Counted from the stretch's first letter, positions 1 through 64,000 are shown. The stretch: DNA of 64,000 bases from Patescibacteria group bacterium UBA7435 (GCA_002477545.1 DLQJ01000007.1:19942-83941); one strand, 5' to 3'. Program-made: numbers and translations. Notes: a model not told the origin generated them from the sequence alone.

Positions 1-2
1 AT

Positions 3-527
3 CTTTCTGAACTTAAGGGGCGACGTTACAACAGCAAACGTCGCGCTGCTTTAAAATGTAAAGAAAGTGCTGAGGTTACAATCAGTGACGAATCAAACAA
101 CCCGAATGTTATTACTCCGATTATTGAACTTATGAAGAAATGGGAGACAGCTAAAATGCAAAGTGATAAAAAAGTCGATATGGAGCAGGAATTCATTGCT
201 ATCCAACGAATACTTGAAAACTTAATTTCACAAGAAAGACTACTGCTTACTTTTGCAAAAAAGGGAGATGCGCTAGTTGGCTTTAGTGTTGATGAATTAC
301 TTCCAAATAAATTTGTACTTTCTCACTATTTCAAAACACTGCCTGGAACTATTGGACTTTCTGAATTCCTGAACATGAGCGTAGCTGAAAATCTAAAAAC
401 TCAAGGATACGAATACTGGAATTGGGAACAAGATCTCGGCATTGAGAGTTTGCAAACAATGAAACTCGGCTACCGTCCTCTGTCCCATCAAAAAAAGTAT
501 ATCGTGACCAAACCCACGGTATACTAA
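3..527 (+). CDS. Partial CDS (5' end outside window), hypothetical; possibly the C-terminal domain of a larger enzyme
   Basis: Reading frame is open from the window start through the first Met at 132 to the stop at 527. No domain was recognised with confidence. Confidence 0.35.
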   Translation, partial: LSELKGRRYNSKRRAALKCKESAEVTISDESNNPNVITPIIELMKKWETAKMQSDKKVDMEQEFIAIQRILENLISQERLLLTFAKKGDALVGFSVDELLPNKFVLSHYFKTLPGTIGLSEFLNMSVAENLKTQGYEYWNWEQDLGIESLQTMKLGYRPLSHQKKYIVTKPTVY

Positions 528-558
528 AGATTACTACTAGTTATTAATACAACATTTT

Positions 559-1479
559 ATGAGCTGGTTTCTTCTCGCATTAGTTGCGCCATTTTTATAC
601 GCCACAACCAATCACATCGACAAAATTCTTCTCGAGAAGTATTTCAAGGATGGTGGGGTAGGGACACTGATTTTATTTTCTGCACTCCTTTCGGTTTTGG
701 CACTTCCCGTCATTCTTTTTGCTGACCCCACAGTCTTGAGTGTAGATCTTAACAACATCTTTCTTTTAACAGGTGTTGCTATACTTGATTTAGCGATACT
801 TTGGTTTTATCTACTTGCACTTAAAGGTGACGAACCCTCGATTATTGTTGTATTTTACCAACTTGTTCCTGTACTAGCTTTAGTACTTGGATATCTGATT
901 CTTGGTGAGACCCTTACTACAATGCAACTTGTTGCTATGGGAGTTATCATATTTGGTACTACTATTGTTTCATTTGAAATTGATGATAAAAATAACTTTA
1001 AACTCCGGAAAAAGACTATAATTCTGATGTCTGCTGCTGCACTCGCATGGGCACTTGAATCAGTCCTCTTTAAAGTGGTGGCACTTGAAGAAAGTGTCTG
1101 GAGATCACTATTCTGGGAACATCTTGTGTTAGTGCTCGCTGGCCTACTTATTTTCACTTTTGTCAGATCGTACCGAAACCATTTCCTTACGGCGTTACGC
1201 AATAATTCAGTAGCTATTTTGTCTCTTAACGGTATAAATGAGGGTCTGTACATGACTGGAAATATCGTGGTTGCATTTGCCGTAATGCTCGCACCAGTGG
1301 CATTGATACTACTCGGTGAATCTTTCCAATCAATTTTTGTATTGGTAATTGGAATTCTGATAACCATCTTCCTGCCCAAACTTTCAACAGAGAGTACCGA
1401 ACGTAAACATATTGCGCAAAAACTTATAGCAATTTTGATTACTGGTATCGGTACCTACATTCTTCTTTTTGTTGCATAG
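559..1479 (+). CDS. DMT/EamA-family permease (about 10 predicted TM helices)
   Basis: Polytopic hydrophobic protein of 306 aa with an EamA-like duplicated 5-TM architecture. Confidence 0.65.
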   Translation: MSWFLLALVAPFLYATTNHIDKILLEKYFKDGGVGTLILFSALLSVLALPVILFADPTVLSVDLNNIFLLTGVAILDLAILWFYLLALKGDEPSIIVVFYQLVPVLALVLGYLILGETLTTMQLVAMGVIIFGTTIVSFEIDDKNNFKLRKKTIILMSAAALAWALESVLFKVVALEESVWRSLFWEHLVLVLAGLLIFTFVRSYRNHFLTALRNNSVAILSLNGINEGLYMTGNIVVAFAVMLAPVALILLGESFQSIFVLVIGILITIFLPKLSTESTERKHIAQKLIAILITGIGTYILLFVA

Positions 1480-1555
1480 ACACAAAAGATATACACGGAC
1501 AACTTAAAGCAGGCGTTCCTTATTTGCTATAGTTATATAAGTGTAGAAGGTACCT

Positions 1556-1918
1556 ATGAACTTCAAAAGATATATTTTACTGTACACGATTATACCGATG
1601 CTTATTCTTGCAGTAAGCGCATCGTATTTTCGTTTTATGGTCAGTCAAGATTACCTCGTAACCTATGAGGGTTTTTGTGACCCTTATACTGAATCATGTT
1701 TTATCTACTGTGAAGATGAAACTTGTACAGACCCTTTTTATTCAACGAGTATCACCCGAAAAGCTGCCGCTGTCTTTTCAGTATGCGGTGAGGACATAAC
1801 AGACTGCGAAGCAGCTGATGTGTGCACGGATAATGAAACCGAATGTTCAGTTTTGTATTGTGATCCTATACTCGATATCGATGCATGTGAAATGTTGTCA
1901 CTAACTGACCTAGAATAA
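1556..1918 (+). CDS. Small membrane-anchored cysteine-rich protein (13 Cys)
   Basis: N-terminal TM helix followed by a Cys- and Asp/Glu-rich ectodomain. Its stop is 2 nt before the start of the histidine kinase, indicating translational coupling. Confidence 0.5.
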   Translation: MNFKRYILLYTIIPMLILAVSASYFRFMVSQDYLVTYEGFCDPYTESCFIYCEDETCTDPFYSTSITRKAAAVFSVCGEDITDCEAADVCTDNETECSVLYCDPILDIDACEMLSLTDLE

Positions 1919-1920
1919 TT

Positions 1921-3597
1921 ATGATTTGTTACCTCTACGAAGCACCAACATATTTCTTTTTTGCACCAGACTTACCTGAACTTTTATATTATTCACACAT
2001 TCCCGCAAGTGTTCTGGCACTTCTTATAGGGTTCTTTGTTTTTCTACATGCACGTGACCAACTTCTTAATAAACTTCTCTTAATTATTTCAGTTTGTTTC
2101 TCACTGTGGACACTAACAAGTCTGATTGCATGGACAAATGTGGAAGCTAATTTTGTGGCATTTGTATGGCCATTCTTTGCACTTCTTTCGAGTTTCATTG
2201 CGATTTTCAGTATTTATTTTATCCATGTATTTCTTACCAAGGAAGATGTCTCATTTCGTTTAAAACTCGGCTTTTTAGCACTTTTAACACCAGTATTACT
2301 CTTGGCACATACTAATCTAAGTATATCTGGATTCAATATCACAAACTGTGATGCCTTTGGATTTGAAGGTTCTCTATACAAAGGTTATTACACACTTCTT
2401 GGGTACGTAGCGATGATTTGGATAGCAACCTTGTTGATTAAACACTATAGAAAAGCCACGAGTGAATTACGGACTCAAATTCTCTACATGGGAATTGGCA
2501 TTGAATCATTCCTTTTCTTGTTCACCACACTTACGTTTATTGGAACATACCTTGCAACCACAGGTGTTGTTGATGATTCGCGCATTGAACTCTATGGTTT
2601 GTTTGGGATGATGATTTTCATGGTCTTTATGGCTATGCTTATTGTGCGGTTCAAAACCTTTAATGTGACAGTACTTGCACCACAAGCCTTAGTATTAGCA
2701 CTTCTTATTCTTGTTGCCTCTCAATTTACTTACGTAACAACCGCAACAAGCATCACCTTAACCAGTGTCACACTCGTACTTACTGCATTGGCTGGTCTTG
2801 TCATTATTCGAAATGTAAAAAAAGAAATCAAACAAAGAAAAGAAATTGAACAACTTGCACAAAAATTGAAAAAAGCCAATAAGCGCCTAAAGGAATTGGA
2901 TCAAATGAAATCAGAATTTGTGTCCATTGCTTCGCACCAACTGCGAAGCCCACTCACTTCAATCCGCGGATATGCTTCAATGATCCTTGAAGGTTCATAC
3001 GGGAAACTACCAACAAAAGCCGAGGAGGTTGTTGGAAAAATCGTTGAATCAAGTACGTTTATGGCATCTTCAATTGAAGACTATTTGAACGTATCACGCA
3101 TTGAAGCAGGGAATATGAAGTACGAACTTGCTGACTTTAACCTCAAGGATGAGGCGGAGCATGTTGCTGACGACAAGCGACAGGAAGCTATGAAGAAGGG
3201 ATTATTACTTACATTTAAATCTGACCTTGATCGACACGGTATAGTAAATGCTGACATTGGCAAGACACGACAAATTCTGCACAACCTGATCAATAACGCG
3301 CTGAAGTACACACCACGAGGGACTATCGTTATATTTGCTCACGACGATGCAAAGAAAAAGAAAATGTATATTGATATTATCGACAGTGGAATTGGTATGC
3401 GCGCTGATGAAGTGGAAGATATCTTTGGCAAATTCGAACGGGCACACAACGCGAATGAAACAAACGTTACGGGAACTGGACTTGGTTTGTTTGTTGCTCG
3501 TAAGATGGCTCGTCACATGAACGGGGAAGTAACAGCAATGTCTGATGGACCTGGTCATGGCTCAACTTTCCGACTAGAAATGCCACTACAAATGTAG
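1921..3597 (+). CDS. Sensor histidine kinase with a multi-TM (about 8 helices) N-terminal sensor domain
   Basis: HisKA H-box 'SHQLRSPLTSIRGY'. HATPase_c N, G1 and G2 boxes ('NLINNALKYT', 'DSGIGM', 'GTGLGL'). No adjacent response regulator. Confidence 0.85.
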   Translation: MICYLYEAPTYFFFAPDLPELLYYSHIPASVLALLIGFFVFLHARDQLLNKLLLIISVCFSLWTLTSLIAWTNVEANFVAFVWPFFALLSSFIAIFSIYFIHVFLTKEDVSFRLKLGFLALLTPVLLLAHTNLSISGFNITNCDAFGFEGSLYKGYYTLLGYVAMIWIATLLIKHYRKATSELRTQILYMGIGIESFLFLFTTLTFIGTYLATTGVVDDSRIELYGLFGMMIFMVFMAMLIVRFKTFNVTVLAPQALVLALLILVASQFTYVTTATSITLTSVTLVLTALAGLVIIRNVKKEIKQRKEIEQLAQKLKKANKRLKELDQMKSEFVSIASHQLRSPLTSIRGYASMILEGSYGKLPTKAEEVVGKIVESSTFMASSIEDYLNVSRIEAGNMKYELADFNLKDEAEHVADDKRQEAMKKGLLLTFKSDLDRHGIVNADIGKTRQILHNLINNALKYTPRGTIVIFAHDDAKKKKMYIDIIDSGIGMRADEVEDIFGKFERAHNANETNVTGTGLGLFVARKMARHMNGEVTAMSDGPGHGSTFRLEMPLQM

Positions 3598-3677
3598 GGA
3601 TAAAGAACGAGTAATTTCTAATGTATTGATTTATATTAATAATTATGGTATAATTTAAATGTGCAAATGAAACAGAG

Positions 3678-4220
3678 GTGAAGCAAATGGAACCGAAAAT
3701 TACTGCTGAGGAACTTCTTCCTCTTCATGGACGTATTGGAATCAGTACTATGATTCCTGACCACGTTGGACTTATCGCAGTTAGTGATATACCTGCCAAT
3801 ACAATAATTGGACATACGTCGGTTGAACTAACTGAATATCTTTGTCCTTGGGAGGAGTATGAAAACTTAGATCAGGGAACAAGAGACTGGGTTGATGATT
3901 TTTGTCTCGGAACTCCTGCCGGATTCTATACAATTGGAAACCCAAATCATTGGCCAATTGTCTGGCACATGAACCATTCATGTGACGGAAATGTCGGATT
4001 CGACTTTATGGATAATTTTATTTCCCTGAAGAAGATCAGAAAAGGGGAGGAAATTGTCTATGATTATGCGCTTGCCGAATCAGGGCCAAAATTCAATATG
4101 TCCTGCAAATGCGGTAGTGCAAATTGCCGAGGAATAATCACTGGCAGCGACTGGAAGAAACTTGGAAAGAATCCTGAGATTCGCAAAAATATGATTTCCT
4201 ATCTAAAGGATAGTTGCTAG
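3678..4220 (+). CDS. SET-domain protein (putative lysine methyltransferase)
   Basis: 'NHSCDGN' pseudoknot motif, a conserved Tyr ('YDYAL') and a post-SET Cys cluster 'CKCGSANCRG'. Confidence 0.7.
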   Translation: MKQMEPKITAEELLPLHGRIGISTMIPDHVGLIAVSDIPANTIIGHTSVELTEYLCPWEEYENLDQGTRDWVDDFCLGTPAGFYTIGNPNHWPIVWHMNHSCDGNVGFDFMDNFISLKKIRKGEEIVYDYALAESGPKFNMSCKCGSANCRGIITGSDWKKLGKNPEIRKNMISYLKDSC

Positions 4221-4299
4221 GGCAACATATAAGGGCTACCATCTTGGTAGCCCTTTTTAATTAATTTACTTTATATCGTAATTTGCTATCATTGCACAC

Positions 4300-5241
4300 A
4301 TGACCAAAAAACGACTACTCACAGGACTACAATCCTCAGGGGACCTACATATTGGAAATTACTTTGGAGCACTCAAACCCTTTGTTGAGATGTATGAAGA
4401 CTACGATAGTTTTCTTATGATTGCTGACTACCATGCACTTACTTCAGTACGTGATCCTGAAGCAATGCGCCGGAATACGATTAATGTCGTTAAAGATTAT
4501 CTTGCGGCTGGAGTTGATCCTGCCAAAGCCGTTATCTTTCGCCAGTCAGACAACCAAGATCATACGGAACTGGGATGGGTACTTAATTGTATGGTCACCG
4601 TACCATTTCTAATGCAAGCGCATTCATACAAAGATAAAGTAGCTAAAGGTAACGAAGCAAACGCGGGACTTTTTACCTACCCAATGCTACAAGCTGCTGA
4701 CATTGCACTGTACGACATTGATGTGGTACCAGTAGGCGAAGATCAGCGACAGCATCTTGAGTATGCACGTGAGGCAGTAGGAAAATTTAATCGGGCGTAT
4801 GGAAATACACTTAAGGAACCACAAGAAAAAATTCTTGATGCTGTTGGAGTGATCCCTGGTATTGATGGCGCGAAGATGAGCAAGAGTTACGGAAACACTA
4901 TTCCTCTGTTTGGTACTCCCGAAGAAATCAAGAAAGCAGTGATGAGCATTGTGACTGACTCAGATGGTGGGCGACCTGAAAACGTCTATGCGATCCATAA
5001 GCTATTACGAAGCGAAGACGAGCTTAAAACAATCTATAAAGACAACGAGGGACGCTACGGTGACTTAAAGAACATTCTTGCAGAAGATCTTGAGACACTT
5101 ATTGCACCGATGCGAGAACGACGTAATCAAATTTCTGATGAGGATGTGAAAGCGGTATTGGAAGATGGGGCAAAGCGAGCAAAAGAAGTTTCAGGCCAGA
5201 TACTCAAGCAGGTTCGTTCTGCTATTGGTATCGAACTCTAA
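4300..5241 (+). CDS. trpS: Tryptophanyl-tRNA synthetase
   Basis: 'GLQSSGDLHIGNY' (HIGH) and 'KMSKS' motifs. The 313-aa class Ic size is typical of TrpRS. Confidence 0.9.
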   Translation: MTKKRLLTGLQSSGDLHIGNYFGALKPFVEMYEDYDSFLMIADYHALTSVRDPEAMRRNTINVVKDYLAAGVDPAKAVIFRQSDNQDHTELGWVLNCMVTVPFLMQAHSYKDKVAKGNEANAGLFTYPMLQAADIALYDIDVVPVGEDQRQHLEYAREAVGKFNRAYGNTLKEPQEKILDAVGVIPGIDGAKMSKSYGNTIPLFGTPEEIKKAVMSIVTDSDGGRPENVYAIHKLLRSEDELKTIYKDNEGRYGDLKNILAEDLETLIAPMRERRNQISDEDVKAVLEDGAKRAKEVSGQILKQVRSAIGIEL

Positions 5242-5461
5242 CTAGACCTTTACAAATAGTACGTTCACCCGTACTATTTATCTATACCACTGACACAGTT
5301 GACACCTGTTGAGGTATTGAACAAACGAGCCCAGCACCACTCTTACACAAAAGTGGTGCTGGGGAAGTAGGGTGGCACCGCGAACAATCACCAGATTGCA
5401 ATCGCCCCTATAAACATATTATTACTAATATTTTTATAGGGGCGATTTATGTATTCCTATT

Positions 5462-5761
5462 ATGATTATGGAAAAAATACCAGATAATTTTGAACACCAG
5501 CCTTCTGAGGAGGTGGTTGCCGCAGCTGAGTCACTCGGTGAATATATTGATAATATCTTTAAAATCGAAAAAATTACAACCCAAACAAATGTAGAAGGAA
5601 TTCGAATATCAGGGAGAATATCAAACGAGGAACTATCTGAACTTCATCAGTTTATACTTAAAAATACAAAACTATTTCAAAACATACTCTTTAAAGCAAA
5701 TCGTGATAGTAATGAAATCTGCACCATAGACATATCATTAAACCCTGTTAAATCAAATTAA
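5462..5761 (+). CDS. Hypothetical protein, translationally coupled to aspS
   Basis: 99-aa ORF whose end lies 4 nt before the aspS start. No motif recognised. Confidence 0.35.
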   Translation: MIMEKIPDNFEHQPSEEVVAAAESLGEYIDNIFKIEKITTQTNVEGIRISGRISNEELSELHQFILKNTKLFQNILFKANRDSNEICTIDISLNPVKSN

Positions 5762-5764
5762 AAT

Positions 5765-7126
5765 ATGAAACGAACACTTATTAAGTCTCTATCAGAGCAT
5801 GTAGAAAAGGAAGTAACAATCAACGGAATTGTTGATGTTGCACGACAGCAAGGGAAGATGGCTTTCTTTGATTTTCGTGACTACACAGGAAAAGTGCAGG
5901 GGGTAGTCTTTGGAAAACCTGAGGTGCTTGAGACTGCCAAAGAACTCGGAAGCGAATACGCAGTTTCTGTTACCGGAATGGTAAACAAACGACCTGAGAA
6001 GATGGTAAATGCTGGAGTCGTTAACGGAGACATTGAACTAGAGATTACTGGAATTGAAATTTTGAATCCAGCAGAAGCTCTGCCATTTGATATGGACGCA
6101 GATTTTGCGATTGATACGCTTCTTGATAACCGTCCACTAACACTCCGACGAGACCACGATCGAGCAGTATTTACCATACAGCATGAGATCGTTACTGCTT
6201 ACCAAGAGTTCCTTGTAGGAGAAGGATTCACCTCATTCCAAGCACCAAAGCTTGTAGGGGGTGATGCTGAAGGGGGAGCTGAAGTATTTAAAGTGAAATA
6301 CTTTAAAGAACGAGACGCCTTCCTCTCAACGAGTCCACAGCTATACAAACAAATTATGGTTGGTGTGTTTGAGCGAGTATTTTCTATTGCTACGGCATTT
6401 CGAGCTGAAAAAAGTGCAACCAGCCGTCATTTAAGTGAATATTCGTCACTTGATATGGAGATGGGATTTATTACTGATCACTTGGATGTGATGCGCGTTG
6501 AAACATCATTGATGAAGCACCTGGTTAAGCACTTGGGCGCACATGCTGTTGATGCATTGAAGACACTTGAAATTGAACTTCCTGCAATCCCTGATGGAGA
6601 CATCATGCCCTACATGAAACTTCGTGAAGCTCAAGAGCTTATCCTGAAAGAGACAGGAGTAGACAAGACAAGTGAGCCTGATCTGGAGCCGGAAGACGAA
6701 CGATGGTTGTGCGAGTATGCGAGCAAGAATCTTGGTTCTGACTTTATCTTCATTACGCATTATCCAGTTTCAAAGCGACCATTCTACACATACGAGGATC
6801 CTGAAGACCTTGGCTTCACGAAGAGTTTCGACCTTCTCTTTCGAGGGGTAGAAATTACTACTGGTGGACAGCGTGTGCATGACTACAAAACACTACAAGA
6901 AAAAATTACTGCAAAGGGAATGAACCCTGAAGATTTTTCATTCTACCTACAGGCATTCAAAAATGGAATTCCTCCACACGGTGGATGGGGAATGGGGCTT
7001 GAGCGATTGACTGCGAAGTTCTGTGGAGTTGCCAACGTAAAGGAAGCAACACTCTTCCCTCGAGACATCAACCGAATTGATGCACTACTTTCTAAGGCAG
7101 AACAGATGCCTGAGGAAACTGAATAA
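5765..7126 (+). CDS. aspS: Aspartyl-tRNA synthetase, archaeal/eukaryotic-type (about 450 aa)
   Basis: N-terminal OB fold. Class II motifs 'FRAEKS', 'GGWGMGLERL' and the flipping loop 'STSPQLYKQ'. Confidence 0.85.
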   Translation: MKRTLIKSLSEHVEKEVTINGIVDVARQQGKMAFFDFRDYTGKVQGVVFGKPEVLETAKELGSEYAVSVTGMVNKRPEKMVNAGVVNGDIELEITGIEILNPAEALPFDMDADFAIDTLLDNRPLTLRRDHDRAVFTIQHEIVTAYQEFLVGEGFTSFQAPKLVGGDAEGGAEVFKVKYFKERDAFLSTSPQLYKQIMVGVFERVFSIATAFRAEKSATSRHLSEYSSLDMEMGFITDHLDVMRVETSLMKHLVKHLGAHAVDALKTLEIELPAIPDGDIMPYMKLREAQELILKETGVDKTSEPDLEPEDERWLCEYASKNLGSDFIFITHYPVSKRPFYTYEDPEDLGFTKSFDLLFRGVEITTGGQRVHDYKTLQEKITAKGMNPEDFSFYLQAFKNGIPPHGGWGMGLERLTAKFCGVANVKEATLFPRDINRIDALLSKAEQMPEETE

Positions 7127-7207
7127 TCAAGGAATAAAAAGGGCGGAAAGCAAAACTTTCCGTCCTTTTTCGTATTTTGCTATACTACTTGTACTAACTT
7201 TTATAAT

Positions 7208-8620
7208 ATGACAAAGCTAACCCTATCCAACAAAGACATACCTGCCGTAGCAAAGAAATACTGCAAACTCGTTATCACTGAAGACGCACCAAGCTGGCAC
7301 CGACTGGTTGAGTGCGAAGACGGGTCACTTGAGTACCGCATAGGAGCAGGGAAGTGGAAGGCGATGACGGCACGCAAATACATTACGTTTGTACGAACAG
7401 TGGTGCAGGCTGCTAAGAGTCACCAGATTGAACACCTCGCAATTCAGGCGCCTGTAGCGATGCTTCCGGCAATTCTTAAGGAACACGATAGTCAATGGAT
7501 TCTTTCTACGCTCGCTGAGAATCTTACTATCGCAGCATACGAATTCACGATGTACAAAAGTACAAAATCAAAGAAAAAACAACTGCAAGAGGTTCTTGTT
7601 TGTGGAGGTCTTTCTTCAGCAGAAAAGAAAGCATTCGCTCGTGGCCTTATTGTTGGAACACAGGTAAATGTTGCTCGTGATATCGCAAATACAACTGCAG
7701 AAGACATGACGCCAACAAACCTCGGAAAAGCTGCTGTGAAGGCGGTTAAAGGAACAAAGGCATCAGTAAAGGTTCTTGGTGAAAAAGAGCTTCAAAAGCT
7801 CAAAATGGGTCTCTTATTGGCTGTTGGGGCGGGAACTAAGCATGAAACTAAGCTGATCGTGATGGAATATTACGGAGCCGGGAAAGCGAAGGGTAACCCG
7901 ACTGTATTTATTGGAAAAGGTATCACCTATGACACAGGTGGTTTGAATGTAAAACCAAGCGGACACATGCATGACATGCATATGGACATGTCCGGAGGGT
8001 CAGCGGTTATTGCTGCGGTTGCAGCAAGCGCAAAGCTCGGACTGAAGAAAAACATCATCGGTATTATCCCCGCGGCTGAAAATGCTGTATCAGATCGTGC
8101 AATGCGTGCGGGAGATATTGTTACTGCAATGAACGGCAAGACTGTTGAAGTGCTCCATACTGACGCTGAGGGACGTATGGTATTGGCTGATGCACTGACG
8201 TACTCAGAACGCTTCAAACCAAAAGTTATTCTTGATGTCGCAACACTTACTGGGGCAGCACTCTCAGCGCTCGGGCAACATGCGTCAGCAATCATGACGA
8301 AGGATGAAAAACTGGAAACCAAATTACGAACGCTTGGAGAAGCATCAGGTGATTACGTATGGCCGTTACCTTTGTGGGACGAGTACCAAGCACACATCAA
8401 ATCTACCCGAGCTGATTTAAGTAACATCGCTGCGAACTTCTCACGTTTTGGAGGGTCAATTGAAGGTGGTACATTTCTCGCTAACTTCGCGCCAAAGAAG
8501 GTGCCTTGGGCACATATTGATATCGCCCCACGGATGGAAGCAATCGCAAGCGATAAACTAGCCAAAGGTTCAACAGGTGAGCCCGTACGACTGTTGGTAC
8601 GTTTTGCTGAAGAGTACTAG
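7208..8620 (+). CDS. pepA: Leucyl aminopeptidase (M17)
   Basis: 'NTTAEDMTPTNL', 'GKGITYDTGGLNVKP' and 'NTDAEGRMVLADAL' signatures. Confidence 0.9.
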   Translation: MTKLTLSNKDIPAVAKKYCKLVITEDAPSWHRLVECEDGSLEYRIGAGKWKAMTARKYITFVRTVVQAAKSHQIEHLAIQAPVAMLPAILKEHDSQWILSTLAENLTIAAYEFTMYKSTKSKKKQLQEVLVCGGLSSAEKKAFARGLIVGTQVNVARDIANTTAEDMTPTNLGKAAVKAVKGTKASVKVLGEKELQKLKMGLLLAVGAGTKHETKLIVMEYYGAGKAKGNPTVFIGKGITYDTGGLNVKPSGHMHDMHMDMSGGSAVIAAVAASAKLGLKKNIIGIIPAAENAVSDRAMRAGDIVTAMNGKTVEVLHTDAEGRMVLADALTYSERFKPKVILDVATLTGAALSALGQHASAIMTKDEKLETKLRTLGEASGDYVWPLPLWDEYQAHIKSTRADLSNIAANFSRFGGSIEGGTFLANFAPKKVPWAHIDIAPRMEAIASDKLAKGSTGEPVRLLVRFAEEY

Positions 8621-8692
8621 TACCGCTACCTACACACAAAGGGCGGAAAAGCTTTGCTTTTCCGCCCTTTGTACATGCTAAAATAAACTTAA

Positions 8693-9436
8693 ATGGATGG
8701 AACTGCAACACTAGAAAAGTTTGAAGTTAAAACTGAGGCCTTTGAGGGACCGTTGGAACTTTTGTTAGATCTGGTAGAACGGCGGAAACTGTTGATCAAT
8801 GATATCTCGCTTGCAGAGGTGACTGATGAATATATGCGACAGGTGTCGATCATGCAGGAACTGTCGCTACCAAACACGGCACAGTTCGTGGCGCTGGCTG
8901 CGACGTTACTTTTAATTAAATCGAAGTCGCTACTTCCGGTACTTGATCTAAGCACCGAAGAGGAGGAAGGAATTGATAACCTTGAGCTACGCCTGAAGCG
9001 GTACCAAATGTATCGAGATATCGCGAAGAACGTGGAAGAACTTTTTGGAAATACGATGACGCATGAACGTCAATATGTGGCTGACAAAAATCCAGTTTTT
9101 GTAACTGATAAATTTACCACCACATCAGGATTAGAAGAAGCTATTGGGAGTGTATTAGTAAATCTACCTAAGAAAGAAATCAAGCAAAAGGTACAAGTGC
9201 GTAAAGTAATCTCCCTTGAGGAAATGATGAACCGCCTACATTTGCGTATTGAAAACCAAATAAAAATGAAGTTTAGTGAATTGGTTGAAAACTCAACAGA
9301 ACGAACCGATGTAATTGTCGGGTTCTTAGCAATCCTAGAGTCAGTTAAGCAGGGAAGTATCCTCGTGGCACAACTCAATCGTTTTGAAGATATAGAAATA
9401 GAGCAGGAAAGTGCGCAAACCCCCAAATATACATAA
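8693..9436 (+). CDS. scpA: Segregation and condensation protein A
   Basis: ScpA-like N-terminus 'FEGPLELLLDLVERRKLLINDISLAEVTDEY'. Confidence 0.8.
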   Translation: MDGTATLEKFEVKTEAFEGPLELLLDLVERRKLLINDISLAEVTDEYMRQVSIMQELSLPNTAQFVALAATLLLIKSKSLLPVLDLSTEEEEGIDNLELRLKRYQMYRDIAKNVEELFGNTMTHERQYVADKNPVFVTDKFTTTSGLEEAIGSVLVNLPKKEIKQKVQVRKVISLEEMMNRLHLRIENQIKMKFSELVENSTERTDVIVGFLAILESVKQGSILVAQLNRFEDIEIEQESAQTPKYT

Positions 9437-9485
9437 AAGGCGGGCAAATATTGCCCGCCGCTGTCTTTTATTTGAAAAATTATTT

Positions 9486-9842
9486 TCAAACAGGCTGCTG
9501 AATTTTAATCTTGTTTACAAGATAACCTCTATATTCAAGAGGACGAATAGGTCTTATATCTTCTCTCCTGAGAAGAATAATTCCCTTTTCGTGCACTTCT
9601 AAATGAAATTGGTACCATGGAATTTCATAGATTTCACCAGTTAGATGATCCTCTATAAACGAACATTCACCGCAACATTGTGCAACGTTAGTGATGTAAG
9701 ATCGTAATTCATTTATTCCATTAGTAAATAAATTAAATTCTTGGTTTTTTCGCACATGAACATCAAAATGTCCCCTAAATTGTGTTACGTCTGTTATAAG
9801 TCCTGTCTTCATTACTGCCTCCTCTTTTAAATTTTTGTACAA
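9486..9842 (-). CDS. Hypothetical protein (CCGEC motif), antisense to the scp gene direction
   Basis: 118-aa ORF. No recognised domain. Confidence 0.35.
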   Translation of the reverse strand: MYKNLKEEAVMKTGLITDVTQFRGHFDVHVRKNQEFNLFTNGINELRSYITNVAQCCGECSFIEDHLTGEIYEIPWYQFHLEVHEKGIILLRREDIRPIRPLEYRGYLVNKIKIQQPV

Positions 9843-9940
9843 CTTCTATACTTTGTAATGTACTACCTGCTTATTTTTTGTCAAAAAAAATGCCCCACTA
9901 ATATAATATGTGAGGCATTGTGCTGAAAAATTCAGCTAAT

Positions 9941-10260
9941 CTCCGTTTGAGTTCTGCATTACTAGGACTCCCCCTGTAAATAATTGCGTCCTGGTCAATC
10001 CAGACGCACGCCGGCCAAATCAGATGTTGTTTGAGACTATCGCTGGAGCGATAGTAGTCGGACCACGAATTAGCATGATCTTACTCCTTTTATCAGTTTG
10101 AGCTTTCTTCTTCAATGTGTTGACCATGCGGCCGTTTTCGAGCCAAGAAGCCTACGGGCTCTCTATGGCGATCGCAACTAGCAGTCATATGATGCCAATT
10201 TTCGCGATATCATCACCGCAGGTCAACGCGAATATACTAGCACATAGTATGGTTTTGTCA
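9941..10260. other. GC-rich ORF-free segment with several perfect hairpins; unclassified, candidate structured ncRNA or gene remnant
   Basis: No ORF of 60 aa or more on either strand. Local GC is visibly higher than the flanks. Palindrome 'gactatcgctggagcgatagtc'. No tmRNA tag or RNase P CR-I/CR-V motifs were found by eye. Confidence 0.3.
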
Positions 10261-10326
10261 ACAGCTGTACAAGTAAAATGCGTATTTGTCTAGATATTGC
10301 TATAATTAGAAGGTTAATACGACGTT

Positions 10327-10863
10327 ATGGAGCTTTCAACACAAATTGAAGGGCTGTTGTTCTATAAAGCAGCACCTATTAAACTCACTACGCTGAAAAA
10401 GATTTTTAGTGTGTCTGATGGTGAATTGGAAACAGCAGTACAGAACATCAAGGAACGTCTACATGAAGGTGCTATACGTCTTGCTATCACTGAAACGGAA
10501 GTGCAATTAGTTACAGCCCCAGAACTAGATGAACTCATAGAGTCGGTACGCAAAGATGAACTCAAGCGTGACATTGGAAAAGCAGGTGCTGAAACATTGG
10601 CGATTGTTTTATACAAAGGACCAATTAGCCGAGTTGAGATTGATCGTATTCGCGGTGTTAATTCAGGATTTATTCTGCGAAACCTTATGGTGCGTGGATT
10701 AATCGAGCGGGGAACCCAAGGAAAGAGTCACACATTTGCTCTGACGCCCACATTACTATCTCACTTGGGCATCACGCACAAAACTGAACTTCCAAACTAC
10801 GCGACGGTACTTGATCAACTTGAAAGGTTTGAGCAAGAACAAATTGACGCTGAAAATATATAA
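10327..10863 (+). CDS. scpB: Segregation and condensation protein B
   Basis: 'IEGLLFYKAAP' ScpB N-terminal motif, tandem winged-helix size and context with scpA. Confidence 0.8.
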   Translation: MELSTQIEGLLFYKAAPIKLTTLKKIFSVSDGELETAVQNIKERLHEGAIRLAITETEVQLVTAPELDELIESVRKDELKRDIGKAGAETLAIVLYKGPISRVEIDRIRGVNSGFILRNLMVRGLIERGTQGKSHTFALTPTLLSHLGITHKTELPNYATVLDQLERFEQEQIDAENI

Positions 10864-10868
10864 TCATC

Positions 10869-11927
10869 ATGACTGACACACCTGAAACTGACACAACAGA
10901 AGAAATGATGGATCAAGTACAGACAGAGGAATTTATTATGCCCGAAGAAGACCCCATACTACGCGAGAAAATCCCTGTACTACAACAGCTAACACTTCTA
11001 GCTGCCATTTTACTTCTACTCTTAGGTGGCGCAATCACACCAAAAATCATTGCCTATTTCGCAGATGAAGCTGATGTAATTCCCGCTGCTCCAATTTTGA
11101 AGGAGAAGGTGGAGCCTTTAGAAGCACAAGGGAAAAGTATCAAACCTTTTTCTGAGGTAAGTATTGCTGCTGAAGCTGCGTATGTATGGGATGTTCGTGG
11201 ACAACGACCATTGTTCAAAAAGGACGAATCTGAACAATTACCACTTGCATCAGTTACAAAGCTCATGACTGCGCTAGTAGCCTACGAATTACTTGCTGAC
11301 ACTGAAAACGTGGCTGTAACTGAGCAAGCAATCAAACAATACGGAAATAGTGGTCTCCTGCAGGGAGAAACATTCAATCGGGCAACACTTTCAAATTTGG
11401 TGTTAATGTCTTCGTCAAACGATGGAGCCTATGCATTGGCGGCCGCCGCTGGAGAAGTACTGCAAAAAGACAACGGAGCAATTGCATTCGTGCACGCAAT
11501 GAACATCCGGGCGGAAGAACTTGGACTAGTTAGCACCTACTTCAAAAATCCTACAGGTCTTGATATAGATGAGTCAGAAAATGGTGGAAACGGTTCTGCA
11601 AAAGATATGGCATTTTTAATGGAGTACATTCTTGAGAATCAGCCGGAAATACTACAGTTTACAAAAGAACCAGATGCACGCGTCTATAGTGAGGATGGTA
11701 TTTATCATGATGCGGTGAACACTAATTACTACATTCATGAAATTCCAAATCTCTTGGGATCGAAAACAGGCTACACAGAATTAGCAGGAGGAAACCTCGT
11801 GGTTGCGTTCGACGCAGGACTGGACCGACCGATTATTATTAGTGTACTTGGATCTACCCGACAAGAACGGTTTACTGACGTGTTGAAGCTTGTAAAAGAA
11901 GCACAAGACTACGTAACTCAGCAATAA
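10869..11927 (+). CDS. D-alanyl-D-alanine carboxypeptidase (S11, PBP5-like) with N-terminal TM anchor
   Basis: SxxK 'SVTK', SxN 'SSND' and KTG 'KTGYT' motifs. Confidence 0.8.
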   Translation: MTDTPETDTTEEMMDQVQTEEFIMPEEDPILREKIPVLQQLTLLAAILLLLLGGAITPKIIAYFADEADVIPAAPILKEKVEPLEAQGKSIKPFSEVSIAAEAAYVWDVRGQRPLFKKDESEQLPLASVTKLMTALVAYELLADTENVAVTEQAIKQYGNSGLLQGETFNRATLSNLVLMSSSNDGAYALAAAAGEVLQKDNGAIAFVHAMNIRAEELGLVSTYFKNPTGLDIDESENGGNGSAKDMAFLMEYILENQPEILQFTKEPDARVYSEDGIYHDAVNTNYYIHEIPNLLGSKTGYTELAGGNLVVAFDAGLDRPIIISVLGSTRQERFTDVLKLVKEAQDYVTQQ

Positions 11928-11928
11928 T

Positions 11929-12987
11929 ATGGATATTTCAATCATTAAAATTCTCATCCCTGCAGTGCTTGCTTTTGTTATTGGTATTGGTATCACTCCA
12001 TTGATTACACACTATCTTTATAAATACAAAGTCTGGAAAAAGGAAGGTGGCAAGACTGCAATGAACGGGATGATAGCTACTGAATTCAACCGACTCAAAG
12101 GAGATGGCGAAACAAAAACACCTCGCATGGGAGGTATCGTTATCTGGGGGAGTGTTCTGCTTACTGTACTCTTACTTGCCGTTTTAGGTGAGATGTTTAA
12201 AAATTCGATCTTTGCAGAACTGGATTTCTTTAGTCGTTCTCAAACCTGGATACCAATCTCAACTATGATACTCGGTGCTGCGTTGGGATTTCTTAATGAC
12301 TTTTATGATGTCACTCACCGGCGTGACGGAGTATCAATCCGTGTGCGACTTTTATTGATCTCAATTCTTGCGGGTTCTATCGGTTGGTGGTTTTACGCAA
12401 AGCTAGGAGTAGATACTGTCGGTATCCCATTTGATGGAACATTATTCGTGGGATGGCTTATTATTCCTATTTTTATCATTCTTGCTAACGCACTCTATGC
12501 GAGCGGTGTGATTGATGGTATTGATGGTCTTTCAGGTGGAGTTTTTGCGTCAATTTTTATCTCATACGCTGGAGTTGCCGTTATCCAATCACAGTTAGAT
12601 ATCGCAGCATTGTGTGCGACCATCGCAGGGGGTATTCTTGCATTCTTATGGTTTAACATTCCTCCTGCGCGTTTCTGGATGACTGAAACAGGTAGTATGG
12701 CATTAACACTCACACTTGCGGTAATTGTCTTCATGACTGATAGTCTGGGAGATGGTAACGGTATTGCACTTCTGTTTATCATTGGTCTACCACTTGTTGC
12801 AACTGTTATTTCAAATATTGTTCAGGTCATCTATCGAAAGGTAACAGGAAAGAAGTTATTACGTATTGCACCATTACATCACCACTTTGAGGCCATTGGA
12901 TGGCCCTCATATAAGGTGACTATGCGGTATTGGATTATTAGTATTTTCTGCGCTATTTTCGGTATTATTATTGCTGCAATTGCATAA
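11929..12987 (+). CDS. mraY: Phospho-N-acetylmuramoyl-pentapeptide transferase
   Basis: 'TPRMGG', 'LNDFYDV' and 'DGIDGL' MraY motifs. Polytopic. Confidence 0.9.
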   Translation: MDISIIKILIPAVLAFVIGIGITPLITHYLYKYKVWKKEGGKTAMNGMIATEFNRLKGDGETKTPRMGGIVIWGSVLLTVLLLAVLGEMFKNSIFAELDFFSRSQTWIPISTMILGAALGFLNDFYDVTHRRDGVSIRVRLLLISILAGSIGWWFYAKLGVDTVGIPFDGTLFVGWLIIPIFIILANALYASGVIDGIDGLSGGVFASIFISYAGVAVIQSQLDIAALCATIAGGILAFLWFNIPPARFWMTETGSMALTLTLAVIVFMTDSLGDGNGIALLFIIGLPLVATVISNIVQVIYRKVTGKKLLRIAPLHHHFEAIGWPSYKVTMRYWIISIFCAIFGIIIAAIA

Positions 12988-12993
12988 CTTCCT

Positions 12994-14094
12994 ATGAATA
13001 AGAACGTAGATCGTACATTATTGGTTATTATCATCACGTTAGTAACGCTTGGCTTTTTCATATTCTCTTCAGCGTCACTTGGGCTTCTTGCACGAGAAGG
13101 GGCGCATTTTTCTTCTGTAGCATTTAGCCAAATTGTCTTTGGAATCATAGGAGGGGGAATCGGGATGTTCCTGACCAGTCAGATTTATTACCGTAATTGG
13201 CGACGTTTTGCCTTCTATATATTTCTCGGGACTTGCCTGCTCACCCTGGCGGTTTTCATCCCAGGCATAGGATTCGAACATGGAGGAGCACACCGTTGGC
13301 TCATTGTGGCTGGATTTTCATTTCAACCAGCTGAACTCTTGAAGATCGGATACATCATCTATATGGCCACTTGGTTATCTGGAACGCAAAAACAAGTAGC
13401 GACATTTAAAAACGGCGTACTACCGTTTCTTGGCATCACTATGGTAGTAGGGATTATTTTATTACTCCAACCAGACACTGATACCTTCTTACTCATGGGG
13501 ACCGCGGGATTGGCAATGTTTGTGACCGCTGGAGGTAGATGGCGTGACGTTGGACTCATGATGCTTTCAGGGGTAGTGCTACTTGCGCTACTTGCATTTA
13601 GTCGTCCATACATCATGGATCGAATCACCACATTCCTCGACCCCACAACCGACCCGCAAGGAAGTAGTTACCAAATTCAGCAGTCACTTATCTCTATTGG
13701 CTCAGGTGGGTTTGCAGGGCGTGGGTTTGGACAAAGTATCCAGAAATTTGAATACCTACCCGAGCCTATTGGAGACTCGATCTTTGCCGTCTTCTCTGAA
13801 GAATTTGGATTTATCGGAAGTGTCTTTCTTATTGGACTGCTTTCGTTCTTTACCTTTCGCGGATACAAGATTGCTTCACACGCAAGCGATCTCTTTGGGA
13901 TGTTACTTGTAGTGGGATTCATGACCTTAATTGTTATTCAGGCATTTTTAAACATAGGCGCCATGCTCTCGTTAGCGCCACTGATGGGATTGCCGTTGCC
14001 GTTTGTCAGTCACGGGGGGACAGCCCTGTTAACGACACTTATTGCAGTGGGAATTGTACTTAACGTATCCAAGTACCAAAAGAAAGGGTTATAG
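12994..14094 (+). CDS. ftsW: SEDS-family peptidoglycan glycosyltransferase FtsW/RodA
   Basis: 'PAELLKIGYIIY' and 'SDSIFAVFSEEFGFIGS' SEDS signatures. Confidence 0.85.
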   Translation: MNKNVDRTLLVIIITLVTLGFFIFSSASLGLLAREGAHFSSVAFSQIVFGIIGGGIGMFLTSQIYYRNWRRFAFYIFLGTCLLTLAVFIPGIGFEHGGAHRWLIVAGFSFQPAELLKIGYIIYMATWLSGTQKQVATFKNGVLPFLGITMVVGIILLLQPDTDTFLLMGTAGLAMFVTAGGRWRDVGLMMLSGVVLLALLAFSRPYIMDRITTFLDPTTDPQGSSYQIQQSLISIGSGGFAGRGFGQSIQKFEYLPEPIGDSIFAVFSEEFGFIGSVFLIGLLSFFTFRGYKIASHASDLFGMLLVVGFMTLIVIQAFLNIGAMLSLAPLMGLPLPFVSHGGTALLTTLIAVGIVLNVSKYQKKGL

Positions 14095-14125
14095 GGAGCG
14101 TGATACACTTATATTAATATATATT

Positions 14126-15250
14126 ATGAAGAAACGTATAGTTCTTGTAGGAGGAGGCAGTGGTGGGCATTTTTACCCAGTTATTGCTGTCGCAGAGCGT
14201 CTTAACGACTATAAGGCACAGGGTACCGACCTTGAGCTGTATTACATGGGCCCTGAACCATATAGTCAGGATGATCTTGATGCGAACAACATAACATTTG
14301 TTTCCATACCAACAGGGAAGCGTCGTAAATATTTTTCTGTATTAAATTTCTTTGATTTGTTTAAGGTATTCTTTGGTCTGTTCTTTGCGGTTTGGAAACT
14401 ATACAAAATCTATCCAGATGTTGTATTTAGTAAAGGAGGGTACACCAGTGTACCTGTTGTACTAGCTGCATGGTTTTTACGCATTCCAATTATGGTGCAC
14501 GAATCAGACACTAAGGCAGGAAGTGCCAATAAGTTAGGAGGGAAGTTTGCACGGTACATTGCCATTGCATTTGATGACGCTGCAAAAGATTTTCCTGTGA
14601 CAAAAACGGCACTTGTTGGCATCCCTATGCGAAAAGCCTTCCTTGACGAAGTACAAGACCCTATACAGCAACTGCAACTACCGACAGAAAAACCGCTAAT
14701 TTTTGTAACCGGTGGGTCTATTGGTGCACAGAAAATTAACTCATTGATCATGGAGTCATTGGATGATCTTTTACCAAACTATACAATTCTGCACCAAACT
14801 GGTGAAAAAAACGAAGAAACTGTTCGTTTGACATCCTCCCAGCTCATTACAGACACTTCACTGCTCGCACGATACTTTGTAAAAGGAAGCCTCAATGCAA
14901 CGGAAATGAATCTGGCTCAAAGCGCTGCGAGCATTATCGTTTCGCGGGCAGGCACGGGAACTATCTTTGAGATTGCTCACAAAGGAAAGCCTTCTATTGT
15001 AATTCCTATTCCAGAGGACGTCAGCCACGATCAGCGAACCAATGCATATGCCTATGCACGTAGTGGTGCTGCATCGGTACTTGAGGAAGCAAATCTTACT
15101 GACGGTTTGCTAACCTCTGAAATAACCCGTATTATGGGCGATCAAGAAACTTACAAAGCAATGAGTAGCGCTGCTAAAGCATTTGCTGGAGATGATGCCG
15201 CTGCAACTATTGCCAAGACTCTTATTGAGGTTACTGAAGAGCACGTCTAA
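14126..15250 (+). CDS. murG: Lipid II synthase MurG (UDP-GlcNAc transferase)
   Basis: 'GGGSGGHFYP' G-loop. The internal Met at 14126 was chosen as the start; the longer ORF from 14042 overlaps ftsW. Confidence 0.85.
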   Translation: MKKRIVLVGGGSGGHFYPVIAVAERLNDYKAQGTDLELYYMGPEPYSQDDLDANNITFVSIPTGKRRKYFSVLNFFDLFKVFFGLFFAVWKLYKIYPDVVFSKGGYTSVPVVLAAWFLRIPIMVHESDTKAGSANKLGGKFARYIAIAFDDAAKDFPVTKTALVGIPMRKAFLDEVQDPIQQLQLPTEKPLIFVTGGSIGAQKINSLIMESLDDLLPNYTILHQTGEKNEETVRLTSSQLITDTSLLARYFVKGSLNATEMNLAQSAASIIVSRAGTGTIFEIAHKGKPSIVIPIPEDVSHDQRTNAYAYARSGAASVLEEANLTDGLLTSEITRIMGDQETYKAMSSAAKAFAGDDAAATIAKTLIEVTEEHV

Positions 15251-15270
15251 TATTTTACTGAATCACCATT

Positions 15271-16713
15271 ATGAAAAAAATCGTCACCCGTTTCGCACCA
15301 TCACCAACAGGCTTTATGCACATTGGCGGGGTTCGTACTGCACTGTACTCATACCTCTATGCTCAGAAAATGGGAGGTGATTTTATTCTGCGCATTGAAG
15401 ATACTGATAAGTCACGAGAGGTTAAAGGCTCTATCGCACACATCCAAGAATCACTTACATGGTTAGGCATTGATTGGAAATACGGTCCAGACAAGCCAGG
15501 CCCTTTTGGTTCATGCCTACAATCAGATCGATTAGACATCTACAAGAAATACGCACAAACCTTGGTTGATAAAGGTCTTGCGTACCCTGATCCATACACC
15601 AATGAAGAACTTGAAGCATTTCGTGAACAAGCAAAAGCAGAGAAGCGGCCATTCCTCTACAGAGAACATCGGCCAGAAACATTTGGTGTATGGGACGGAA
15701 CTAAACCATTACGATTTAAGGTGTCTGAAGTAAAGCGATACCACTGGACTGACGCGGTGCGTGGCGAGCTTGAAGCTGGAGAAGAAATGCTTGACGATAT
15801 TATCATCATCAAAGCTGACGGATATCCTACTTATAACTTCGCACATATCGTGGACGATCATGAGATGGAAGTAACACATGTCATGCGCGGGGAAGAGTTC
15901 ATTGCAAGTACTCCAAAGTTTCTGAGTCTTTATGACGCACTTGAAATTCCATATCCCGTATTTGTAACTATGCCACCGATTATGGCTGCAGATGGTAAAA
16001 AGAAGCTTGGTAAACGTGATGGAGCAAAAGACTTACTTGAATACCGAACTGAAGGATACTTACCAGAAGCAATGGTTAACTTCTTGGCACTTATCGGTTG
16101 GAATCCAGGAACAGAGCAGGAAGTCTTTGGTGAAACTGAACTTATTGAGACATTCACTCTTGAAAAAATACAAAGATCCGGAGGAGCTTTCAATGAAGAA
16201 AAACTATTATGGATGAATAAAGAATACCTACAAAAACTCAGCACTGAAGATTTTGCAAAGTATGTGAAAGATGCACTTCCTGAAACAATTACGAGTCTAC
16301 CTCTGTTTACCGAGCAAACACTTTTGAAGCTCGCACCATCTATTCAAGAACGAGTACACAGTAAAGCTGAGATCACACAAGCCGCTGAGGAAGGGGAGTA
16401 TTCATGGGCATTTAGTACACCTAAGGTTGATCCAGCACTCGTACAATGGAAGAAAGATGAGTCACCTAAAGATGCACTCCCACGACTACAAAAAGCTCTA
16501 GAATTACTAACTGACGCCGATTTTAGCACTGCAGACACAATTAAGAGCGCAGTCTGGGACTATGCAGAAGAAGTAGGGAGAGGAGAACTCCTGTGGCCGT
16601 TACGCGTATCACTTACCGGACGAGAACGTTCACCAGATCCATTTACCTGCGCGTTTGTAGTAGGGAAGGAGGAAGCTCTGTTACGAATACAGTCAATTCT
16701 AAATTCTATTTAA
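15271..16713 (+). CDS. gltX: Glutamyl-tRNA synthetase
   Basis: 'RFAPSPTGFMHIGG' HIGH and 'KLGKRDG' (KMSKS-equivalent) motifs. Confidence 0.9.
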   Translation: MKKIVTRFAPSPTGFMHIGGVRTALYSYLYAQKMGGDFILRIEDTDKSREVKGSIAHIQESLTWLGIDWKYGPDKPGPFGSCLQSDRLDIYKKYAQTLVDKGLAYPDPYTNEELEAFREQAKAEKRPFLYREHRPETFGVWDGTKPLRFKVSEVKRYHWTDAVRGELEAGEEMLDDIIIIKADGYPTYNFAHIVDDHEMEVTHVMRGEEFIASTPKFLSLYDALEIPYPVFVTMPPIMAADGKKKLGKRDGAKDLLEYRTEGYLPEAMVNFLALIGWNPGTEQEVFGETELIETFTLEKIQRSGGAFNEEKLLWMNKEYLQKLSTEDFAKYVKDALPETITSLPLFTEQTLLKLAPSIQERVHSKAEITQAAEEGEYSWAFSTPKVDPALVQWKKDESPKDALPRLQKALELLTDADFSTADTIKSAVWDYAEEVGRGELLWPLRVSLTGRERSPDPFTCAFVVGKEEALLRIQSILNSI

Positions 16714-16783
16714 ATATTGACGAAATGTTATTTTCGTTATATAGTTGATTTAAAATCAAACAAGCAACACAGGAGGTTAGACC

Positions 16784-17395
16784 ATGCTTGAGCGAATTGG
16801 AAAGCTCTTTACAGAAAACAAAAATCGAGAAGCATTCTTCAAGATCGTTGGACGTCACTGGCCAATGGGAAGTGCAGAATATAGGCTCATAGAAAAAGCC
16901 TACGACGCAGCAAAAAATGCGTTCCGTCACACCAATCGTGAGGGAGGTGAGAGGTATTTTGAACACCTTCGTGGTGTGGCACTTATCATTCTGGAACACC
17001 TACGTTGTCGTGACCATGAAGTAATCATTGCTTCACTGCTTCACGACATTGTTGAAGATAGACCTGAATGGACTCATGAAAGAGTTTCGTTTGAATTTTC
17101 TCAGTCAATATCAGAATTGGTCTGGTGGGTTACAAAGCCTCCAGTATCTGATTACGATGATGACAAGGAAGCGAGAAATCGGGCATATCACAACAATCTA
17201 GGTCGTGCTCCACGCAAGGCACTGATCGTAAAATTAGCTGACCGCCTTCATAATCTTATGACACTTTGGGATTGTACTCCCGAAAAACGTCTGCGGAAAG
17301 TTCTTGAAACACAAGATTATTACCTTCACTTAGCTGAGAAGGAAATGCTTCTGATTCATGAAATTGAGGATGCGCTACGCAAGCTTCTTGCATAA
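16784..17395 (+). CDS. HD-domain (p)ppGpp hydrolase-like protein (RelA/SpoT HD domain only)
   Basis: 'HLRGVA' and 'LLHDIVEDRPEWT' HD motifs. No synthetase domain. Confidence 0.6.
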   Translation: MLERIGKLFTENKNREAFFKIVGRHWPMGSAEYRLIEKAYDAAKNAFRHTNREGGERYFEHLRGVALIILEHLRCRDHEVIIASLLHDIVEDRPEWTHERVSFEFSQSISELVWWVTKPPVSDYDDDKEARNRAYHNNLGRAPRKALIVKLADRLHNLMTLWDCTPEKRLRKVLETQDYYLHLAEKEMLLIHEIEDALRKLLA

Positions 17396-17397
17396 AC

Positions 17398-17426
17398 ACA
17401 AAACGGGCCCTTACGGCCCGTTTTTC
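17398..17426 (+). terminator. Rho-independent terminator
   Basis: 'cgggcccttacggcccg' stem followed by a T-run. Confidence 0.6.
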
Positions 17427-17428
17427 AT

Positions 17429-18751
17429 ATGGTAAAATATATACATATTCTTATGTGTACACGTACGATAGCTGTTTTTATTTTGGGTCTTTTAATAGCT
17501 CCGCTTTTGACTGTGGGTACGCATTTTGCGCAGGCACAAAGTGAGGTTCAAAAACTCCAAGGGCAAATTACTGAACGCAATGACCGACTGTCAGATATTG
17601 AAAAAGAAATTGCAGAGTACGAAGCTGCGCTTAATGAAGTTGGGGCTGAGAAAGACACACTGCAGCGAGCAATTAACCAGCTTAGTCTTGAACGCAAGAA
17701 AGTACTTGCCGACATCAGTTACACTGAAAATAAAATCTCTTCAACCGATCTCACCATCAACAAACTCACTCTTGAAATTGGTGTTGCAGAAAAAGATATT
17801 GCTCGTAACGAAGAATCCATTAAGGCAATCTTACGCAAATTTAATACGGCTGACAATGAATCATTCATTGAGGTATTCTTACGTCAAGAAAATATTTCAG
17901 CTTTTTGGAATGAATTTGAAGAACTTGAAACAGTAAAGGAAACAATGTTCCTTCAAATCGAGGATCTTAATGAATCAAAATCGATCCTTGAGCAAAAACG
18001 ATCACAAAGCACCTCTGAGCGAAGTAACTTGGTAGATCTTAAAGATCAGTACGACGACCAACAGAGTATCCTTGCTCATAACACGGCTAACAAATCAAAC
18101 CTGCTTTCAGCGACTAAGAATGAGGAAGCTAGTTATCAAACACTACTTGAACAAAAGAAAAACGCTCGCGATACACTCTTAGCTGAAGTTCGTGACATCG
18201 AATCACAGATTCAATTTATCCTAGACCCAAATACTATTCCAACTCCAGGAACTGCAGTATTTCGCTGGCCATTGGACAGTCCGTATATCACACAGTATTT
18301 CGGGTATACCAAATTCGCACAATCAGGAGCCTACGGGGGAAGCCAGCATAATGGTATGGATCTTGGTGCACCTATTGGCACAAAACTCTATGCGCCATTA
18401 ACAGGGACAGTACGAAACGTTGGGAACACTGATGCGGTACCTGGTTGTTATTCATGGGGACAATGGCTTTTGATTGATCATCCTAACGGTCTTTCTTCTA
18501 TGTTTGCTCATTTAAGTCAAATCTCAGTCTCACCAGGACAGAAGGTAAACACGGGAGATATTGTTGGGTATGTTGGGAGCACAGGATACTCAACAGGTCC
18601 TCACCTACACTACACGGTATATGTAACTGATGGAGTACAAGTAAAACAATTCAATCAGTTTAAGAAGGTGACAGGTTGTGGGGCAGCATTGTCACCGTTC
18701 GCTGCAATTGATGCGTACTTGGATCCGTTGGATTATTTGCCGACACTGTAA
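17429..18751 (+). CDS. M23/LytM peptidase with long N-terminal coiled coil (EnvC-like)
   Basis: 'HNGMDLGAPIGT' and 'GSTGYSTGPHLHY' M23 motifs. Confidence 0.8.
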   Translation: MVKYIHILMCTRTIAVFILGLLIAPLLTVGTHFAQAQSEVQKLQGQITERNDRLSDIEKEIAEYEAALNEVGAEKDTLQRAINQLSLERKKVLADISYTENKISSTDLTINKLTLEIGVAEKDIARNEESIKAILRKFNTADNESFIEVFLRQENISAFWNEFEELETVKETMFLQIEDLNESKSILEQKRSQSTSERSNLVDLKDQYDDQQSILAHNTANKSNLLSATKNEEASYQTLLEQKKNARDTLLAEVRDIESQIQFILDPNTIPTPGTAVFRWPLDSPYITQYFGYTKFAQSGAYGGSQHNGMDLGAPIGTKLYAPLTGTVRNVGNTDAVPGCYSWGQWLLIDHPNGLSSMFAHLSQISVSPGQKVNTGDIVGYVGSTGYSTGPHLHYTVYVTDGVQVKQFNQFKKVTGCGAALSPFAAIDAYLDPLDYLPTL

Positions 18752-18782
18752 CAATGGGCACGCCCCTTGCGTACTACTATAT

Positions 18783-20183
18783 ATGAATGAATCACAAGCA
18801 ACACAAATAGTAATACTTGGAGGAAGCGGGGATCTGGCAAAGCGGAAACTTATTCCAGCACTGCTTGATCTCTATGTGCACAGAAAACTCCCTGACGTTT
18901 TTTCTGTTATCGGGTTAGCTCGAACACCTCGAAGCGACGAAGAGTACCGACAATTTGTAAACGACTCCCTTACAGCCCATGAACATGGCCATAGTCAAGA
19001 AGATATTTCTGCATTTTGTTCACGTGTATCATACATCTCTGGATCTTTTGACGACCCACAAAGTTACCAGACACTTAAAACTTCTTTAGATTCATTTTCT
19101 GATTCACAAAATGTCTGTACTAACAGGCTTTTTTATCTTGCGGTACCACCACAATATTACGAAACTATTTTTGAATATATTCACCAAACTGGGCTCGCGG
19201 AAAATTGCTCTGATGGGGAAGGGTGGGCACGTATTTTAGTTGAAAAACCATTTGGTCACGACCTTGAAACTGCACAAAAACTCGATCAAAAACTAAGCTC
19301 TTTGTTTACAGAAGATCAGATCTTTCGTATTGACCACTATCTTGCGAAGGAAGCGGTACAAAACATACTTTCATTTCGTTTTGCCAACACACTCTTACGA
19401 TCACCTTGGAACAAGGAACACGTGAAAGAAGTACGGATCACCATGCATGAAGATATCGATGTCCAAGACAGAGGAAATTTTTATGACGGTATCGGCGCGT
19501 TGCGCGACGTGGGGCAAAATCATCTACTGCAATTACTTGCTCTAATAACTATGGACGAACCTCAGGAGTTTACCGCAAAAAATATTAGAAAAAATCGAGC
19601 AGAAATTCTTAGTGCACTTATTCCCTTTACAGACCAAACAATACAAACACAACTACAACGTGCTCAGTACGAAGGATATACCAATACTACAGGTGTCGAT
19701 GAAAACTCAACGACCGAAACATTCTTTGCGCTTACCGCATATCTAGACACTGAAACTTGGCAAGGAGTACCGTTCCACATAGAAGCAGGGAAGGGGATGG
19801 CAGAAAAGAAAGTTTCTATTGAAATAGTATTTAATGATGTTGCATCAGGTTTGTTTGAAACTGACAGCTGTCACACCATACAAAACAAAGTCGTACTACA
19901 AATTTCTCCCGAGCAGAGTATGCATATTACACTCAATGCAAAAATGCCTGGGACAGGATACCAAATGGAATCACGCACACTTTCATTTGACTGCGATAAA
20001 TCAACACTAGAAATCAGTGCCTACGAAAAAGTCTTACTTGACTGCATTTCAGGTGACCAAACACTCTTTACACAGACCGAAGAAGTACTTGCATCTTGGA
20101 AATTCATAACTTCAATTCTTGAACGTTGGGGAGATCAAGAACTGCATATATATCCAAAGGGAAGTAAGACTCCTGTACAATAA
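18783..20183 (+). CDS. zwf: Glucose-6-phosphate dehydrogenase
   Basis: 'ILGGSGDLAKRKL', 'EKPFGHDL' and 'RIDHYLAKE'. The start was set at MNESQ because the longer ORF overlaps the upstream gene. Confidence 0.9.
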   Translation: MNESQATQIVILGGSGDLAKRKLIPALLDLYVHRKLPDVFSVIGLARTPRSDEEYRQFVNDSLTAHEHGHSQEDISAFCSRVSYISGSFDDPQSYQTLKTSLDSFSDSQNVCTNRLFYLAVPPQYYETIFEYIHQTGLAENCSDGEGWARILVEKPFGHDLETAQKLDQKLSSLFTEDQIFRIDHYLAKEAVQNILSFRFANTLLRSPWNKEHVKEVRITMHEDIDVQDRGNFYDGIGALRDVGQNHLLQLLALITMDEPQEFTAKNIRKNRAEILSALIPFTDQTIQTQLQRAQYEGYTNTTGVDENSTTETFFALTAYLDTETWQGVPFHIEAGKGMAEKKVSIEIVFNDVASGLFETDSCHTIQNKVVLQISPEQSMHITLNAKMPGTGYQMESRTLSFDCDKSTLEISAYEKVLLDCISGDQTLFTQTEEVLASWKFITSILERWGDQELHIYPKGSKTPVQ

Positions 20184-20193
20184 GATTATATTT

Positions 20194-21111
20194 ATGAAAA
20201 AAGAATTAACTTTTATAGGACTCGGAAGGATGGGAGCAGCAATGGCAGCAAATCTTGTTGAGCAAGACTACACAGTACACGGGTACGATGTGGACGACAA
20301 AGCGCGGTCTTCAGCAGATGTTGATGGTGTCATCGTACACAAAACACTTGAGGAGGCAGTTTCTACATTGCAGACACCTCGTACTATCTGGCTGATGCTC
20401 CCTTCAAAATATGTTGACGCTACACTCAAACAATTACGTCCTTTACTCACCTCAGGTGACACTATTATTGATGGAGGCAATAGTTTCTTTAAAGACTCAA
20501 TACACCGCCACAATGATCTCATGGCGGAGCCGATTCATTTTCTTGATTGTGGCACCTCGGGTGGTGTTAGCGGTGCACGTAATGGCGCATCTCTTATGGT
20601 TGGTGGACCAAAGGAAATTGTAAAGCAGCATGAACATATTTTTACTGCACTTGCCATAAAGGATGGGTACGGGCACGTTGGAGGTTCTGGTGCAGGACAC
20701 TTCGTAAAAATGGTACACAACGGCATTGAATACGGCATGATGGGTGCAATTGCTGAAGGAATTAATGTACTACATCATCATAAAGATGGCCTAGACTTAA
20801 ACATCAACGAAACACTCAAACCGTACCAACACGGGAGTATTATTGAAAGTAATTTAATGAACTGGATTTCTGATGCATATCACCTTGATGGGTATTTAGA
20901 AAAAATTGCCGGGGAAGTACCTACGGGAGAAACAGAGATGGAGATGGAGTATTTGATAGACCACGAAGATGTGCGGGTACTTGACGCGGCTGTACTACAA
21001 CGTAAACTGACGCGAATAGAACCCTCGTTCATTGGTACTCTTATTTCTGCAATGCGTAATCAATTTGGAGGTCATAAAATAGTAGACAAGGAGCCTGTTG
21101 ATACCGAATAA
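20194..21111 (+). CDS. gnd: 6-phosphogluconate dehydrogenase, short (YqeC/Gnd-like) form
   Basis: 'FIGLGRMGAAMAANL' Rossmann motif and 'GTSGGVSGARNG'. Confidence 0.8.
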   Translation: MKKELTFIGLGRMGAAMAANLVEQDYTVHGYDVDDKARSSADVDGVIVHKTLEEAVSTLQTPRTIWLMLPSKYVDATLKQLRPLLTSGDTIIDGGNSFFKDSIHRHNDLMAEPIHFLDCGTSGGVSGARNGASLMVGGPKEIVKQHEHIFTALAIKDGYGHVGGSGAGHFVKMVHNGIEYGMMGAIAEGINVLHHHKDGLDLNINETLKPYQHGSIIESNLMNWISDAYHLDGYLEKIAGEVPTGETEMEMEYLIDHEDVRVLDAAVLQRKLTRIEPSFIGTLISAMRNQFGGHKIVDKEPVDTE

Positions 21112-21116
21112 CTAAT

Positions 21117-21827
21117 ATGTCTATACCTAACATGCTCAATATCATGAAAGACACTGCGCAAGCAGTATCTGTTGCATTAGAGACTCACAAAAACAGTGAG
21201 GTGCTTCTGCTACTTGCCGGCGGCTCTGCACTGGATGTGCTTGAATATGTGGACACAAGTAGTATTAATGAATACACAACGATCATGATGATGGACGAAC
21301 GCTTTTCGAGTAAACCAGATGAAAATAATTACCTACAAATGAGTAAGTCATCCTTCTTCGAAAAAATTACTAAAAATGAAGCATACACCATTCCAACAGT
21401 TCCTGAGGAAGGGGAGACTTTAGAAAGTTTTGCTGAAATACTAAACAATACCCTACATACCTATTTTTCTGAACACCCAAACGCAACTGTACTTGCTTTG
21501 TTTGGCATAGGCGCAGATGGGCACACTGCAGGTATTTTTCCAATGAAGAATGTGGACTTTGTTGACACATACGGGCAAGGAGAGCTGTACGTACCAGTAC
21601 ACACAGCTCCAGCACCCTTTACACAACGATCGAGCATTACACCAAAATGCATTATGCAGCATGTAACAACTGCCTTTGTATATGCAGTGGGAGCAGAGAA
21701 AACTGCTATTTTGCAAACATTACATGATCCATATGAACTACATGAACTTCCTGCATATATCCATACACAAATTGAATCAAAGATTTTTACTGACCTTCCT
21801 TTGCAAAGAGAGCAAACTAGCACATGA
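21117..21827 (+). CDS. pgl: 6-phosphogluconolactonase
   Basis: 'LLLAGGSALDVL' and 'FGIGADGHTAGIFP' GlcN6P-deaminase/Pgl family motifs. Confidence 0.8.
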   Translation: MSIPNMLNIMKDTAQAVSVALETHKNSEVLLLLAGGSALDVLEYVDTSSINEYTTIMMMDERFSSKPDENNYLQMSKSSFFEKITKNEAYTIPTVPEEGETLESFAEILNNTLHTYFSEHPNATVLALFGIGADGHTAGIFPMKNVDFVDTYGQGELYVPVHTAPAPFTQRSSITPKCIMQHVTTAFVYAVGAEKTAILQTLHDPYELHELPAYIHTQIESKIFTDLPLQREQTST

Positions 21828-22312
21828 TGCAAAATTTATTACTTACCAAAACCAACAGTGCGATATTTACTCTAACTATACTTCTGATTGGATCTTCAAC
21901 GTTTATATATACAAACAATAAACACAGCGTTTCTAATATTGAAGATTTCGAGTCTCCTGTAGCTGCATGTATTCAAGCACTTCCTAAGAAAAAGAGGAGC
22001 AGTCACTACGAGTCCATAGTAGTACAGATCAACACAGATCTACAAAAAGACATCATCCTTAAAGAAACCGACACTACCTATTGCAACAAATTTGGATGTG
22101 CATACGAACTGTGTCTTATCACGAATACTTCTGCCGAAATAATTCCTTTTGGGTATACAGCTAAACGTCTAGTTGTAAAAAATACACACAACAATGGTTT
22201 ATACGACATTCAACTACTTGGGGAGCAGGCAACAGACCTTCAATGGGACGGCAACCAGTACATAATTAGTGGTCACTCACAGATTACAGAACCTGCAGAG
22301 CATTACCACTAA
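21824..22312 (+). CDS. Hypothetical membrane-anchored protein, ATGA-overlapped with the pgl stop
   Basis: N-terminal TM helix. No recognised domain. Confidence 0.4.
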   Translation: MMQNLLLTKTNSAIFTLTILLIGSSTFIYTNNKHSVSNIEDFESPVAACIQALPKKKRSSHYESIVVQINTDLQKDIILKETDTTYCNKFGCAYELCLITNTSAEIIPFGYTAKRLVVKNTHNNGLYDIQLLGEQATDLQWDGNQYIISGHSQITEPAEHYH

Positions 22313-22385
22313 AAGTTATTTAAATACTAAGGGTCGCACAATATTTCTACATAGGGAAGTGCAGTCGGTTGGGAAGATAGCTAAA

Positions 22386-22418
22386 ACAACTCAATCTTGA
22401 GTTGTTTTTAGCATTACA
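22386..22418 (+). terminator. Hairpin terminator after the zwf-gnd-pgl operon
   Basis: 'aaaacaactcaatcttgagttgttttt'. Confidence 0.55.
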
Positions 22419-22868
22419 GCAGCAACTCTGATACTCAGAGTGTTCCAGGATGAAAAAACAGGTACTAAGGTACCAGTAGAAATTTTTTGGCAAAAATTAT
22501 TTTGAAAATTTGAAATTATTTTTTGAAATAAATATACACGACTCAATACTCAAGCAGAAAGTTTTAAGATGCTTAGAATCCATTACAGAAGCGTGAAATA
22601 CAAGCAAAATGGATAATTATAGATATTATCTACATAAGCCTAATTCGATTCAATATGTTACTTATAGGTACATTAGGTCACAAAAGTACACTGTACGACG
22701 TGTATTAGGATGCTCTTACTACAAACATATCTGTTTGCGACGTATACACATGGCTTTGCCATTATGTATACGTCGCAAAAGATATATTGTGCGACGCTTA
22801 TAAGAATAGTTACGCTTGTACAATAAGCCCTTCCCGACTATAGTGTGCGTATCAACAAGGAGGTTAAA

Positions 22869-22988
22869 ATGATTTGGATAAAATCTATCACAGCAGTTCT
22901 TTTGTTTATCGCAGTTTCGGGATGTACTGCTCCATGTAATACAGGTTCAGGCCCTCTAACAATGTTCTTCGAATCTGTTTGCGATTAA
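22869..22988 (+). CDS. Small (39 aa) putative lipoprotein
   Basis: RBS 'aaggagg' about 7 nt upstream of the ATG. Signal peptide plus lipobox 'AVSGC'. Below the ORF-track size cutoff. Confidence 0.35.
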   Translation: MIWIKSITAVLLFIAVSGCTAPCNTGSGPLTMFFESVCD

Positions 22989-23045
22989 AGAAATTTCACA
23001 TAACAACAAAAGCGCCAAACGGCGCTTTTACTCTATTCCCCTTCC

Positions 23046-23507
23046 CTAGCCTGAAATCTCACTTTTAACAATATTTTTTTCAGCATCAAATACGAAGGCT
23101 CCAATAAATTTTTTACTTTCCAGGAGCATGGGCATCCAATGCGGATCATCTTTCCACATTTGATGATATGGAATTTCAGTATCAGGAAACCACTCAGGCA
23201 CCATTTCATCAGTTTCTGTTATTTTCCCTTCAAATTCCTCCACTTTATATATATGTACTTCATGGAGCTCGTCGGTATCCATATAGGAAAATTCTATAAT
23301 CCCCATTTTATGTTCAGCAGTAATGACAACACTGACACCTGACTCCTCATGCATCTCTCGCACTGCAGCTTCTTCAGGAGTTTCATGAGCTTCAACTTTT
23401 CCGCCAAAACCATTAAAGAGACCTTGACCAAAACCACGTTTTTTCATGCCCAGCAGTACACGGCCTTCAGTATGTAAAATACAAAGTGTTAAAATTTTTC
23501 TATCCAT
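23046..23507 (-). CDS. NUDIX hydrolase
   Basis: Nudix box 'GGKVEAHETPEEAAVREMHEESGV'. Confidence 0.8.
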   Translation of the reverse strand: MDRKILTLCILHTEGRVLLGMKKRGFGQGLFNGFGGKVEAHETPEEAAVREMHEESGVSVVITAEHKMGIIEFSYMDTDELHEVHIYKVEEFEGKITETDEMVPEWFPDTEIPYHQMWKDDPHWMPMLLESKKFIGAFVFDAEKNIVKSEISG

Positions 23508-24307
23508 GCTTGCTCACTTAAAAACTGGCCTTCTAGTAACATTGCGATGTGTTGATCGTACATGCTGGTATGTTGTGTAAGGAATACATTGCGTAATTGT
23601 GCCTCTTTGCTCAGGAGTGTCTCAATCTCAGGATGTGATTGAAGGTACGTTCTGAGTTTCATTGGGATGCTTTCTGTTTGTGAAAATACGGTAACACCGT
23701 TTCCAAATCGTTTCCTAATTTTCGAAGCAAGTAATGTGTAATGTGTACAGCCCAATATAATGCCATCCACGGCGACGCCTTGTAATAATCGATCGTCAAT
23801 CAACGCTTCGGTAATTGCGTAAGCACCAGCTATGTTCCCATCTTCAAGTAACGGAACTAATTCAGGTGTCGCTATAGCTTCGATTTTTACATCAAATTCA
23901 TTACGCTTACCAAGCTCAAGATGATATTTACCAGAACTTACTGTCCTTTGCGTTGCGAACATAAGTACTCGTTTACAGTCACTTTCTATGACATCTTCAA
24001 TAACAGGCACAATAACACCCAATATCTTACGATCTGGATACTCCAGTGGCAAAAATTCTTCCTGTAAGCGCCGTAACGTCTCCGCAGAGGCCGTATTGCA
24101 GGCAATTACTACCAAACTACAGTCTTTGGTAAAAAGATACTCTACGCCTATTTTTGTTAGTTCATAAATCTCCTCCTCAGTACGATCACCATACGGAAGA
24201 TGTTTAGTGTCCCCATAATATTCATAGTCATACTGTGACAGTTCTTTAGCTACTGCTTTCAGCACCAGTAATCCACCCAATCCAGAATCAAAAAAACCTA
24301 TTTTCAT
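23489..24307 (-). CDS. murI: Glutamate racemase
   Basis: 'FFDSGLGGL', 'VIACNTASA' and 'LGCTHY'. Confidence 0.9.
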   Translation of the reverse strand: MKIGFFDSGLGGLLVLKAVAKELSQYDYEYYGDTKHLPYGDRTEEEIYELTKIGVEYLFTKDCSLVVIACNTASAETLRRLQEEFLPLEYPDRKILGVIVPVIEDVIESDCKRVLMFATQRTVSSGKYHLELGKRNEFDVKIEAIATPELVPLLEDGNIAGAYAITEALIDDRLLQGVAVDGIILGCTHYTLLASKIRKRFGNGVTVFSQTESIPMKLRTYLQSHPEIETLLSKEAQLRNVFLTQHTSMYDQHIAMLLEGQFLSEQAWIEKF

Positions 24308-24465
24308 AATATCTATACAGACACTATAGCAAATAGATTCTAAATTACCTCATGAAAACAATTTCTTTACATCAACAACCGAGGTCATCCGAGGATCTGA
24401 TGAAAGAACTCTTCCTTGATTATTAATGATACTCAGCACATCAACCTCAACAGAAGAACGATGCA

Positions 24466-25026
24466 CTAGTACTTGCGGATCACTCCTTTTACGATCGCTG
24501 CGATTCGCATGTCGTATTCTGGATAAATTGGTTTGTAGTTTTTGTTTGCCGGTTCGAGCCATACTTTTTTTCCATCAGTTTTAAAATATTTAAGAGTCCA
24601 TCCATCGTCAACTTCAGCTATAACGATATCTCCATCTTTAGCAGTCTGTGATCGTTCTGCAATAACCAAGTCTCCTTCATCAATATGTGCTTCAATCATC
24701 GAATCTCCTTTCACTTCCAGAATAAAGGTCTTTTCTTTCTTTGGGACAAGGTATTCTTCAATACTTAATGTGTCGAGCACTTGCGAGTCTGCTGTACTTG
24801 GGATACCAGCTTCAACAAGACCAAGTAAGGGAATTTCCCCTGCGCTCATTGCAGGGAGAATTTTACCCTGTGCATCTTTTTCCAGTATTCCAGCGTCAAT
24901 AAGCTTGTGAACAAGTTTAGAAACAGCGTTCTTTGATTTGAATCCAACGAGCTCCATAATCTCCGCATAACTTGGCATGCGTTTGTTTCGATTATAGAAT
25001 TCGAAGATTTTATCTTGGTGACTCAT
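24466..25026 (-). CDS. lexA: LexA repressor
   Basis: N-terminal winged HTH, Ala-Gly cleavage site ('VEAGIP'), and an S24 domain with 'GDSM' and a catalytic Lys. Confidence 0.9.
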   Translation of the reverse strand: MSHQDKIFEFYNRNKRMPSYAEIMELVGFKSKNAVSKLVHKLIDAGILEKDAQGKILPAMSAGEIPLLGLVEAGIPSTADSQVLDTLSIEEYLVPKKEKTFILEVKGDSMIEAHIDEGDLVIAERSQTAKDGDIVIAEVDDGWTLKYFKTDGKKVWLEPANKNYKPIYPEYDMRIAAIVKGVIRKY

Positions 25027-25059
25027 AATTAGTATTGGTAACTATAGTTCTATAGTACC

Positions 25060-25260
25060 CTATGCTCGACTAAAGAAGTTAAGACGTAGTGGACTAATAA
25101 TAAGTCGTGCCCGTTCTTCCCTTCGGATCTGTCGTAGTAATTGTCGGTGTCGTCGCGCTTCTCTTTTGTAATCTGCATGTTCAACGATCTTGCAATCGAT
25201 GATACCGTTTAGATTTTGAATCTCTTTGTTTAATGCCTTTAGATATTGTTTTTTACTCAT
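25060..25260 (-). CDS. Small basic hypothetical protein, first gene of the lexA operon
   Basis: 66-aa ORF directly downstream of the LexA-box promoter. Arg-rich C-terminus. Confidence 0.45.
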   Translation of the reverse strand: MSKKQYLKALNKEIQNLNGIIDCKIVEHADYKREARRHRQLLRQIRREERARLIISPLRLNFFSRA

Positions 25261-25295
25261 ACTATTTTTACTTATTTCCCCTCGTAATTAAATAT

Positions 25296-25324
25296 AGTAT
25301 AGGTGAACGATCGTTCACCGTCAA
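25296..25324 (-). promoter_or_regulatory. Sigma-70-type promoter (TTGACG-17 nt-TATACT) with a Cheo-type LexA box (GAACGATCGTTC) filling the spacer
   Basis: Perfect 18-bp palindrome 'ggtgaacgatcgttcacc' at 25302-25319. The -35 is at 25319-25324 and the -10 at 25296-25301 on the minus strand. Confidence 0.75.
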
Positions 25325-25370
25325 GTAATTATCTCCCCGTAAATGTGTGGACAAGGAATGGACCCTATTT

Positions 25371-25601
25371 TTAGCCAATTACAATAAATCTATCCATCAT
25401 TTTTCCATCAACGTCAATAGTTTCCTCAAACATTTCCTGAGGACGTGCAAACACTGGCTTGGGCCCTAAGTCATCAGTATCATACTCCGCTCGGTAAATC
25501 ACGAGCATCTGCATGGTCTCGCTATGATGGGCGATTGCTATTACAGTATACTCTTTCCCATTTTTGTAATGTCTGTATTTTTTTCCTGTCTCAGCCTTCA
25601 T
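25371..25601 (-). CDS. DUF1653-like small protein
   Basis: 'YRHYKNGKEY...HSET...LVIYRAEY' pattern. Confidence 0.55.
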   Translation of the reverse strand: MKAETGKKYRHYKNGKEYTVIAIAHHSETMQMLVIYRAEYDTDDLGPKPVFARPQEMFEETIDVDGKMMDRFIVIG

Positions 25602-25603
25602 AC

Positions 25604-26809
25604 TTAGTTATGCTTTGCGTGATAAATTGCATTTACTGCAAGGGATGCCAGTGCACCAATGATGAACGTCCATTCAATTGAGAAATAGAATGTTAGTGCA
25701 ACCATACCAAACAACGCAAGAGCTCGTCCGATGTGCGACGCCATCTCACGCATCACAGTAAATTCATCAACGTACCTCCCCTGCTCCCCAGACATGTCAT
25801 AAAGAATTGCACTGTATGGTGTTTTTATAAAAATCTTAGTGATGTTGTGATACAGACCCACAAAGAAAATCTGGGTTGCCGAAAGCACAAACATTTTAAT
25901 CACCCAACCAAATGCATAAAGAATGCTCCCCCGTTTAAGCGTCTGCACTTTACTGTGTCCCTTCCCGTCAAGATACTTCCCGACAAACAACTGTACAAAG
26001 ATAGTAACTCCAACAATCACCGTGGAGAGTGCCCCAATCTCAAGCATGTTTCCGTTGAGTACTTCGTATAGAAAAATAGGCCATGCAATAAGATTAACCA
26101 CTACCTCAGCACCGTTTGCCATTTCTCCCACTAATACGTTACGGAAATCAGGAGAAAAGAGATGTTGTGTTGTTTCTTTATACGTCCACGTAAACTGCTC
26201 CTCTACTGCGGGAACAAACAAATACGACACTCCGGCTGCGGCAAGAAGTACGACACCAATAGCAAAGAGCACTTCGTAGCCACTGTTTTGTACAATATAC
26301 CCGGCCAAAATTGGCCCAAGCATTCCCATGAATGCAATAGTCGCAAACATAAGTGAGACGTCTCTTCCCCGCTCCCCTCCTTTTGTAAAGGCGGTAAAAT
26401 CAACATGATACGGCACCCAGTGAAAGACACGAAACCCAACCATGGCTATAACCAGAGGTGCGAGCAAATGCCAAATATTTATTCCATCAGCAAAAAAGAG
26501 GATGATGAATTGAACAACCGAGAACACGGCACCTAGTGCAAGTGTTTTACTAAAACCAAGTATATTGGTGATTCGCATTCCAGGAACCAAAAATAAAGCA
26601 TATCCAATAGAGACAGCAGCATAGAATAGACCCACGATCCAAAATTCTAAACCAGTAGTCTCATACAAAAAGATAGGGACAAACATCCCCATCATGGCGG
26701 TTGCGAGACCTTGTATCAGACGCTTGGAGATAAATAACTGCAAAAAACCACCTTTTCGCTGTGTTCCTCTTTGGACAAGTCGGGAAAGTACTACCGTAAT
26801 TCGTTCCAT
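25604..26809 (-). CDS. MFS transporter
   Basis: 12-TM hydrophobic profile, 401 aa. Confidence 0.65.
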   Translation of the reverse strand: MERITVVLSRLVQRGTQRKGGFLQLFISKRLIQGLATAMMGMFVPIFLYETTGLEFWIVGLFYAAVSIGYALFLVPGMRITNILGFSKTLALGAVFSVVQFIILFFADGINIWHLLAPLVIAMVGFRVFHWVPYHVDFTAFTKGGERGRDVSLMFATIAFMGMLGPILAGYIVQNSGYEVLFAIGVVLLAAAGVSYLFVPAVEEQFTWTYKETTQHLFSPDFRNVLVGEMANGAEVVVNLIAWPIFLYEVLNGNMLEIGALSTVIVGVTIFVQLFVGKYLDGKGHSKVQTLKRGSILYAFGWVIKMFVLSATQIFFVGLYHNITKIFIKTPYSAILYDMSGEQGRYVDEFTVMREMASHIGRALALFGMVALTFYFSIEWTFIIGALASLAVNAIYHAKHN

Positions 26810-26875
26810 ATCTATGTATTGTACCGCACACTGCTTTTTTAAAAGGTTATGTTACGCACGTATACAAAGTTAAAC

Positions 26876-27358
26876 TTATGCTTTTGCAAGCTTCACAACG
26901 TATTCAAAATGTTTTTTTGATACAGGGGTTATAGAAAGTCTACTCCCTTTTTTTGTCACTATCATCCCCTCTAACTTTGGATCAAGTTTCAATTCATTAA
27001 GTGTCACAATCCGTGGAAATTTCTGAATGAATTTCACATCCACCAGTAGCCATGTAGGATTCTCCTTTTTACTCTTCGGATCTGGATGATCACTCTTGGA
27101 ATCAAACTGTGTCGGGTCTGGATAGGCCTCACTTACAATTTTCATTTCTCCAACTACACCAATTTCTTTTGCATTGGAGTGATAGAACAGCACGTGATCT
27201 CCAATATGCATATCATCACGAATCATATTGCGCACTTGATAGTTACGAATACCATCCCAAGGTTCAACCTTGTTCCGCTTAAGATCATCAATCGAGAAGC
27301 AATCGGGCTCAGATTTCATTAGCCAATATTGTGCACTTTGGGAGGTTTTTGTATTCAT
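26876..27358 (-). CDS. EVE (PUA-like) domain protein
   Basis: 'YWLMKSEP...WDGIRNYQVRN...GDHVLFYHS' EVE signature. Confidence 0.75.
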   Translation of the reverse strand: MNTKTSQSAQYWLMKSEPDCFSIDDLKRNKVEPWDGIRNYQVRNMIRDDMHIGDHVLFYHSNAKEIGVVGEMKIVSEAYPDPTQFDSKSDHPDPKSKKENPTWLLVDVKFIQKFPRIVTLNELKLDPKLEGMIVTKKGSRLSITPVSKKHFEYVVKLAKA

Positions 27359-27404
27359 TGTTCTAGTATACTAAATATATAGTTTTATTACATAACTAAC
27401 GCCT

Positions 27405-27833
27405 ATGAACTTAACCACACTTAACCAATACGCAGCACCAGCTGGACGTATCCTTGTAGGAGCATTCTTCCTCCTCGCTGGAATTGGGAAGCTTACCAAC
27501 ATTGAAGGTACTGCAGGATATATCGCTTCAACAGGATTACCTATGAGCACATTCTTAGCATGGGATGCTGCACTATTTCTTATACTTGCAGGAGGAGTAC
27601 TCATCATTGGTAAATATATGAAAGAAGCACTTGGGTTGCTTGCTTTGTACACCATTCTCGTAACTGCACTCTTTCACGGGCCTCATCTATGGGCTGATGA
27701 TCCTACAGGAGGACAACAACTCAACTTCATGAAGAACATGGCATTGCTTGGAGGTATTTTGTACATGTTTGCACACACAGGAAAAGGACATGCCGAGAAA
27801 CGAACTGAATCACAATCACAAGAACAAATGTAA
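27405..27833 (+). CDS. DoxX-family membrane protein
   Basis: 'RILVGAFFLLAGIGKL' DoxX motif, 4 TM. Confidence 0.7.
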   Translation: MNLTTLNQYAAPAGRILVGAFFLLAGIGKLTNIEGTAGYIASTGLPMSTFLAWDAALFLILAGGVLIIGKYMKEALGLLALYTILVTALFHGPHLWADDPTGGQQLNFMKNMALLGGILYMFAHTGKGHAEKRTESQSQEQM

Positions 27834-27888
27834 GTTACATACATACAAAAAAGCCACAGCATGCTGTGGCTTTTTTGTATGTTCAAAT

Positions 27889-28287
27889 CTAGAGCGTTGG
27901 TGTTCCGGGTATTGTGGGTACTGTGGTGGTCCCAAACAATCCTCCTGCGATGATATTCACAATTCCCCAAATGGAAACCATGAGCACAAAGCCGATGATG
28001 GCATATGTTATTAGTTGTTTCCCTTTCTCTCGTTCTGCCTCATTTCCTCCACCAAGGATGAAGTACTTAAACATTCCGAACACAAATACCAACAGGGCAA
28101 GTGTGAATAATAACGGGATGAGAATGTTATCTATAAAACCTCCGATGTTTGTAAAAAATGTATCTACCTCTCCAAAGTATTGTTGTGCAGATGTCACTAT
28201 TGGCATTAACAGGATCAACATTGCATACTTCCCTATTGTTTTCTGAGCTTTATTCATATTAGTTATATTACCGTATACAGCTATCAT
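27889..28287 (-). CDS. VirB2/TrbC-like pilin-family small membrane protein (paralog 1)
   Basis: Signal peptide, TM1, charged loop 'GGGNEAEREKGKQ' and TM2 'GFVLMVSIWGIVNIIAGGLF'. Near-identical core to the next gene. Confidence 0.45.
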   Translation of the reverse strand: MIAVYGNITNMNKAQKTIGKYAMLILLMPIVTSAQQYFGEVDTFFTNIGGFIDNILIPLLFTLALLVFVFGMFKYFILGGGNEAEREKGKQLITYAIIGFVLMVSIWGIVNIIAGGLFGTTTVPTIPGTPTL

Positions 28288-28290
28288 TAT

Positions 28291-28662
28291 CTACGCACCA
28301 ATATCAGGTCCTGATGGAGTGTTTGGCGGTGTGTTATCAGGAAACAATCCTCCTGCGATAATATTTACAATTCCCCAAATAGAAACCATAAGAACAAAAC
28401 CAACTATCGCATACATCACTAGTTGCTTTCCTTCTTCTCGAGCTGACTCATTACCTCCGCCAAGAATAAAGTACTTGAATACGCCATATAGGAAAACCAG
28501 TAGTGCTATGGCAAAAATAAGCGGAATAAGTACTGAATTAATAAACCCGCTTATGTTATTAAAAAATGTATCTACCGTTCCAAACTGAGCTAATGCCATA
28601 ACTGGCAGAGCAAAGAGACTTCCAACAATTGCTATTCTTTTCATATACACAGTATATAGCAC
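28291..28662 (-). CDS. VirB2/TrbC-like pilin-family small membrane protein (paralog 2)
   Basis: Same architecture. The shared block 'LLVF.YG.FKYFILGGGNE.AREEGKQL..YAI.GFVLMVSIWGIVNIIAGGLF' is also similar at the DNA level. Confidence 0.45.
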   Translation of the reverse strand: MLYTVYMKRIAIVGSLFALPVMALAQFGTVDTFFNNISGFINSVLIPLIFAIALLVFLYGVFKYFILGGGNESAREEGKQLVMYAIVGFVLMVSIWGIVNIIAGGLFPDNTPPNTPSGPDIGA

Positions 28663-28690
28663 TGTTTTGTATAAAATAAGTCATATACAC

Positions 28691-28725
28691 AAAAGGCCGG
28701 AAGCAAAGCTTCCGGCCTTTTGTTG
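28691..28725. terminator. Bidirectional Rho-independent terminator
   Basis: 'ggccggaagcaaagcttccggcc' flanked by A- and T-runs. Confidence 0.65.
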
Positions 28726-28766
28726 TGTATACCGAGTCTTAAACTCTACACGTGGAGTTGCAAATG

Positions 28767-29063
28767 TTAGACAGACGCAAGTGTCCGACTCCAACACGGT
28801 GCTGATGCACTCCATGGTTGTGTACCTGATCGCTCATAGAGGTCTCGGGCATACGCCATGTTATCGTAGATATCTTCCATATCGAGTCCCATTCGATCTG
28901 CAGTCTCACCATGGTAACCAAGGTTGATCTGCATTACTCCTGTATCTCGATTGTCTACATGTCCACGAAGAACGGTACCGTCAGCTAATGTGTGTCGAAA
29001 TGTCGATTCACATCGCGCAACCTGGATCATTACTGGGATATCCGCAAAGTACTCTCGTACCAC
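28767..29063 (-). CDS. SLT/lysozyme-like (lytic transglycosylase or Rpf-like) domain protein; true N-terminus probably upstream (to about 29215) with a non-canonical start
   Basis: 'ARCEST...DTGVMQIN' resembles the SLT catalytic E-S...GLMQI motif. Upstream in frame there is no ATG, but a TM-like segment 'WLIISTVIAAIIAVTG' is encoded. Confidence 0.5.
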   Translation of the reverse strand: MVREYFADIPVMIQVARCESTFRHTLADGTVLRGHVDNRDTGVMQINLGYHGETADRMGLDMEDIYDNMAYARDLYERSGTQPWSASAPCWSRTLASV

Positions 29064-29664
29064 TGCTTCAGTATCTCCAACAACAACGACCTGGGTTGCT
29101 GTATCTTCAATTGTTGCGATATTTCCGTACGCGGTATCAGTAGATTGTACTGATACGGTTCCTGTAACAGCGATAATTGCTGCAATAACAGTGGATATAA
29201 TAAGCCAATTGTCTTATCTAACAATAAAGCGTCGTGAGAGTCACACAGGTCGTGAGACTTGTTACATTGCGGAGGCACCTAGATATTAAAGTTTACTTTC
29301 ATATCTTGGGACCGTAGCAATGTCAGAACTGTTCACAGTTCTGTATGACCGAACAAGCGCAGATTGTATGGCCTTGTGCCCTACAATAAACCCTCCTCAC
29401 AACCACTTCTGTATACCAAAGTGGTAATACAAACATCTCCCGAAGGAGACAACCGGACAATCATAGCATGATTCTCGGATTTATATGACTATACCATGTT
29501 TTCCTCTTTATGTCAATGTATATAGCTTTCTTGCAATCAAAAAACGGCTCTACTACAATGTTTCATAGTACCTTTAGATCTTCACCGAGACTAAAAATCG
29601 TTGCAAATTACATAATATAGGCTATAGTGCTAAGTAGAAACAACAGATCATATGGGAGACGGAA

Positions 29665-30117
29665 ATGTATTTGTTAAGATGGAAAAAACCTTGGCATAAG
29701 CAAGCAGAATTGCGTACGATTACTATTGCAATGCGTTTACTTGAAGTCCTTAGACTTAGGTATAATTGCAATATAAATGAGACTGTATTAAGTGAAGTTA
29801 TTTTTGAAAAACATACAAAAACAGATTTCTCTGTTATTTGTGTTTTTAATAACCCAAAACTTGATCATTTCAGGGTAAGAGTTTGTTTTATTAAAAAATC
29901 AGAGACCTATACCTCTACGGCCGGTGAAATAAGAGTAGGCATAGATAGCATTCTGTCACGCTCAGGATCATTCACAATTTCTGATACTAACGAAATAATT
30001 TTACTTCTTGACGGGATAAATCCTTTTGGTACAGCACAGGAATATACTTTAAGAACAAGCATTACAACCAGAACAGCGGCGGAAGTATATAATCTGAAAA
30101 CAAAAAAGCGTGCCTAG
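29665..30117 (+). CDS. Hypothetical protein (isolated gene flanked by long non-coding DNA)
   Basis: 150-aa ORF. No motif recognised. Confidence 0.35.
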   Translation: MYLLRWKKPWHKQAELRTITIAMRLLEVLRLRYNCNINETVLSEVIFEKHTKTDFSVICVFNNPKLDHFRVRVCFIKKSETYTSTAGEIRVGIDSILSRSGSFTISDTNEIILLLDGINPFGTAQEYTLRTSITTRTAAEVYNLKTKKRA

Positions 30118-30130
30118 GCACGCTTTTTTA
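30101..30130. terminator. Bidirectional terminator
   Basis: 'agcgtgcctaggcacgct' followed by TTTTTT. Confidence 0.65.
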
Positions 30131-30145
30131 TGTTCCAATGGTGTT

Positions 30146-30913
30146 CTATTCTGTTTTCTTGTTTGTCAGAGAATCCATCAAGTGAGTTGCAGACTCTACC
30201 GACCGTAAGATCTCAAGAGGAACCGCAAAGACAACCGTATTAGATTGGTCTGAGGAAAGGTCGTTCAAAGATTGCAGTGTACGCAAATGAAGCGCTCCTG
30301 TAGACCCTGAAAGCATCTTTGCAGCCTTTGCCATGTTCTCAGCAGCAGCTACTTCCCCTTCAGCCTTAATGATCACTGAACGTCGTTCACGCTCAGCCTC
30401 AGCTTGCTTACCGATAGTTCGCTCCATATCTTCAGGGAGGAAGAAATCTTTAAGCTCCACATTTTCTACCGTAATTCCCCACTCATCTGTCTCCTTGTCG
30501 ATAATAGTCTGGATACGTGCAGAAAGCTCATCTCTCTGCGAAAGCACCTCATCAAGCTCAGCACCTCCCACAATGTTACGCATAGTCGTTTGTGCAAGTT
30601 GTGAGACTGCATGTCGGAAGTCTTCTACTTCAAGAATAGCGCGCGACGCATCAGATACCTTGTAGTAAATTACTGCATTAATACTTGCAGACACATTGTC
30701 TTTAGTGATCACCTTCTGATCAGGCACATCTACCGCCTTCACCCGCATATCCACCTTCTGCATTTTCTGAAAAATAGGCACCAAGATGCTCCACCCAGGC
30801 TGTCGAATACCCGTAAATTTACCCATAGTAAGCACTACCCCACGTTCATACTGCTTGACCTCCCGCAAAAACGAGAGAACCACAACCGCTGCCCCAAATA
30901 GAATCCATCCCAT
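30146..30913 (-). CDS. SPFH/band-7 (stomatin-like) protein
   Basis: N-terminal TM, then an SPFH domain ('YYKVSDASRAILEVEDF'), then a coiled coil. Confidence 0.85.
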   Translation of the reverse strand: MGWILFGAAVVVLSFLREVKQYERGVVLTMGKFTGIRQPGWSILVPIFQKMQKVDMRVKAVDVPDQKVITKDNVSASINAVIYYKVSDASRAILEVEDFRHAVSQLAQTTMRNIVGGAELDEVLSQRDELSARIQTIIDKETDEWGITVENVELKDFFLPEDMERTIGKQAEAERERRSVIIKAEGEVAAAENMAKAAKMLSGSTGALHLRTLQSLNDLSSDQSNTVVFAVPLEILRSVESATHLMDSLTNKKTE

Positions 30914-30998
30914 AGTTTTATATAATTAATACAATAAAGTCCTCCCAGTATAGCAAAAATACAGAATTCACACTAAATATCGCAGATTATAAAATTTT

Positions 30999-31847
30999 TC
31001 AGACCTTCTGGTTGAGTAAGGCCATTGCGCCGTAAAGTCCACCCTGATCCGCCAAAGTCGCATCCAAAATAAGTGGTGTGGGGACCACATCATTCATAGC
31101 CTCATTTGTGTGTTTTATAATGTCATCAAGCAAAATGCGTGGATCTCCCACAATCATTGAACCACCAAGCACGATAGCATCTGGCGACCAATACAAAATT
31201 GAATTACGTAGCCCATGCCCTAGGTACATCGCGAGTTGATCCCATACCGCATCACTTTGTGGTATATCATACGGCTTTACACCCATTCGACGTTCTAAGG
31301 CAGTACCTGAAACAAGATTTTCAAGGGTAGGCTCAATATCTTCCCCTAGAATTGTATGGTCAATATCTAAAATTTGATGACCTGGTTCAAACCCATAACT
31401 GTAGTCATCAACAACACCTCCTTCAATTTTCGCTCCCCCAACGCCAGTACTAACGGTAAGATAAACGATTATATCGTGACCAATACCTGCACCAAAAACA
31501 GCCTCGCCTAAACCAACCATTGCTGCATCATTTTCTAAATATACTTTGGCGCCAAGACCTTTTTCAAGCACCTCGGCCAAAGGTTCATCCTCCCAAGTAG
31601 ACAAAGCCATACCTGGATCCCGAATGATCCCCGTCTTTTCACCATTAAGGATGCCTCGCATACCGCCCGCCATTGCCTGTACCTTATTCCCTCCAATCAG
31701 TTTTTTTGCTTCTTCTATAATTTTTTTAGTACCTGCAGAAAAATCCTTAGGCGTATCAAATTTCACAGAATCAGAAATAGTCTTCAAATCCTCTGAAACT
31801 GCAACGCGTGTTTTAGTACCACCAATATCGAAAAGAACGTAACTCAT
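30999..31847 (-). CDS. ROK/BadF-type sugar kinase (putative glucokinase)
   Basis: 'VLFDIGGTKTRVAV' N-terminal ATPase motif, 282 aa. Confidence 0.6.
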   Translation of the reverse strand: MSYVLFDIGGTKTRVAVSEDLKTISDSVKFDTPKDFSAGTKKIIEEAKKLIGGNKVQAMAGGMRGILNGEKTGIIRDPGMALSTWEDEPLAEVLEKGLGAKVYLENDAAMVGLGEAVFGAGIGHDIIVYLTVSTGVGGAKIEGGVVDDYSYGFEPGHQILDIDHTILGEDIEPTLENLVSGTALERRMGVKPYDIPQSDAVWDQLAMYLGHGLRNSILYWSPDAIVLGGSMIVGDPRILLDDIIKHTNEAMNDVVPTPLILDATLADQGGLYGAMALLNQKV

Positions 31848-31888
31848 ATGTATGTGTATTGTATCAGGTAAAATTATTTGTTTTTCAG

Positions 31889-32824
31889 CTACTCCACTAT
31901 CGCTTTTAAATCCTGTCCAAAAATCTTTGACGCAGTCTGAACGTATTGCTCGATTGACTGCTTGAAGTATGGTGGATGTGCAGCTTGGATCTTTCCTACC
32001 ACAAAGTAGCTAATGGCGATAAACGCCCCGTAATCAACATTCTTCGGTAATGAAACCTGTAATCTATTCTTAGGGAGTCCGTAATATTCATTTTCTACTC
32101 CGAAACTAATAAACAGTTCATCGCCTGAGGGTACCACTGTCTTTGCATGCTTTACTTCTTCATCAGTAAACACACGACCTGTGATCTGTGGCCCAAACAA
32201 TTCATCAAACTTGGTGCGCAGCATGGAGCGAGCGTGTTCAAAATGTGATGGAATGAGGATGGCATACGCACTGTAGTCACCAAAATTACGAAGCAATTTT
32301 GGTGATACTTCCTCCAAAATAAATGCAGTAATTTCTTCAGCGTTCTCCCCTGTCTTTCCCAAAATCGGACTCAAGTATGTTGAAGTGTTGTAAGTGTACG
32401 GTTCACGATTCTTTGGGAACACATGGACGCAATCCACTGATACAGCTTCTGAAGCTGGTGCGTTTAGTGTGTTAGTAACCAAATGAACCTCCAGACCCTT
32501 TGCTTGCAGATCAGCGACCATCTCTATGGCATGCTTGCTACCAGAGGCACTAAATACAACCGCACCATCAATACCTGCTTCCTTTTCCAAGACCGAATAA
32601 TACGAAGACTCATCGGCAAACAAAGCTGATTGTTCTGAAAAGACAATTTGTGCAGTGAGGTACGCGTTACCACTACCGAGCACCAACGGTTTCTTCATAT
32701 GAGAAAAATTAAGCTTCGGTAATTCAGCTTCCGCAAAAAGCTCAAGTGCACCAAGTACAACCACATCAAGATCTGGTAATGAATCGATTGTAAATTGTGC
32801 CAATGTGTCTTGGTGTATACCCAT
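31889..32824 (-). CDS. Hypothetical; SIS-like fold, possibly a sugar-phosphate isomerase (archaeal PGI/PMI-like)
   Basis: 'LVLGSGNAYLTAQI' and 'VVFSASGSKHAIEM' resemble SIS motifs. Adjacent to a sugar kinase. Confidence 0.3.
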   Translation of the reverse strand: MGIHQDTLAQFTIDSLPDLDVVVLGALELFAEAELPKLNFSHMKKPLVLGSGNAYLTAQIVFSEQSALFADESSYYSVLEKEAGIDGAVVFSASGSKHAIEMVADLQAKGLEVHLVTNTLNAPASEAVSVDCVHVFPKNREPYTYNTSTYLSPILGKTGENAEEITAFILEEVSPKLLRNFGDYSAYAILIPSHFEHARSMLRTKFDELFGPQITGRVFTDEEVKHAKTVVPSGDELFISFGVENEYYGLPKNRLQVSLPKNVDYGAFIAISYFVVGKIQAAHPPYFKQSIEQYVQTASKIFGQDLKAIVE

Positions 32825-32826
32825 GA

Positions 32827-33585
32827 CTATAGTTGCTTAGTTTTCTTTCCGCTGGTTGCTTTCACAACGTACTTGTACGCCTCATCAACAGAATCAACTA
32901 CTTGAAACAAGTCCATGTCCTCTTTGCTGATTGTCTTGTACTCCTTAAGTAGTGTCTTCTTAAATACAGAAACCATTGGTCCCCAGAAATCCGCTCCGTA
33001 TAACACAATAGGAATACGCTCAATTTTCTTCGTTTGGATAAGGGTAAGCATTTCAAAGAGCTCATCCATCGTTCCAAACCCTCCTGGGAAGTAGATATAC
33101 GCTTCGGACGCGAACGCGAGCATCACCTTTCGAGAGAAGAAGAAGTCAAAATCAAGAGACTCAGTAGTGTACGGGTTTAATTTTTGCTCAAATGGAAGTT
33201 GGATATTTAGTCCAACAGACTGCCCTCCAACTTTAAACGCACCGACATTACCTGCTTCCATAATTCCCGGACCTCCTCCAGTAATTACCGTAAAATTTTT
33301 CTTAGCCAACTTCGCAGCCAATGCTTCAGCAGCTTTGTAGTATGGGTCACCTGGATTGGTTCGTGCACTTCCGTAAATACTTACCGCTAACCCTTGCTTC
33401 CGTAAAAGTTCGAATCCCATCACAAACTCCGACATAATTCGAAACACACGCCATGATTCAATAGCATCTCCGTTAGTATCCAGTAATTCAGTGACAATAC
33501 GACAGTTCTCAACCGTATCACCCTTCTTAGCTTTTGAAGCTTTCCCTCCCAAAATTTTACGTACCATATGCATACAGTTTATCAT
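32827..33585 (-). CDS. LOG-family protein (cytokinin riboside 5'-monophosphate phosphoribohydrolase-like, TIGR00730)
   Basis: 'YGSAR', 'ITGGGPGIMEA' and 'FPGGFGTMDELFE'. Confidence 0.85.
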   Translation of the reverse strand: MINCMHMVRKILGGKASKAKKGDTVENCRIVTELLDTNGDAIESWRVFRIMSEFVMGFELLRKQGLAVSIYGSARTNPGDPYYKAAEALAAKLAKKNFTVITGGGPGIMEAGNVGAFKVGGQSVGLNIQLPFEQKLNPYTTESLDFDFFFSRKVMLAFASEAYIYFPGGFGTMDELFEMLTLIQTKKIERIPIVLYGADFWGPMVSVFKKTLLKEYKTISKEDMDLFQVVDSVDEAYKYVVKATSGKKTKQL

Positions 33586-33635
33586 GGGTGTAAAATCAAA
33601 AGCATAGTTGCTCCCAGGTACGGTATACTGAAATC

Positions 33636-33980
33636 ATGATAAAACGGCATCTTGGAAGATTTAAATATGCATTTTCTGGACTCTATTTTGCACTACGCAA
33701 TGACTTCAGTTATGCATCACAAGTGTATGGAGGTGCTTTAGTTATCGGTATATTCACCTACTTCGTTTCACCCAACCAAACCGAACTAATGTTCCTGACA
33801 CTAGCATGGGTACTTATCCTTATTACAGAAATACAAAACTCAGCGCTTGAAGAAGCACTCGATCATATGCATCCTGATTTGCATCACAAAATTGGTCGAT
33901 CAAAAGACATGGCTGCCGGTGCCGTGCTTACTGCAGGATTCTTCCTTATCTTTGTAATGGTTGTTATCACTTTTTTCTAA
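33636..33980 (+). CDS. dgkA: Prokaryotic diacylglycerol/undecaprenol kinase
   Basis: 114-aa 3-TM protein with 'EIQNSALEEALD' and a DgkA-like N-terminus. Confidence 0.75.
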   Translation: MIKRHLGRFKYAFSGLYFALRNDFSYASQVYGGALVIGIFTYFVSPNQTELMFLTLAWVLILITEIQNSALEEALDHMHPDLHHKIGRSKDMAAGAVLTAGFFLIFVMVVITFF

Positions 33981-34567
33981 AACGGAATTTTGAACTTTTC
34001 AAATTCTGGCAGAAGTTTTTGACCATAGAGCAAACGAGAGGTCACCTCAGCGTGGCACAAGGCTCCTGTAAGTGCATTGTGCGGGTGTGGTTCTTCTGGT
34101 ATACCACAATACGTAAGCACCGCATCTAGGTCGAGGTTTGAACGATGTCGCTTCGGGTCAACTGGAGGTGTTAGTCCCCGCTTCACAATATGCATCCAAC
34201 ACAATGAGTGTGTATCAATGGTTCGATACGCTAAATCCCAATTAAGACCCGCTCTTTGTGCTGCTGCACGCAGAAAATCGCGATCAAAGGATATGTTCTG
34301 CCCTGTGAGTGTTCGATCAATAAACACTTTTGACCACTCGAGAAATTTTGCTGTAATCTCAGCTTCAGTCTGCTTATTCGTGTCAGTAATCTCAGCTTCA
34401 GTAAATCCATTGACCTCAAGGGCACCGTCCATTACATGCGCACCAGTCCATATCTGACACTCCTCATAAAAACGGTTATTCGGATTGTTAAAATCAATCG
34501 CCCCTATAGAGACAATGGAGTGCTTTTGGTAATTAACTCCTGATGCTTCAATATCTACAATTAACAT
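33977..34567 (-). CDS. DEDDh 3'-5' exonuclease (DnaQ-like)
   Basis: 'LIVDIEASG' Exo I, 'FDRDFL' Exo II and a C-terminal 'H...D' Exo III. Confidence 0.7.
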   Translation of the reverse strand: MLIVDIEASGVNYQKHSIVSIGAIDFNNPNNRFYEECQIWTGAHVMDGALEVNGFTEAEITDTNKQTEAEITAKFLEWSKVFIDRTLTGQNISFDRDFLRAAAQRAGLNWDLAYRTIDTHSLCWMHIVKRGLTPPVDPKRHRSNLDLDAVLTYCGIPEEPHPHNALTGALCHAEVTSRLLYGQKLLPEFEKFKIPF

Positions 34568-34606
34568 ACGTCTATGGTATCACGGACATTTTGATACAAT
34601 ACCTAC

Positions 34607-35272
34607 ATGACTGTTCACATTACTGAATCTTGGAAGGAAATTCTTGCTGACGAACTCAATACAAAGCATTTTAAAAAACTCTGGAACACTGTAGATAATG
34701 CTTATGCTTCTGATACGGTGATCTTTCCTCCCCAAGAACTTATATTCAATGCATTTAATCATTGTGCCTTCAATGAGATCAAAGTTGTCATCATCGGACA
34801 AGATCCCTATCATGGGCCCGGACAAGCACACGGGCTCTCATTCTCAGTACCTAACGGAATCTCAAATCCACCCTCATTACAAAACATTTTTAAAGAAGTG
34901 CACAAAGATGACGTCAGCAAGGTCCCTAAGTCCGGAAATCTTGAACGTTGGGCAGACCAAGGAGTCCTCATGCTAAACAGCACCCTTACTGTAGAAGCTG
35001 GCAAAGCAGGATCACACCAAGATCTAGGGTGGGAACAGTTTACTGATGCGGTAATCACCAAGATTTCACAAAATAAGGAACATATTGTGTTTCTACTCTG
35101 GGGTGCGTTTGCGCAGAGAAAAAATCTACTAATTGATGAAACGAAGCACTTAATACTCAAAGCACCGCACCCTTCCCCGCTTTCATCATATCGAGGTTTT
35201 TTTGGTTGTGATCATTTTAATAAAACAAATCAATATTTAGATAAACATAATTTGGGAACTGTTAAATGGTGA
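34607..35272 (+). CDS. ung: Uracil-DNA glycosylase, family 1
   Basis: 'GQDPYHGPGQAHGLSFSV', 'LLWG' and 'HPSPLS'. Confidence 0.9.
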   Translation: MTVHITESWKEILADELNTKHFKKLWNTVDNAYASDTVIFPPQELIFNAFNHCAFNEIKVVIIGQDPYHGPGQAHGLSFSVPNGISNPPSLQNIFKEVHKDDVSKVPKSGNLERWADQGVLMLNSTLTVEAGKAGSHQDLGWEQFTDAVITKISQNKEHIVFLLWGAFAQRKNLLIDETKHLILKAPHPSPLSSYRGFFGCDHFNKTNQYLDKHNLGTVKW

Positions 35273-35347
35273 GACAAAAATGCTTACTTTCTATAATACT
35301 GTTTCTAACTTCTTGTATTCCAATGTACGAATACATGATGCGCTACT

Positions 35348-35698
35348 TTAAAAATCGCAATTAACTGCAGGTGTATAACCTGATGCACGTGCTTCCTCTT
35401 GTGAAGCGAAATATATTTTGTTTTCTTCATTAATACGTTGAGCACCTGAACAATCCAACAGGTGGTACTTTGTTCCCTTTTTTGAGGCAACAAAGTTTTG
35501 TTCTGTTGACGATCCATAGGTTGCGATGGCGGCCTGCAGAGATAATACAACCCCTGGTTCGTTAGTTGTTGCCACTACTGGTTCAGTAACTGACAAGCGT
35601 CCCAATGCGAATGAAAGCATTCCTACCGTCAGCAACAATACAGTGTAAAAGTAAACGTCCTCCTCAAAAATACGTTTATATAGTTCTTGTATTTTCAT
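35348..35698 (-). CDS. Membrane-anchored protein with C-terminal Ada-like metal-binding (YHxxxC...FxSxxEAxxxGYxPxxxC) domain
   Basis: N-terminal TM helix; C-terminal 'KYHLLDCSGAQRINEENKIYFASQEEARASGYTPAVNC'. Confidence 0.35.
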   Translation of the reverse strand: MKIQELYKRIFEEDVYFYTVLLLTVGMLSFALGRLSVTEPVVATTNEPGVVLSLQAAIATYGSSTEQNFVASKKGTKYHLLDCSGAQRINEENKIYFASQEEARASGYTPAVNCDF

Positions 35699-35748
35699 AC
35701 GTTGCCATAAGTATAGGAAATTTAGTATGAGTAAAATCTAAAGAAAAA

Positions 35749-35771
35749 TGTGTAAGGGTAGCCCTTACACA
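35749..35771. promoter_or_regulatory. Perfect 10-3-10 palindrome TGTGTAAGGG-TAG-CCCTTACACA (candidate operator) in the divergent promoter region
   Basis: Seen directly. The same half-sites recur twice at 46855-46906. Confidence 0.5.
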
Positions 35772-35854
35772 CATCTATACGCTCAAGAGCTTGAGTTTTT
35801 GCTCCATATCTTGTATACTCACTCCCGTTATTAATTCGATTATACCTATATTGT

Positions 35855-36133
35855 ATGTCAACTAAGAAAGCCGGCGGAACAGCCAAAAACCTGCGTGATT
35901 CGCAGCCAAAATATCTCGGTGTCAAAAGCGCTGATGGGCAGTCTGTAAAGACCGGCCAGATCATCGTTCGACAACGAGGTACTAAAGTCGAAGCAGGAAA
36001 AAACGTTAAAATTGGGAAAGATCACACTCTTTTCGCAGCATGCCCAGGAAAAGTTTCTTTCCGAAGTATGCGAAAGACCAGTTTCAGTGGCCACATCAAG
36101 GTCAAGAAGATGGTAGACGTTGTAACTGCGTAG
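35855..36133 (+). CDS. rpmA: 50S ribosomal protein L27
   Basis: '[21 protein letters not shown]...IIVRQRGTK...GKDHTLFA'. Confidence 0.9.
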
Positions 36134-36237
36134 AAAGACTCCATTGAAAAAGCGTACGGTATACCGTACGCTTTTTCATAAACAAAAACAAACGACCAAT
36201 GCGCTAAGCGCATTGGTCGTTTGTTTTGTACGTGCCT

Positions 36238-36951
36238 CTACCCTTCAGCCTTGATAGTCACAGACTCAACAATAACTGGCTCGATCGGGAGATCGCGTGG
36301 TCCAGTTTCTACCGTTGAAATAACATCAATAATATCCATTCCTGAAACAATACGTCCAAATACTGGATGCTTTGAGGTGAATGGTTGCTTATCAAAGTCT
36401 AACGCAAGGTTATCAACCGTGTTGATGAAGAATTGACTTCCTCCTGAATTTGGCTGTCCTGTATTTGCCATTGAGATTGACCCTCGTGTGTTTGTAAGTA
36501 ACTCACCTTCCACAAATTCATCTTGAATGGTGAACCCTGGCCCTCCAGTTCCATAGATAGAACTATCGTCTCCCTTAGAGTTAGGATCTCCCCCTTGGAT
36601 CATGAATCCATCAATAATTCGGTGGAACTTAATACCATCGTAGAATCCGTCTTCAATAAGCGTAATAAAGTTTCCTGTAGTAATAGGCATCTGGTCAGCG
36701 TAAAGCTCAAGCTCAAACGTTCCTTTACTAGTTGTAAATACTGCTACTGGGTTCATAGTGTTTGTTATAGCTAACTGTTCATTTTCCGCGAGTACCTCTG
36801 GTGATAATGGTGCTTCCAATTCGATGACTGAACCATCGTCATTCAGAAGCAGTGCAGGTGCCTGAGATTCACGTGACGTTAAGTACATGAGTCCTGCAAC
36901 TAATACCGCACATCCTACAAGTACCAATACAATTTGTTTGATATCTGCCAT
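36238..36951 (-). CDS. Cyclophilin-type peptidyl-prolyl isomerase with N-terminal TM anchor
   Basis: 'FHRIIDGFMIQGGDP', 'GTGGPGF' and 'SMAN'. Confidence 0.9.
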   Translation of the reverse strand: MADIKQIVLVLVGCAVLVAGLMYLTSRESQAPALLLNDDGSVIELEAPLSPEVLAENEQLAITNTMNPVAVFTTSKGTFELELYADQMPITTGNFITLIEDGFYDGIKFHRIIDGFMIQGGDPNSKGDDSSIYGTGGPGFTIQDEFVEGELLTNTRGSISMANTGQPNSGGSQFFINTVDNLALDFDKQPFTSKHPVFGRIVSGMDIIDVISTVETGPRDLPIEPVIVESVTIKAEG

Positions 36952-36956
36952 AGACG

Positions 36957-37400
36957 TTATTTAGCAACTACTGATACTTTTACTGATGATTGTGTATCTC
37001 CTGATACTAATTCAATAGCATGTTCCCCGACCTCTTTAATTGGAGATTTGATAACAATCTGAGATTCAAGCACCTCTTTTCCTGTTGCAGTTTTAACTGC
37101 TTCAAGAATAGCATCAACTTTTAATGCCTGGAACATACGTCCCTCTTCGTTTGCTTCAGCTGCAATTTCTAGTGTTGTTTCTTTAATTGCCGCAAGCGCT
37201 TCTTGGAATACATTGTCAGACGCAGCTCGATCAGCTTCAGTTTTTGCTGATTGTGCATTAATTGCCTTAACGTTTTCTGGTGACGCTTGTTTAGCCATTC
37301 CTTGTGGAATCAGTTTGTTTAGTCCGTAGCCGCTTGGTACTTCAACGATATCGAATCGTCGTCCTACTTTCGCAACATCCTGTAGCAGAATTACTTTCAT
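36957..37400 (-). CDS. rplI: 50S ribosomal protein L9
   Basis: 'MKVILLQDVAKVGRRFDIVEVPSGYGLNKLIP'. Confidence 0.85.
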   Translation of the reverse strand: MKVILLQDVAKVGRRFDIVEVPSGYGLNKLIPQGMAKQASPENVKAINAQSAKTEADRAASDNVFQEALAAIKETTLEIAAEANEEGRMFQALKVDAILEAVKTATGKEVLESQIVIKSPIKEVGEHAIELVSGDTQSSVKVSVVAK

Positions 37401-37699
37401 GTTTAACTTTTTTACGTGTAAATTCGTGTCGTACTATAGCATTTAAAGCGATTTACTTCTAGATCATATGTGGTATATTTGACGTCTTACGTTCTTGTTG
37501 TACAAACCAGATCTGGAGAGACAACTTAATGTCAGTAGCCTACATAAAAACCGAGAATAAATTTGCTAAAAAAATTTTGAAAATTGGCCCAAAGACATGG
37601 CGCTTCTATATCGGTAAAACACTTCACCATATAACTTTTTTCAGCGGTGTAAACTACACTTGGTCACGACCTATACGAAAAACTAGAAACTGCTGATAT

Positions 37700-37732
37700 T
37701 AAAAAGGCGCATCACCATGATGCGCCTTTTTC
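37700..37732. terminator. Bidirectional terminator
   Basis: 'ggcgcatcaccatgatgcgcc' flanked by A- and T-runs. Confidence 0.6.
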
Positions 37733-37737
37733 ATTGT

Positions 37738-39054
37738 CTACTCAACTACTTCTATGATTTCTTCGTTTTCTTTCTCCCCGACAGTCTTGTCTCCATTGAG
37801 CCATTTCACTGCAGCTTCTATCTGTGGGTCCTCTCCTGCAATCACCTGCTGTGGTGTGCGGTCGATTTCAATATCAGGCGCAAGTCCCTCAAATGAAATT
37901 GACGTGCCATCTGGCGTAAACCATCGTGCGATAGTTACCTTCAGCGACGACCCATTTGGCAAGTCTACTAATTCTTGCACTGACCCTTTCCCAAAGGTTG
38001 TCTTTCCCATAAGCGTTGCGATACCGTGTTGTGCAAGAGCTCCAGCAAGAATTTCTGATGCTGATGCTGACCCTCCGTCAATCAATACGATCATTTCTTC
38101 AGGAGCATATTTTCCCAAGGACCGTCCTTGTGAACGATAGAGTTCTTCTTCTGATCCATCACCAAAGTCCTCACGTACCACCACCTCTCCTACTGGAACA
38201 AAGAATGAAGCGATAGACACAGCACTTTGCAAGAATCCTCCAGGGTTACCCCGTAAATCTAAAACAAGTTTCCGTGTCCCACTCTTTGTGTATTCTTGTA
38301 ATGCATCCTGTATTGCAGAGTCTGCAATAGCGTTAAAGCTGTAGAGTGAAATAATGAATACACCATCTCTTACTTCAGTATTAATGGTCGGAATAGTGAT
38401 ACTGTCTCGAATAACTGGAATTTCTAACAACTCAATCTCACCTTCACGATAGACCGACAGCACTACTTCAGTTCCCTTTTCTCCACGAATTAATTGAACT
38501 GCGTCATCAATTCCCATTCCTTCGGTTGAAGTACCATCAATTTTTACAATAATATCCGCAGCAACAATGCCTGCTTTCTGTGCCGGAGTATCAGGTAATG
38601 GTGCAATCACTGTCACAACCTCATCGCGGATACCTACCTCCATCCCCACGCCACTGAATTCTCCAGAAATATTTTCATCAAATGCTGCAGCATCTGTTGG
38701 TGGCAAGAATACAGTATAGGGATCACCATAACTCTTAACCAATCCAGAAATCGCACCTTCAATACGATCTTGATTGCTCATTAGATCAGTTGAGGTTGAT
38801 TCCACAAATTTTTCATCAAGCAAATGCCAAACACGCCAGAACTCAGCAAGGTCAACGTCTTCCGCTGGAGCTGGTGTTTTTGCGAAGAGTGAAAAGAGCC
38901 CCGCTTCAAGTGGTCCACTATTAGAACCGCCTGTGCCCATGTGTACCCCTGAAAAAAAGGCAGCTGCTGCCAAAATCAAAGCAAGCCCTACTCCTAAGAA
39001 GCTTCGCGTATGAGTCGACGAGGACCCTGCGTGCGATTCAGTGTTGTCATTCAT
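37738..39054 (-). CDS. ctpA: Carboxyl-terminal processing protease (S41) with PDZ domain
   Basis: PDZ 'GVGMEVGIRD...AQKAGI' and S41 'LDLRGNPGGFLQSAV'. Start set at MNDNTES, followed by a TM helix. Confidence 0.85.
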   Translation of the reverse strand: MNDNTESHAGSSSTHTRSFLGVGLALILAAAAFFSGVHMGTGGSNSGPLEAGLFSLFAKTPAPAEDVDLAEFWRVWHLLDEKFVESTSTDLMSNQDRIEGAISGLVKSYGDPYTVFLPPTDAAAFDENISGEFSGVGMEVGIRDEVVTVIAPLPDTPAQKAGIVAADIIVKIDGTSTEGMGIDDAVQLIRGEKGTEVVLSVYREGEIELLEIPVIRDSITIPTINTEVRDGVFIISLYSFNAIADSAIQDALQEYTKSGTRKLVLDLRGNPGGFLQSAVSIASFFVPVGEVVVREDFGDGSEEELYRSQGRSLGKYAPEEMIVLIDGGSASASEILAGALAQHGIATLMGKTTFGKGSVQELVDLPNGSSLKVTIARWFTPDGTSISFEGLAPDIEIDRTPQQVIAGEDPQIEAAVKWLNGDKTVGEKENEEIIEVVE

Positions 39055-39129
39055 AGAGCTATTATTACACACATATATGACATCGCAAAAAAGATGACGT
39101 GTTAAACTATATGCATAGAATTTGTTCCT

Positions 39130-40038
39130 ATGATTCAGCGATTTACACAAAAAAAACTCACCTGGTTGGATGTACTAAATCCAACTACTGAAGATATACG
39201 TGAAATTGCTGCTGAAGCAGGAATCCCCTCAGAATTTACCAATGACCTTACGGTAACCATTCCTCATAATGAGGTCTTCCATGTAAAAGGAGCGCTTAAA
39301 ATCACACTTGATTTTCCTATTGTAAAACGTACGGACATCAACCATCCTCATGAAATCAAATTTATTGTCACAAAGACTCACTTAGTCACTATCCGTTTTG
39401 AGGATATTGAGTCTATTCACCGCTTTGGAAAAGAATTTGAGGTTCTATGTATGCTTAATAACAAACAAGTAACACAACCTATTAATTTGTTTATTACCCT
39501 CCTGAATTACCTATACGATGCAATGTATTTAAAGCTCGATTATCTGGAAACAAAGATGCGTGACATCGAGGAAGAAATATTTAACGAACATGAGCGTGAG
39601 ATGGTATTTGAAATATCGAGTGTGAGCCGTCGCCTAATTACCTTTAAACAAACAATTTCAGCACACGAAAACGCCTTAATGCGTTTGCGCGGCTCTGTCG
39701 GTTTTGCATTTGGTAAGAAATACGAAGAACGTATAAATGAGCTTGAGCATCATTTCCGTAATCTCAATCGACAAGTCTATGCGCTTTCAAGCACACTTGA
39801 TGACCTTCGTGATACCAACATGGCTCTGCTTTCAACAAAACAAAACGAAACCATGAAGATTTTTACCATCCTCGCCTTCATTACCTTTCCACTTACCCTA
39901 TTCACCTCGATGTTTGGCATGAACACCGTTACTACACCGATTGTTGGCCAAGAAGGAGACTTTTGGATTATCTTAAGTGTCATGGCTATTGTTTCTGTTT
40001 TCTTCTTTGTGTTTTTCAAGTATAAGAAATGGATCTAA
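39130..40038 (+). CDS. corA: CorA-family Mg2+/Co2+ transporter
   Basis: C-terminal 2-TM segment with 'MFGMN'. Confidence 0.8.
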   Translation: MIQRFTQKKLTWLDVLNPTTEDIREIAAEAGIPSEFTNDLTVTIPHNEVFHVKGALKITLDFPIVKRTDINHPHEIKFIVTKTHLVTIRFEDIESIHRFGKEFEVLCMLNNKQVTQPINLFITLLNYLYDAMYLKLDYLETKMRDIEEEIFNEHEREMVFEISSVSRRLITFKQTISAHENALMRLRGSVGFAFGKKYEERINELEHHFRNLNRQVYALSSTLDDLRDTNMALLSTKQNETMKIFTILAFITFPLTLFTSMFGMNTVTTPIVGQEGDFWIILSVMAIVSVFFFVFFKYKKWI

Positions 40039-40147
40039 AGTGGTTGGCACCACTTTAGATCTGATCCGAGGGCGAGCGAAGCTCCAGCGATTTGCCCTAG
40101 GAAGGAAAAAATCGGGACATCAATTCACAGTAGTTAAGCAAACTAAG

Positions 40148-40212
40148 AAGCGCAGCGACTATAGTTTTCTTATGTCAGAACCTGTTCTGTCCTTGGGCAG
40201 ATTCTGACCACT
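40148..40212. repeat. Copy A of a conserved intergenic hairpin element (5' box AGCGCAGCGACTAT, an 11-bp stem with one mismatch, loop TTCTGTCCTTGGG)
   Basis: Copy B lies at 43866-43930. The loop and 5' box are conserved while the stem differs by paired changes. Confidence 0.5.
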
Positions 40213-40364
40213 ACGTTCCTTTCTTCATTTAATTTTCTGATCTTTAGGAGGAAATGGTGGGGCGCAGTTTGTATTTCTAACCCTTGTGCTACATAATAAC
40301 TCTTTCGCATAAAATTCACCTGAGTCACATTTGATCCCTCGCATCCATCTGCTACACTACATCA

Positions 40365-41819
40365 ATGTTTAACCTCTTTAAATCAGAGAAGGATTCTAGT
40401 GCACTCTTTCCTCCTGTTACGCTTTTTAATAGTGAATCACGCGAAACCGAAACGTTTGAACCACTTTCAAAAAAGGAAGTGCGCGTATACTCATGCGGGC
40501 CAACTGTCTACGACTACGCACACATCGGTAACCTTCGTGCATACACGTTCTCTGACATACTTAAGCGAACGCTTCTGTACAATGGATACAACGTAAACCA
40601 CACGATCAACTACACTGACTTTGGTCACCTTGTGTCTGACGCTGACGAGGGTGAGGACAAAATGATGAAGGGCTTGAAACGTGAGAATATGGAAGTATCC
40701 CTTGAGTCTATGCGACTACTCTCTGATAAGTTCATTGCTGCATTTGAAAAAGACATGGAATCACTCAATGTGATCCCTCCAACACAATACGCGCGAGCAA
40801 GTGAGTATGTGACCGAACAGATTAAACTCATTCAAACACTTGAAGAAAAAGGCTATACATACAAAACCTCAGACGGCGTGTACTTTGATATTTCAAAATT
40901 CCCTACCTATGGACGCCTTGGTAACATCAACGTAGAAGAACTTCGTGGTGGTGCACGTGTAGAAGAAAATTCAGAAAAGAAACATCCTGCAGATTTTGCC
41001 GTTTGGAAGAATGGTGACCTTGGTTGGGACAGCGCGTGGGGTAAAGGTTTCCCAGGATGGCACATTGAGTGTTCTGCCATGGCATTTGCGACACTTGGTA
41101 AACAAATTGATATTCATACTGGAGGCGTAGACAATATGCCAACGCATCACAACGGTGAAATTGCGCAGTGTGAAAGTGCAACAGGAAAACAATTTTCAAA
41201 ATACTGGATGCATAGCGAGCATATTCAAATACAAGATCAAAAAATTGCAAAGTCTGAAGGTAACGGAATTATTCTTAGTGACCTTCTTGAAAAAGGATAC
41301 TCAGGTACTGATTACCGCTACTGGCTACTACAAAGCCATTACCGTTCACAGGTAAACTTTAGCTATGAGGCCTTGGATGCAGCAAAGCAAGGACTCATCC
41401 GTTTGAAGCGTTTAGTGTTTGAAGAATGGAGGGACGAACGAGGAAAAATTAATGAAGAAAAACAGCTCGAGATTGTATCTGCAATCAATAACGATTTAGA
41501 TACTCCAAAAGTGATCGCAATGATGCATGACCTTACTAAAGACGAAACCTTGACCACCGGCGAGCGAAAGGCACTAATCTTGGAATGCGACGCACTGTTA
41601 GGACTTGGATTATCTGACGATCCAGAAGATGGTCTAAGGGCGATGGGACATGTCGCTCTAACCTCGTTGCCCCAAAACATACTCGAGATGATTGACCAAC
41701 GCGAAGCTGCTCGCGTAGCCCGAAACTGGGCAGAGGCAGATCGCTTACGTGACGCACTTTTATTGGCAGGTTACACCGTCGAGGATTCCTCAGAAGGACC
41801 AAAGGTTACCAAGCAATAA
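40365..41819 (+). CDS. cysS: Cysteinyl-tRNA synthetase
   Basis: 'YSCGPTVYDYAHIGNLR' (HIGH) and a 'KIAKSEGN' (KMSKS-like) motif. The zinc-site Cys was not checked. Confidence 0.9.
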   Translation: MFNLFKSEKDSSALFPPVTLFNSESRETETFEPLSKKEVRVYSCGPTVYDYAHIGNLRAYTFSDILKRTLLYNGYNVNHTINYTDFGHLVSDADEGEDKMMKGLKRENMEVSLESMRLLSDKFIAAFEKDMESLNVIPPTQYARASEYVTEQIKLIQTLEEKGYTYKTSDGVYFDISKFPTYGRLGNINVEELRGGARVEENSEKKHPADFAVWKNGDLGWDSAWGKGFPGWHIECSAMAFATLGKQIDIHTGGVDNMPTHHNGEIAQCESATGKQFSKYWMHSEHIQIQDQKIAKSEGNGIILSDLLEKGYSGTDYRYWLLQSHYRSQVNFSYEALDAAKQGLIRLKRLVFEEWRDERGKINEEKQLEIVSAINNDLDTPKVIAMMHDLTKDETLTTGERKALILECDALLGLGLSDDPEDGLRAMGHVALTSLPQNILEMIDQREAARVARNWAEADRLRDALLLAGYTVEDSSEGPKVTKQ

Positions 41820-41820
41820 T

Positions 41821-41858
41821 AGATAAAAGCGGGCCCAGAGGTCCGCTTTTTATCTGTG
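41821..41858 (+). terminator. Rho-independent terminator after cysS
   Basis: 'gcgggcccagaggtccgc' followed by TTTTT. Confidence 0.6.
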
Positions 41859-41863
41859 TAGCT

Positions 41864-42070
41864 CTAGCCATACTCGCCTTTTTTCCAATATAACACACCT
41901 GTTACTCGTCTCACTGTAGGCTTTTGCTTGTAAAAATATTGCAACAACCATACAGTAACAACAAGAATTAGCATTAGTAGGAAAAATACATAAGGTACCG
42001 GGCATTTTTCCCAAGAAATATATGCGCTTGTCAGAGATCCACAGATGATTAATGTAAATCTAATTAACAT
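41864..42070 (-). CDS. Small hydrophobic hypothetical protein (2 TM)
   Basis: 68-aa ORF. Weak call. Confidence 0.25.
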   Translation of the reverse strand: MLIRFTLIICGSLTSAYISWEKCPVPYVFFLLMLILVVTVWLLQYFYKQKPTVRRVTGVLYWKKGEYG

Positions 42071-42449
42071 TGTTTTGTCCTTTCTTCTATATTCTCACTA
42101 TACACCCAGCATAAGCACTTATCATCTGTATTTTTAAAAAACAGTGGATTACTAAACAAAAACAAAAGCGGACCTGTGGCCCGCTTTTTTGAATCAGAAT
42201 GTCCACCAACCGGAGTTCTGCTCATTTTTCTTTCGCTCTGTTCGTTGTTTTTTCCACACAAGAAAGAGCAAATATGCAACAAATGGAAATATTGATAAAA
42301 CGAAAATCCAAGATAAGAATTGATTCACTACTACCCCCCCCTTTTTTTAGGTTATTGTATCTCTATAAGAAATAATACACATATTTTCCACAAAATCCAT
42401 ACAATAGTCGATTCTCAAATACATGGTAAAATAGCTTCATAATAAATTT

Positions 42450-43856
42450 ATGGCTGACACATCCAAACCATTGGCTCGAAGCCTCCGTACACCGCCTCAC
42501 AATATTGAAGCTGAAAAAGCGCTTATTGGTGCAATCATGCTCAAACCTGAGGTAATGCATGATGTGTCAGTGAATATTTATCCTGAGAGTTTCTATGCTG
42601 ATAAACACAGTCAGATCTTTCAAGCGATTCTTACCATCTTTACCAAAGGTGATCCTATCGATCTTCTTTCGGTAACCACACGTCTGAAGTCTGAAGGGCA
42701 ACTTGACCGTGTTGGTGGAGCAACATACATTAACGAGCTTGTGGACACTGTACCTGCTGCTGGTAACGCTTCATACTATATGGAGCTCGTGCAAGCAAAA
42801 GCAGTTCTTCGGGGTCTTATTCACGCTGCAGACGAGATTGCTGAGATGAGTTACGCAGATCCTGAAAATCTTGACGAAACACTTGATCAGGCAGAAAAGA
42901 AAGTCTATGGAGTAACCAACTCTACCTCAACAGGAAAATTCAAGACCATCGGTAACTCACTTACCGAAGCCTGGGAACGATTTGAATACCTTAGTGCAAA
43001 CCAAGACGAAAAACGTGGAGTGCCTACAGGTTTCCATGCGCTTGATAATGTACTGGCCGGTTTCCAAAAATCTGACCTTATCATTCTTGCAGCGCGTCCA
43101 TCTATGGGTAAAACAACCTTCGCCTTAGACCTTGCGCGTAATGCAGCACTTGAGTACGGAAAGTCAGTTGGTATCTTTTCATTGGAGATGAGTGATCAAC
43201 AGTTGGTTGACCGTATGCTTGCCGCTGACGCGGGAGTAGACTCATGGAAACTGCGTACCGGTAAACTCAATACTGACGCTGAATTCGAAGCAGTACAAGC
43301 ATCAATGGCTAAGCTTTCTGACGCACGCATTCATATTGATGATCAGCCAGGGACAAACATTCTTAAGATGCGTTCTGCGGCACGGCGATTGAAGAACGAG
43401 CATGGTCTTGATCTTCTTATTGTGGACTACCTCCAACTTATGAGTCCTACCAACTCAAAAGCAAGTGACTCGATGACACAACAGGTGACAGAAATTTCTC
43501 GTGCACTGAAGCTTCTTGCTCGTGAACTTGATGTACCGGTGCTCGCACTCTCACAGCTGTCGCGTGCGGTTGAACAACGTGGTGGAAAGCCGAGATTGTC
43601 AGACCTTCGTGACTCAGGGTCTATTGAGCAGGATGCTGACGTGGTGATGTTTATTCACCGCGAGGACAAAGCAAACAGAGACGTTGAATCAGAACGACCA
43701 AACATCGCAGAAATCATGGTTGAGAAACACCGTAATGGTCCAGTTGGGTCAGCTGAGCTATACTTCGACGGTCAGCATGTACGCTTCCTTAATCTGGACA
43801 CGAACCATTCAAGTAATGCGATAGAGCATGCAACAGCACAGGATGATGACTTCTAA
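42450..43856 (+). CDS. dnaB: Replicative DNA helicase
   Basis: 'PPHNIEAEKALIGAIML' N-terminus, Walker A 'ARPSMGKTT' and 'SGSIEQDADVVMF'. Confidence 0.9.
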   Translation: MADTSKPLARSLRTPPHNIEAEKALIGAIMLKPEVMHDVSVNIYPESFYADKHSQIFQAILTIFTKGDPIDLLSVTTRLKSEGQLDRVGGATYINELVDTVPAAGNASYYMELVQAKAVLRGLIHAADEIAEMSYADPENLDETLDQAEKKVYGVTNSTSTGKFKTIGNSLTEAWERFEYLSANQDEKRGVPTGFHALDNVLAGFQKSDLIILAARPSMGKTTFALDLARNAALEYGKSVGIFSLEMSDQQLVDRMLAADAGVDSWKLRTGKLNTDAEFEAVQASMAKLSDARIHIDDQPGTNILKMRSAARRLKNEHGLDLLIVDYLQLMSPTNSKASDSMTQQVTEISRALKLLARELDVPVLALSQLSRAVEQRGGKPRLSDLRDSGSIEQDADVVMFIHREDKANRDVESERPNIAEIMVEKHRNGPVGSAELYFDGQHVRFLNLDTNHSSNAIEHATAQDDDF

Positions 43857-43865
43857 TGAACAAAG

Positions 43866-43930
43866 GAGCGCAGCGACTATTGTGAATTAATGTCGGAAAT
43901 TGTTCTGCCCTTGGGTAATTTCCGACCTAG
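43866..43930. repeat. Copy B of the conserved intergenic hairpin element (10-bp perfect stem gtcggaaatt/aatttccgac, loop GTTCTGCCCTTGGGT)
   Basis: See copy A at 40148-40212. Confidence 0.5.
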
Positions 43931-44083
43931 TGACATACTGTAAGAACGAAGGGTATATTATGAATTTAGTCCCCAATTTCACCTTTTGTCCTAAGGCAAA
44001 TCGCTGGACCTAACAACTCTCAATTCTCCTCTCGCTCCAATGTAACCACCACAACAACCTAAACAACTTTTTACACCAACAAG

Positions 44084-44701
44084 ATGACAAACCTAGACAA
44101 ACTCATTAAACACTTCGAACGCTTCCCTGGTATTGGAGGCCGACAAGCACGACGCTTTGCGTTTCATGTTCTTACCTTGCCTGATGCTGATGTAACTGAA
44201 ATAGCTGAATTACTGACAAACTTACAATCATCAGTAATTGAGTGTTCACGGTGTCATCGATTCTTTTCAAAAAATGATGGTCCTACTGAGATGTGTTCTA
44301 TCTGCACCGATGGTAACCGAGATCGATCAAAGCTGATGGTAGTCGAGCGCGACACTGACGTACAATCAATCGAGCGGTCAGGTATCTACAACGGCCTCTA
44401 CTTTGTGCTCGGAGGCACTATTCCCCTGCTTGAATCAGCTGAATCAAACAAACTTCGCGGAGGTGCACTGAAGGCTTCTATTGATGCACAGATAACCGAA
44501 GACCTCACAGAAATAATCTTAGGATTCTCAGTAAATCCTGATGGAGAAAATACTGGGCGCTATGTAGAAACATTACTTAAGGAGCATATTGCAGAACATA
44601 ATCTCACCATCACCCAATTAGGACGTGGACTTTCTACCGGAAGTGAACTCGAGTATGCTGACCCCGAGACTATTAAGAACGCTTTGAAGAATAGATCCTG
44701 A
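44084..44701 (+). CDS. recR: Recombination protein RecR
   Basis: 'RFPGIGGRQARRFAFHVL' HhH region, a C4 zinc finger 'CSRCHRF...CSIC', then Toprim. Confidence 0.9.
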   Translation: MTNLDKLIKHFERFPGIGGRQARRFAFHVLTLPDADVTEIAELLTNLQSSVIECSRCHRFFSKNDGPTEMCSICTDGNRDRSKLMVVERDTDVQSIERSGIYNGLYFVLGGTIPLLESAESNKLRGGALKASIDAQITEDLTEIILGFSVNPDGENTGRYVETLLKEHIAEHNLTITQLGRGLSTGSELEYADPETIKNALKNRS

Positions 44702-44730
44702 TGTCACAACTGTGATCTCGCAACGACAAA

Positions 44731-44760
44731 CAAAAAACTCCCTTTCGGGAGTTTTTTGTT
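44731..44760. terminator. Bidirectional terminator between recR and rplU
   Basis: 'aactccctttcgggagtt' flanked by A- and T-runs. Confidence 0.6.
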
Positions 44761-44889
44761 TCAGCTGTCTGTATTTGATTCAAAATTGCCTTAGCTACGA
44801 ACCATCCAAGGAAAATTGTTCGAGTGCACATGATAGTACGGTGAGAATAATTTTCTGTGAGAGGGTGACGTGGATGAGGTGATTTTAGA

Positions 44890-45213
44890 TTAAATACTTT
44901 CGATTCGTACTCGAGAGTACTTCTGTCGATGCCCAATCTTTCGGTCTCGGTTACTCTTAGCCTTGTATCGAAGGATAGAAATTTTCTTTGCCTTCTTTAG
45001 CTCCATGTATGATGCCGTTACTTTTGCACCTTTTACATGTGGAGTACCAACTGCAGCACTGTTCATGAGCACTTTATCAAACTCAATCTTAGCGCCTTCT
45101 TCGTGCTCACCAAGAAGCTCTACATCAAGAACGTCACCTACAGAAACAATGTATTGTTTTCCGCCAGTTTCGATTACTGCAAAGTCTTCTGTTTTTACTG
45201 CTGTTGTAGTCAT
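44890..45213 (-). CDS. rplU: 50S ribosomal protein L21
   Basis: 'FAVIETGGKQYIV' and 'KIGHRQKYSRVRIESI'. The internal Met at 45213 was chosen; the longer ORF has an implausible N-terminal extension. Confidence 0.85.
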   Translation of the reverse strand: MTTTAVKTEDFAVIETGGKQYIVSVGDVLDVELLGEHEEGAKIEFDKVLMNSAAVGTPHVKGAKVTASYMELKKAKKISILRYKAKSNRDRKIGHRQKYSRVRIESI

Positions 45214-45313
45214 AATGCGCGATATAGTACTAGATATTGTTGCATAATGCAAGAAGATACTGTACGTTTTGTGTAGACGCGCACTAAACATGAATAATTG
45301 ACTGGAGGCATAA

Positions 45314-45655
45314 GTGGATAGAACAAAAGTAATTCTCAACTTTGACAATCACCGTTGGATTGGGCCTAAATTTTTACTTCCCGACATGTGGTTTAATCAA
45401 GACGGAAACCGACTAACTTTCTCGATAAAGGCTTCTGAAACACATCTACAACTTATAAATATTGCATTTGTTCGGCAAATGCATTTATGTGAGGTTGATA
45501 CTGATTCAGCGCCTGAAATCTACAGACCTGCAATCCGCCCGAGTTATCACATAATTACTCGTTTAGATTCAGAACTTGCAAAAAACAAGCTCTGGGTGCG
45601 ACGTAAGAACGTTGCAGTAGACTTACCACTAGGAGCACGCCAAAGCGCGCGATGA
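45314..45655 (+). CDS. Hypothetical ORF (doubtful)
   Basis: 113-aa ORF in the rplU leader region. No motif recognised. Confidence 0.15.
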   Translation: MDRTKVILNFDNHRWIGPKFLLPDMWFNQDGNRLTFSIKASETHLQLINIAFVRQMHLCEVDTDSAPEIYRPAIRPSYHIITRLDSELAKNKLWVRRKNVAVDLPLGARQSAR

Positions 45656-45692
45656 ACAAAGCCGCGACCCACTTGGGTCGCGGCTAAAATTT

Positions 45693-46814
45693 TTATTCCT
45701 CAATCTGCGCAGGCTTATCCAATTCCAACTTCTCTACCCCAATGCTGTCCCCAGAAATCTTCGTCACATCCTTATCAATCTTTCCTAACTCTTTCTGCGC
45801 AGCATTGTAGTGGTTTACCGTTGTTCCCAGTGTATTTCCCAACTTCTCGAAGTACTCATTGTACGCTGAAAGATGTCGGGTTAGCTTCTCTACATTCTTT
45901 TGAATTTCTTTTGCTGACTCCTCTACCTTAAACGCACGGAATCCATACAATACCGATTGCAGATACGCAGCAAATGTTGTTGGAGAAACAATGATCACGT
46001 TCTTGTCTTTATACGCGTAATCAATAAGTGATCGTGTGTTTACTTTTACTGATCCAACTTCATTTACCAACAAGTCATAATAGATTGCTTCAGCCGGAAT
46101 ATACATAAACGCAAATGGTAGCGTGCCATCCTTCGGACGGATGTATTTTGCTGTTTCATCAATACGCTTCTTTAGATCATTCTTGAACTCCTTCTCTAGC
46201 GCTTCACGCTTAGAGTCATCAGTCTCCTCAACCAACCGCCGATAGTTATCAAGCGAGAACTTCGCATCTACAGGAATCAATCCATCTTTGGTAATAATCG
46301 CTGCATCTACCGCTTCACCTCCTGGAAATTGATATTGCAGTTTGTAGCCAGTTGCAGGCAGAATATTTTCAAGAGCAAGCAGAAGTGAGGCTTCTCCAAG
46401 GTTTCCACGTTGTTTTTGGTGTTTCAACACCTTCTCAAGACTTTGTAACTGTTCAGCAACCGTAAACACCTGTTTTGAGCTCTCAGACACCTCAGAAACA
46501 CTCTTTTGTACATTCAGCAGCTTTGCACCCACACTCTCTTGTATGGACTGAATTTGGGCATTCACGTCCCTATTTATCTCCTGAATAAGCTCCTTACTCT
46601 CCTTAAACTGCACGCGAGCATTATTCTGCATTTGTGCACTACTCTCCCCCATTCGTTCGTGCATCGTTCGATTAAGTTCTTGAAGCTGTTGTTGCATCAG
46701 TAACATACTCTTATCGTCTGTTTTATCTTCCTCTTTCTTAAAAAATGAGTTGTACACCAATATAGCTAACACTGCAACAAGGAGCAGGAGCACCGCAATC
46801 TGAATTATTTCCAT
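45693..46814 (-). CDS. rmuC: DNA recombination protein RmuC
   Basis: N-terminal TM, long coiled coil, and a C-terminal RmuC nuclease-like region ('FAFMYIPAEAIYYDLL'). Confidence 0.75.
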   Translation of the reverse strand: MEIIQIAVLLLLVAVLAILVYNSFFKKEEDKTDDKSMLLMQQQLQELNRTMHERMGESSAQMQNNARVQFKESKELIQEINRDVNAQIQSIQESVGAKLLNVQKSVSEVSESSKQVFTVAEQLQSLEKVLKHQKQRGNLGEASLLLALENILPATGYKLQYQFPGGEAVDAAIITKDGLIPVDAKFSLDNYRRLVEETDDSKREALEKEFKNDLKKRIDETAKYIRPKDGTLPFAFMYIPAEAIYYDLLVNEVGSVKVNTRSLIDYAYKDKNVIIVSPTTFAAYLQSVLYGFRAFKVEESAKEIQKNVEKLTRHLSAYNEYFEKLGNTLGTTVNHYNAAQKELGKIDKDVTKISGDSIGVEKLELDKPAQIEE

Positions 46815-46854
46815 AGTCCGACTATTTTACCACGTAATGAAAAACACAAAAATG

Positions 46855-46906
46855 TGTGTAAGGGTAGTCCTTACACAACATATTGTGTAAGGACTACCCT
46901 TACACA
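46855..46906. promoter_or_regulatory. Two inverted copies of the TGTGTAAGG-N6-CCTTACACA palindromic unit, forming a hairpin with a 24-bp stem and a 4-nt loop, directly upstream of rmuC
   Basis: Seen directly. Same half-sites as the 35749-35771 palindrome. Confidence 0.5.
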
Positions 46907-46916
46907 CATTTTCGCC

Positions 46917-49628
46917 TTACTTCCCTTCGTAGAAAAAGAGTTTTCCTAGCTCGATAGTGACCAGAGAAAGAAGACTTGCTCCCACTGCATATCCAATAAG
47001 ATTCCACGGCAGTGGTGTGTACGAAAGAAGGTATTGGAAGAACGGTACGGTAAGTACTACGGCCAACATACATACACTAATCAAGAATGAACCAACAAAG
47101 AAAAGGTTGGTATGTAGCGGGATTTTCCATATCGGTACAGTAAGTGATCTAAATGCGAATGAGATAAACAGTGAGTCCATCGAAATAGCAAGGAACATAA
47201 CACTTCGTAACTCTGCCAATGGCAATTCTAGATATTGTAGATACAAATATAGTGAGATGGTAATAGCACTCAAGACAGTGATAACAAATACCATAAACCA
47301 AACCATATGCTTTGAAAGTAAACCTTCTTCGTGAATATCAAACGGCTTACGCTTCATTGCATTTTTATCTCCCTTCTCGAAAGCAAACGCAACACTCATT
47401 AACCCCTCTTCGATCATATTTGCCCAGAGAATCTGTGCAGGAAGAATTGGTACAGCTGAAGATGTCAGCAATGCGGTGGCAATAAGCGCAACCTCACTCA
47501 AACTCGTTGAAAGTAAGTACCCCACAATCTTCCGAAGGTTTGCGGTAATACGGCGTCCTTCTTCAATAGCAGCATAGATAGTTTCAAAACTATCATTAAC
47601 CAAAACTAAATCAGAGGCTTCCTTGGCAACTTCAGTACCTGAGCCAATTGCAATACCAATGTTCGCACGGCGTAGGGCAGGAGCATCATTTATTCCGTCA
47701 CCAGTCATCGCAACAATCTCACCTTTTTGTTGCAATACAATAGCAATACGCATTTTTTGTTTTGGCAGTATGCGGGCAAAAACACTCACTGTGGTGAGAG
47801 CCTCGATAAGTTCTTCGTCTGAGAGCTGTGCCAAATCATCTCCGGTAAGAGCCACATCATCGGGTCCTGCGATACCTACATGCTGTGCGATAGACAATGC
47901 TGTCTGTGGATTGTCTCCTGTGATAAGTACCACGTTCGCACCTGCCGATTGCACGCCTTCAATAGCATGTTCAACGCCCTCTCGTAATGGATCGTCAATA
48001 ATTAAAACTCCTGCAAACACAAGATCTTCGAGTAGTGTCGGTTCAGTTTCAGGAATATCATCGTACTGAACCTTTTTATACCCAACGGCAATCAAACGCT
48101 TTCCTTCGTGGGTATATTTTGCAATCGCTTGTGAAAGGTGCAATTTTGCTTCATCATGAAATACTTCAATTCCAGACTCATGAACAATTGACGTTGCATG
48201 CTTAATAAGCGTCTCAGGTGAACCATTAACACACAATCGAAAACCATCTACTTCTTCAGATAATCCAGCTGCAAAGCGATTCTCCGAAGTAAACGAAAGA
48301 TAATCAATGCGGTTAGATCGCAAACTTCCCTTTTTCTCATCAATATCTAAAGAAGCCGCAGACTCCAAGATTGCTCGTTCAACTGCCTCTCCTCGTATAA
48401 CACGTTCGTGCGTTGCTACGTCTGTATATGCATCGGCAGCTGATAGGGACACATCAAATAGTTCATATACATCATCGACATTTGAAAAATCTTCTTGATC
48501 AACATATTTATTTTCTTCAAGTAGAACACCAGTTACTGCCATTGTCGCTTGGGTAAGTGTACCGGTCTTATCAGTTAGTACATATGTGGTTGAACCAAGT
48601 GTTTCTGCAGCCAGCAGGTTTCTCACTAGTCCACCGCGAGTAAGCAGTGCCTCCATCCCTACAGCAAGAATAATAGTCACCGCAGCAGGAAGTCCTTCAG
48701 GAATAGCAGCAACTGCAATGGCAATAGACATCAGTAACATGTCATGTAGCGTCTGATCTTGGAAAAGACCAATCACAAAAATAAAGACCACCAGTGCTCC
48801 AATGATGTAGAGCATAATTGCAGAAAGTTTTTTCATTTCCTCCTGCAGTGGTGTTCTCACCTCTTCAACCATATGTACACTCGCTGCCAATACACCCACC
48901 GCAGTATCGTCTCCAAGAGCCACAACAACTCCCTGTGCGTACCCCTCAGACACAAACGTTCCCATCCATGCCATAGAGGAACGTTCAGCAAATGGTGTCC
49001 CCACCGCAACTGCATCAATACTCTTATCTACCGGCATCCACTCCCCCGTAAGAGCTGCTTCGTTTACCGTGAGTTTTTTACACCGAATCAAACGCACATC
49101 TGCTGGTACTTGTGTACCCGCAGTTAAAACCACCACATCACCTATAACAACCTCTACTGCTTCGATTTGATGTTTCCTGCCATTACGAATGACGGTTGCA
49201 GTGCGTACTTGTGACTGTGCAAGCTTCTGGAATGCTCGTGATGCTTTTCCTTCTTGCAATACTCCAACAAAAACAGCAACACATAATGCCAACGCGATAA
49301 CACCAGCATCCACATATTCTCCAAGCGCTATGGTAATAGCAAACGCAAGTACCAGCACGTACACCAGCGGACTTTTAAACTGCCCCGCAAAGCGATCGAC
49401 AAAGGTCTCTTCTTTACTTGGAGTAAAACTATTTGAAGGTCCCTCTTTTTGTCGCTTCCGGACTTCGCTTGTAATCAGACCATCATCAGTAGATCCAACA
49501 ACAGTAAGTACCTCACGAGGATCGTGCGCGTGATACGCATACGACTTTTCCTGTAGCTTCGTGGCATGCACCACGTGTACGTTTGGGTCTTTTGGAGAAC
49601 TCGACATAATGGTAGTATAGCAAGACAC
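46917..49628 (-). CDS. P-type cation-transporting ATPase (P2-type, Ca2+/Mg2+ family)
   Basis: 'DKTGTLT', 'TGDN' and 'GDGINDAPAL'. About 10 TM helices. Confidence 0.85.
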   Translation of the reverse strand: MSCYTTIMSSSPKDPNVHVVHATKLQEKSYAYHAHDPREVLTVVGSTDDGLITSEVRKRQKEGPSNSFTPSKEETFVDRFAGQFKSPLVYVLVLAFAITIALGEYVDAGVIALALCVAVFVGVLQEGKASRAFQKLAQSQVRTATVIRNGRKHQIEAVEVVIGDVVVLTAGTQVPADVRLIRCKKLTVNEAALTGEWMPVDKSIDAVAVGTPFAERSSMAWMGTFVSEGYAQGVVVALGDDTAVGVLAASVHMVEEVRTPLQEEMKKLSAIMLYIIGALVVFIFVIGLFQDQTLHDMLLMSIAIAVAAIPEGLPAAVTIILAVGMEALLTRGGLVRNLLAAETLGSTTYVLTDKTGTLTQATMAVTGVLLEENKYVDQEDFSNVDDVYELFDVSLSAADAYTDVATHERVIRGEAVERAILESAASLDIDEKKGSLRSNRIDYLSFTSENRFAAGLSEEVDGFRLCVNGSPETLIKHATSIVHESGIEVFHDEAKLHLSQAIAKYTHEGKRLIAVGYKKVQYDDIPETEPTLLEDLVFAGVLIIDDPLREGVEHAIEGVQSAGANVVLITGDNPQTALSIAQHVGIAGPDDVALTGDDLAQLSDEELIEALTTVSVFARILPKQKMRIAIVLQQKGEIVAMTGDGINDAPALRRANIGIAIGSGTEVAKEASDLVLVNDSFETIYAAIEEGRRITANLRKIVGYLLSTSLSEVALIATALLTSSAVPILPAQILWANMIEEGLMSVAFAFEKGDKNAMKRKPFDIHEEGLLSKHMVWFMVFVITVLSAITISLYLYLQYLELPLAELRSVMFLAISMDSLFISFAFRSLTVPIWKIPLHTNLFFVGSFLISVCMLAVVLTVPFFQYLLSYTPLPWNLIGYAVGASLLSLVTIELGKLFFYEGK

Positions 49629-49674
49629 AACGGTAATTTTCTTACATATCTACAAATTAACGCACAACTAACTT

Positions 49675-50127
49675 ATGACACTACACGAACAAGTAAAATC
49701 TCAGTTAAAGGATGCAATGAAAGCAAAGGACGAAGTACGACTGCGGGTTGTGCGCGGATTAATGACTGCGTTTATGAACGATTTAGTTGCAAACGGCAAA
49801 ACTCCTCAGGATATACTTTCTGACGATGAAGCACTTGCAGTCATTAAGCGTTCTGCAAAACAACGTAAAGAATCAATCACACAATACGAAGCAGCAGATC
49901 GACCTGAACTAGCTGTACCCGAAAAAGAAGAACTTATCGTGCTTGAAGAATATCTTCCGCAGCTGCTCTCGCAGGATGCCATTCGTCCTATCGCAGAAGC
50001 AAAGAAAACTGAGCTCGGTATAGATGACAAAGCAAAGATGGGGATCCTCATTGGTGCAGTTATGAAGGAACTAGGAGGAACTGCAGACGGAGGTGATGTG
50101 AAGGCAGTAGTAGAATCACTTTTTTAA
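49675..50127 (+). CDS. GatB/YqeY-domain protein
   Basis: 'LKDAMKAKDEVRLRVVRGL' YqeY N-terminus. Confidence 0.75.
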   Translation: MTLHEQVKSQLKDAMKAKDEVRLRVVRGLMTAFMNDLVANGKTPQDILSDDEALAVIKRSAKQRKESITQYEAADRPELAVPEKEELIVLEEYLPQLLSQDAIRPIAEAKKTELGIDDKAKMGILIGAVMKELGGTADGGDVKAVVESLF

Positions 50128-50128
50128 T

Positions 50129-50395
50129 ATGGGTTCAGAAGCTTTTAACAAAAAACCAAAAGCCGTTAATGAAGCAGTAAAAGCTGCGGATCATGAACGA
50201 CTTTCTGCTATGGGCAAAAAAGGAGCTGAAGTCGCAAACACAAACCGTGATCTAAAAAATGCATCCGAGAAGGCGCGGGAAGAATTGAAACAGATACAGC
50301 GTGAGATTGAAGAACAGGAACGTGCAATGTCAGCAAATGAACACATCATTGATCCAGATGGAAACGATCAGGACTACTCAAAAGAGGCAGACTAA
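50129..50395 (+). CDS. Hypothetical small hydrophilic protein
   Basis: 88-aa ORF followed by a 17-bp-stem terminator. Confidence 0.4.
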   Translation: MGSEAFNKKPKAVNEAVKAADHERLSAMGKKGAEVANTNRDLKNASEKAREELKQIQREIEEQERAMSANEHIIDPDGNDQDYSKEAD

Positions 50396-50436
50396 AAACT
50401 AAAACTGTACAACGTGCTGTACAGTTTTAGTTTTTA
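50394..50436 (+). terminator. Rho-independent terminator (long stem)
   Basis: 'ctaaaactgtaca-acgtgc-tgtacagttttag' followed by TTTTT. Confidence 0.7.
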
Positions 50437-50602
50437 TGGTATAAAAGTACTAGCAGAAATAAAGTACAGGACGAAAAAATGCGCATATTCACATACAAGG
50501 GTCGTTCTTTTAAAACAGACGGCTCTAAGGTCATTTACGGATCACACGAAATCAAACCACTTCCATTAGGCCTCGCAGAAGCAGCTAGTTTACCTACTCC
50601 AT

Positions 50603-50983
50603 GTGAAGTCATTGACATTGGTGACACCCATGATCGATGACCTTGATCGACTGAGAATCGCTTGTAAAATAGTTCAAAAGGAACGACAAAATTCTGAAGT
50701 AATAGAGCTAGAACATACGGTTCCCATTCATGGAATCACTCTTACTAAACTCTTAACAGCGGTAACACAAATAAACGCTGTGTACCACAAGAGAAAAAAA
50801 GAGCGTAAAAAACCTGATTTTGAAGAAATTGTCGAGGATCATGTCCTTCAAATTTTTAAATCAGAGGAAGCGTGTGCTATTGCTAAACACATTTTGTGTC
50901 ATTTCTTTACATGGAGGAGACACAAAGCGTTATCTAAGCGAGCACACACTATTGCATTAGAGATGGAGCTGATACTTCTCTAA
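50603..50983 (+). CDS. Hypothetical protein
   Basis: 126-aa ORF. No motif recognised. Confidence 0.3.
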   Translation: MKSLTLVTPMIDDLDRLRIACKIVQKERQNSEVIELEHTVPIHGITLTKLLTAVTQINAVYHKRKKERKKPDFEEIVEDHVLQIFKSEEACAIAKHILCHFFTWRRHKALSKRAHTIALEMELILL

Positions 50984-51078
50984 AAATAATCGAGCTGGGC
51001 AGACATTGCCCAGCTTTTACTTTACTTATCTAATAAATAGCGTTAAATGTAAATAGATGCTGCCGGAAAGGAGGTACT

Positions 51079-51279
51079 TTGTTTCGCATTGATGATGATT
51101 TACTCACTGAAGATGAACGATCGGAATTTCCAATATATTTTCCTAATGCAGGCAAAACATATCGTGAAGCAAAAATTTTTGCAGATCGGTTGTATTCATT
51201 TGGGTTAGTTGGGAAGATTTTTAGAAAAAAACGACATAAACATAAAGTGTACTATCTTGTTTTAGAATTATACGAGTAA
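51079..51279 (+). CDS. Hypothetical small protein
   Basis: 66-aa ORF. Confidence 0.25.
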   Translation: MFRIDDDLLTEDERSEFPIYFPNAGKTYREAKIFADRLYSFGLVGKIFRKKRHKHKVYYLVLELYE

Positions 51280-51332
51280 TGTACGCAGCGAGGCACTTGA
51301 GCTCCCGACACAGATTGTGTTGGGGGTTTTAT

Positions 51333-52031
51333 TTATATGTTTTCCAACAAAACAGCCTCTGTAATAGAAAAATCACCAACCTTCGTCCTTCGCAATGCTT
51401 GTAGTGTTGCAGGGTACCCCAGTCTCTTCCCAAGTTCCTCTCCAAGCGAACGAACATACACACCACTTGCCACTGCAAAGCGCACCGTCACCACTAGTCG
51501 AGCTTTACCCGAAACTATGATGTTTGCACTATCTAAAACCTCTGCTTCGTACACCGTCATTTCTCTCACGGGAACATCGGTAATCACTTCCCCTTTCTTT
51601 TCAGCTTCACGGGCTCGTTTGTACATCGGCTTCCCTTCTTTCTTAATTGCACTATAGGCCGAGACAGGGAGCGTTAGCGTTCCAACCATACTCGCAACAA
51701 CATTTTTGATTGTTTCTTCCGAAATTTGGTCAACCTCTTTTTCTGCAACAATTGCTCCTTCGAGATCGCCGGTAGTGCGCTGTTCTCCAATGCGTACCTC
51801 TGCAGTATACTCCTTATCAAGTTTCACTAACTCAGTGAGCTTCTTGGTACCCTTCCCCACACCAAGAATCATTAAGCCAGTAGCTAAGGGATCGAGAGTT
51901 CCTGCATGCCCCACTTTCAAACGACCTTCACCTCCCTCTTCTTTGTGCCGACGACGTAGTGCACGAATAATATCAAAAGACGTCATCTCTAACGGCTTAT
52001 CAATCAGGAGTATTTCGGGTAGTTCTAACAT
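51333..52031 (-). CDS. truB: tRNA pseudouridine(55) synthase
   Basis: 'GHAGTLDPLATGLMILGVGKGTK'. Confidence 0.9.
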   Translation of the reverse strand: MLELPEILLIDKPLEMTSFDIIRALRRRHKEEGGEGRLKVGHAGTLDPLATGLMILGVGKGTKKLTELVKLDKEYTAEVRIGEQRTTGDLEGAIVAEKEVDQISEETIKNVVASMVGTLTLPVSAYSAIKKEGKPMYKRAREAEKKGEVITDVPVREMTVYEAEVLDSANIIVSGKARLVVTVRFAVASGVYVRSLGEELGKRLGYPATLQALRRTKVGDFSITEAVLLENI

Positions 52032-52050
52032 CCCGCTAGACTAGCACATC

Positions 52051-53004
52051 CTACAAAAAGTCTACAAGTTTCAGTATAAAGAAGGCGAAGAATAGGAGCA
52101 TCATCATACCTTCCCATCGCATAATCTGGCGGGCCAAGCCATTTACAAAGAAAATAGCAGACGCAGCAAGTAAGATACCCAGACCAAGTTGCATCACAAC
52201 CGCATCAGCAATCAGCGGTGTAATCAATCCAGGAATACCAATCACCACCAGAATGTTAAATGCATTTGATCCAAAAATATTACCGATAGCAAGTTCAGCC
52301 TCTCCTGTTTTAATTGCGTTGATTGATACAAATAATTCAGGTAGCGATGTACCAAGTGCGATTGCACCAATAGAAACTAAACCTAGAGGAACCGACATTA
52401 CCGTTGCAATATTAACCACCATGTCTACCGTGTAGTTTGCACCTACAAGCACCGCAAGAATACCAATGAGAATTAAGGCAATTGATTTTCCCTTCAGATG
52501 TTCATGACGACCCTTCTTCTGCAACTCAACCGAGTCCTCAGTGCGAGCTTCAACAAATAGATACCACATATATGCAGCAAATGTTCCAAGTAGAAGCATC
52601 GCTTCAAGTCGATCCACTGTACCATCGTACACCACAGCAATGAAGTGTGTGGTTGCGATAAAGAAAATTGGAAGTTCAGTCTTAATCAAGTCCCGTTTAA
52701 TTACCACCCTTCCTCCAATAGTCGCAAGGACACCGACCACCAAAAGAATATTGGTAATGTTCGACCCAACTGCGTTAGCAAGTACGATTTCAGTTGATCC
52801 TTCAAGTGCTGCAGCAATTGATGATGCCAGTTCCGGTAATGACGTACCAAACCCTACGATAAGTACCCCGATAGCAAACTTGCTCATTCCCAACGACGCC
52901 CCTACCTGCTTAGCACCAACTACGAACATATCCGCTCCACGCACCAATGCAAAAAGTGCTGCAGCAAGGTATAACGTCCATATGCCAATCTGAATCCATT
53001 CCAT
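52051..53004 (-). CDS. CaCA-family Na+/Ca2+ (cation/Ca2+) antiporter
   Basis: Two alpha-repeats, 'GTSLPELASSI' and 'GTSLPELFVSI'. Start set at MEWIQIG. Confidence 0.8.
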   Translation of the reverse strand: MEWIQIGIWTLYLAAALFALVRGADMFVVGAKQVGASLGMSKFAIGVLIVGFGTSLPELASSIAAALEGSTEIVLANAVGSNITNILLVVGVLATIGGRVVIKRDLIKTELPIFFIATTHFIAVVYDGTVDRLEAMLLLGTFAAYMWYLFVEARTEDSVELQKKGRHEHLKGKSIALILIGILAVLVGANYTVDMVVNIATVMSVPLGLVSIGAIALGTSLPELFVSINAIKTGEAELAIGNIFGSNAFNILVVIGIPGLITPLIADAVVMQLGLGILLAASAIFFVNGLARQIMRWEGMMMLLFFAFFILKLVDFL

Positions 53005-53107
53005 ATTGTGCCCATTGTACAGCACTTCTTGTTTTAAACACGCATATACTAAGGATAAATATAAAAACACAGGCAAAGCCTGTGTTTTTATACCCCTCTA
53101 GATAGCG

Positions 53108-54475
53108 CTACTGAAATAGGTACAAAAAGTCTCCGTACCCCTCATTCTCCATGTCTGCCAATGGCACAAATCGTAATGAAGCTGAGTTCATACAGTACCG
53201 GACACCACCAAGTTCAGGTGGAGCATCATTAAATACGTGCCCTAAGTGCGAATCGGCAATTACTGAACGGATTTCGGTTCGCTTCTTAAGCAAGACATAA
53301 TCATCATGTTCAGTAACGAGACTAAATTCGATAGGTCGCGTGAACGAAGGCCATCCTGTACCTGAATCAAATTTATGGGTTGATGAGAACAAAGGTTCAC
53401 CTGAAACGATGTCAACGTAAATACCATCTTCATGATTATCCCAATATTCATTACTAAATGAACGCTCAGTCCCGTTCTTCTGCGTTACTTTGTATTGAAT
53501 AGCGTTTAATGTTTCCTGAAGTGTCGCATCAGTGGGTTTTACAAAGTTACTCCATGTATCAGTACTGCTATTGGTTTGTGCAGTTCGCCACGAAAGTGAA
53601 GCTGATGTATCAGTTGGCCAGTATTTATCAATGAACGCATCACGTCCAGATGCTTTACGGTAAAAACCATACTTCAACTTTGAGAGTGTACCTTTATAGT
53701 AATCTTGATGAAAGTCTTCAGCAGGCCAAAAGGTTGGTCGTTGCATCACATCAACGGCCAATGGTGCGTCGTACGGACCAAACTCATCTATCTCAGCAAT
53801 CAGATCCTCAATAATTTTCTTTTCAGCATCATTCTCGTAGTACAGTGCTGTTGAGTAGTAATCACCTCTATCACCAAACGAACCATCATCGTCAGTAGGA
53901 TCAGTGTGCTTGAGTGTATAAATAAGAATTTCCTCGTAGGTAACAACCATTGGATTAAAAATAACTTCAGCTACTTCTCGGTGACCATTTTTGTTGTAAT
54001 CACTGTATGTTGGATTTTCATTAGTTCCGTCAGCATATCCTGAAACCACCTCTAGTACTCCAGGAAGCTTCTCAAGGTCAGCTTCAACACACCAGAAACA
54101 TCCTCCCGCCACCAGTACGGTGTCTACTGTAATATCATCTGTGTCCACAGAAATATTGGCTGCAATCATACTGTCTCCTTCTGGTTCAGTATTTAATACC
54201 ACCTGAGTGTCACTGGAAACGTCTTCCGTCGCATTCTCAGTTTCCGTTTCGTGTTCATCTTCCATCTGATCATTCTCGTGTTCCATTTCAGCCTCAAGAA
54301 GATCAGAATCAGACATTTGTACACCTTCTTGTTCAGTAAAGGCATCTAAGACCGCGCGTTCAGTAGCATTCTCTTGCTGAGTACCACCACGCATCATATC
54401 GCTTCCCATTAAGAAAGTGACGCCTCCTACACCAATAACCAATACAGCAACGCTTACGAGTACTTTATATTTCAT
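53108..54475 (-). CDS. msrAB: Bifunctional methionine sulfoxide reductase MsrA-MsrB with N-terminal TM anchor and acidic linker
   Basis: MsrA 'GGCFWCVEA' and MsrB '[11 protein letters not shown]' with 'GHVFND'. Confidence 0.9.
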
Positions 54476-54490
54476 ACATTAACTATAGCT

Positions 54491-54970
54491 TTATATACCT
54501 TCTACTACGCTTTGTTTTTGAACATCTTTCAATTTTTCAAGACGCACATACGACATCCCGCCCAATTCAATTGCGCGCAATTCTCGTATATGCGTCTGAT
54601 AATCAGGGATTTGTTGGGCAACCAAATTCCAAAATTGCTGACCGTGATTCAATTCTGCTAAATGACACAACTCGTGCACGATGATGTAGTCCTGCAGATG
54701 TTCTGGGAGAAACAGAATTTTATAACTAAAATTTAGATTACCTAGGGACGTACAACTCCCCCAGCATCGTCGTTGGTTACGTATCGAAACGCGGTTGTAT
54801 TGTAGATTATAAAACTGATTCCAATAAAGAAGCTTTGCCTGAATCACTGCGCGAGCAGTTTCTTTATGCATTACATAATGCTTAGTCACACTACTGGCTC
54901 TTTTTCGTTTTCGTTTTACAATCCAATACATACTTGACGACTTATTGTACCAGAGGGTATAACAATACAT
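54491..54970 (-). CDS. DUF45/YgjP-like zinc metallohydrolase (M48-like)
   Basis: 'IIVHELCHLAELNHGQQFW' HExxH...NH motif and 'WGSC'. Confidence 0.7.
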   Translation of the reverse strand: MYCYTLWYNKSSSMYWIVKRKRKRASSVTKHYVMHKETARAVIQAKLLYWNQFYNLQYNRVSIRNQRRCWGSCTSLGNLNFSYKILFLPEHLQDYIIVHELCHLAELNHGQQFWNLVAQQIPDYQTHIRELRAIELGGMSYVRLEKLKDVQKQSVVEGI

Positions 54971-55263
54971 GGAGGTACATCATGCAAACACAAATTAATG
55001 CCGTCTCGCCTTTTTCCAAAAAGCAAATTAATTTGCCCTTACTTGTCACTCTAGAAATGCGTAGTCAATACTGCAAATTTAGAGTCTATTGGCACAAAAA
55101 AATGAAAGCTTACGTCGCACAATACCAGAATCGTCACAAAACCGAACTGTATGTATCCGATCAGGAGTACCTTGCAATTCTTTCCCATCTTGCTAATGAG
55201 TTTGATGTCCAGATTCTTTTGTTTGTCGTAGAAATAAAAGCTCCACTAAAAGGCACCTCATAG
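54934..55263 (+). CDS. Hypothetical protein with one copy of a novel ~45-aa repeat
   Basis: Shares a 'Y.F.VYWH...(A)YVA.Y' pattern with the next gene. Confidence 0.35.
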   Translation: MTTYCTRGYNNTWRYIMQTQINAVSPFSKKQINLPLLVTLEMRSQYCKFRVYWHKKMKAYVAQYQNRHKTELYVSDQEYLAILSHLANEFDVQILLFVVEIKAPLKGTS

Positions 55264-55350
55264 GTGCCTTTTATATACAAGCAACCTTGATCATCACTCA
55301 AATTAAGCGTATCCTGAAAAAGGAAAAGAAAAAGAAAAGGATGATACATC

Positions 55351-56049
55351 ATGAATGAGGCTGAAATAATCCATATGCTTGGAATGATTGCGAGCAATAC
55401 GCCAACCACACGCACGTTCTTAACAACTATCGTATCTCAAGAAATCAAATACAGTTTTATCGTAAAGTATTGCAGGGGTTCAGGAACTTTTGTTGCAGAA
55501 TTCTCAGGTGATGCACTCAGGGAATCACTTACTCTATTCTACGAAGAGTACGACGAACTTAAGCGTGTAATCCAGCACAACTACGGGATTGGCATAATAA
55601 CCAATGTTTCGTTTTTGGTTGAGGTCAATATATATAACGAAAAATATCTCTTTAATGTATATTGGCATCCACCTCTTGTTGCAATGATCGCATCTTACTC
55701 AGATGGAGCTAAGAACTCATTGATTACTGATCAAGATACCTCAGTAGAAATAGTGAAAATTCTACAAGACCTTTATTACATTGAAGCAATAGAATATGTA
55801 TATGATGCTCACGAAATAACTGAGTTTGAAAAACCGCTCACTTTAGGGTTTGGGTGGCATAAAGATAGCAACACTTTTGTGGCAATGTATATTGGAGAAA
55901 AAAAGAAGCTTTTACTTTCAAAAGAAAACTTCGATGATCTTTCTCAATTCCTTAAAAAGAAATACAATATCCAACGGCTCAAAAACATTTATTGTACTCA
56001 GGGTCACGAGGCCCTAAAGAAGGTACTTGTCATGACTAAAGTTTTGTAA
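55351..56049 (+). CDS. Hypothetical protein with three copies of the same ~45-aa repeat
   Basis: Internal repeats around 'KYCRGSGTFVAEF', 'VYWHPPLVAMIASY' and 'GWHKDSNTFVAMYIG'. Confidence 0.4.
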   Translation: MNEAEIIHMLGMIASNTPTTRTFLTTIVSQEIKYSFIVKYCRGSGTFVAEFSGDALRESLTLFYEEYDELKRVIQHNYGIGIITNVSFLVEVNIYNEKYLFNVYWHPPLVAMIASYSDGAKNSLITDQDTSVEIVKILQDLYYIEAIEYVYDAHEITEFEKPLTLGFGWHKDSNTFVAMYIGEKKKLLLSKENFDDLSQFLKKKYNIQRLKNIYCTQGHEALKKVLVMTKVL

Positions 56050-56061
56050 TTCACAAAACAA

Positions 56062-56094
56062 AAAGCAGCGCTCATGAGCGCTGCTTTTTTATTA
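56062..56094. terminator. Bidirectional terminator
   Basis: 'gcagcgctcatgagcgctgc' flanked by A- and T-runs. Confidence 0.6.
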
Positions 56095-56104
56095 TTTCTT
56101 AGTT

Positions 56105-57601
56105 TTACACATCCAAATCAAGTTCCTTCTCTACATCATCTTCGTTAAGATTAAGCGAATCAGCAATTTCTTCGATGATATCGTCCTCGTCTTCGTCTTC
56201 GTCAAATGTAAACTTCACGTCCACATCAGATTCAAAATACACACGAACTAGGAATGTTGAACCATTAAGTGAGGTAGTTATCTTATCAAGATCCCCATAA
56301 TCAAATTCAACAAGATCTTCAATATCATCTTCGTCCATATCTAATTCATCTGCAATTTCCTCGATAATATCTTCTTCGTCTTCGTCTTCAACAGTGAATT
56401 TTTCATCATCGCCATTGTCATATTCAACTTTCACTCTTGCTTCACCTTCTTTAATGTCTACTTCAATGACATCAATGTCGTCTGAATTGTTGCCACCACC
56501 TCCAATCTCATCAACAGCTTCCTCAGCGAGATCTTCAGCCTCTTCGGCTAATTCTACAGCTTCGTCATATTCTTCGTCATCTAAAGCATCACGTGCCTCA
56601 TTGTATAACTCGCGCGCTTCGTCGTAGAGTTCATCTGCATCGTCAATATCGTCACCATCATCATCTGCTTCCTTAATTTCATCTCGTGCCTTATCGATTG
56701 CTTTATCAGCATCTTCAATTGCATCTTCAGCATCGTTTTCATCTGAATTGTTACTTGATTTTTTTGAATCAAAATCTAAGTCATCTTCATCAATAAGTGA
56801 TCGAACTTCAGATTCTGATGCTCCAAGTTTCTTCGCAATCAATTCAATAAGGTCATCTCCATCCTCAGGGTACAAGATGATATCACGGTTACGTGTACCA
56901 TTTGTCTGGTAACTTCGCACAATATACTCGTCATCGTCATTAGACAACGTAATTGATCGCACTACATTTGATGAAGATATCACTGGTGTAGTTACCGGAG
57001 TCTGGGTTGTAGATGCTCCTGCAACAACTGGTGCGGGTACTGACTTCTTGAGTACGTCTTCTGGATAATTTCCAGCTGGATATGCCGCGAAGAACACCTC
57101 GAGCAATGCTCGAGTCGATGGTCCAACTACCCCTACAGGATCAAGGTTAAAGCGTGACTGAAAGAGTTTAATAGCTTCTTGTGTCTTTGGCCCAAAAAAT
57201 CCAGAAGATACTCCATATGGATAGATATCACTATCAGTCGCCAAAAGTGTCTGTATTTTTTTAATATCATCATTAGTGGAACCGTAGGCAAGATCAGTAC
57301 CAAGCGTACTCCCCGCCTGTGATCCCTGTACTGCAGGAGTTGGTGTTGTTACTGATGTTGAAGAAACTAACGCAACTAATTCAGCCCGAAGTGACTGCAT
57401 TTCCGCAATAATTTGATCAATGCGCTCTAAAGCACCTGATACGTCTTGTGCATTTGCTGTATGTGTCGCAAAGGAAAAACCAAGCATCGCAACCATAAAG
57501 AAAGAAAATAACTGTTTGAACATACCCAAAGATTTAAATAATAGTACCTTTATTATACCTTGGCTGACACAGCCAGCAAATGCACTCGTACACATACCCA
57601 A
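56105..57601 (-). CDS. Secreted peptidoglycan-binding-domain (PG_binding_1-like) protein with highly acidic repeated C-terminal modules
   Basis: Signal peptide, coiled coil, 'IKKIQTLLATDSDIYPYGVSSGFFGPKTQEAIKLFQ', then two or more repeats of '...KFTV/FDEDEDEDDIIEEIAD.L...EDD'. Confidence 0.55.
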   Translation of the reverse strand: MGMCTSAFAGCVSQGIIKVLLFKSLGMFKQLFSFFMVAMLGFSFATHTANAQDVSGALERIDQIIAEMQSLRAELVALVSSTSVTTPTPAVQGSQAGSTLGTDLAYGSTNDDIKKIQTLLATDSDIYPYGVSSGFFGPKTQEAIKLFQSRFNLDPVGVVGPSTRALLEVFFAAYPAGNYPEDVLKKSVPAPVVAGASTTQTPVTTPVISSSNVVRSITLSNDDDEYIVRSYQTNGTRNRDIILYPEDGDDLIELIAKKLGASESEVRSLIDEDDLDFDSKKSSNNSDENDAEDAIEDADKAIDKARDEIKEADDDGDDIDDADELYDEARELYNEARDALDDEEYDEAVELAEEAEDLAEEAVDEIGGGGNNSDDIDVIEVDIKEGEARVKVEYDNGDDEKFTVEDEDEEDIIEEIADELDMDEDDIEDLVEFDYGDLDKITTSLNGSTFLVRVYFESDVDVKFTFDEDEDEDDIIEEIADSLNLNEDDVEKELDLDV

Positions 57602-57649
57602 AAGGCAGCCATATGTGGCTGCCTTTTGGGTTGCGACTTGATTTAGTTT

Positions 57650-58570
<921 letters not shown>

Positions 58571-58678
58571 ATGTAAACTATAATATTAACAATAATATAA
58601 GCGGTGCATCCAAAGTCACACAACATAAACATTGTGTACCTCCTCTTCAATAGTGAAGACGAAGGATCTTGGTCCCTC

Positions 58679-60382
58679 TTACACGATTTTTCCATTATGC
58701 AATCGATACACCATACGTGCAAGCCGTATCTGATTGTAATCGTATTCCTCATTTGTCGCTTCAAAAATAGGCTTCAATTTTTCAGTACCAACCTCATCCA
58801 TTACTGCCTGTAGTACCTCATATTCATCACTCCAATTTTTATACTGTGACGTAAGCGAGACAAGATCACTGTCAGTTAGATCTTGATCAACTACCAATTT
58901 CTCTAAGTGCGTCCAGACTGTCGATTCTCCAATTTTTCGTTTCTTTGCAATCTGTGGGACGGTATTTCCTTCGAGTAATGCTTCTTTAGTAAGGGCAAAT
59001 GTACTTTCTTTCTGAACCCGCTCGTACCCCTTCTTCTCCTGTACTTTAATTTCACCACTGACGTACTCGCCTCCTGAAGCTTTCACAAACGCCTTGTGCA
59101 TAGATTCAATCTCGTCTTCTTCCATTTCAGTAAAGGCATCTTCTGCTTGACCTGATTCATCTCTAAAGCGTGCGTCAATGGAAACAATCTTCGGGTCAAC
59201 ACGAAGTGCCGTTGGACTCATACCCAGCATCTTTAATCCAGCCAAAGTTCGCACCCGAGAAAGTGCTACATATCCCTGCCCATACACAAACGCTCGAGAA
59301 AGATCAATCTCAGCAGCATCAAGTGACATTCCCTGACTCTTGTGTACGGTAATAGCCCACGCAAGCCGCAATGGTACTTGAGTAACCTCAGCAAGTACTT
59401 TGTTATCCTCCGCCATACTCCAACTGGTTGGCTTAATGGTAATCTGCTTCCCTTCGGTGGTTTCGATTATTGGGTTTCCATCCTCACCATCAAAGTTCAC
59501 CACCCGTCCCAACGTTCCATTTACATACCCCTCCTCAAAGTTGTTCTTCGTACACATCACCATCGCTTCTTCCTTAAGTTCCAAAAGTTCAGGAGACAGA
59601 CAGTTCTTAGCTAATCCTTGTTGCATGATCTTATTCCCCACCCCACTCATCTTGAAACGTGTGACAGAACCTCCAAGCTCACCAAGTTTTGTTGCATTCA
59701 CTGAATCAACGTCGGCGTTGTGGGTATAGAGTTTCGTTGGCTCAATACCTTCATACGCAATCTCAGTTTGTTCCGAAAGGAGTGTAAAGTGCTCATCATC
59801 CACGTCGTTTTTTCGAATAGATTGCAGAAGACTTAAGAGCATCTCGTCTTCCTGACGATACTGATCGGTAAGGTAGCAAATAAGTGGTCGCGCATCTTCC
59901 CATCCACGTGATTCAAATGCGTAGCGCATCATGTCCCCCTGCCGAGTAACGGGAGGCAACTGAAAGAAGTCACCTACAAAAATTGTCTGGATACCACCAA
60001 ATGGTTCAGAACTCTGACGAATGGTCTTGCAGACAATATTCACCATATCAACCAACTTCCCATCAAGCATCGAAATCTCATCAATCACCAACACCTGTGC
60101 CTTCTTCACCCGCTTTACAATCTTTTCTTTGGTAGTAATCTGCTCAAGATCGTACTCATTAAGTTGATCGCGCGCGCCAATACCACTCCATGCATGGATT
60201 GTCATCCCACCAATGTGCGTTGCAGCAATCCCGGTACTCGCCGCCACAGCGACCTTCACCCCACATGCCTCAAGGTACGCAATGTATTGGTTGATCACAT
60301 ACGTCTTACCAGCACCCGGTTCTCCCGTTAGAAACACATTTCCTCCCGTCTTCAGAATTTCAAGCGCTCTGTCTTGTGTCAT
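58679..60382 (-). CDS. Pif1-family SF1 DNA helicase with C-terminal HTH-like extension
   Basis: Walker A 'GEPGAGKT', 'VLVIDEISM', 'QLPPV' and 'AITVHKSQGMSLD'. Confidence 0.8.
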   Translation of the reverse strand: MTQDRALEILKTGGNVFLTGEPGAGKTYVINQYIAYLEACGVKVAVAASTGIAATHIGGMTIHAWSGIGARDQLNEYDLEQITTKEKIVKRVKKAQVLVIDEISMLDGKLVDMVNIVCKTIRQSSEPFGGIQTIFVGDFFQLPPVTRQGDMMRYAFESRGWEDARPLICYLTDQYRQEDEMLLSLLQSIRKNDVDDEHFTLLSEQTEIAYEGIEPTKLYTHNADVDSVNATKLGELGGSVTRFKMSGVGNKIMQQGLAKNCLSPELLELKEEAMVMCTKNNFEEGYVNGTLGRVVNFDGEDGNPIIETTEGKQITIKPTSWSMAEDNKVLAEVTQVPLRLAWAITVHKSQGMSLDAAEIDLSRAFVYGQGYVALSRVRTLAGLKMLGMSPTALRVDPKIVSIDARFRDESGQAEDAFTEMEEDEIESMHKAFVKASGGEYVSGEIKVQEKKGYERVQKESTFALTKEALLEGNTVPQIAKKRKIGESTVWTHLEKLVVDQDLTDSDLVSLTSQYKNWSDEYEVLQAVMDEVGTEKLKPIFEATNEEYDYNQIRLARMVYRLHNGKIV

Positions 60383-60413
60383 AGTGCACGCAGTCTACCA
60401 TTATTGAAATGAT

Positions 60414-62390
60414 GTGGAAATAAAGACCTACTCAGAGGACGCACAGTGCGTTACAATGTATGGAATGAAAAAGGGTTCTTCACGATCTTTGACGGTTCGT
60501 CACGCAGATGCAAAAAAAAAGAAAATCACCGCCAAGAAAGCGGTTGTTAAAAAGTCTGCAAAAAAGACCGTTAGGAAAGTGAAAACCGTTACTAAGAAAG
60601 TGATTAAGAAGGTCGCTACAAAGAAGAAAGTGACTGCAAAGAAAACTCCTGCTAAAAAGACCATAGCTAAAACTGTCGCAGTAACACCGATTAAACGTGA
60701 ACCATTAGGTCATCTTCTTATTGAAAAACTCTTACGAGAAGCTGGGTTTCGTGGTGGCGTCTCAACGAACAAAGACATCCTTACACGATACAGTACTGAC
60801 GAAAGTATTTTTTGCATCCGTCCTCAGATTGCACTGCAGCCAAAAAATCAAACCGATATAGAAATTGCCGTACAAACGCTGCAAAAAGAAACTAACCGCT
60901 TCCCTTCAGTATCACTCACACCCAGAGCTGCTGGTACAGGACTTTCTGGTGGGTCGCTGACTGACTCGATCGTGATGGATGTCACAACCCACATGCATCA
61001 CATTGATGAAGTAGTAACTCACAAAGGAATAACAACCATTACCTGCGAACCAGGAGCGATGTGGCGAGATGTTGAAAAGAAACTTAAAAAGCACGGGGTT
61101 TATCTTCCTTCCTACCCTGCTTCAAAGGACATCTGTTCTATTGGAGGTGCTGTTGGTAACAACTCAGCAGGTCCAGATTCATTGCGTTACGGACACACCG
61201 CAGACTGGGTAGAATCACTAAACGTCACCCTGCACGATGGAAATACATACACCCTACGACCGCTTACATACAAGGAATACAAAATTCTTATTAAAAAGAA
61301 GAACGCACACGCCGAAATTGCCAAAGAAATTTTTGAGCTTATTGAAAAGAACGAAGAGTCAATCCAGCGCTGCAAACCCAAGACAAAAAAGAATTCTGCA
61401 GGATATCCTCTATGGGACGTTATGTCTACAACCGTTGCAAGCTTCAAGAAAGGAAACGGTACATTTGACCTAACCCACCTTATCTCAGGAAGCCAAGGAA
61501 CTATTGGAGTCATAACCTCAATAACGATGCGTACTGAGCCGATCCAAAACAACACACAATTAATTGTTGTGCCGGTATTTGATTTGCTTGATGCAGGAGC
61601 GGTTATCACTAAAGCACTTGAATTCAACCCAAACAACATCGAACTCTTCGATGGCTTCACCTTTGACTTAGCACTTAAAAACCCAGAATTCTTTAAGGAT
61701 CGACTCGGAAAGATCGACTACTATAAAGTGCTCTTGTCTATGTATACGACGTACCATGTACGCTACGCACGAAAAACTCCTGAGTTCACGCTTCTGATTA
61801 CTTTAGACACTGAAAAACTCGGAAAGCGGTCGGTTGCAGGTATTGTGAAAACATTGCGTGCAAATCGTGGTAAACGAGCGCGACTGGTACAAAACACTAT
61901 TGAAAAAGAAATGTTCTGGCAGATTCGTCGTGCAAGCTACACCCTTTCAAAATTCCAAGATCCAAACAAACGTCCTGCTGCCTTCCTTGAAGACATGACC
62001 GTGCCTCCGCAGAATCTTTCGCGTTTCTTTGTTGATATTAAAAAACTCCTAAAGAAATTTAATGTAACTGCAGCAGTACATGGACACGGAGGTAATGGAC
62101 ACTTACACTTCTATCCTCTATTAGATTTCACGAGTAAAGCAACTCCAGCGTTGGTAGAAAAGATGGCGGAAGAATTCTTTGCAACAGCTGTAAGGTACGA
62201 TGGAAATATTTGTGGTGAGCATAACGATGGAATTATTCGTACTCCACACCTCAACAAAATGTTTAATAAGAAAACATTAGAAATGTTCCGTACCGTTGAA
62301 CATACTTTTGACCCCACTGACATCTTTAATCCCGGAAAGAAGGTAAATCCTCGTTTTGATGTGAAAGAGTCTTTACGGAAGACAAATTAA
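60414..62390 (+). CDS. FAD-linked oxidase (FAD_binding_4, D-lactate dehydrogenase/GlcD-like) fused to an N-terminal lysine-rich histone-H1-like tract
   Basis: 'RAAGTGLSGGSL' FAD-binding motif. Residues about 30-95 are AKK/VKK repeats. The exact start is uncertain. Confidence 0.7.
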   Translation: MEIKTYSEDAQCVTMYGMKKGSSRSLTVRHADAKKKKITAKKAVVKKSAKKTVRKVKTVTKKVIKKVATKKKVTAKKTPAKKTIAKTVAVTPIKREPLGHLLIEKLLREAGFRGGVSTNKDILTRYSTDESIFCIRPQIALQPKNQTDIEIAVQTLQKETNRFPSVSLTPRAAGTGLSGGSLTDSIVMDVTTHMHHIDEVVTHKGITTITCEPGAMWRDVEKKLKKHGVYLPSYPASKDICSIGGAVGNNSAGPDSLRYGHTADWVESLNVTLHDGNTYTLRPLTYKEYKILIKKKNAHAEIAKEIFELIEKNEESIQRCKPKTKKNSAGYPLWDVMSTTVASFKKGNGTFDLTHLISGSQGTIGVITSITMRTEPIQNNTQLIVVPVFDLLDAGAVITKALEFNPNNIELFDGFTFDLALKNPEFFKDRLGKIDYYKVLLSMYTTYHVRYARKTPEFTLLITLDTEKLGKRSVAGIVKTLRANRGKRARLVQNTIEKEMFWQIRRASYTLSKFQDPNKRPAAFLEDMTVPPQNLSRFFVDIKKLLKKFNVTAAVHGHGGNGHLHFYPLLDFTSKATPALVEKMAEEFFATAVRYDGNICGEHNDGIIRTPHLNKMFNKKTLEMFRTVEHTFDPTDIFNPGKKVNPRFDVKESLRKTN

Positions 62391-62500
62391 GTCGTAACCA
62401 ACTCAAGTATCACATAAGTTTGAACTAGTGCCCTGATCACGTTTTTTGACATGGTATAGTAAAAATATCGTAGAGACTATTACATATAATATCTATAGTT

Positions 62501-63106
62501 ATGAAACAATACCGAATGTATGTAGCGGAGTTTATTGGAGCAGGTACACTTTCTCTGGCGGTTCTTCTTTCCGTTAGTACTGAACTGGGAACACTCGCAA
62601 CCCCCATCCTTGCAGCCTTAGTCCTTGGACTCTTTGTCTATACCATTGGAGGTGTTTCTGGATGCCACATCAACCCAGCAGTTACATTGGGCGTGTACGC
62701 ACGAGGGAAAATTAAGCTGGCACAAACTGTAGGATATATTGTTGCGCAATGTCTAGGCGCATTTGCGGCGATATTAATAGTAAGCAACACTGTTATGGAT
62801 CTAAGTGGGTACACAATGACTACACCAGAATCAATGAGTGTCTTTATTGCTGAATTTATAGGCATGGCCTTATTTACTTTCGGTATCGCAAGCGTTGCTT
62901 TCGGTAAGGTATCTCAGGTTGCTTCAGGAGTAGTTATCGGAGGTTCCCTACTCTTAGGAATCACAGTGGCATCATTACTCGGCTCAGCTGGGGTACTTAA
63001 TCCTGCAGTTGCATTAGCGCTGGGGACAGTAAGCTACAGTTATCTAGGTGCGATGATCTTAGGATCAATTGCTGGTATGCACTTGCATGGATGGCTGTGT
63101 GAGTAA
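62501..63106 (+). CDS. MIP-family channel (aquaporin-like), short form
   Basis: Two NPA boxes, 'HINPAVTLG' and 'LNPAVALA'. Confidence 0.8.
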   Translation: MKQYRMYVAEFIGAGTLSLAVLLSVSTELGTLATPILAALVLGLFVYTIGGVSGCHINPAVTLGVYARGKIKLAQTVGYIVAQCLGAFAAILIVSNTVMDLSGYTMTTPESMSVFIAEFIGMALFTFGIASVAFGKVSQVASGVVIGGSLLLGITVASLLGSAGVLNPAVALALGTVSYSYLGAMILGSIAGMHLHGWLCE

Positions 63107-63164
63107 GTTATAAACAAATTCTTTTAAGTTAACAGGAGTATAGTAAGAAAGAAAGGAGTTCTTT

Positions 63165-63404
63165 ATGGACAAACCAACACAAGCTGTTTTGGTAAAATCC
63201 ATTGATCTTACCAAAACAAGTATCGCTAAAATTACGCTCCATACTGGTGAATCTATTTCAATTAAACCTCATGTTGAACCCAAAGGGATTCTCTATGGAA
63301 GAGTCCCTCATGACGCACCAGGAAAATGGGGTACCTTACAAAATAAGCCACTAGAATTTAAAGTAGGCACTGTTCCAAGTTTATGGGACACAACCAAAGA
63401 ATAA
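63165..63404 (+). CDS. Hypothetical small protein
   Basis: RBS 'aaaggag' upstream. 79 aa. Confidence 0.35.
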   Translation: MDKPTQAVLVKSIDLTKTSIAKITLHTGESISIKPHVEPKGILYGRVPHDAPGKWGTLQNKPLEFKVGTVPSLWDTTKE

Positions 63405-63522
63405 ACCACCCAAATTTGGGTGGTTTGTTTTACTTATAGAGATTAATTTGACAAATTATATTTTAGTGGTATTTTTATGCAGTCAGTGCTTTTGCTGACA
63501 TAAGCAAGAAGAAAGGAATAGT

Positions 63523-63702
63523 ATGAGATTTGTACTATTACTGACACTTTCTTTGGTGCTTGTAACACCCATTACCGCAGCTGCGCAAGCAGTCGGGTGC
63601 GACAAGACACATACTTCTGAAAAGAAGAAAAAGACGTGTCACTGGACTCTTACAAAGGGAAAGGTTTGTCCGGAAACGGCAAGCTCGAAACTGAGTAAGT
63701 AG
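63523..63702 (+). CDS. Small secreted Cys-containing protein (59 aa), not in the ORF track
   Basis: RBS 'gaaaggaa', signal peptide 'MRFVLLLTLSLVLVTPITAAAQA', 3 Cys. Confidence 0.3.
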   Translation: MRFVLLLTLSLVLVTPITAAAQAVGCDKTHTSEKKKKTCHWTLTKGKVCPETASSKLSK

Positions 63703-63862
63703 TTCTACATCAACGAGTTCAGCGGATTAATTCGCTGGACTCACCTTGACAGATTTTTGTATCTAGGTACTATTGTCTATAGGTGCTGATGTACACCAAC
63801 TTCTTGCTTATCGTTGTCGGGCTAGCGGTAGCCTGCAACAACAAATATCATCAATATAAAAC

Positions 63863-63895
63863 CTGGTCGGCGAAATTTCGCCGGCCTTTTTCTTT
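63863..63895 (+). terminator. Rho-independent terminator
   Basis: 'ccggcgaaatttcgccgg' followed by TTTTT. Confidence 0.55.
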
Positions 63896-64000
63896 GGGGT
63901 GTGACCATAACCATGCCACTTATCGAACTAATCATCAAAGTACAGAAGAAACGGAGTGCGAAAGTAAGCTTCAACGGTATATAGAATTTTGTGTAGATAC

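Follow-up and report, generated by a model that had tools for sequence, protein, structure and literature searches.

REPIN-RAYT systems are discussed as long-lived, vertically inherited replicators in bacterial genomes, and to our knowledge nearly all studies of them concern Proteobacteria and a few other phyla. They have been documented as REP doublets that form hairpins in Pseudomonas fluorescens SBW25 and as the REP/BIME sequences of Escherichia coli with TnpA_REP (RayT) (PMC3116915, PMC5581495, PMC3479197). The hallmark of REPs and REP-associated tyrosine transposases (RAYTs) is a RAYT gene that is bracketed by two palindromes (PMC5581495, PMC3116915), the 5' foot of REP hairpins carrying GTAG or CGTC as a conserved guide tetranucleotide (PMC3479197, PMC3733652), and the RAYTs being vertically inherited as a single copy per genome (PMC5581495). 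Our full-text literature searches yielded no paper that links REPs or RAYTs with Patescibacteria. Here, we describe a hairpin in a stretch of 64,000 nucleotides from Patescibacteria group bacterium UBA7435 (hereafter, the window). Based on the present data, this hairpin is very probably a REPIN of a REP-RAYT system in a Patescibacteria (CPR) bacterium, gained in the lineage of the window, with a putative mobilisation by this system and a putative role as terminator. The element is best filed in this way together with a number of differences from the known REPIN-RAYT systems, the most general one being its host, which has an ultra-small genome; the other differences are indicated below where they appear.

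At positions 46849-46912, the window contains a perfect palindrome with arms of 30 nt (46849-46878 and 46883-46912) that are 100% complementary and enclose a 4-nt loop. This is the longest inverted repeat of the 64-kb window. The element has no strand of its own and consists of two inverted REP units with a 6-bp outer extension (AAAATG/CATTTT). Unit A (46855-46877, plus strand) reads TGTGTAAGG-GTAGT-CCTTACACA and forms a 9-bp stem with a 5-nt loop, while unit B (46884-46906, minus strand) has the same sequence in inverted orientation, and the spacer between them (46878-46883, ACATAT) measures 6 nt. This bears out the original prediction of two inverted units that are each a hairpin by themselves; the long hairpin that they were predicted to form together was also found, but its arms are 30 bp long instead of the predicted 24 bp. 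The unit, TGTGTAAGGGTAGTCCTTACACA, matches without mismatch at 46855-46877 (plus) and 46884-46906 (minus), and with one loop mismatch at 35749-35771, where a solitary unit on the plus strand (TGTGTAAGG-GTAGC-CCTTACACA) has a 10-bp stem and a 3-nt loop. The half-sites that had been noticed as common to the doublet and this second site are those of a third unit. Against these three matches in the window, none were found in 100 dinucleotide-preserving shuffles. In general terms, the unit is a 23-nt sequence of the pattern TGTGTAAGG-N5-CCTTACACA, of which the doublet comprises two inverted copies, and with its 9-10-bp stem and 3-5-nt loop it has the format of a REP, that is, of a short stem-loop palindrome of about 20-40 nt.

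When transcribed from the minus strand, the doublet is predicted to fold as RNA with -60.9 kcal/mol (z = -10.6), the corresponding value for single-stranded DNA being -34.3 kcal/mol (z = -13.2). With RNA parameters, one long hairpin (-56.2 kcal/mol) is far more stable than the twin-hairpin form (-24.5 kcal/mol), and a REPIN is a pair of closely spaced, inverted REPs that folds into a single long hairpin. The short extragenic palindromes, present singly or as inverted doublets that fold into one long hairpin, are thus like those of known REPIN-RAYT systems, from which the present doublet differs in being very compact (2 x 23 nt plus a 6-nt spacer) and in having perfect stems where the stems of those systems are mismatched. 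A further difference is that no conserved guide was found at the foot: neither GTAG nor CGTC is conserved at the 5' foot of the hairpins, whose 5' flanks are A-rich and not conserved, and GTAG is present only within the loop and only in the window lineage. The doublet can alternatively be parsed as GTAG, an 11-bp hairpin and CTAC, but the solitary units cannot be parsed in this way.

We scanned one representative genome per species (596 Gb) for TGTGTAAGG-N5-CCTTACACA and obtained 19 sites at 16 loci, mostly in Patescibacteria MAGs. By our arithmetic, the 18-nt self-complementary core is expected by chance about 9 times in 596 Gb and about 0.1 times in the small CPR fraction. The latter accounted for 16 of the observed sites, which belong to Patescibacteria MAGs (Nomura-, Kaiser-, Staskawicz- and Saccharibacteria, and the Parcubacteria group) and to a MAG labelled 'Patiriisocius', while the remaining three sites, high-GC or Firmicutes, fit the chance expectation. 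The label of the latter MAG (JBLHQB01, 'Patiriisocius sp.', a Flavobacteriaceae genus; L002, L005, L014, L015 and L038) looks wrong, since it is syntenic with the window at 76-85% identity and its RmuC is at least 90% identical. An absence of the unit outside the two window loci, which the original prediction had named as a possible objection, was not observed, as the unit occurs both in other genomes and around the gene P0004 described below. Unlike in known REPIN-RAYT systems, the same 9-bp stem is present without change across class-level lineages (Kaiser-, Staskawicz-, Nomura- and Saccharibacteria). Elsewhere, the unit is typically located 0-20 nt past stop codons, often between convergent genes and beside unrelated genes, and the CPR sites are extragenic or overlap just the 3' end of a gene, except for L013, which lies inside an ORF. 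In 11 of 35 distinct units, the stem is extended by at least 3 bp with lineage-specific sequence between A- and T-tracts. These outer stems include a compensatory pair (aaaagca/tgctttt versus aaaacca/tggtttt), and such covariation points to recognition of a hairpin rather than a duplex.

The copy number appears to be low for a REP family, a few copies as opposed to the tens to hundreds of known REPIN-RAYT systems. In genomes that have units beyond the two beside the RAYT gene, about 3-6 exact-core units were found, numbers that come from incomplete public scans and do not represent a census. The window has 3 units at 2 extragenic sites in 64 kb, the same contig carries 2 more, one on either side of its RAYT gene, and further sites are present in co-occurring contigs. 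A metagenome scan for the lineage-specific pattern returned just 6 stretches and missed contigs known to carry the pattern, which makes it unusable as a census. Several REP units extend into the final codons of the gene before them (L001 6185-6207, L008 1013-1035, L004 3737-3759 and L007 4699-4721), and the GTG-TAA of such units provides the stop of a GIY-YIG gene (...KKSV*), a RAYT gene (...KYV*) and a trigger factor gene. The C-termini of these genes seem to have been rewritten by REP insertion. Partial or tandem extra half-units were observed beside full units at L007 4675-4721, L016 about 700-746 and 1497-1515, and L011 3715-3737, one example being ttgtgtaaggctaagcctttt followed by a full unit in a Saccharibacteria MAG; this suggests local REP duplication or decay.

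In each of L004, L005 and L016, a gene of 195-236 aa stands between two units. The motif search, which was blind to genes, led in this way to the same gene family as the RAYT-like gene P0004 described next. A search for homologues with the L005 protein gave 6,396 relatives, those few with a source name being labelled just 'transposase'. The window itself contains no RAYT gene, as judged by tblastn. However, contig ERZ27295458:k141_703926 (186 kb, L017), which holds window positions 35693-56814 at 100% identity, has a single Y1/HUH transposase-like gene, P0004 (196 aa), about 94 kb from the window locus. Its upstream REP (L030 9932-9954, TGTGTAAGGGTAACCCTTACACA) lies 46 nt before the ATG, and its downstream REP (L030 10601-10623, TGTGTAAGGGCTACCCTTACACA inside aaaaaca/tgttttt) lies 9 nt past the stop, so that the REPs flank a RAYT gene of the same genome. 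L030, L005 and L044 share the gene order CBS / 249-268-aa gene / RAYT / rpoD, which in L030 and L044 extends to dnaG, although the RAYT proteins of these three lineages are only about 60% identical to each other; in three further lineages, the RAYT gene follows a TPR gene. Every recovered context of P0004 represents one locus. Together with the kept synteny, this speaks for a gene that is inherited vertically in single copy rather than for an insertion sequence. In other Patescibacteria, the units beside the homologues have either the same core or a lineage-specific variant, and distant homologues have other hairpins on their flanks (CCAAGG..CCTTGG, ttCCAGGactccCCTGGaa, and GGTCTAAGG..CCTAGACC), which indicates that the palindrome changes with the RAYT lineage. 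In all these respects (an apparently single-copy Y1/HUH gene, the same palindromes on both flanks, a chromosomal position that is kept between related species, and a palindrome that varies with the RAYT lineage), the system resembles known REPIN-RAYT systems. Canonical RAYT loci have inverted flanks, and direct hairpins represent an IS200-type layout. The orientation of the flanking REPs varies here, unlike in canonical loci, being direct in L004, L005, L016 and L042 and inverted in L030, L044 and L040.

The RAYT-like protein scores above the cut-off of Pfam Y1_Tnp ('Transposase IS200 like'), and its sole NCBIfam match is REP_Tyr_transpos (NF047646), with 26-45 bits against a cut-off of 80 bits. 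The proteins (195-236 aa) thus differ from known RAYTs in falling under the NCBIfam RAYT cut-off, and they represent a distinct subfamily. In an alignment of 70 homologues, N78-H79-x-H81 (HUH), Y139, N143 and P144 do not vary, and H141 hardly varies. The spacing of Y139 and N143 equals that of Y115 and N119 in E. coli TnpA_REP (PMC3479197). HMMER searches of the PDB gave no matches with the single protein, and with a profile the best match was ISDra2 TnpA (E = 0.18, HUH region only); because these sequence searches were uninformative, a fold search was needed. The AlphaFold model of P0004 (pLDDT 93, pTM 0.90) has as its top Foldseek match in the PDB 4er8_A, the E. coli REP-associated tyrosine transposase in complex with a REP hairpin (E 5.9e-6, TM 0.59/0.69, 181 columns), the next matches being the IS608 and ISDra2 TnpAs (E about 4e-4, 132-134 columns). 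A predicted fold closest to 4ER8 is a further likeness to known REPIN-RAYT systems, and the protein has the Y1 HUH fold, the HUH motif, the catalytic tyrosine and the Y-x3-N motif of a RAYT.

The window could be compared with three syntenic relatives, L036 (DnaB 92% identical), L047 (90%) and L049 (84%). Relatives whose DnaB is 80-83% identical bear the names Pacebacteria and Parcubacteria group. In the 11-21 kb that are syntenic with the window, no REP unit was found in any of them with up to 4 mismatches. The conservation in relatives that the original prediction called for was therefore not observed at the orthologous sites: L047 and L049 lack a unit at either window site, and L036 lacks one at the ATPase-rmuC site. 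L036 is similar to the window up to the ATPase stop (46918) and again from 46844 onwards, the extended -10 element of rmuC (TGGTAAAAT, 46832-46824) and the start codon being conserved. The same extended -10 element is kept in L047, while in L049 the ATPase and rmuC genes are 15 nt apart. The ATPase-rmuC spacer of L036 and L047 (about 445-451 nt) contains a small ORF and an ordinary terminator (AAAACCCGGCATTGCTCGGGTTTTTT in L036, AAAACCCCGACTGTGTCGGGGTTTT in L047). This ORF encodes 96 aa at L036 5622-5912, and in L047, where it lies between 13891 and 14341, it is apparently interrupted. Where the relatives have this ORF and terminator segment, the 64-nt REPIN stands in the window. Past the terminator of L036 (about 5949-5960), CTTTACCCACAT matches the right end of the REPIN, CCTTACACACAT, at 10 of 12 bases, which could be the remnant of a REP half-site or a coincidence. 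The solitary unit at 35749 lies in a spacer that measures 156 nt in the window compared to 26 nt in L047 and 14 nt in L049. The empty orthologous sites indicate that both window copies are lineage-specific gains.

A second doublet is present at an unrelated locus (L025/L026; L026 1585-1636). Its units are the same, its spacer reads ACATAC where the window doublet has ACATAT, and the two doublets are 92% identical over 52 nt. The second doublet originates from metagenomes that also hold the window organism, so that membership of the same genome is likely, and it brings the known doublet copies to two. We infer mobility from presence and absence between species whose flanking genes are 76-85% identical, the alternative being deletion in the relatives. 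The genome of the 'Patiriisocius'-labelled relative contains a RAYT of its own as well as REP units elsewhere (L002, L014 and L015), which is consistent with turnover. Among 21 contigs with the window RmuC, all 21 are 100% identical across the locus, and no polymorphism was seen within the population. Window positions 35693-56814 (L017-L022) are 100% identical over 21 kb in independent assemblies (ERZ27295458, ERZ23491656, JGI 3300025577, SRR5821670/1 and SRR1700446), which points to one clonal population that was repeatedly sampled, or to shared source material.

That the doublet is a lineage-specific REPIN insertion and not a conserved operator follows from the flanked RAYT-like gene, the 4ER8 match, the second doublet and the empty sites. 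The original prediction had considered an operator pair, and a dimeric transcription factor, such as a DNA-damage regulator, could in principle use the units to regulate rmuC and the genes near 35749. Indeed, a DNA-recombination gene starts 40 nt downstream of a 9-N5-9 palindrome whose outer edge reaches into the -35 position of the putative rmuC promoter, and the second copy lies in a divergent promoter region, namely the spacer between an Ada-Zn-like 116-aa gene and rpmA. This explanation is nonetheless extremely improbable, and it is already largely refuted by the missing conservation at orthologous promoters: the units are absent upstream of rmuC in the three syntenic relatives, of which two keep the -10 region. 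Neither such conservation nor a coherent regulon was found; the units lie mostly 0-20 nt past stops and often between convergent genes, beside unrelated genes, their outer stems covary, and they consistently bracket the Y1/HUH transposase-like gene, their recurrent partner. A very improbable explanation is that the doublet is an unusually long intrinsic, bidirectional terminator of local origin, which would resemble sequences elsewhere by convergent terminator composition. It has the perfect hairpin between an A-tract and a T-tract just past a stop that characterizes such terminators, it is called terminator-like and has a U-tract, many solitary units lie between convergent genes, the window is full of perfect A-tract/stem/T-tract hairpins, and relatives have a terminator at the same place. 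What sets it apart from terminators is the stem, a repeat that is conserved and linked to a transposase-like gene. Identical or nearly identical copies of the 23-nt unit are present at unrelated loci and beside P0004, which lies on the same contig, the 18-nt core occurs at 16 sites in CPR where about 0.1 would be expected by chance, and the ordinary terminators of the window have no common sequence. The repeat-family evidence thus argues against a purely local origin, while a terminator function is retained in the best explanation.

A closer competitor, though still an improbable one, is that the Y1 gene is an active insertion sequence of the IS200/IS605 type with the hairpins as its ends, the solitary units and doublets being miniature derivatives or scars (PATE/MITE-like). 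Like IS200/IS605 elements, the loci combine a Y1 HUH fold with a subterminal hairpin on either side of the gene, the two hairpins having the same orientation in some cases (L004, L005, L016 and L042), in a unit of about 700 bp; the hairpin / tnpA / hairpin units span 699-773 bp, which is the size of IS200, the Pfam class is Y1_Tnp, and solitary hairpins are few. As with IS200/IS605 and their miniature derivatives, no target-site duplication was seen around the doublets. However, the gene is apparently single-copy and syntenic across species, unlike IS200/IS605: it occupies the same rpoD-adjacent locus in three lineages with RAYTs that are about 60% identical and a TPR-adjacent one in three others, and the contexts of P0004 are all one locus. 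The best structural match over the full length is TnpA_REP (4ER8) and not an IS TnpA, and the only NCBIfam match is the RAYT model. The active-site motif of IS608 is Y-x3-Q. In its structure and its Y-x3-N motif, the present protein is closer to the RAYTs, the active site being that of TnpA_REP (PMC3479197).

Several other candidates were considered and rejected. An SOS/LexA-type operator, an idea prompted by rmuC, was dropped since no Patescibacteria motif was found in the literature and the site is not conserved upstream of rmuC in the relatives. The centre of the doublet (46873-46888, ACACAACATATTGTGT) resembles the NrdR-box consensus, but the centre of the second doublet differs (ACACAACATACTGCGT) and the solitary units lack it, and this candidate was set aside. 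Repeats that double as terminators are known, for example inverted uptake-sequence pairs in Neisseria. Unlike there, the 9-mer is rare in the window, with just 7 exact copies in 64 kb, which rules out an uptake-sequence-like density, and matches with 1 mismatch are at chance level. Rfam matches were limited to generic eukaryotic miRNA and snoRNA hairpins, all of them below threshold, and no match was found in viral contigs that would indicate a phage or att-site origin.

Returning to the REPIN, its position between the stop of a P-type cation ATPase gene (46917-49628) and the start of rmuC (45693-46814) was correctly predicted, both genes being on the minus strand. The 3' end of the ATPase gene abuts the REPIN, with 4 nt between the stop codon and the palindrome, and the rmuC ATG lies downstream at a distance of 34 nt from the palindrome and 40 nt from the first unit. 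A U-rich tract, UUUUUGUGUUUUU (46840-46852, minus strand), covers the 3' foot of the hairpin and the bases that follow on the ATPase transcript, resembling the tail of a terminator; the stem on the ATPase mRNA amounts to 30-33 bp and runs into this tract. A terminator scan scored the hairpin with its T-tract as terminator-like (4 calls compared to 0.4 expected), and a stable hairpin followed by a U-tract at the 3' end of a gene is the arrangement of an intrinsic terminator. Since the doublet lies 4 nt past the ATPase stop and is followed by UUUUUGUGUUUUU, where L036 and L047 have an ordinary terminator at the equivalent place, a role in terminating the ATPase transcript or in stabilising its 3' end is plausible. 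We infer that the REPIN may end or stabilise this transcript in place of the ordinary terminator of the two relatives; equally, the 30-bp RNA duplex could be a substrate for RNase III. Termination would not be general to the repeat family, as the L025 doublet sits between divergent genes. The window also has many perfect hairpins of the form A-tract, GC-stem and T-tract, with arms of 15-21 nt and unrelated stems (27841-27882, 36145-36178, 36185-36227, 30096-30135, 8636-8672 and others), two of them back to back downstream of rpmA, and these are presumably bidirectional terminators.

The putative extended -10 element of rmuC (46824-46832, minus strand) lies 9 nt upstream of the ATG. It is native to rmuC and lies outside the element, since it is kept in L036 and L047, which both lack the REPIN. 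A REPIN-borne promoter was rejected because the same rmuC promoter is found in REPIN-free relatives and the likeness between the flanks of the window doublet and of L026 reflects the promoter consensus of the lineage. It should be noted here that extended -10 elements (TGnTAAAAT) only about 9-12 nt before start codons and without a recognisable -35 were observed at window 46812-46832, L036 5980-6003 and L025 about 5334-5380, and that a consensus promoter scan made no call at these sites. The spacing between -10 element and start suggests that leaderless or near-leaderless mRNAs may exist in the window lineage.

Taken together, we propose that the one RAYT-like Y1/HUH nuclease of the genome, itself flanked by REPs, would bind the REP hairpin in single-stranded DNA, cleave it and rejoin it, by analogy with E. 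coli TnpA_REP, and that this would copy REPs and REP doublets into extragenic sites. The window lineage would have gained the doublet at a site that follows the ATPase stop codon and precedes the rmuC promoter. In the mRNA of the ATPase gene, the 30-33-bp stem with the U-rich tract most likely serves to end the transcript, to protect its 3' end or to do both, which would insulate rmuC with its own putative extended -10 promoter.

In the subclade nearest P0004, and limited to it, a REP-like palindrome, TGTGAAAGGG-NNN-CCCTTACACA, is located inside the RAYT reading frame (L030 10156-10178, L004 3227-3249, L005 3264-3286, L044 10156-10178 and L045 7812-7834), a feature in which this subclade differs from known REPIN-RAYT systems. 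The in-frame copy reads GTG AAR GGG NNN CCC/TCC TTA CAC, which is translated as (R)VKG[L/V]PLH, or RVKGVSLH in L045. It differs from the REP consensus by one base, at the point where the consensus would give a TAA stop. Across the five lineages, whose proteins are about 54-62% identical, all synonymous sites outside the loop codon are identical except for AAA/AAG. One may speculate that Patescibacteria carry an old, vertically inherited REP-RAYT system, that the stem TGTGTAAGG/CCTTACACA has been fixed across classes, possibly via the in-frame copy, and that dispersed copies have been recruited as terminators; we regard this wider scenario as doubtful. If true, this would tie protein coding to DNA recognition, the RAYT enzyme could use the internal hairpin to sense or regulate its own gene, and terminators would have been recruited from repeats in genomes with almost no spare DNA.

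The REPIN extends the range of REPIN-RAYT systems to the streamlined, roughly 1-Mb genomes of Patescibacteria, which are under strong pressure of DNA loss, and it offers a compact model, with a perfect hairpin of 23 nt and an enzyme of 196 aa for which a confident structure model is available. For annotation, it means that the genes should be described as RAYT-like rather than as IS transposases and that the hairpins should not be read as operators, while the element itself probably separates the transcripts of the ATPase gene and of rmuC. Most of the interest lies in the host group and in the REP-like palindrome within the RAYT frame.
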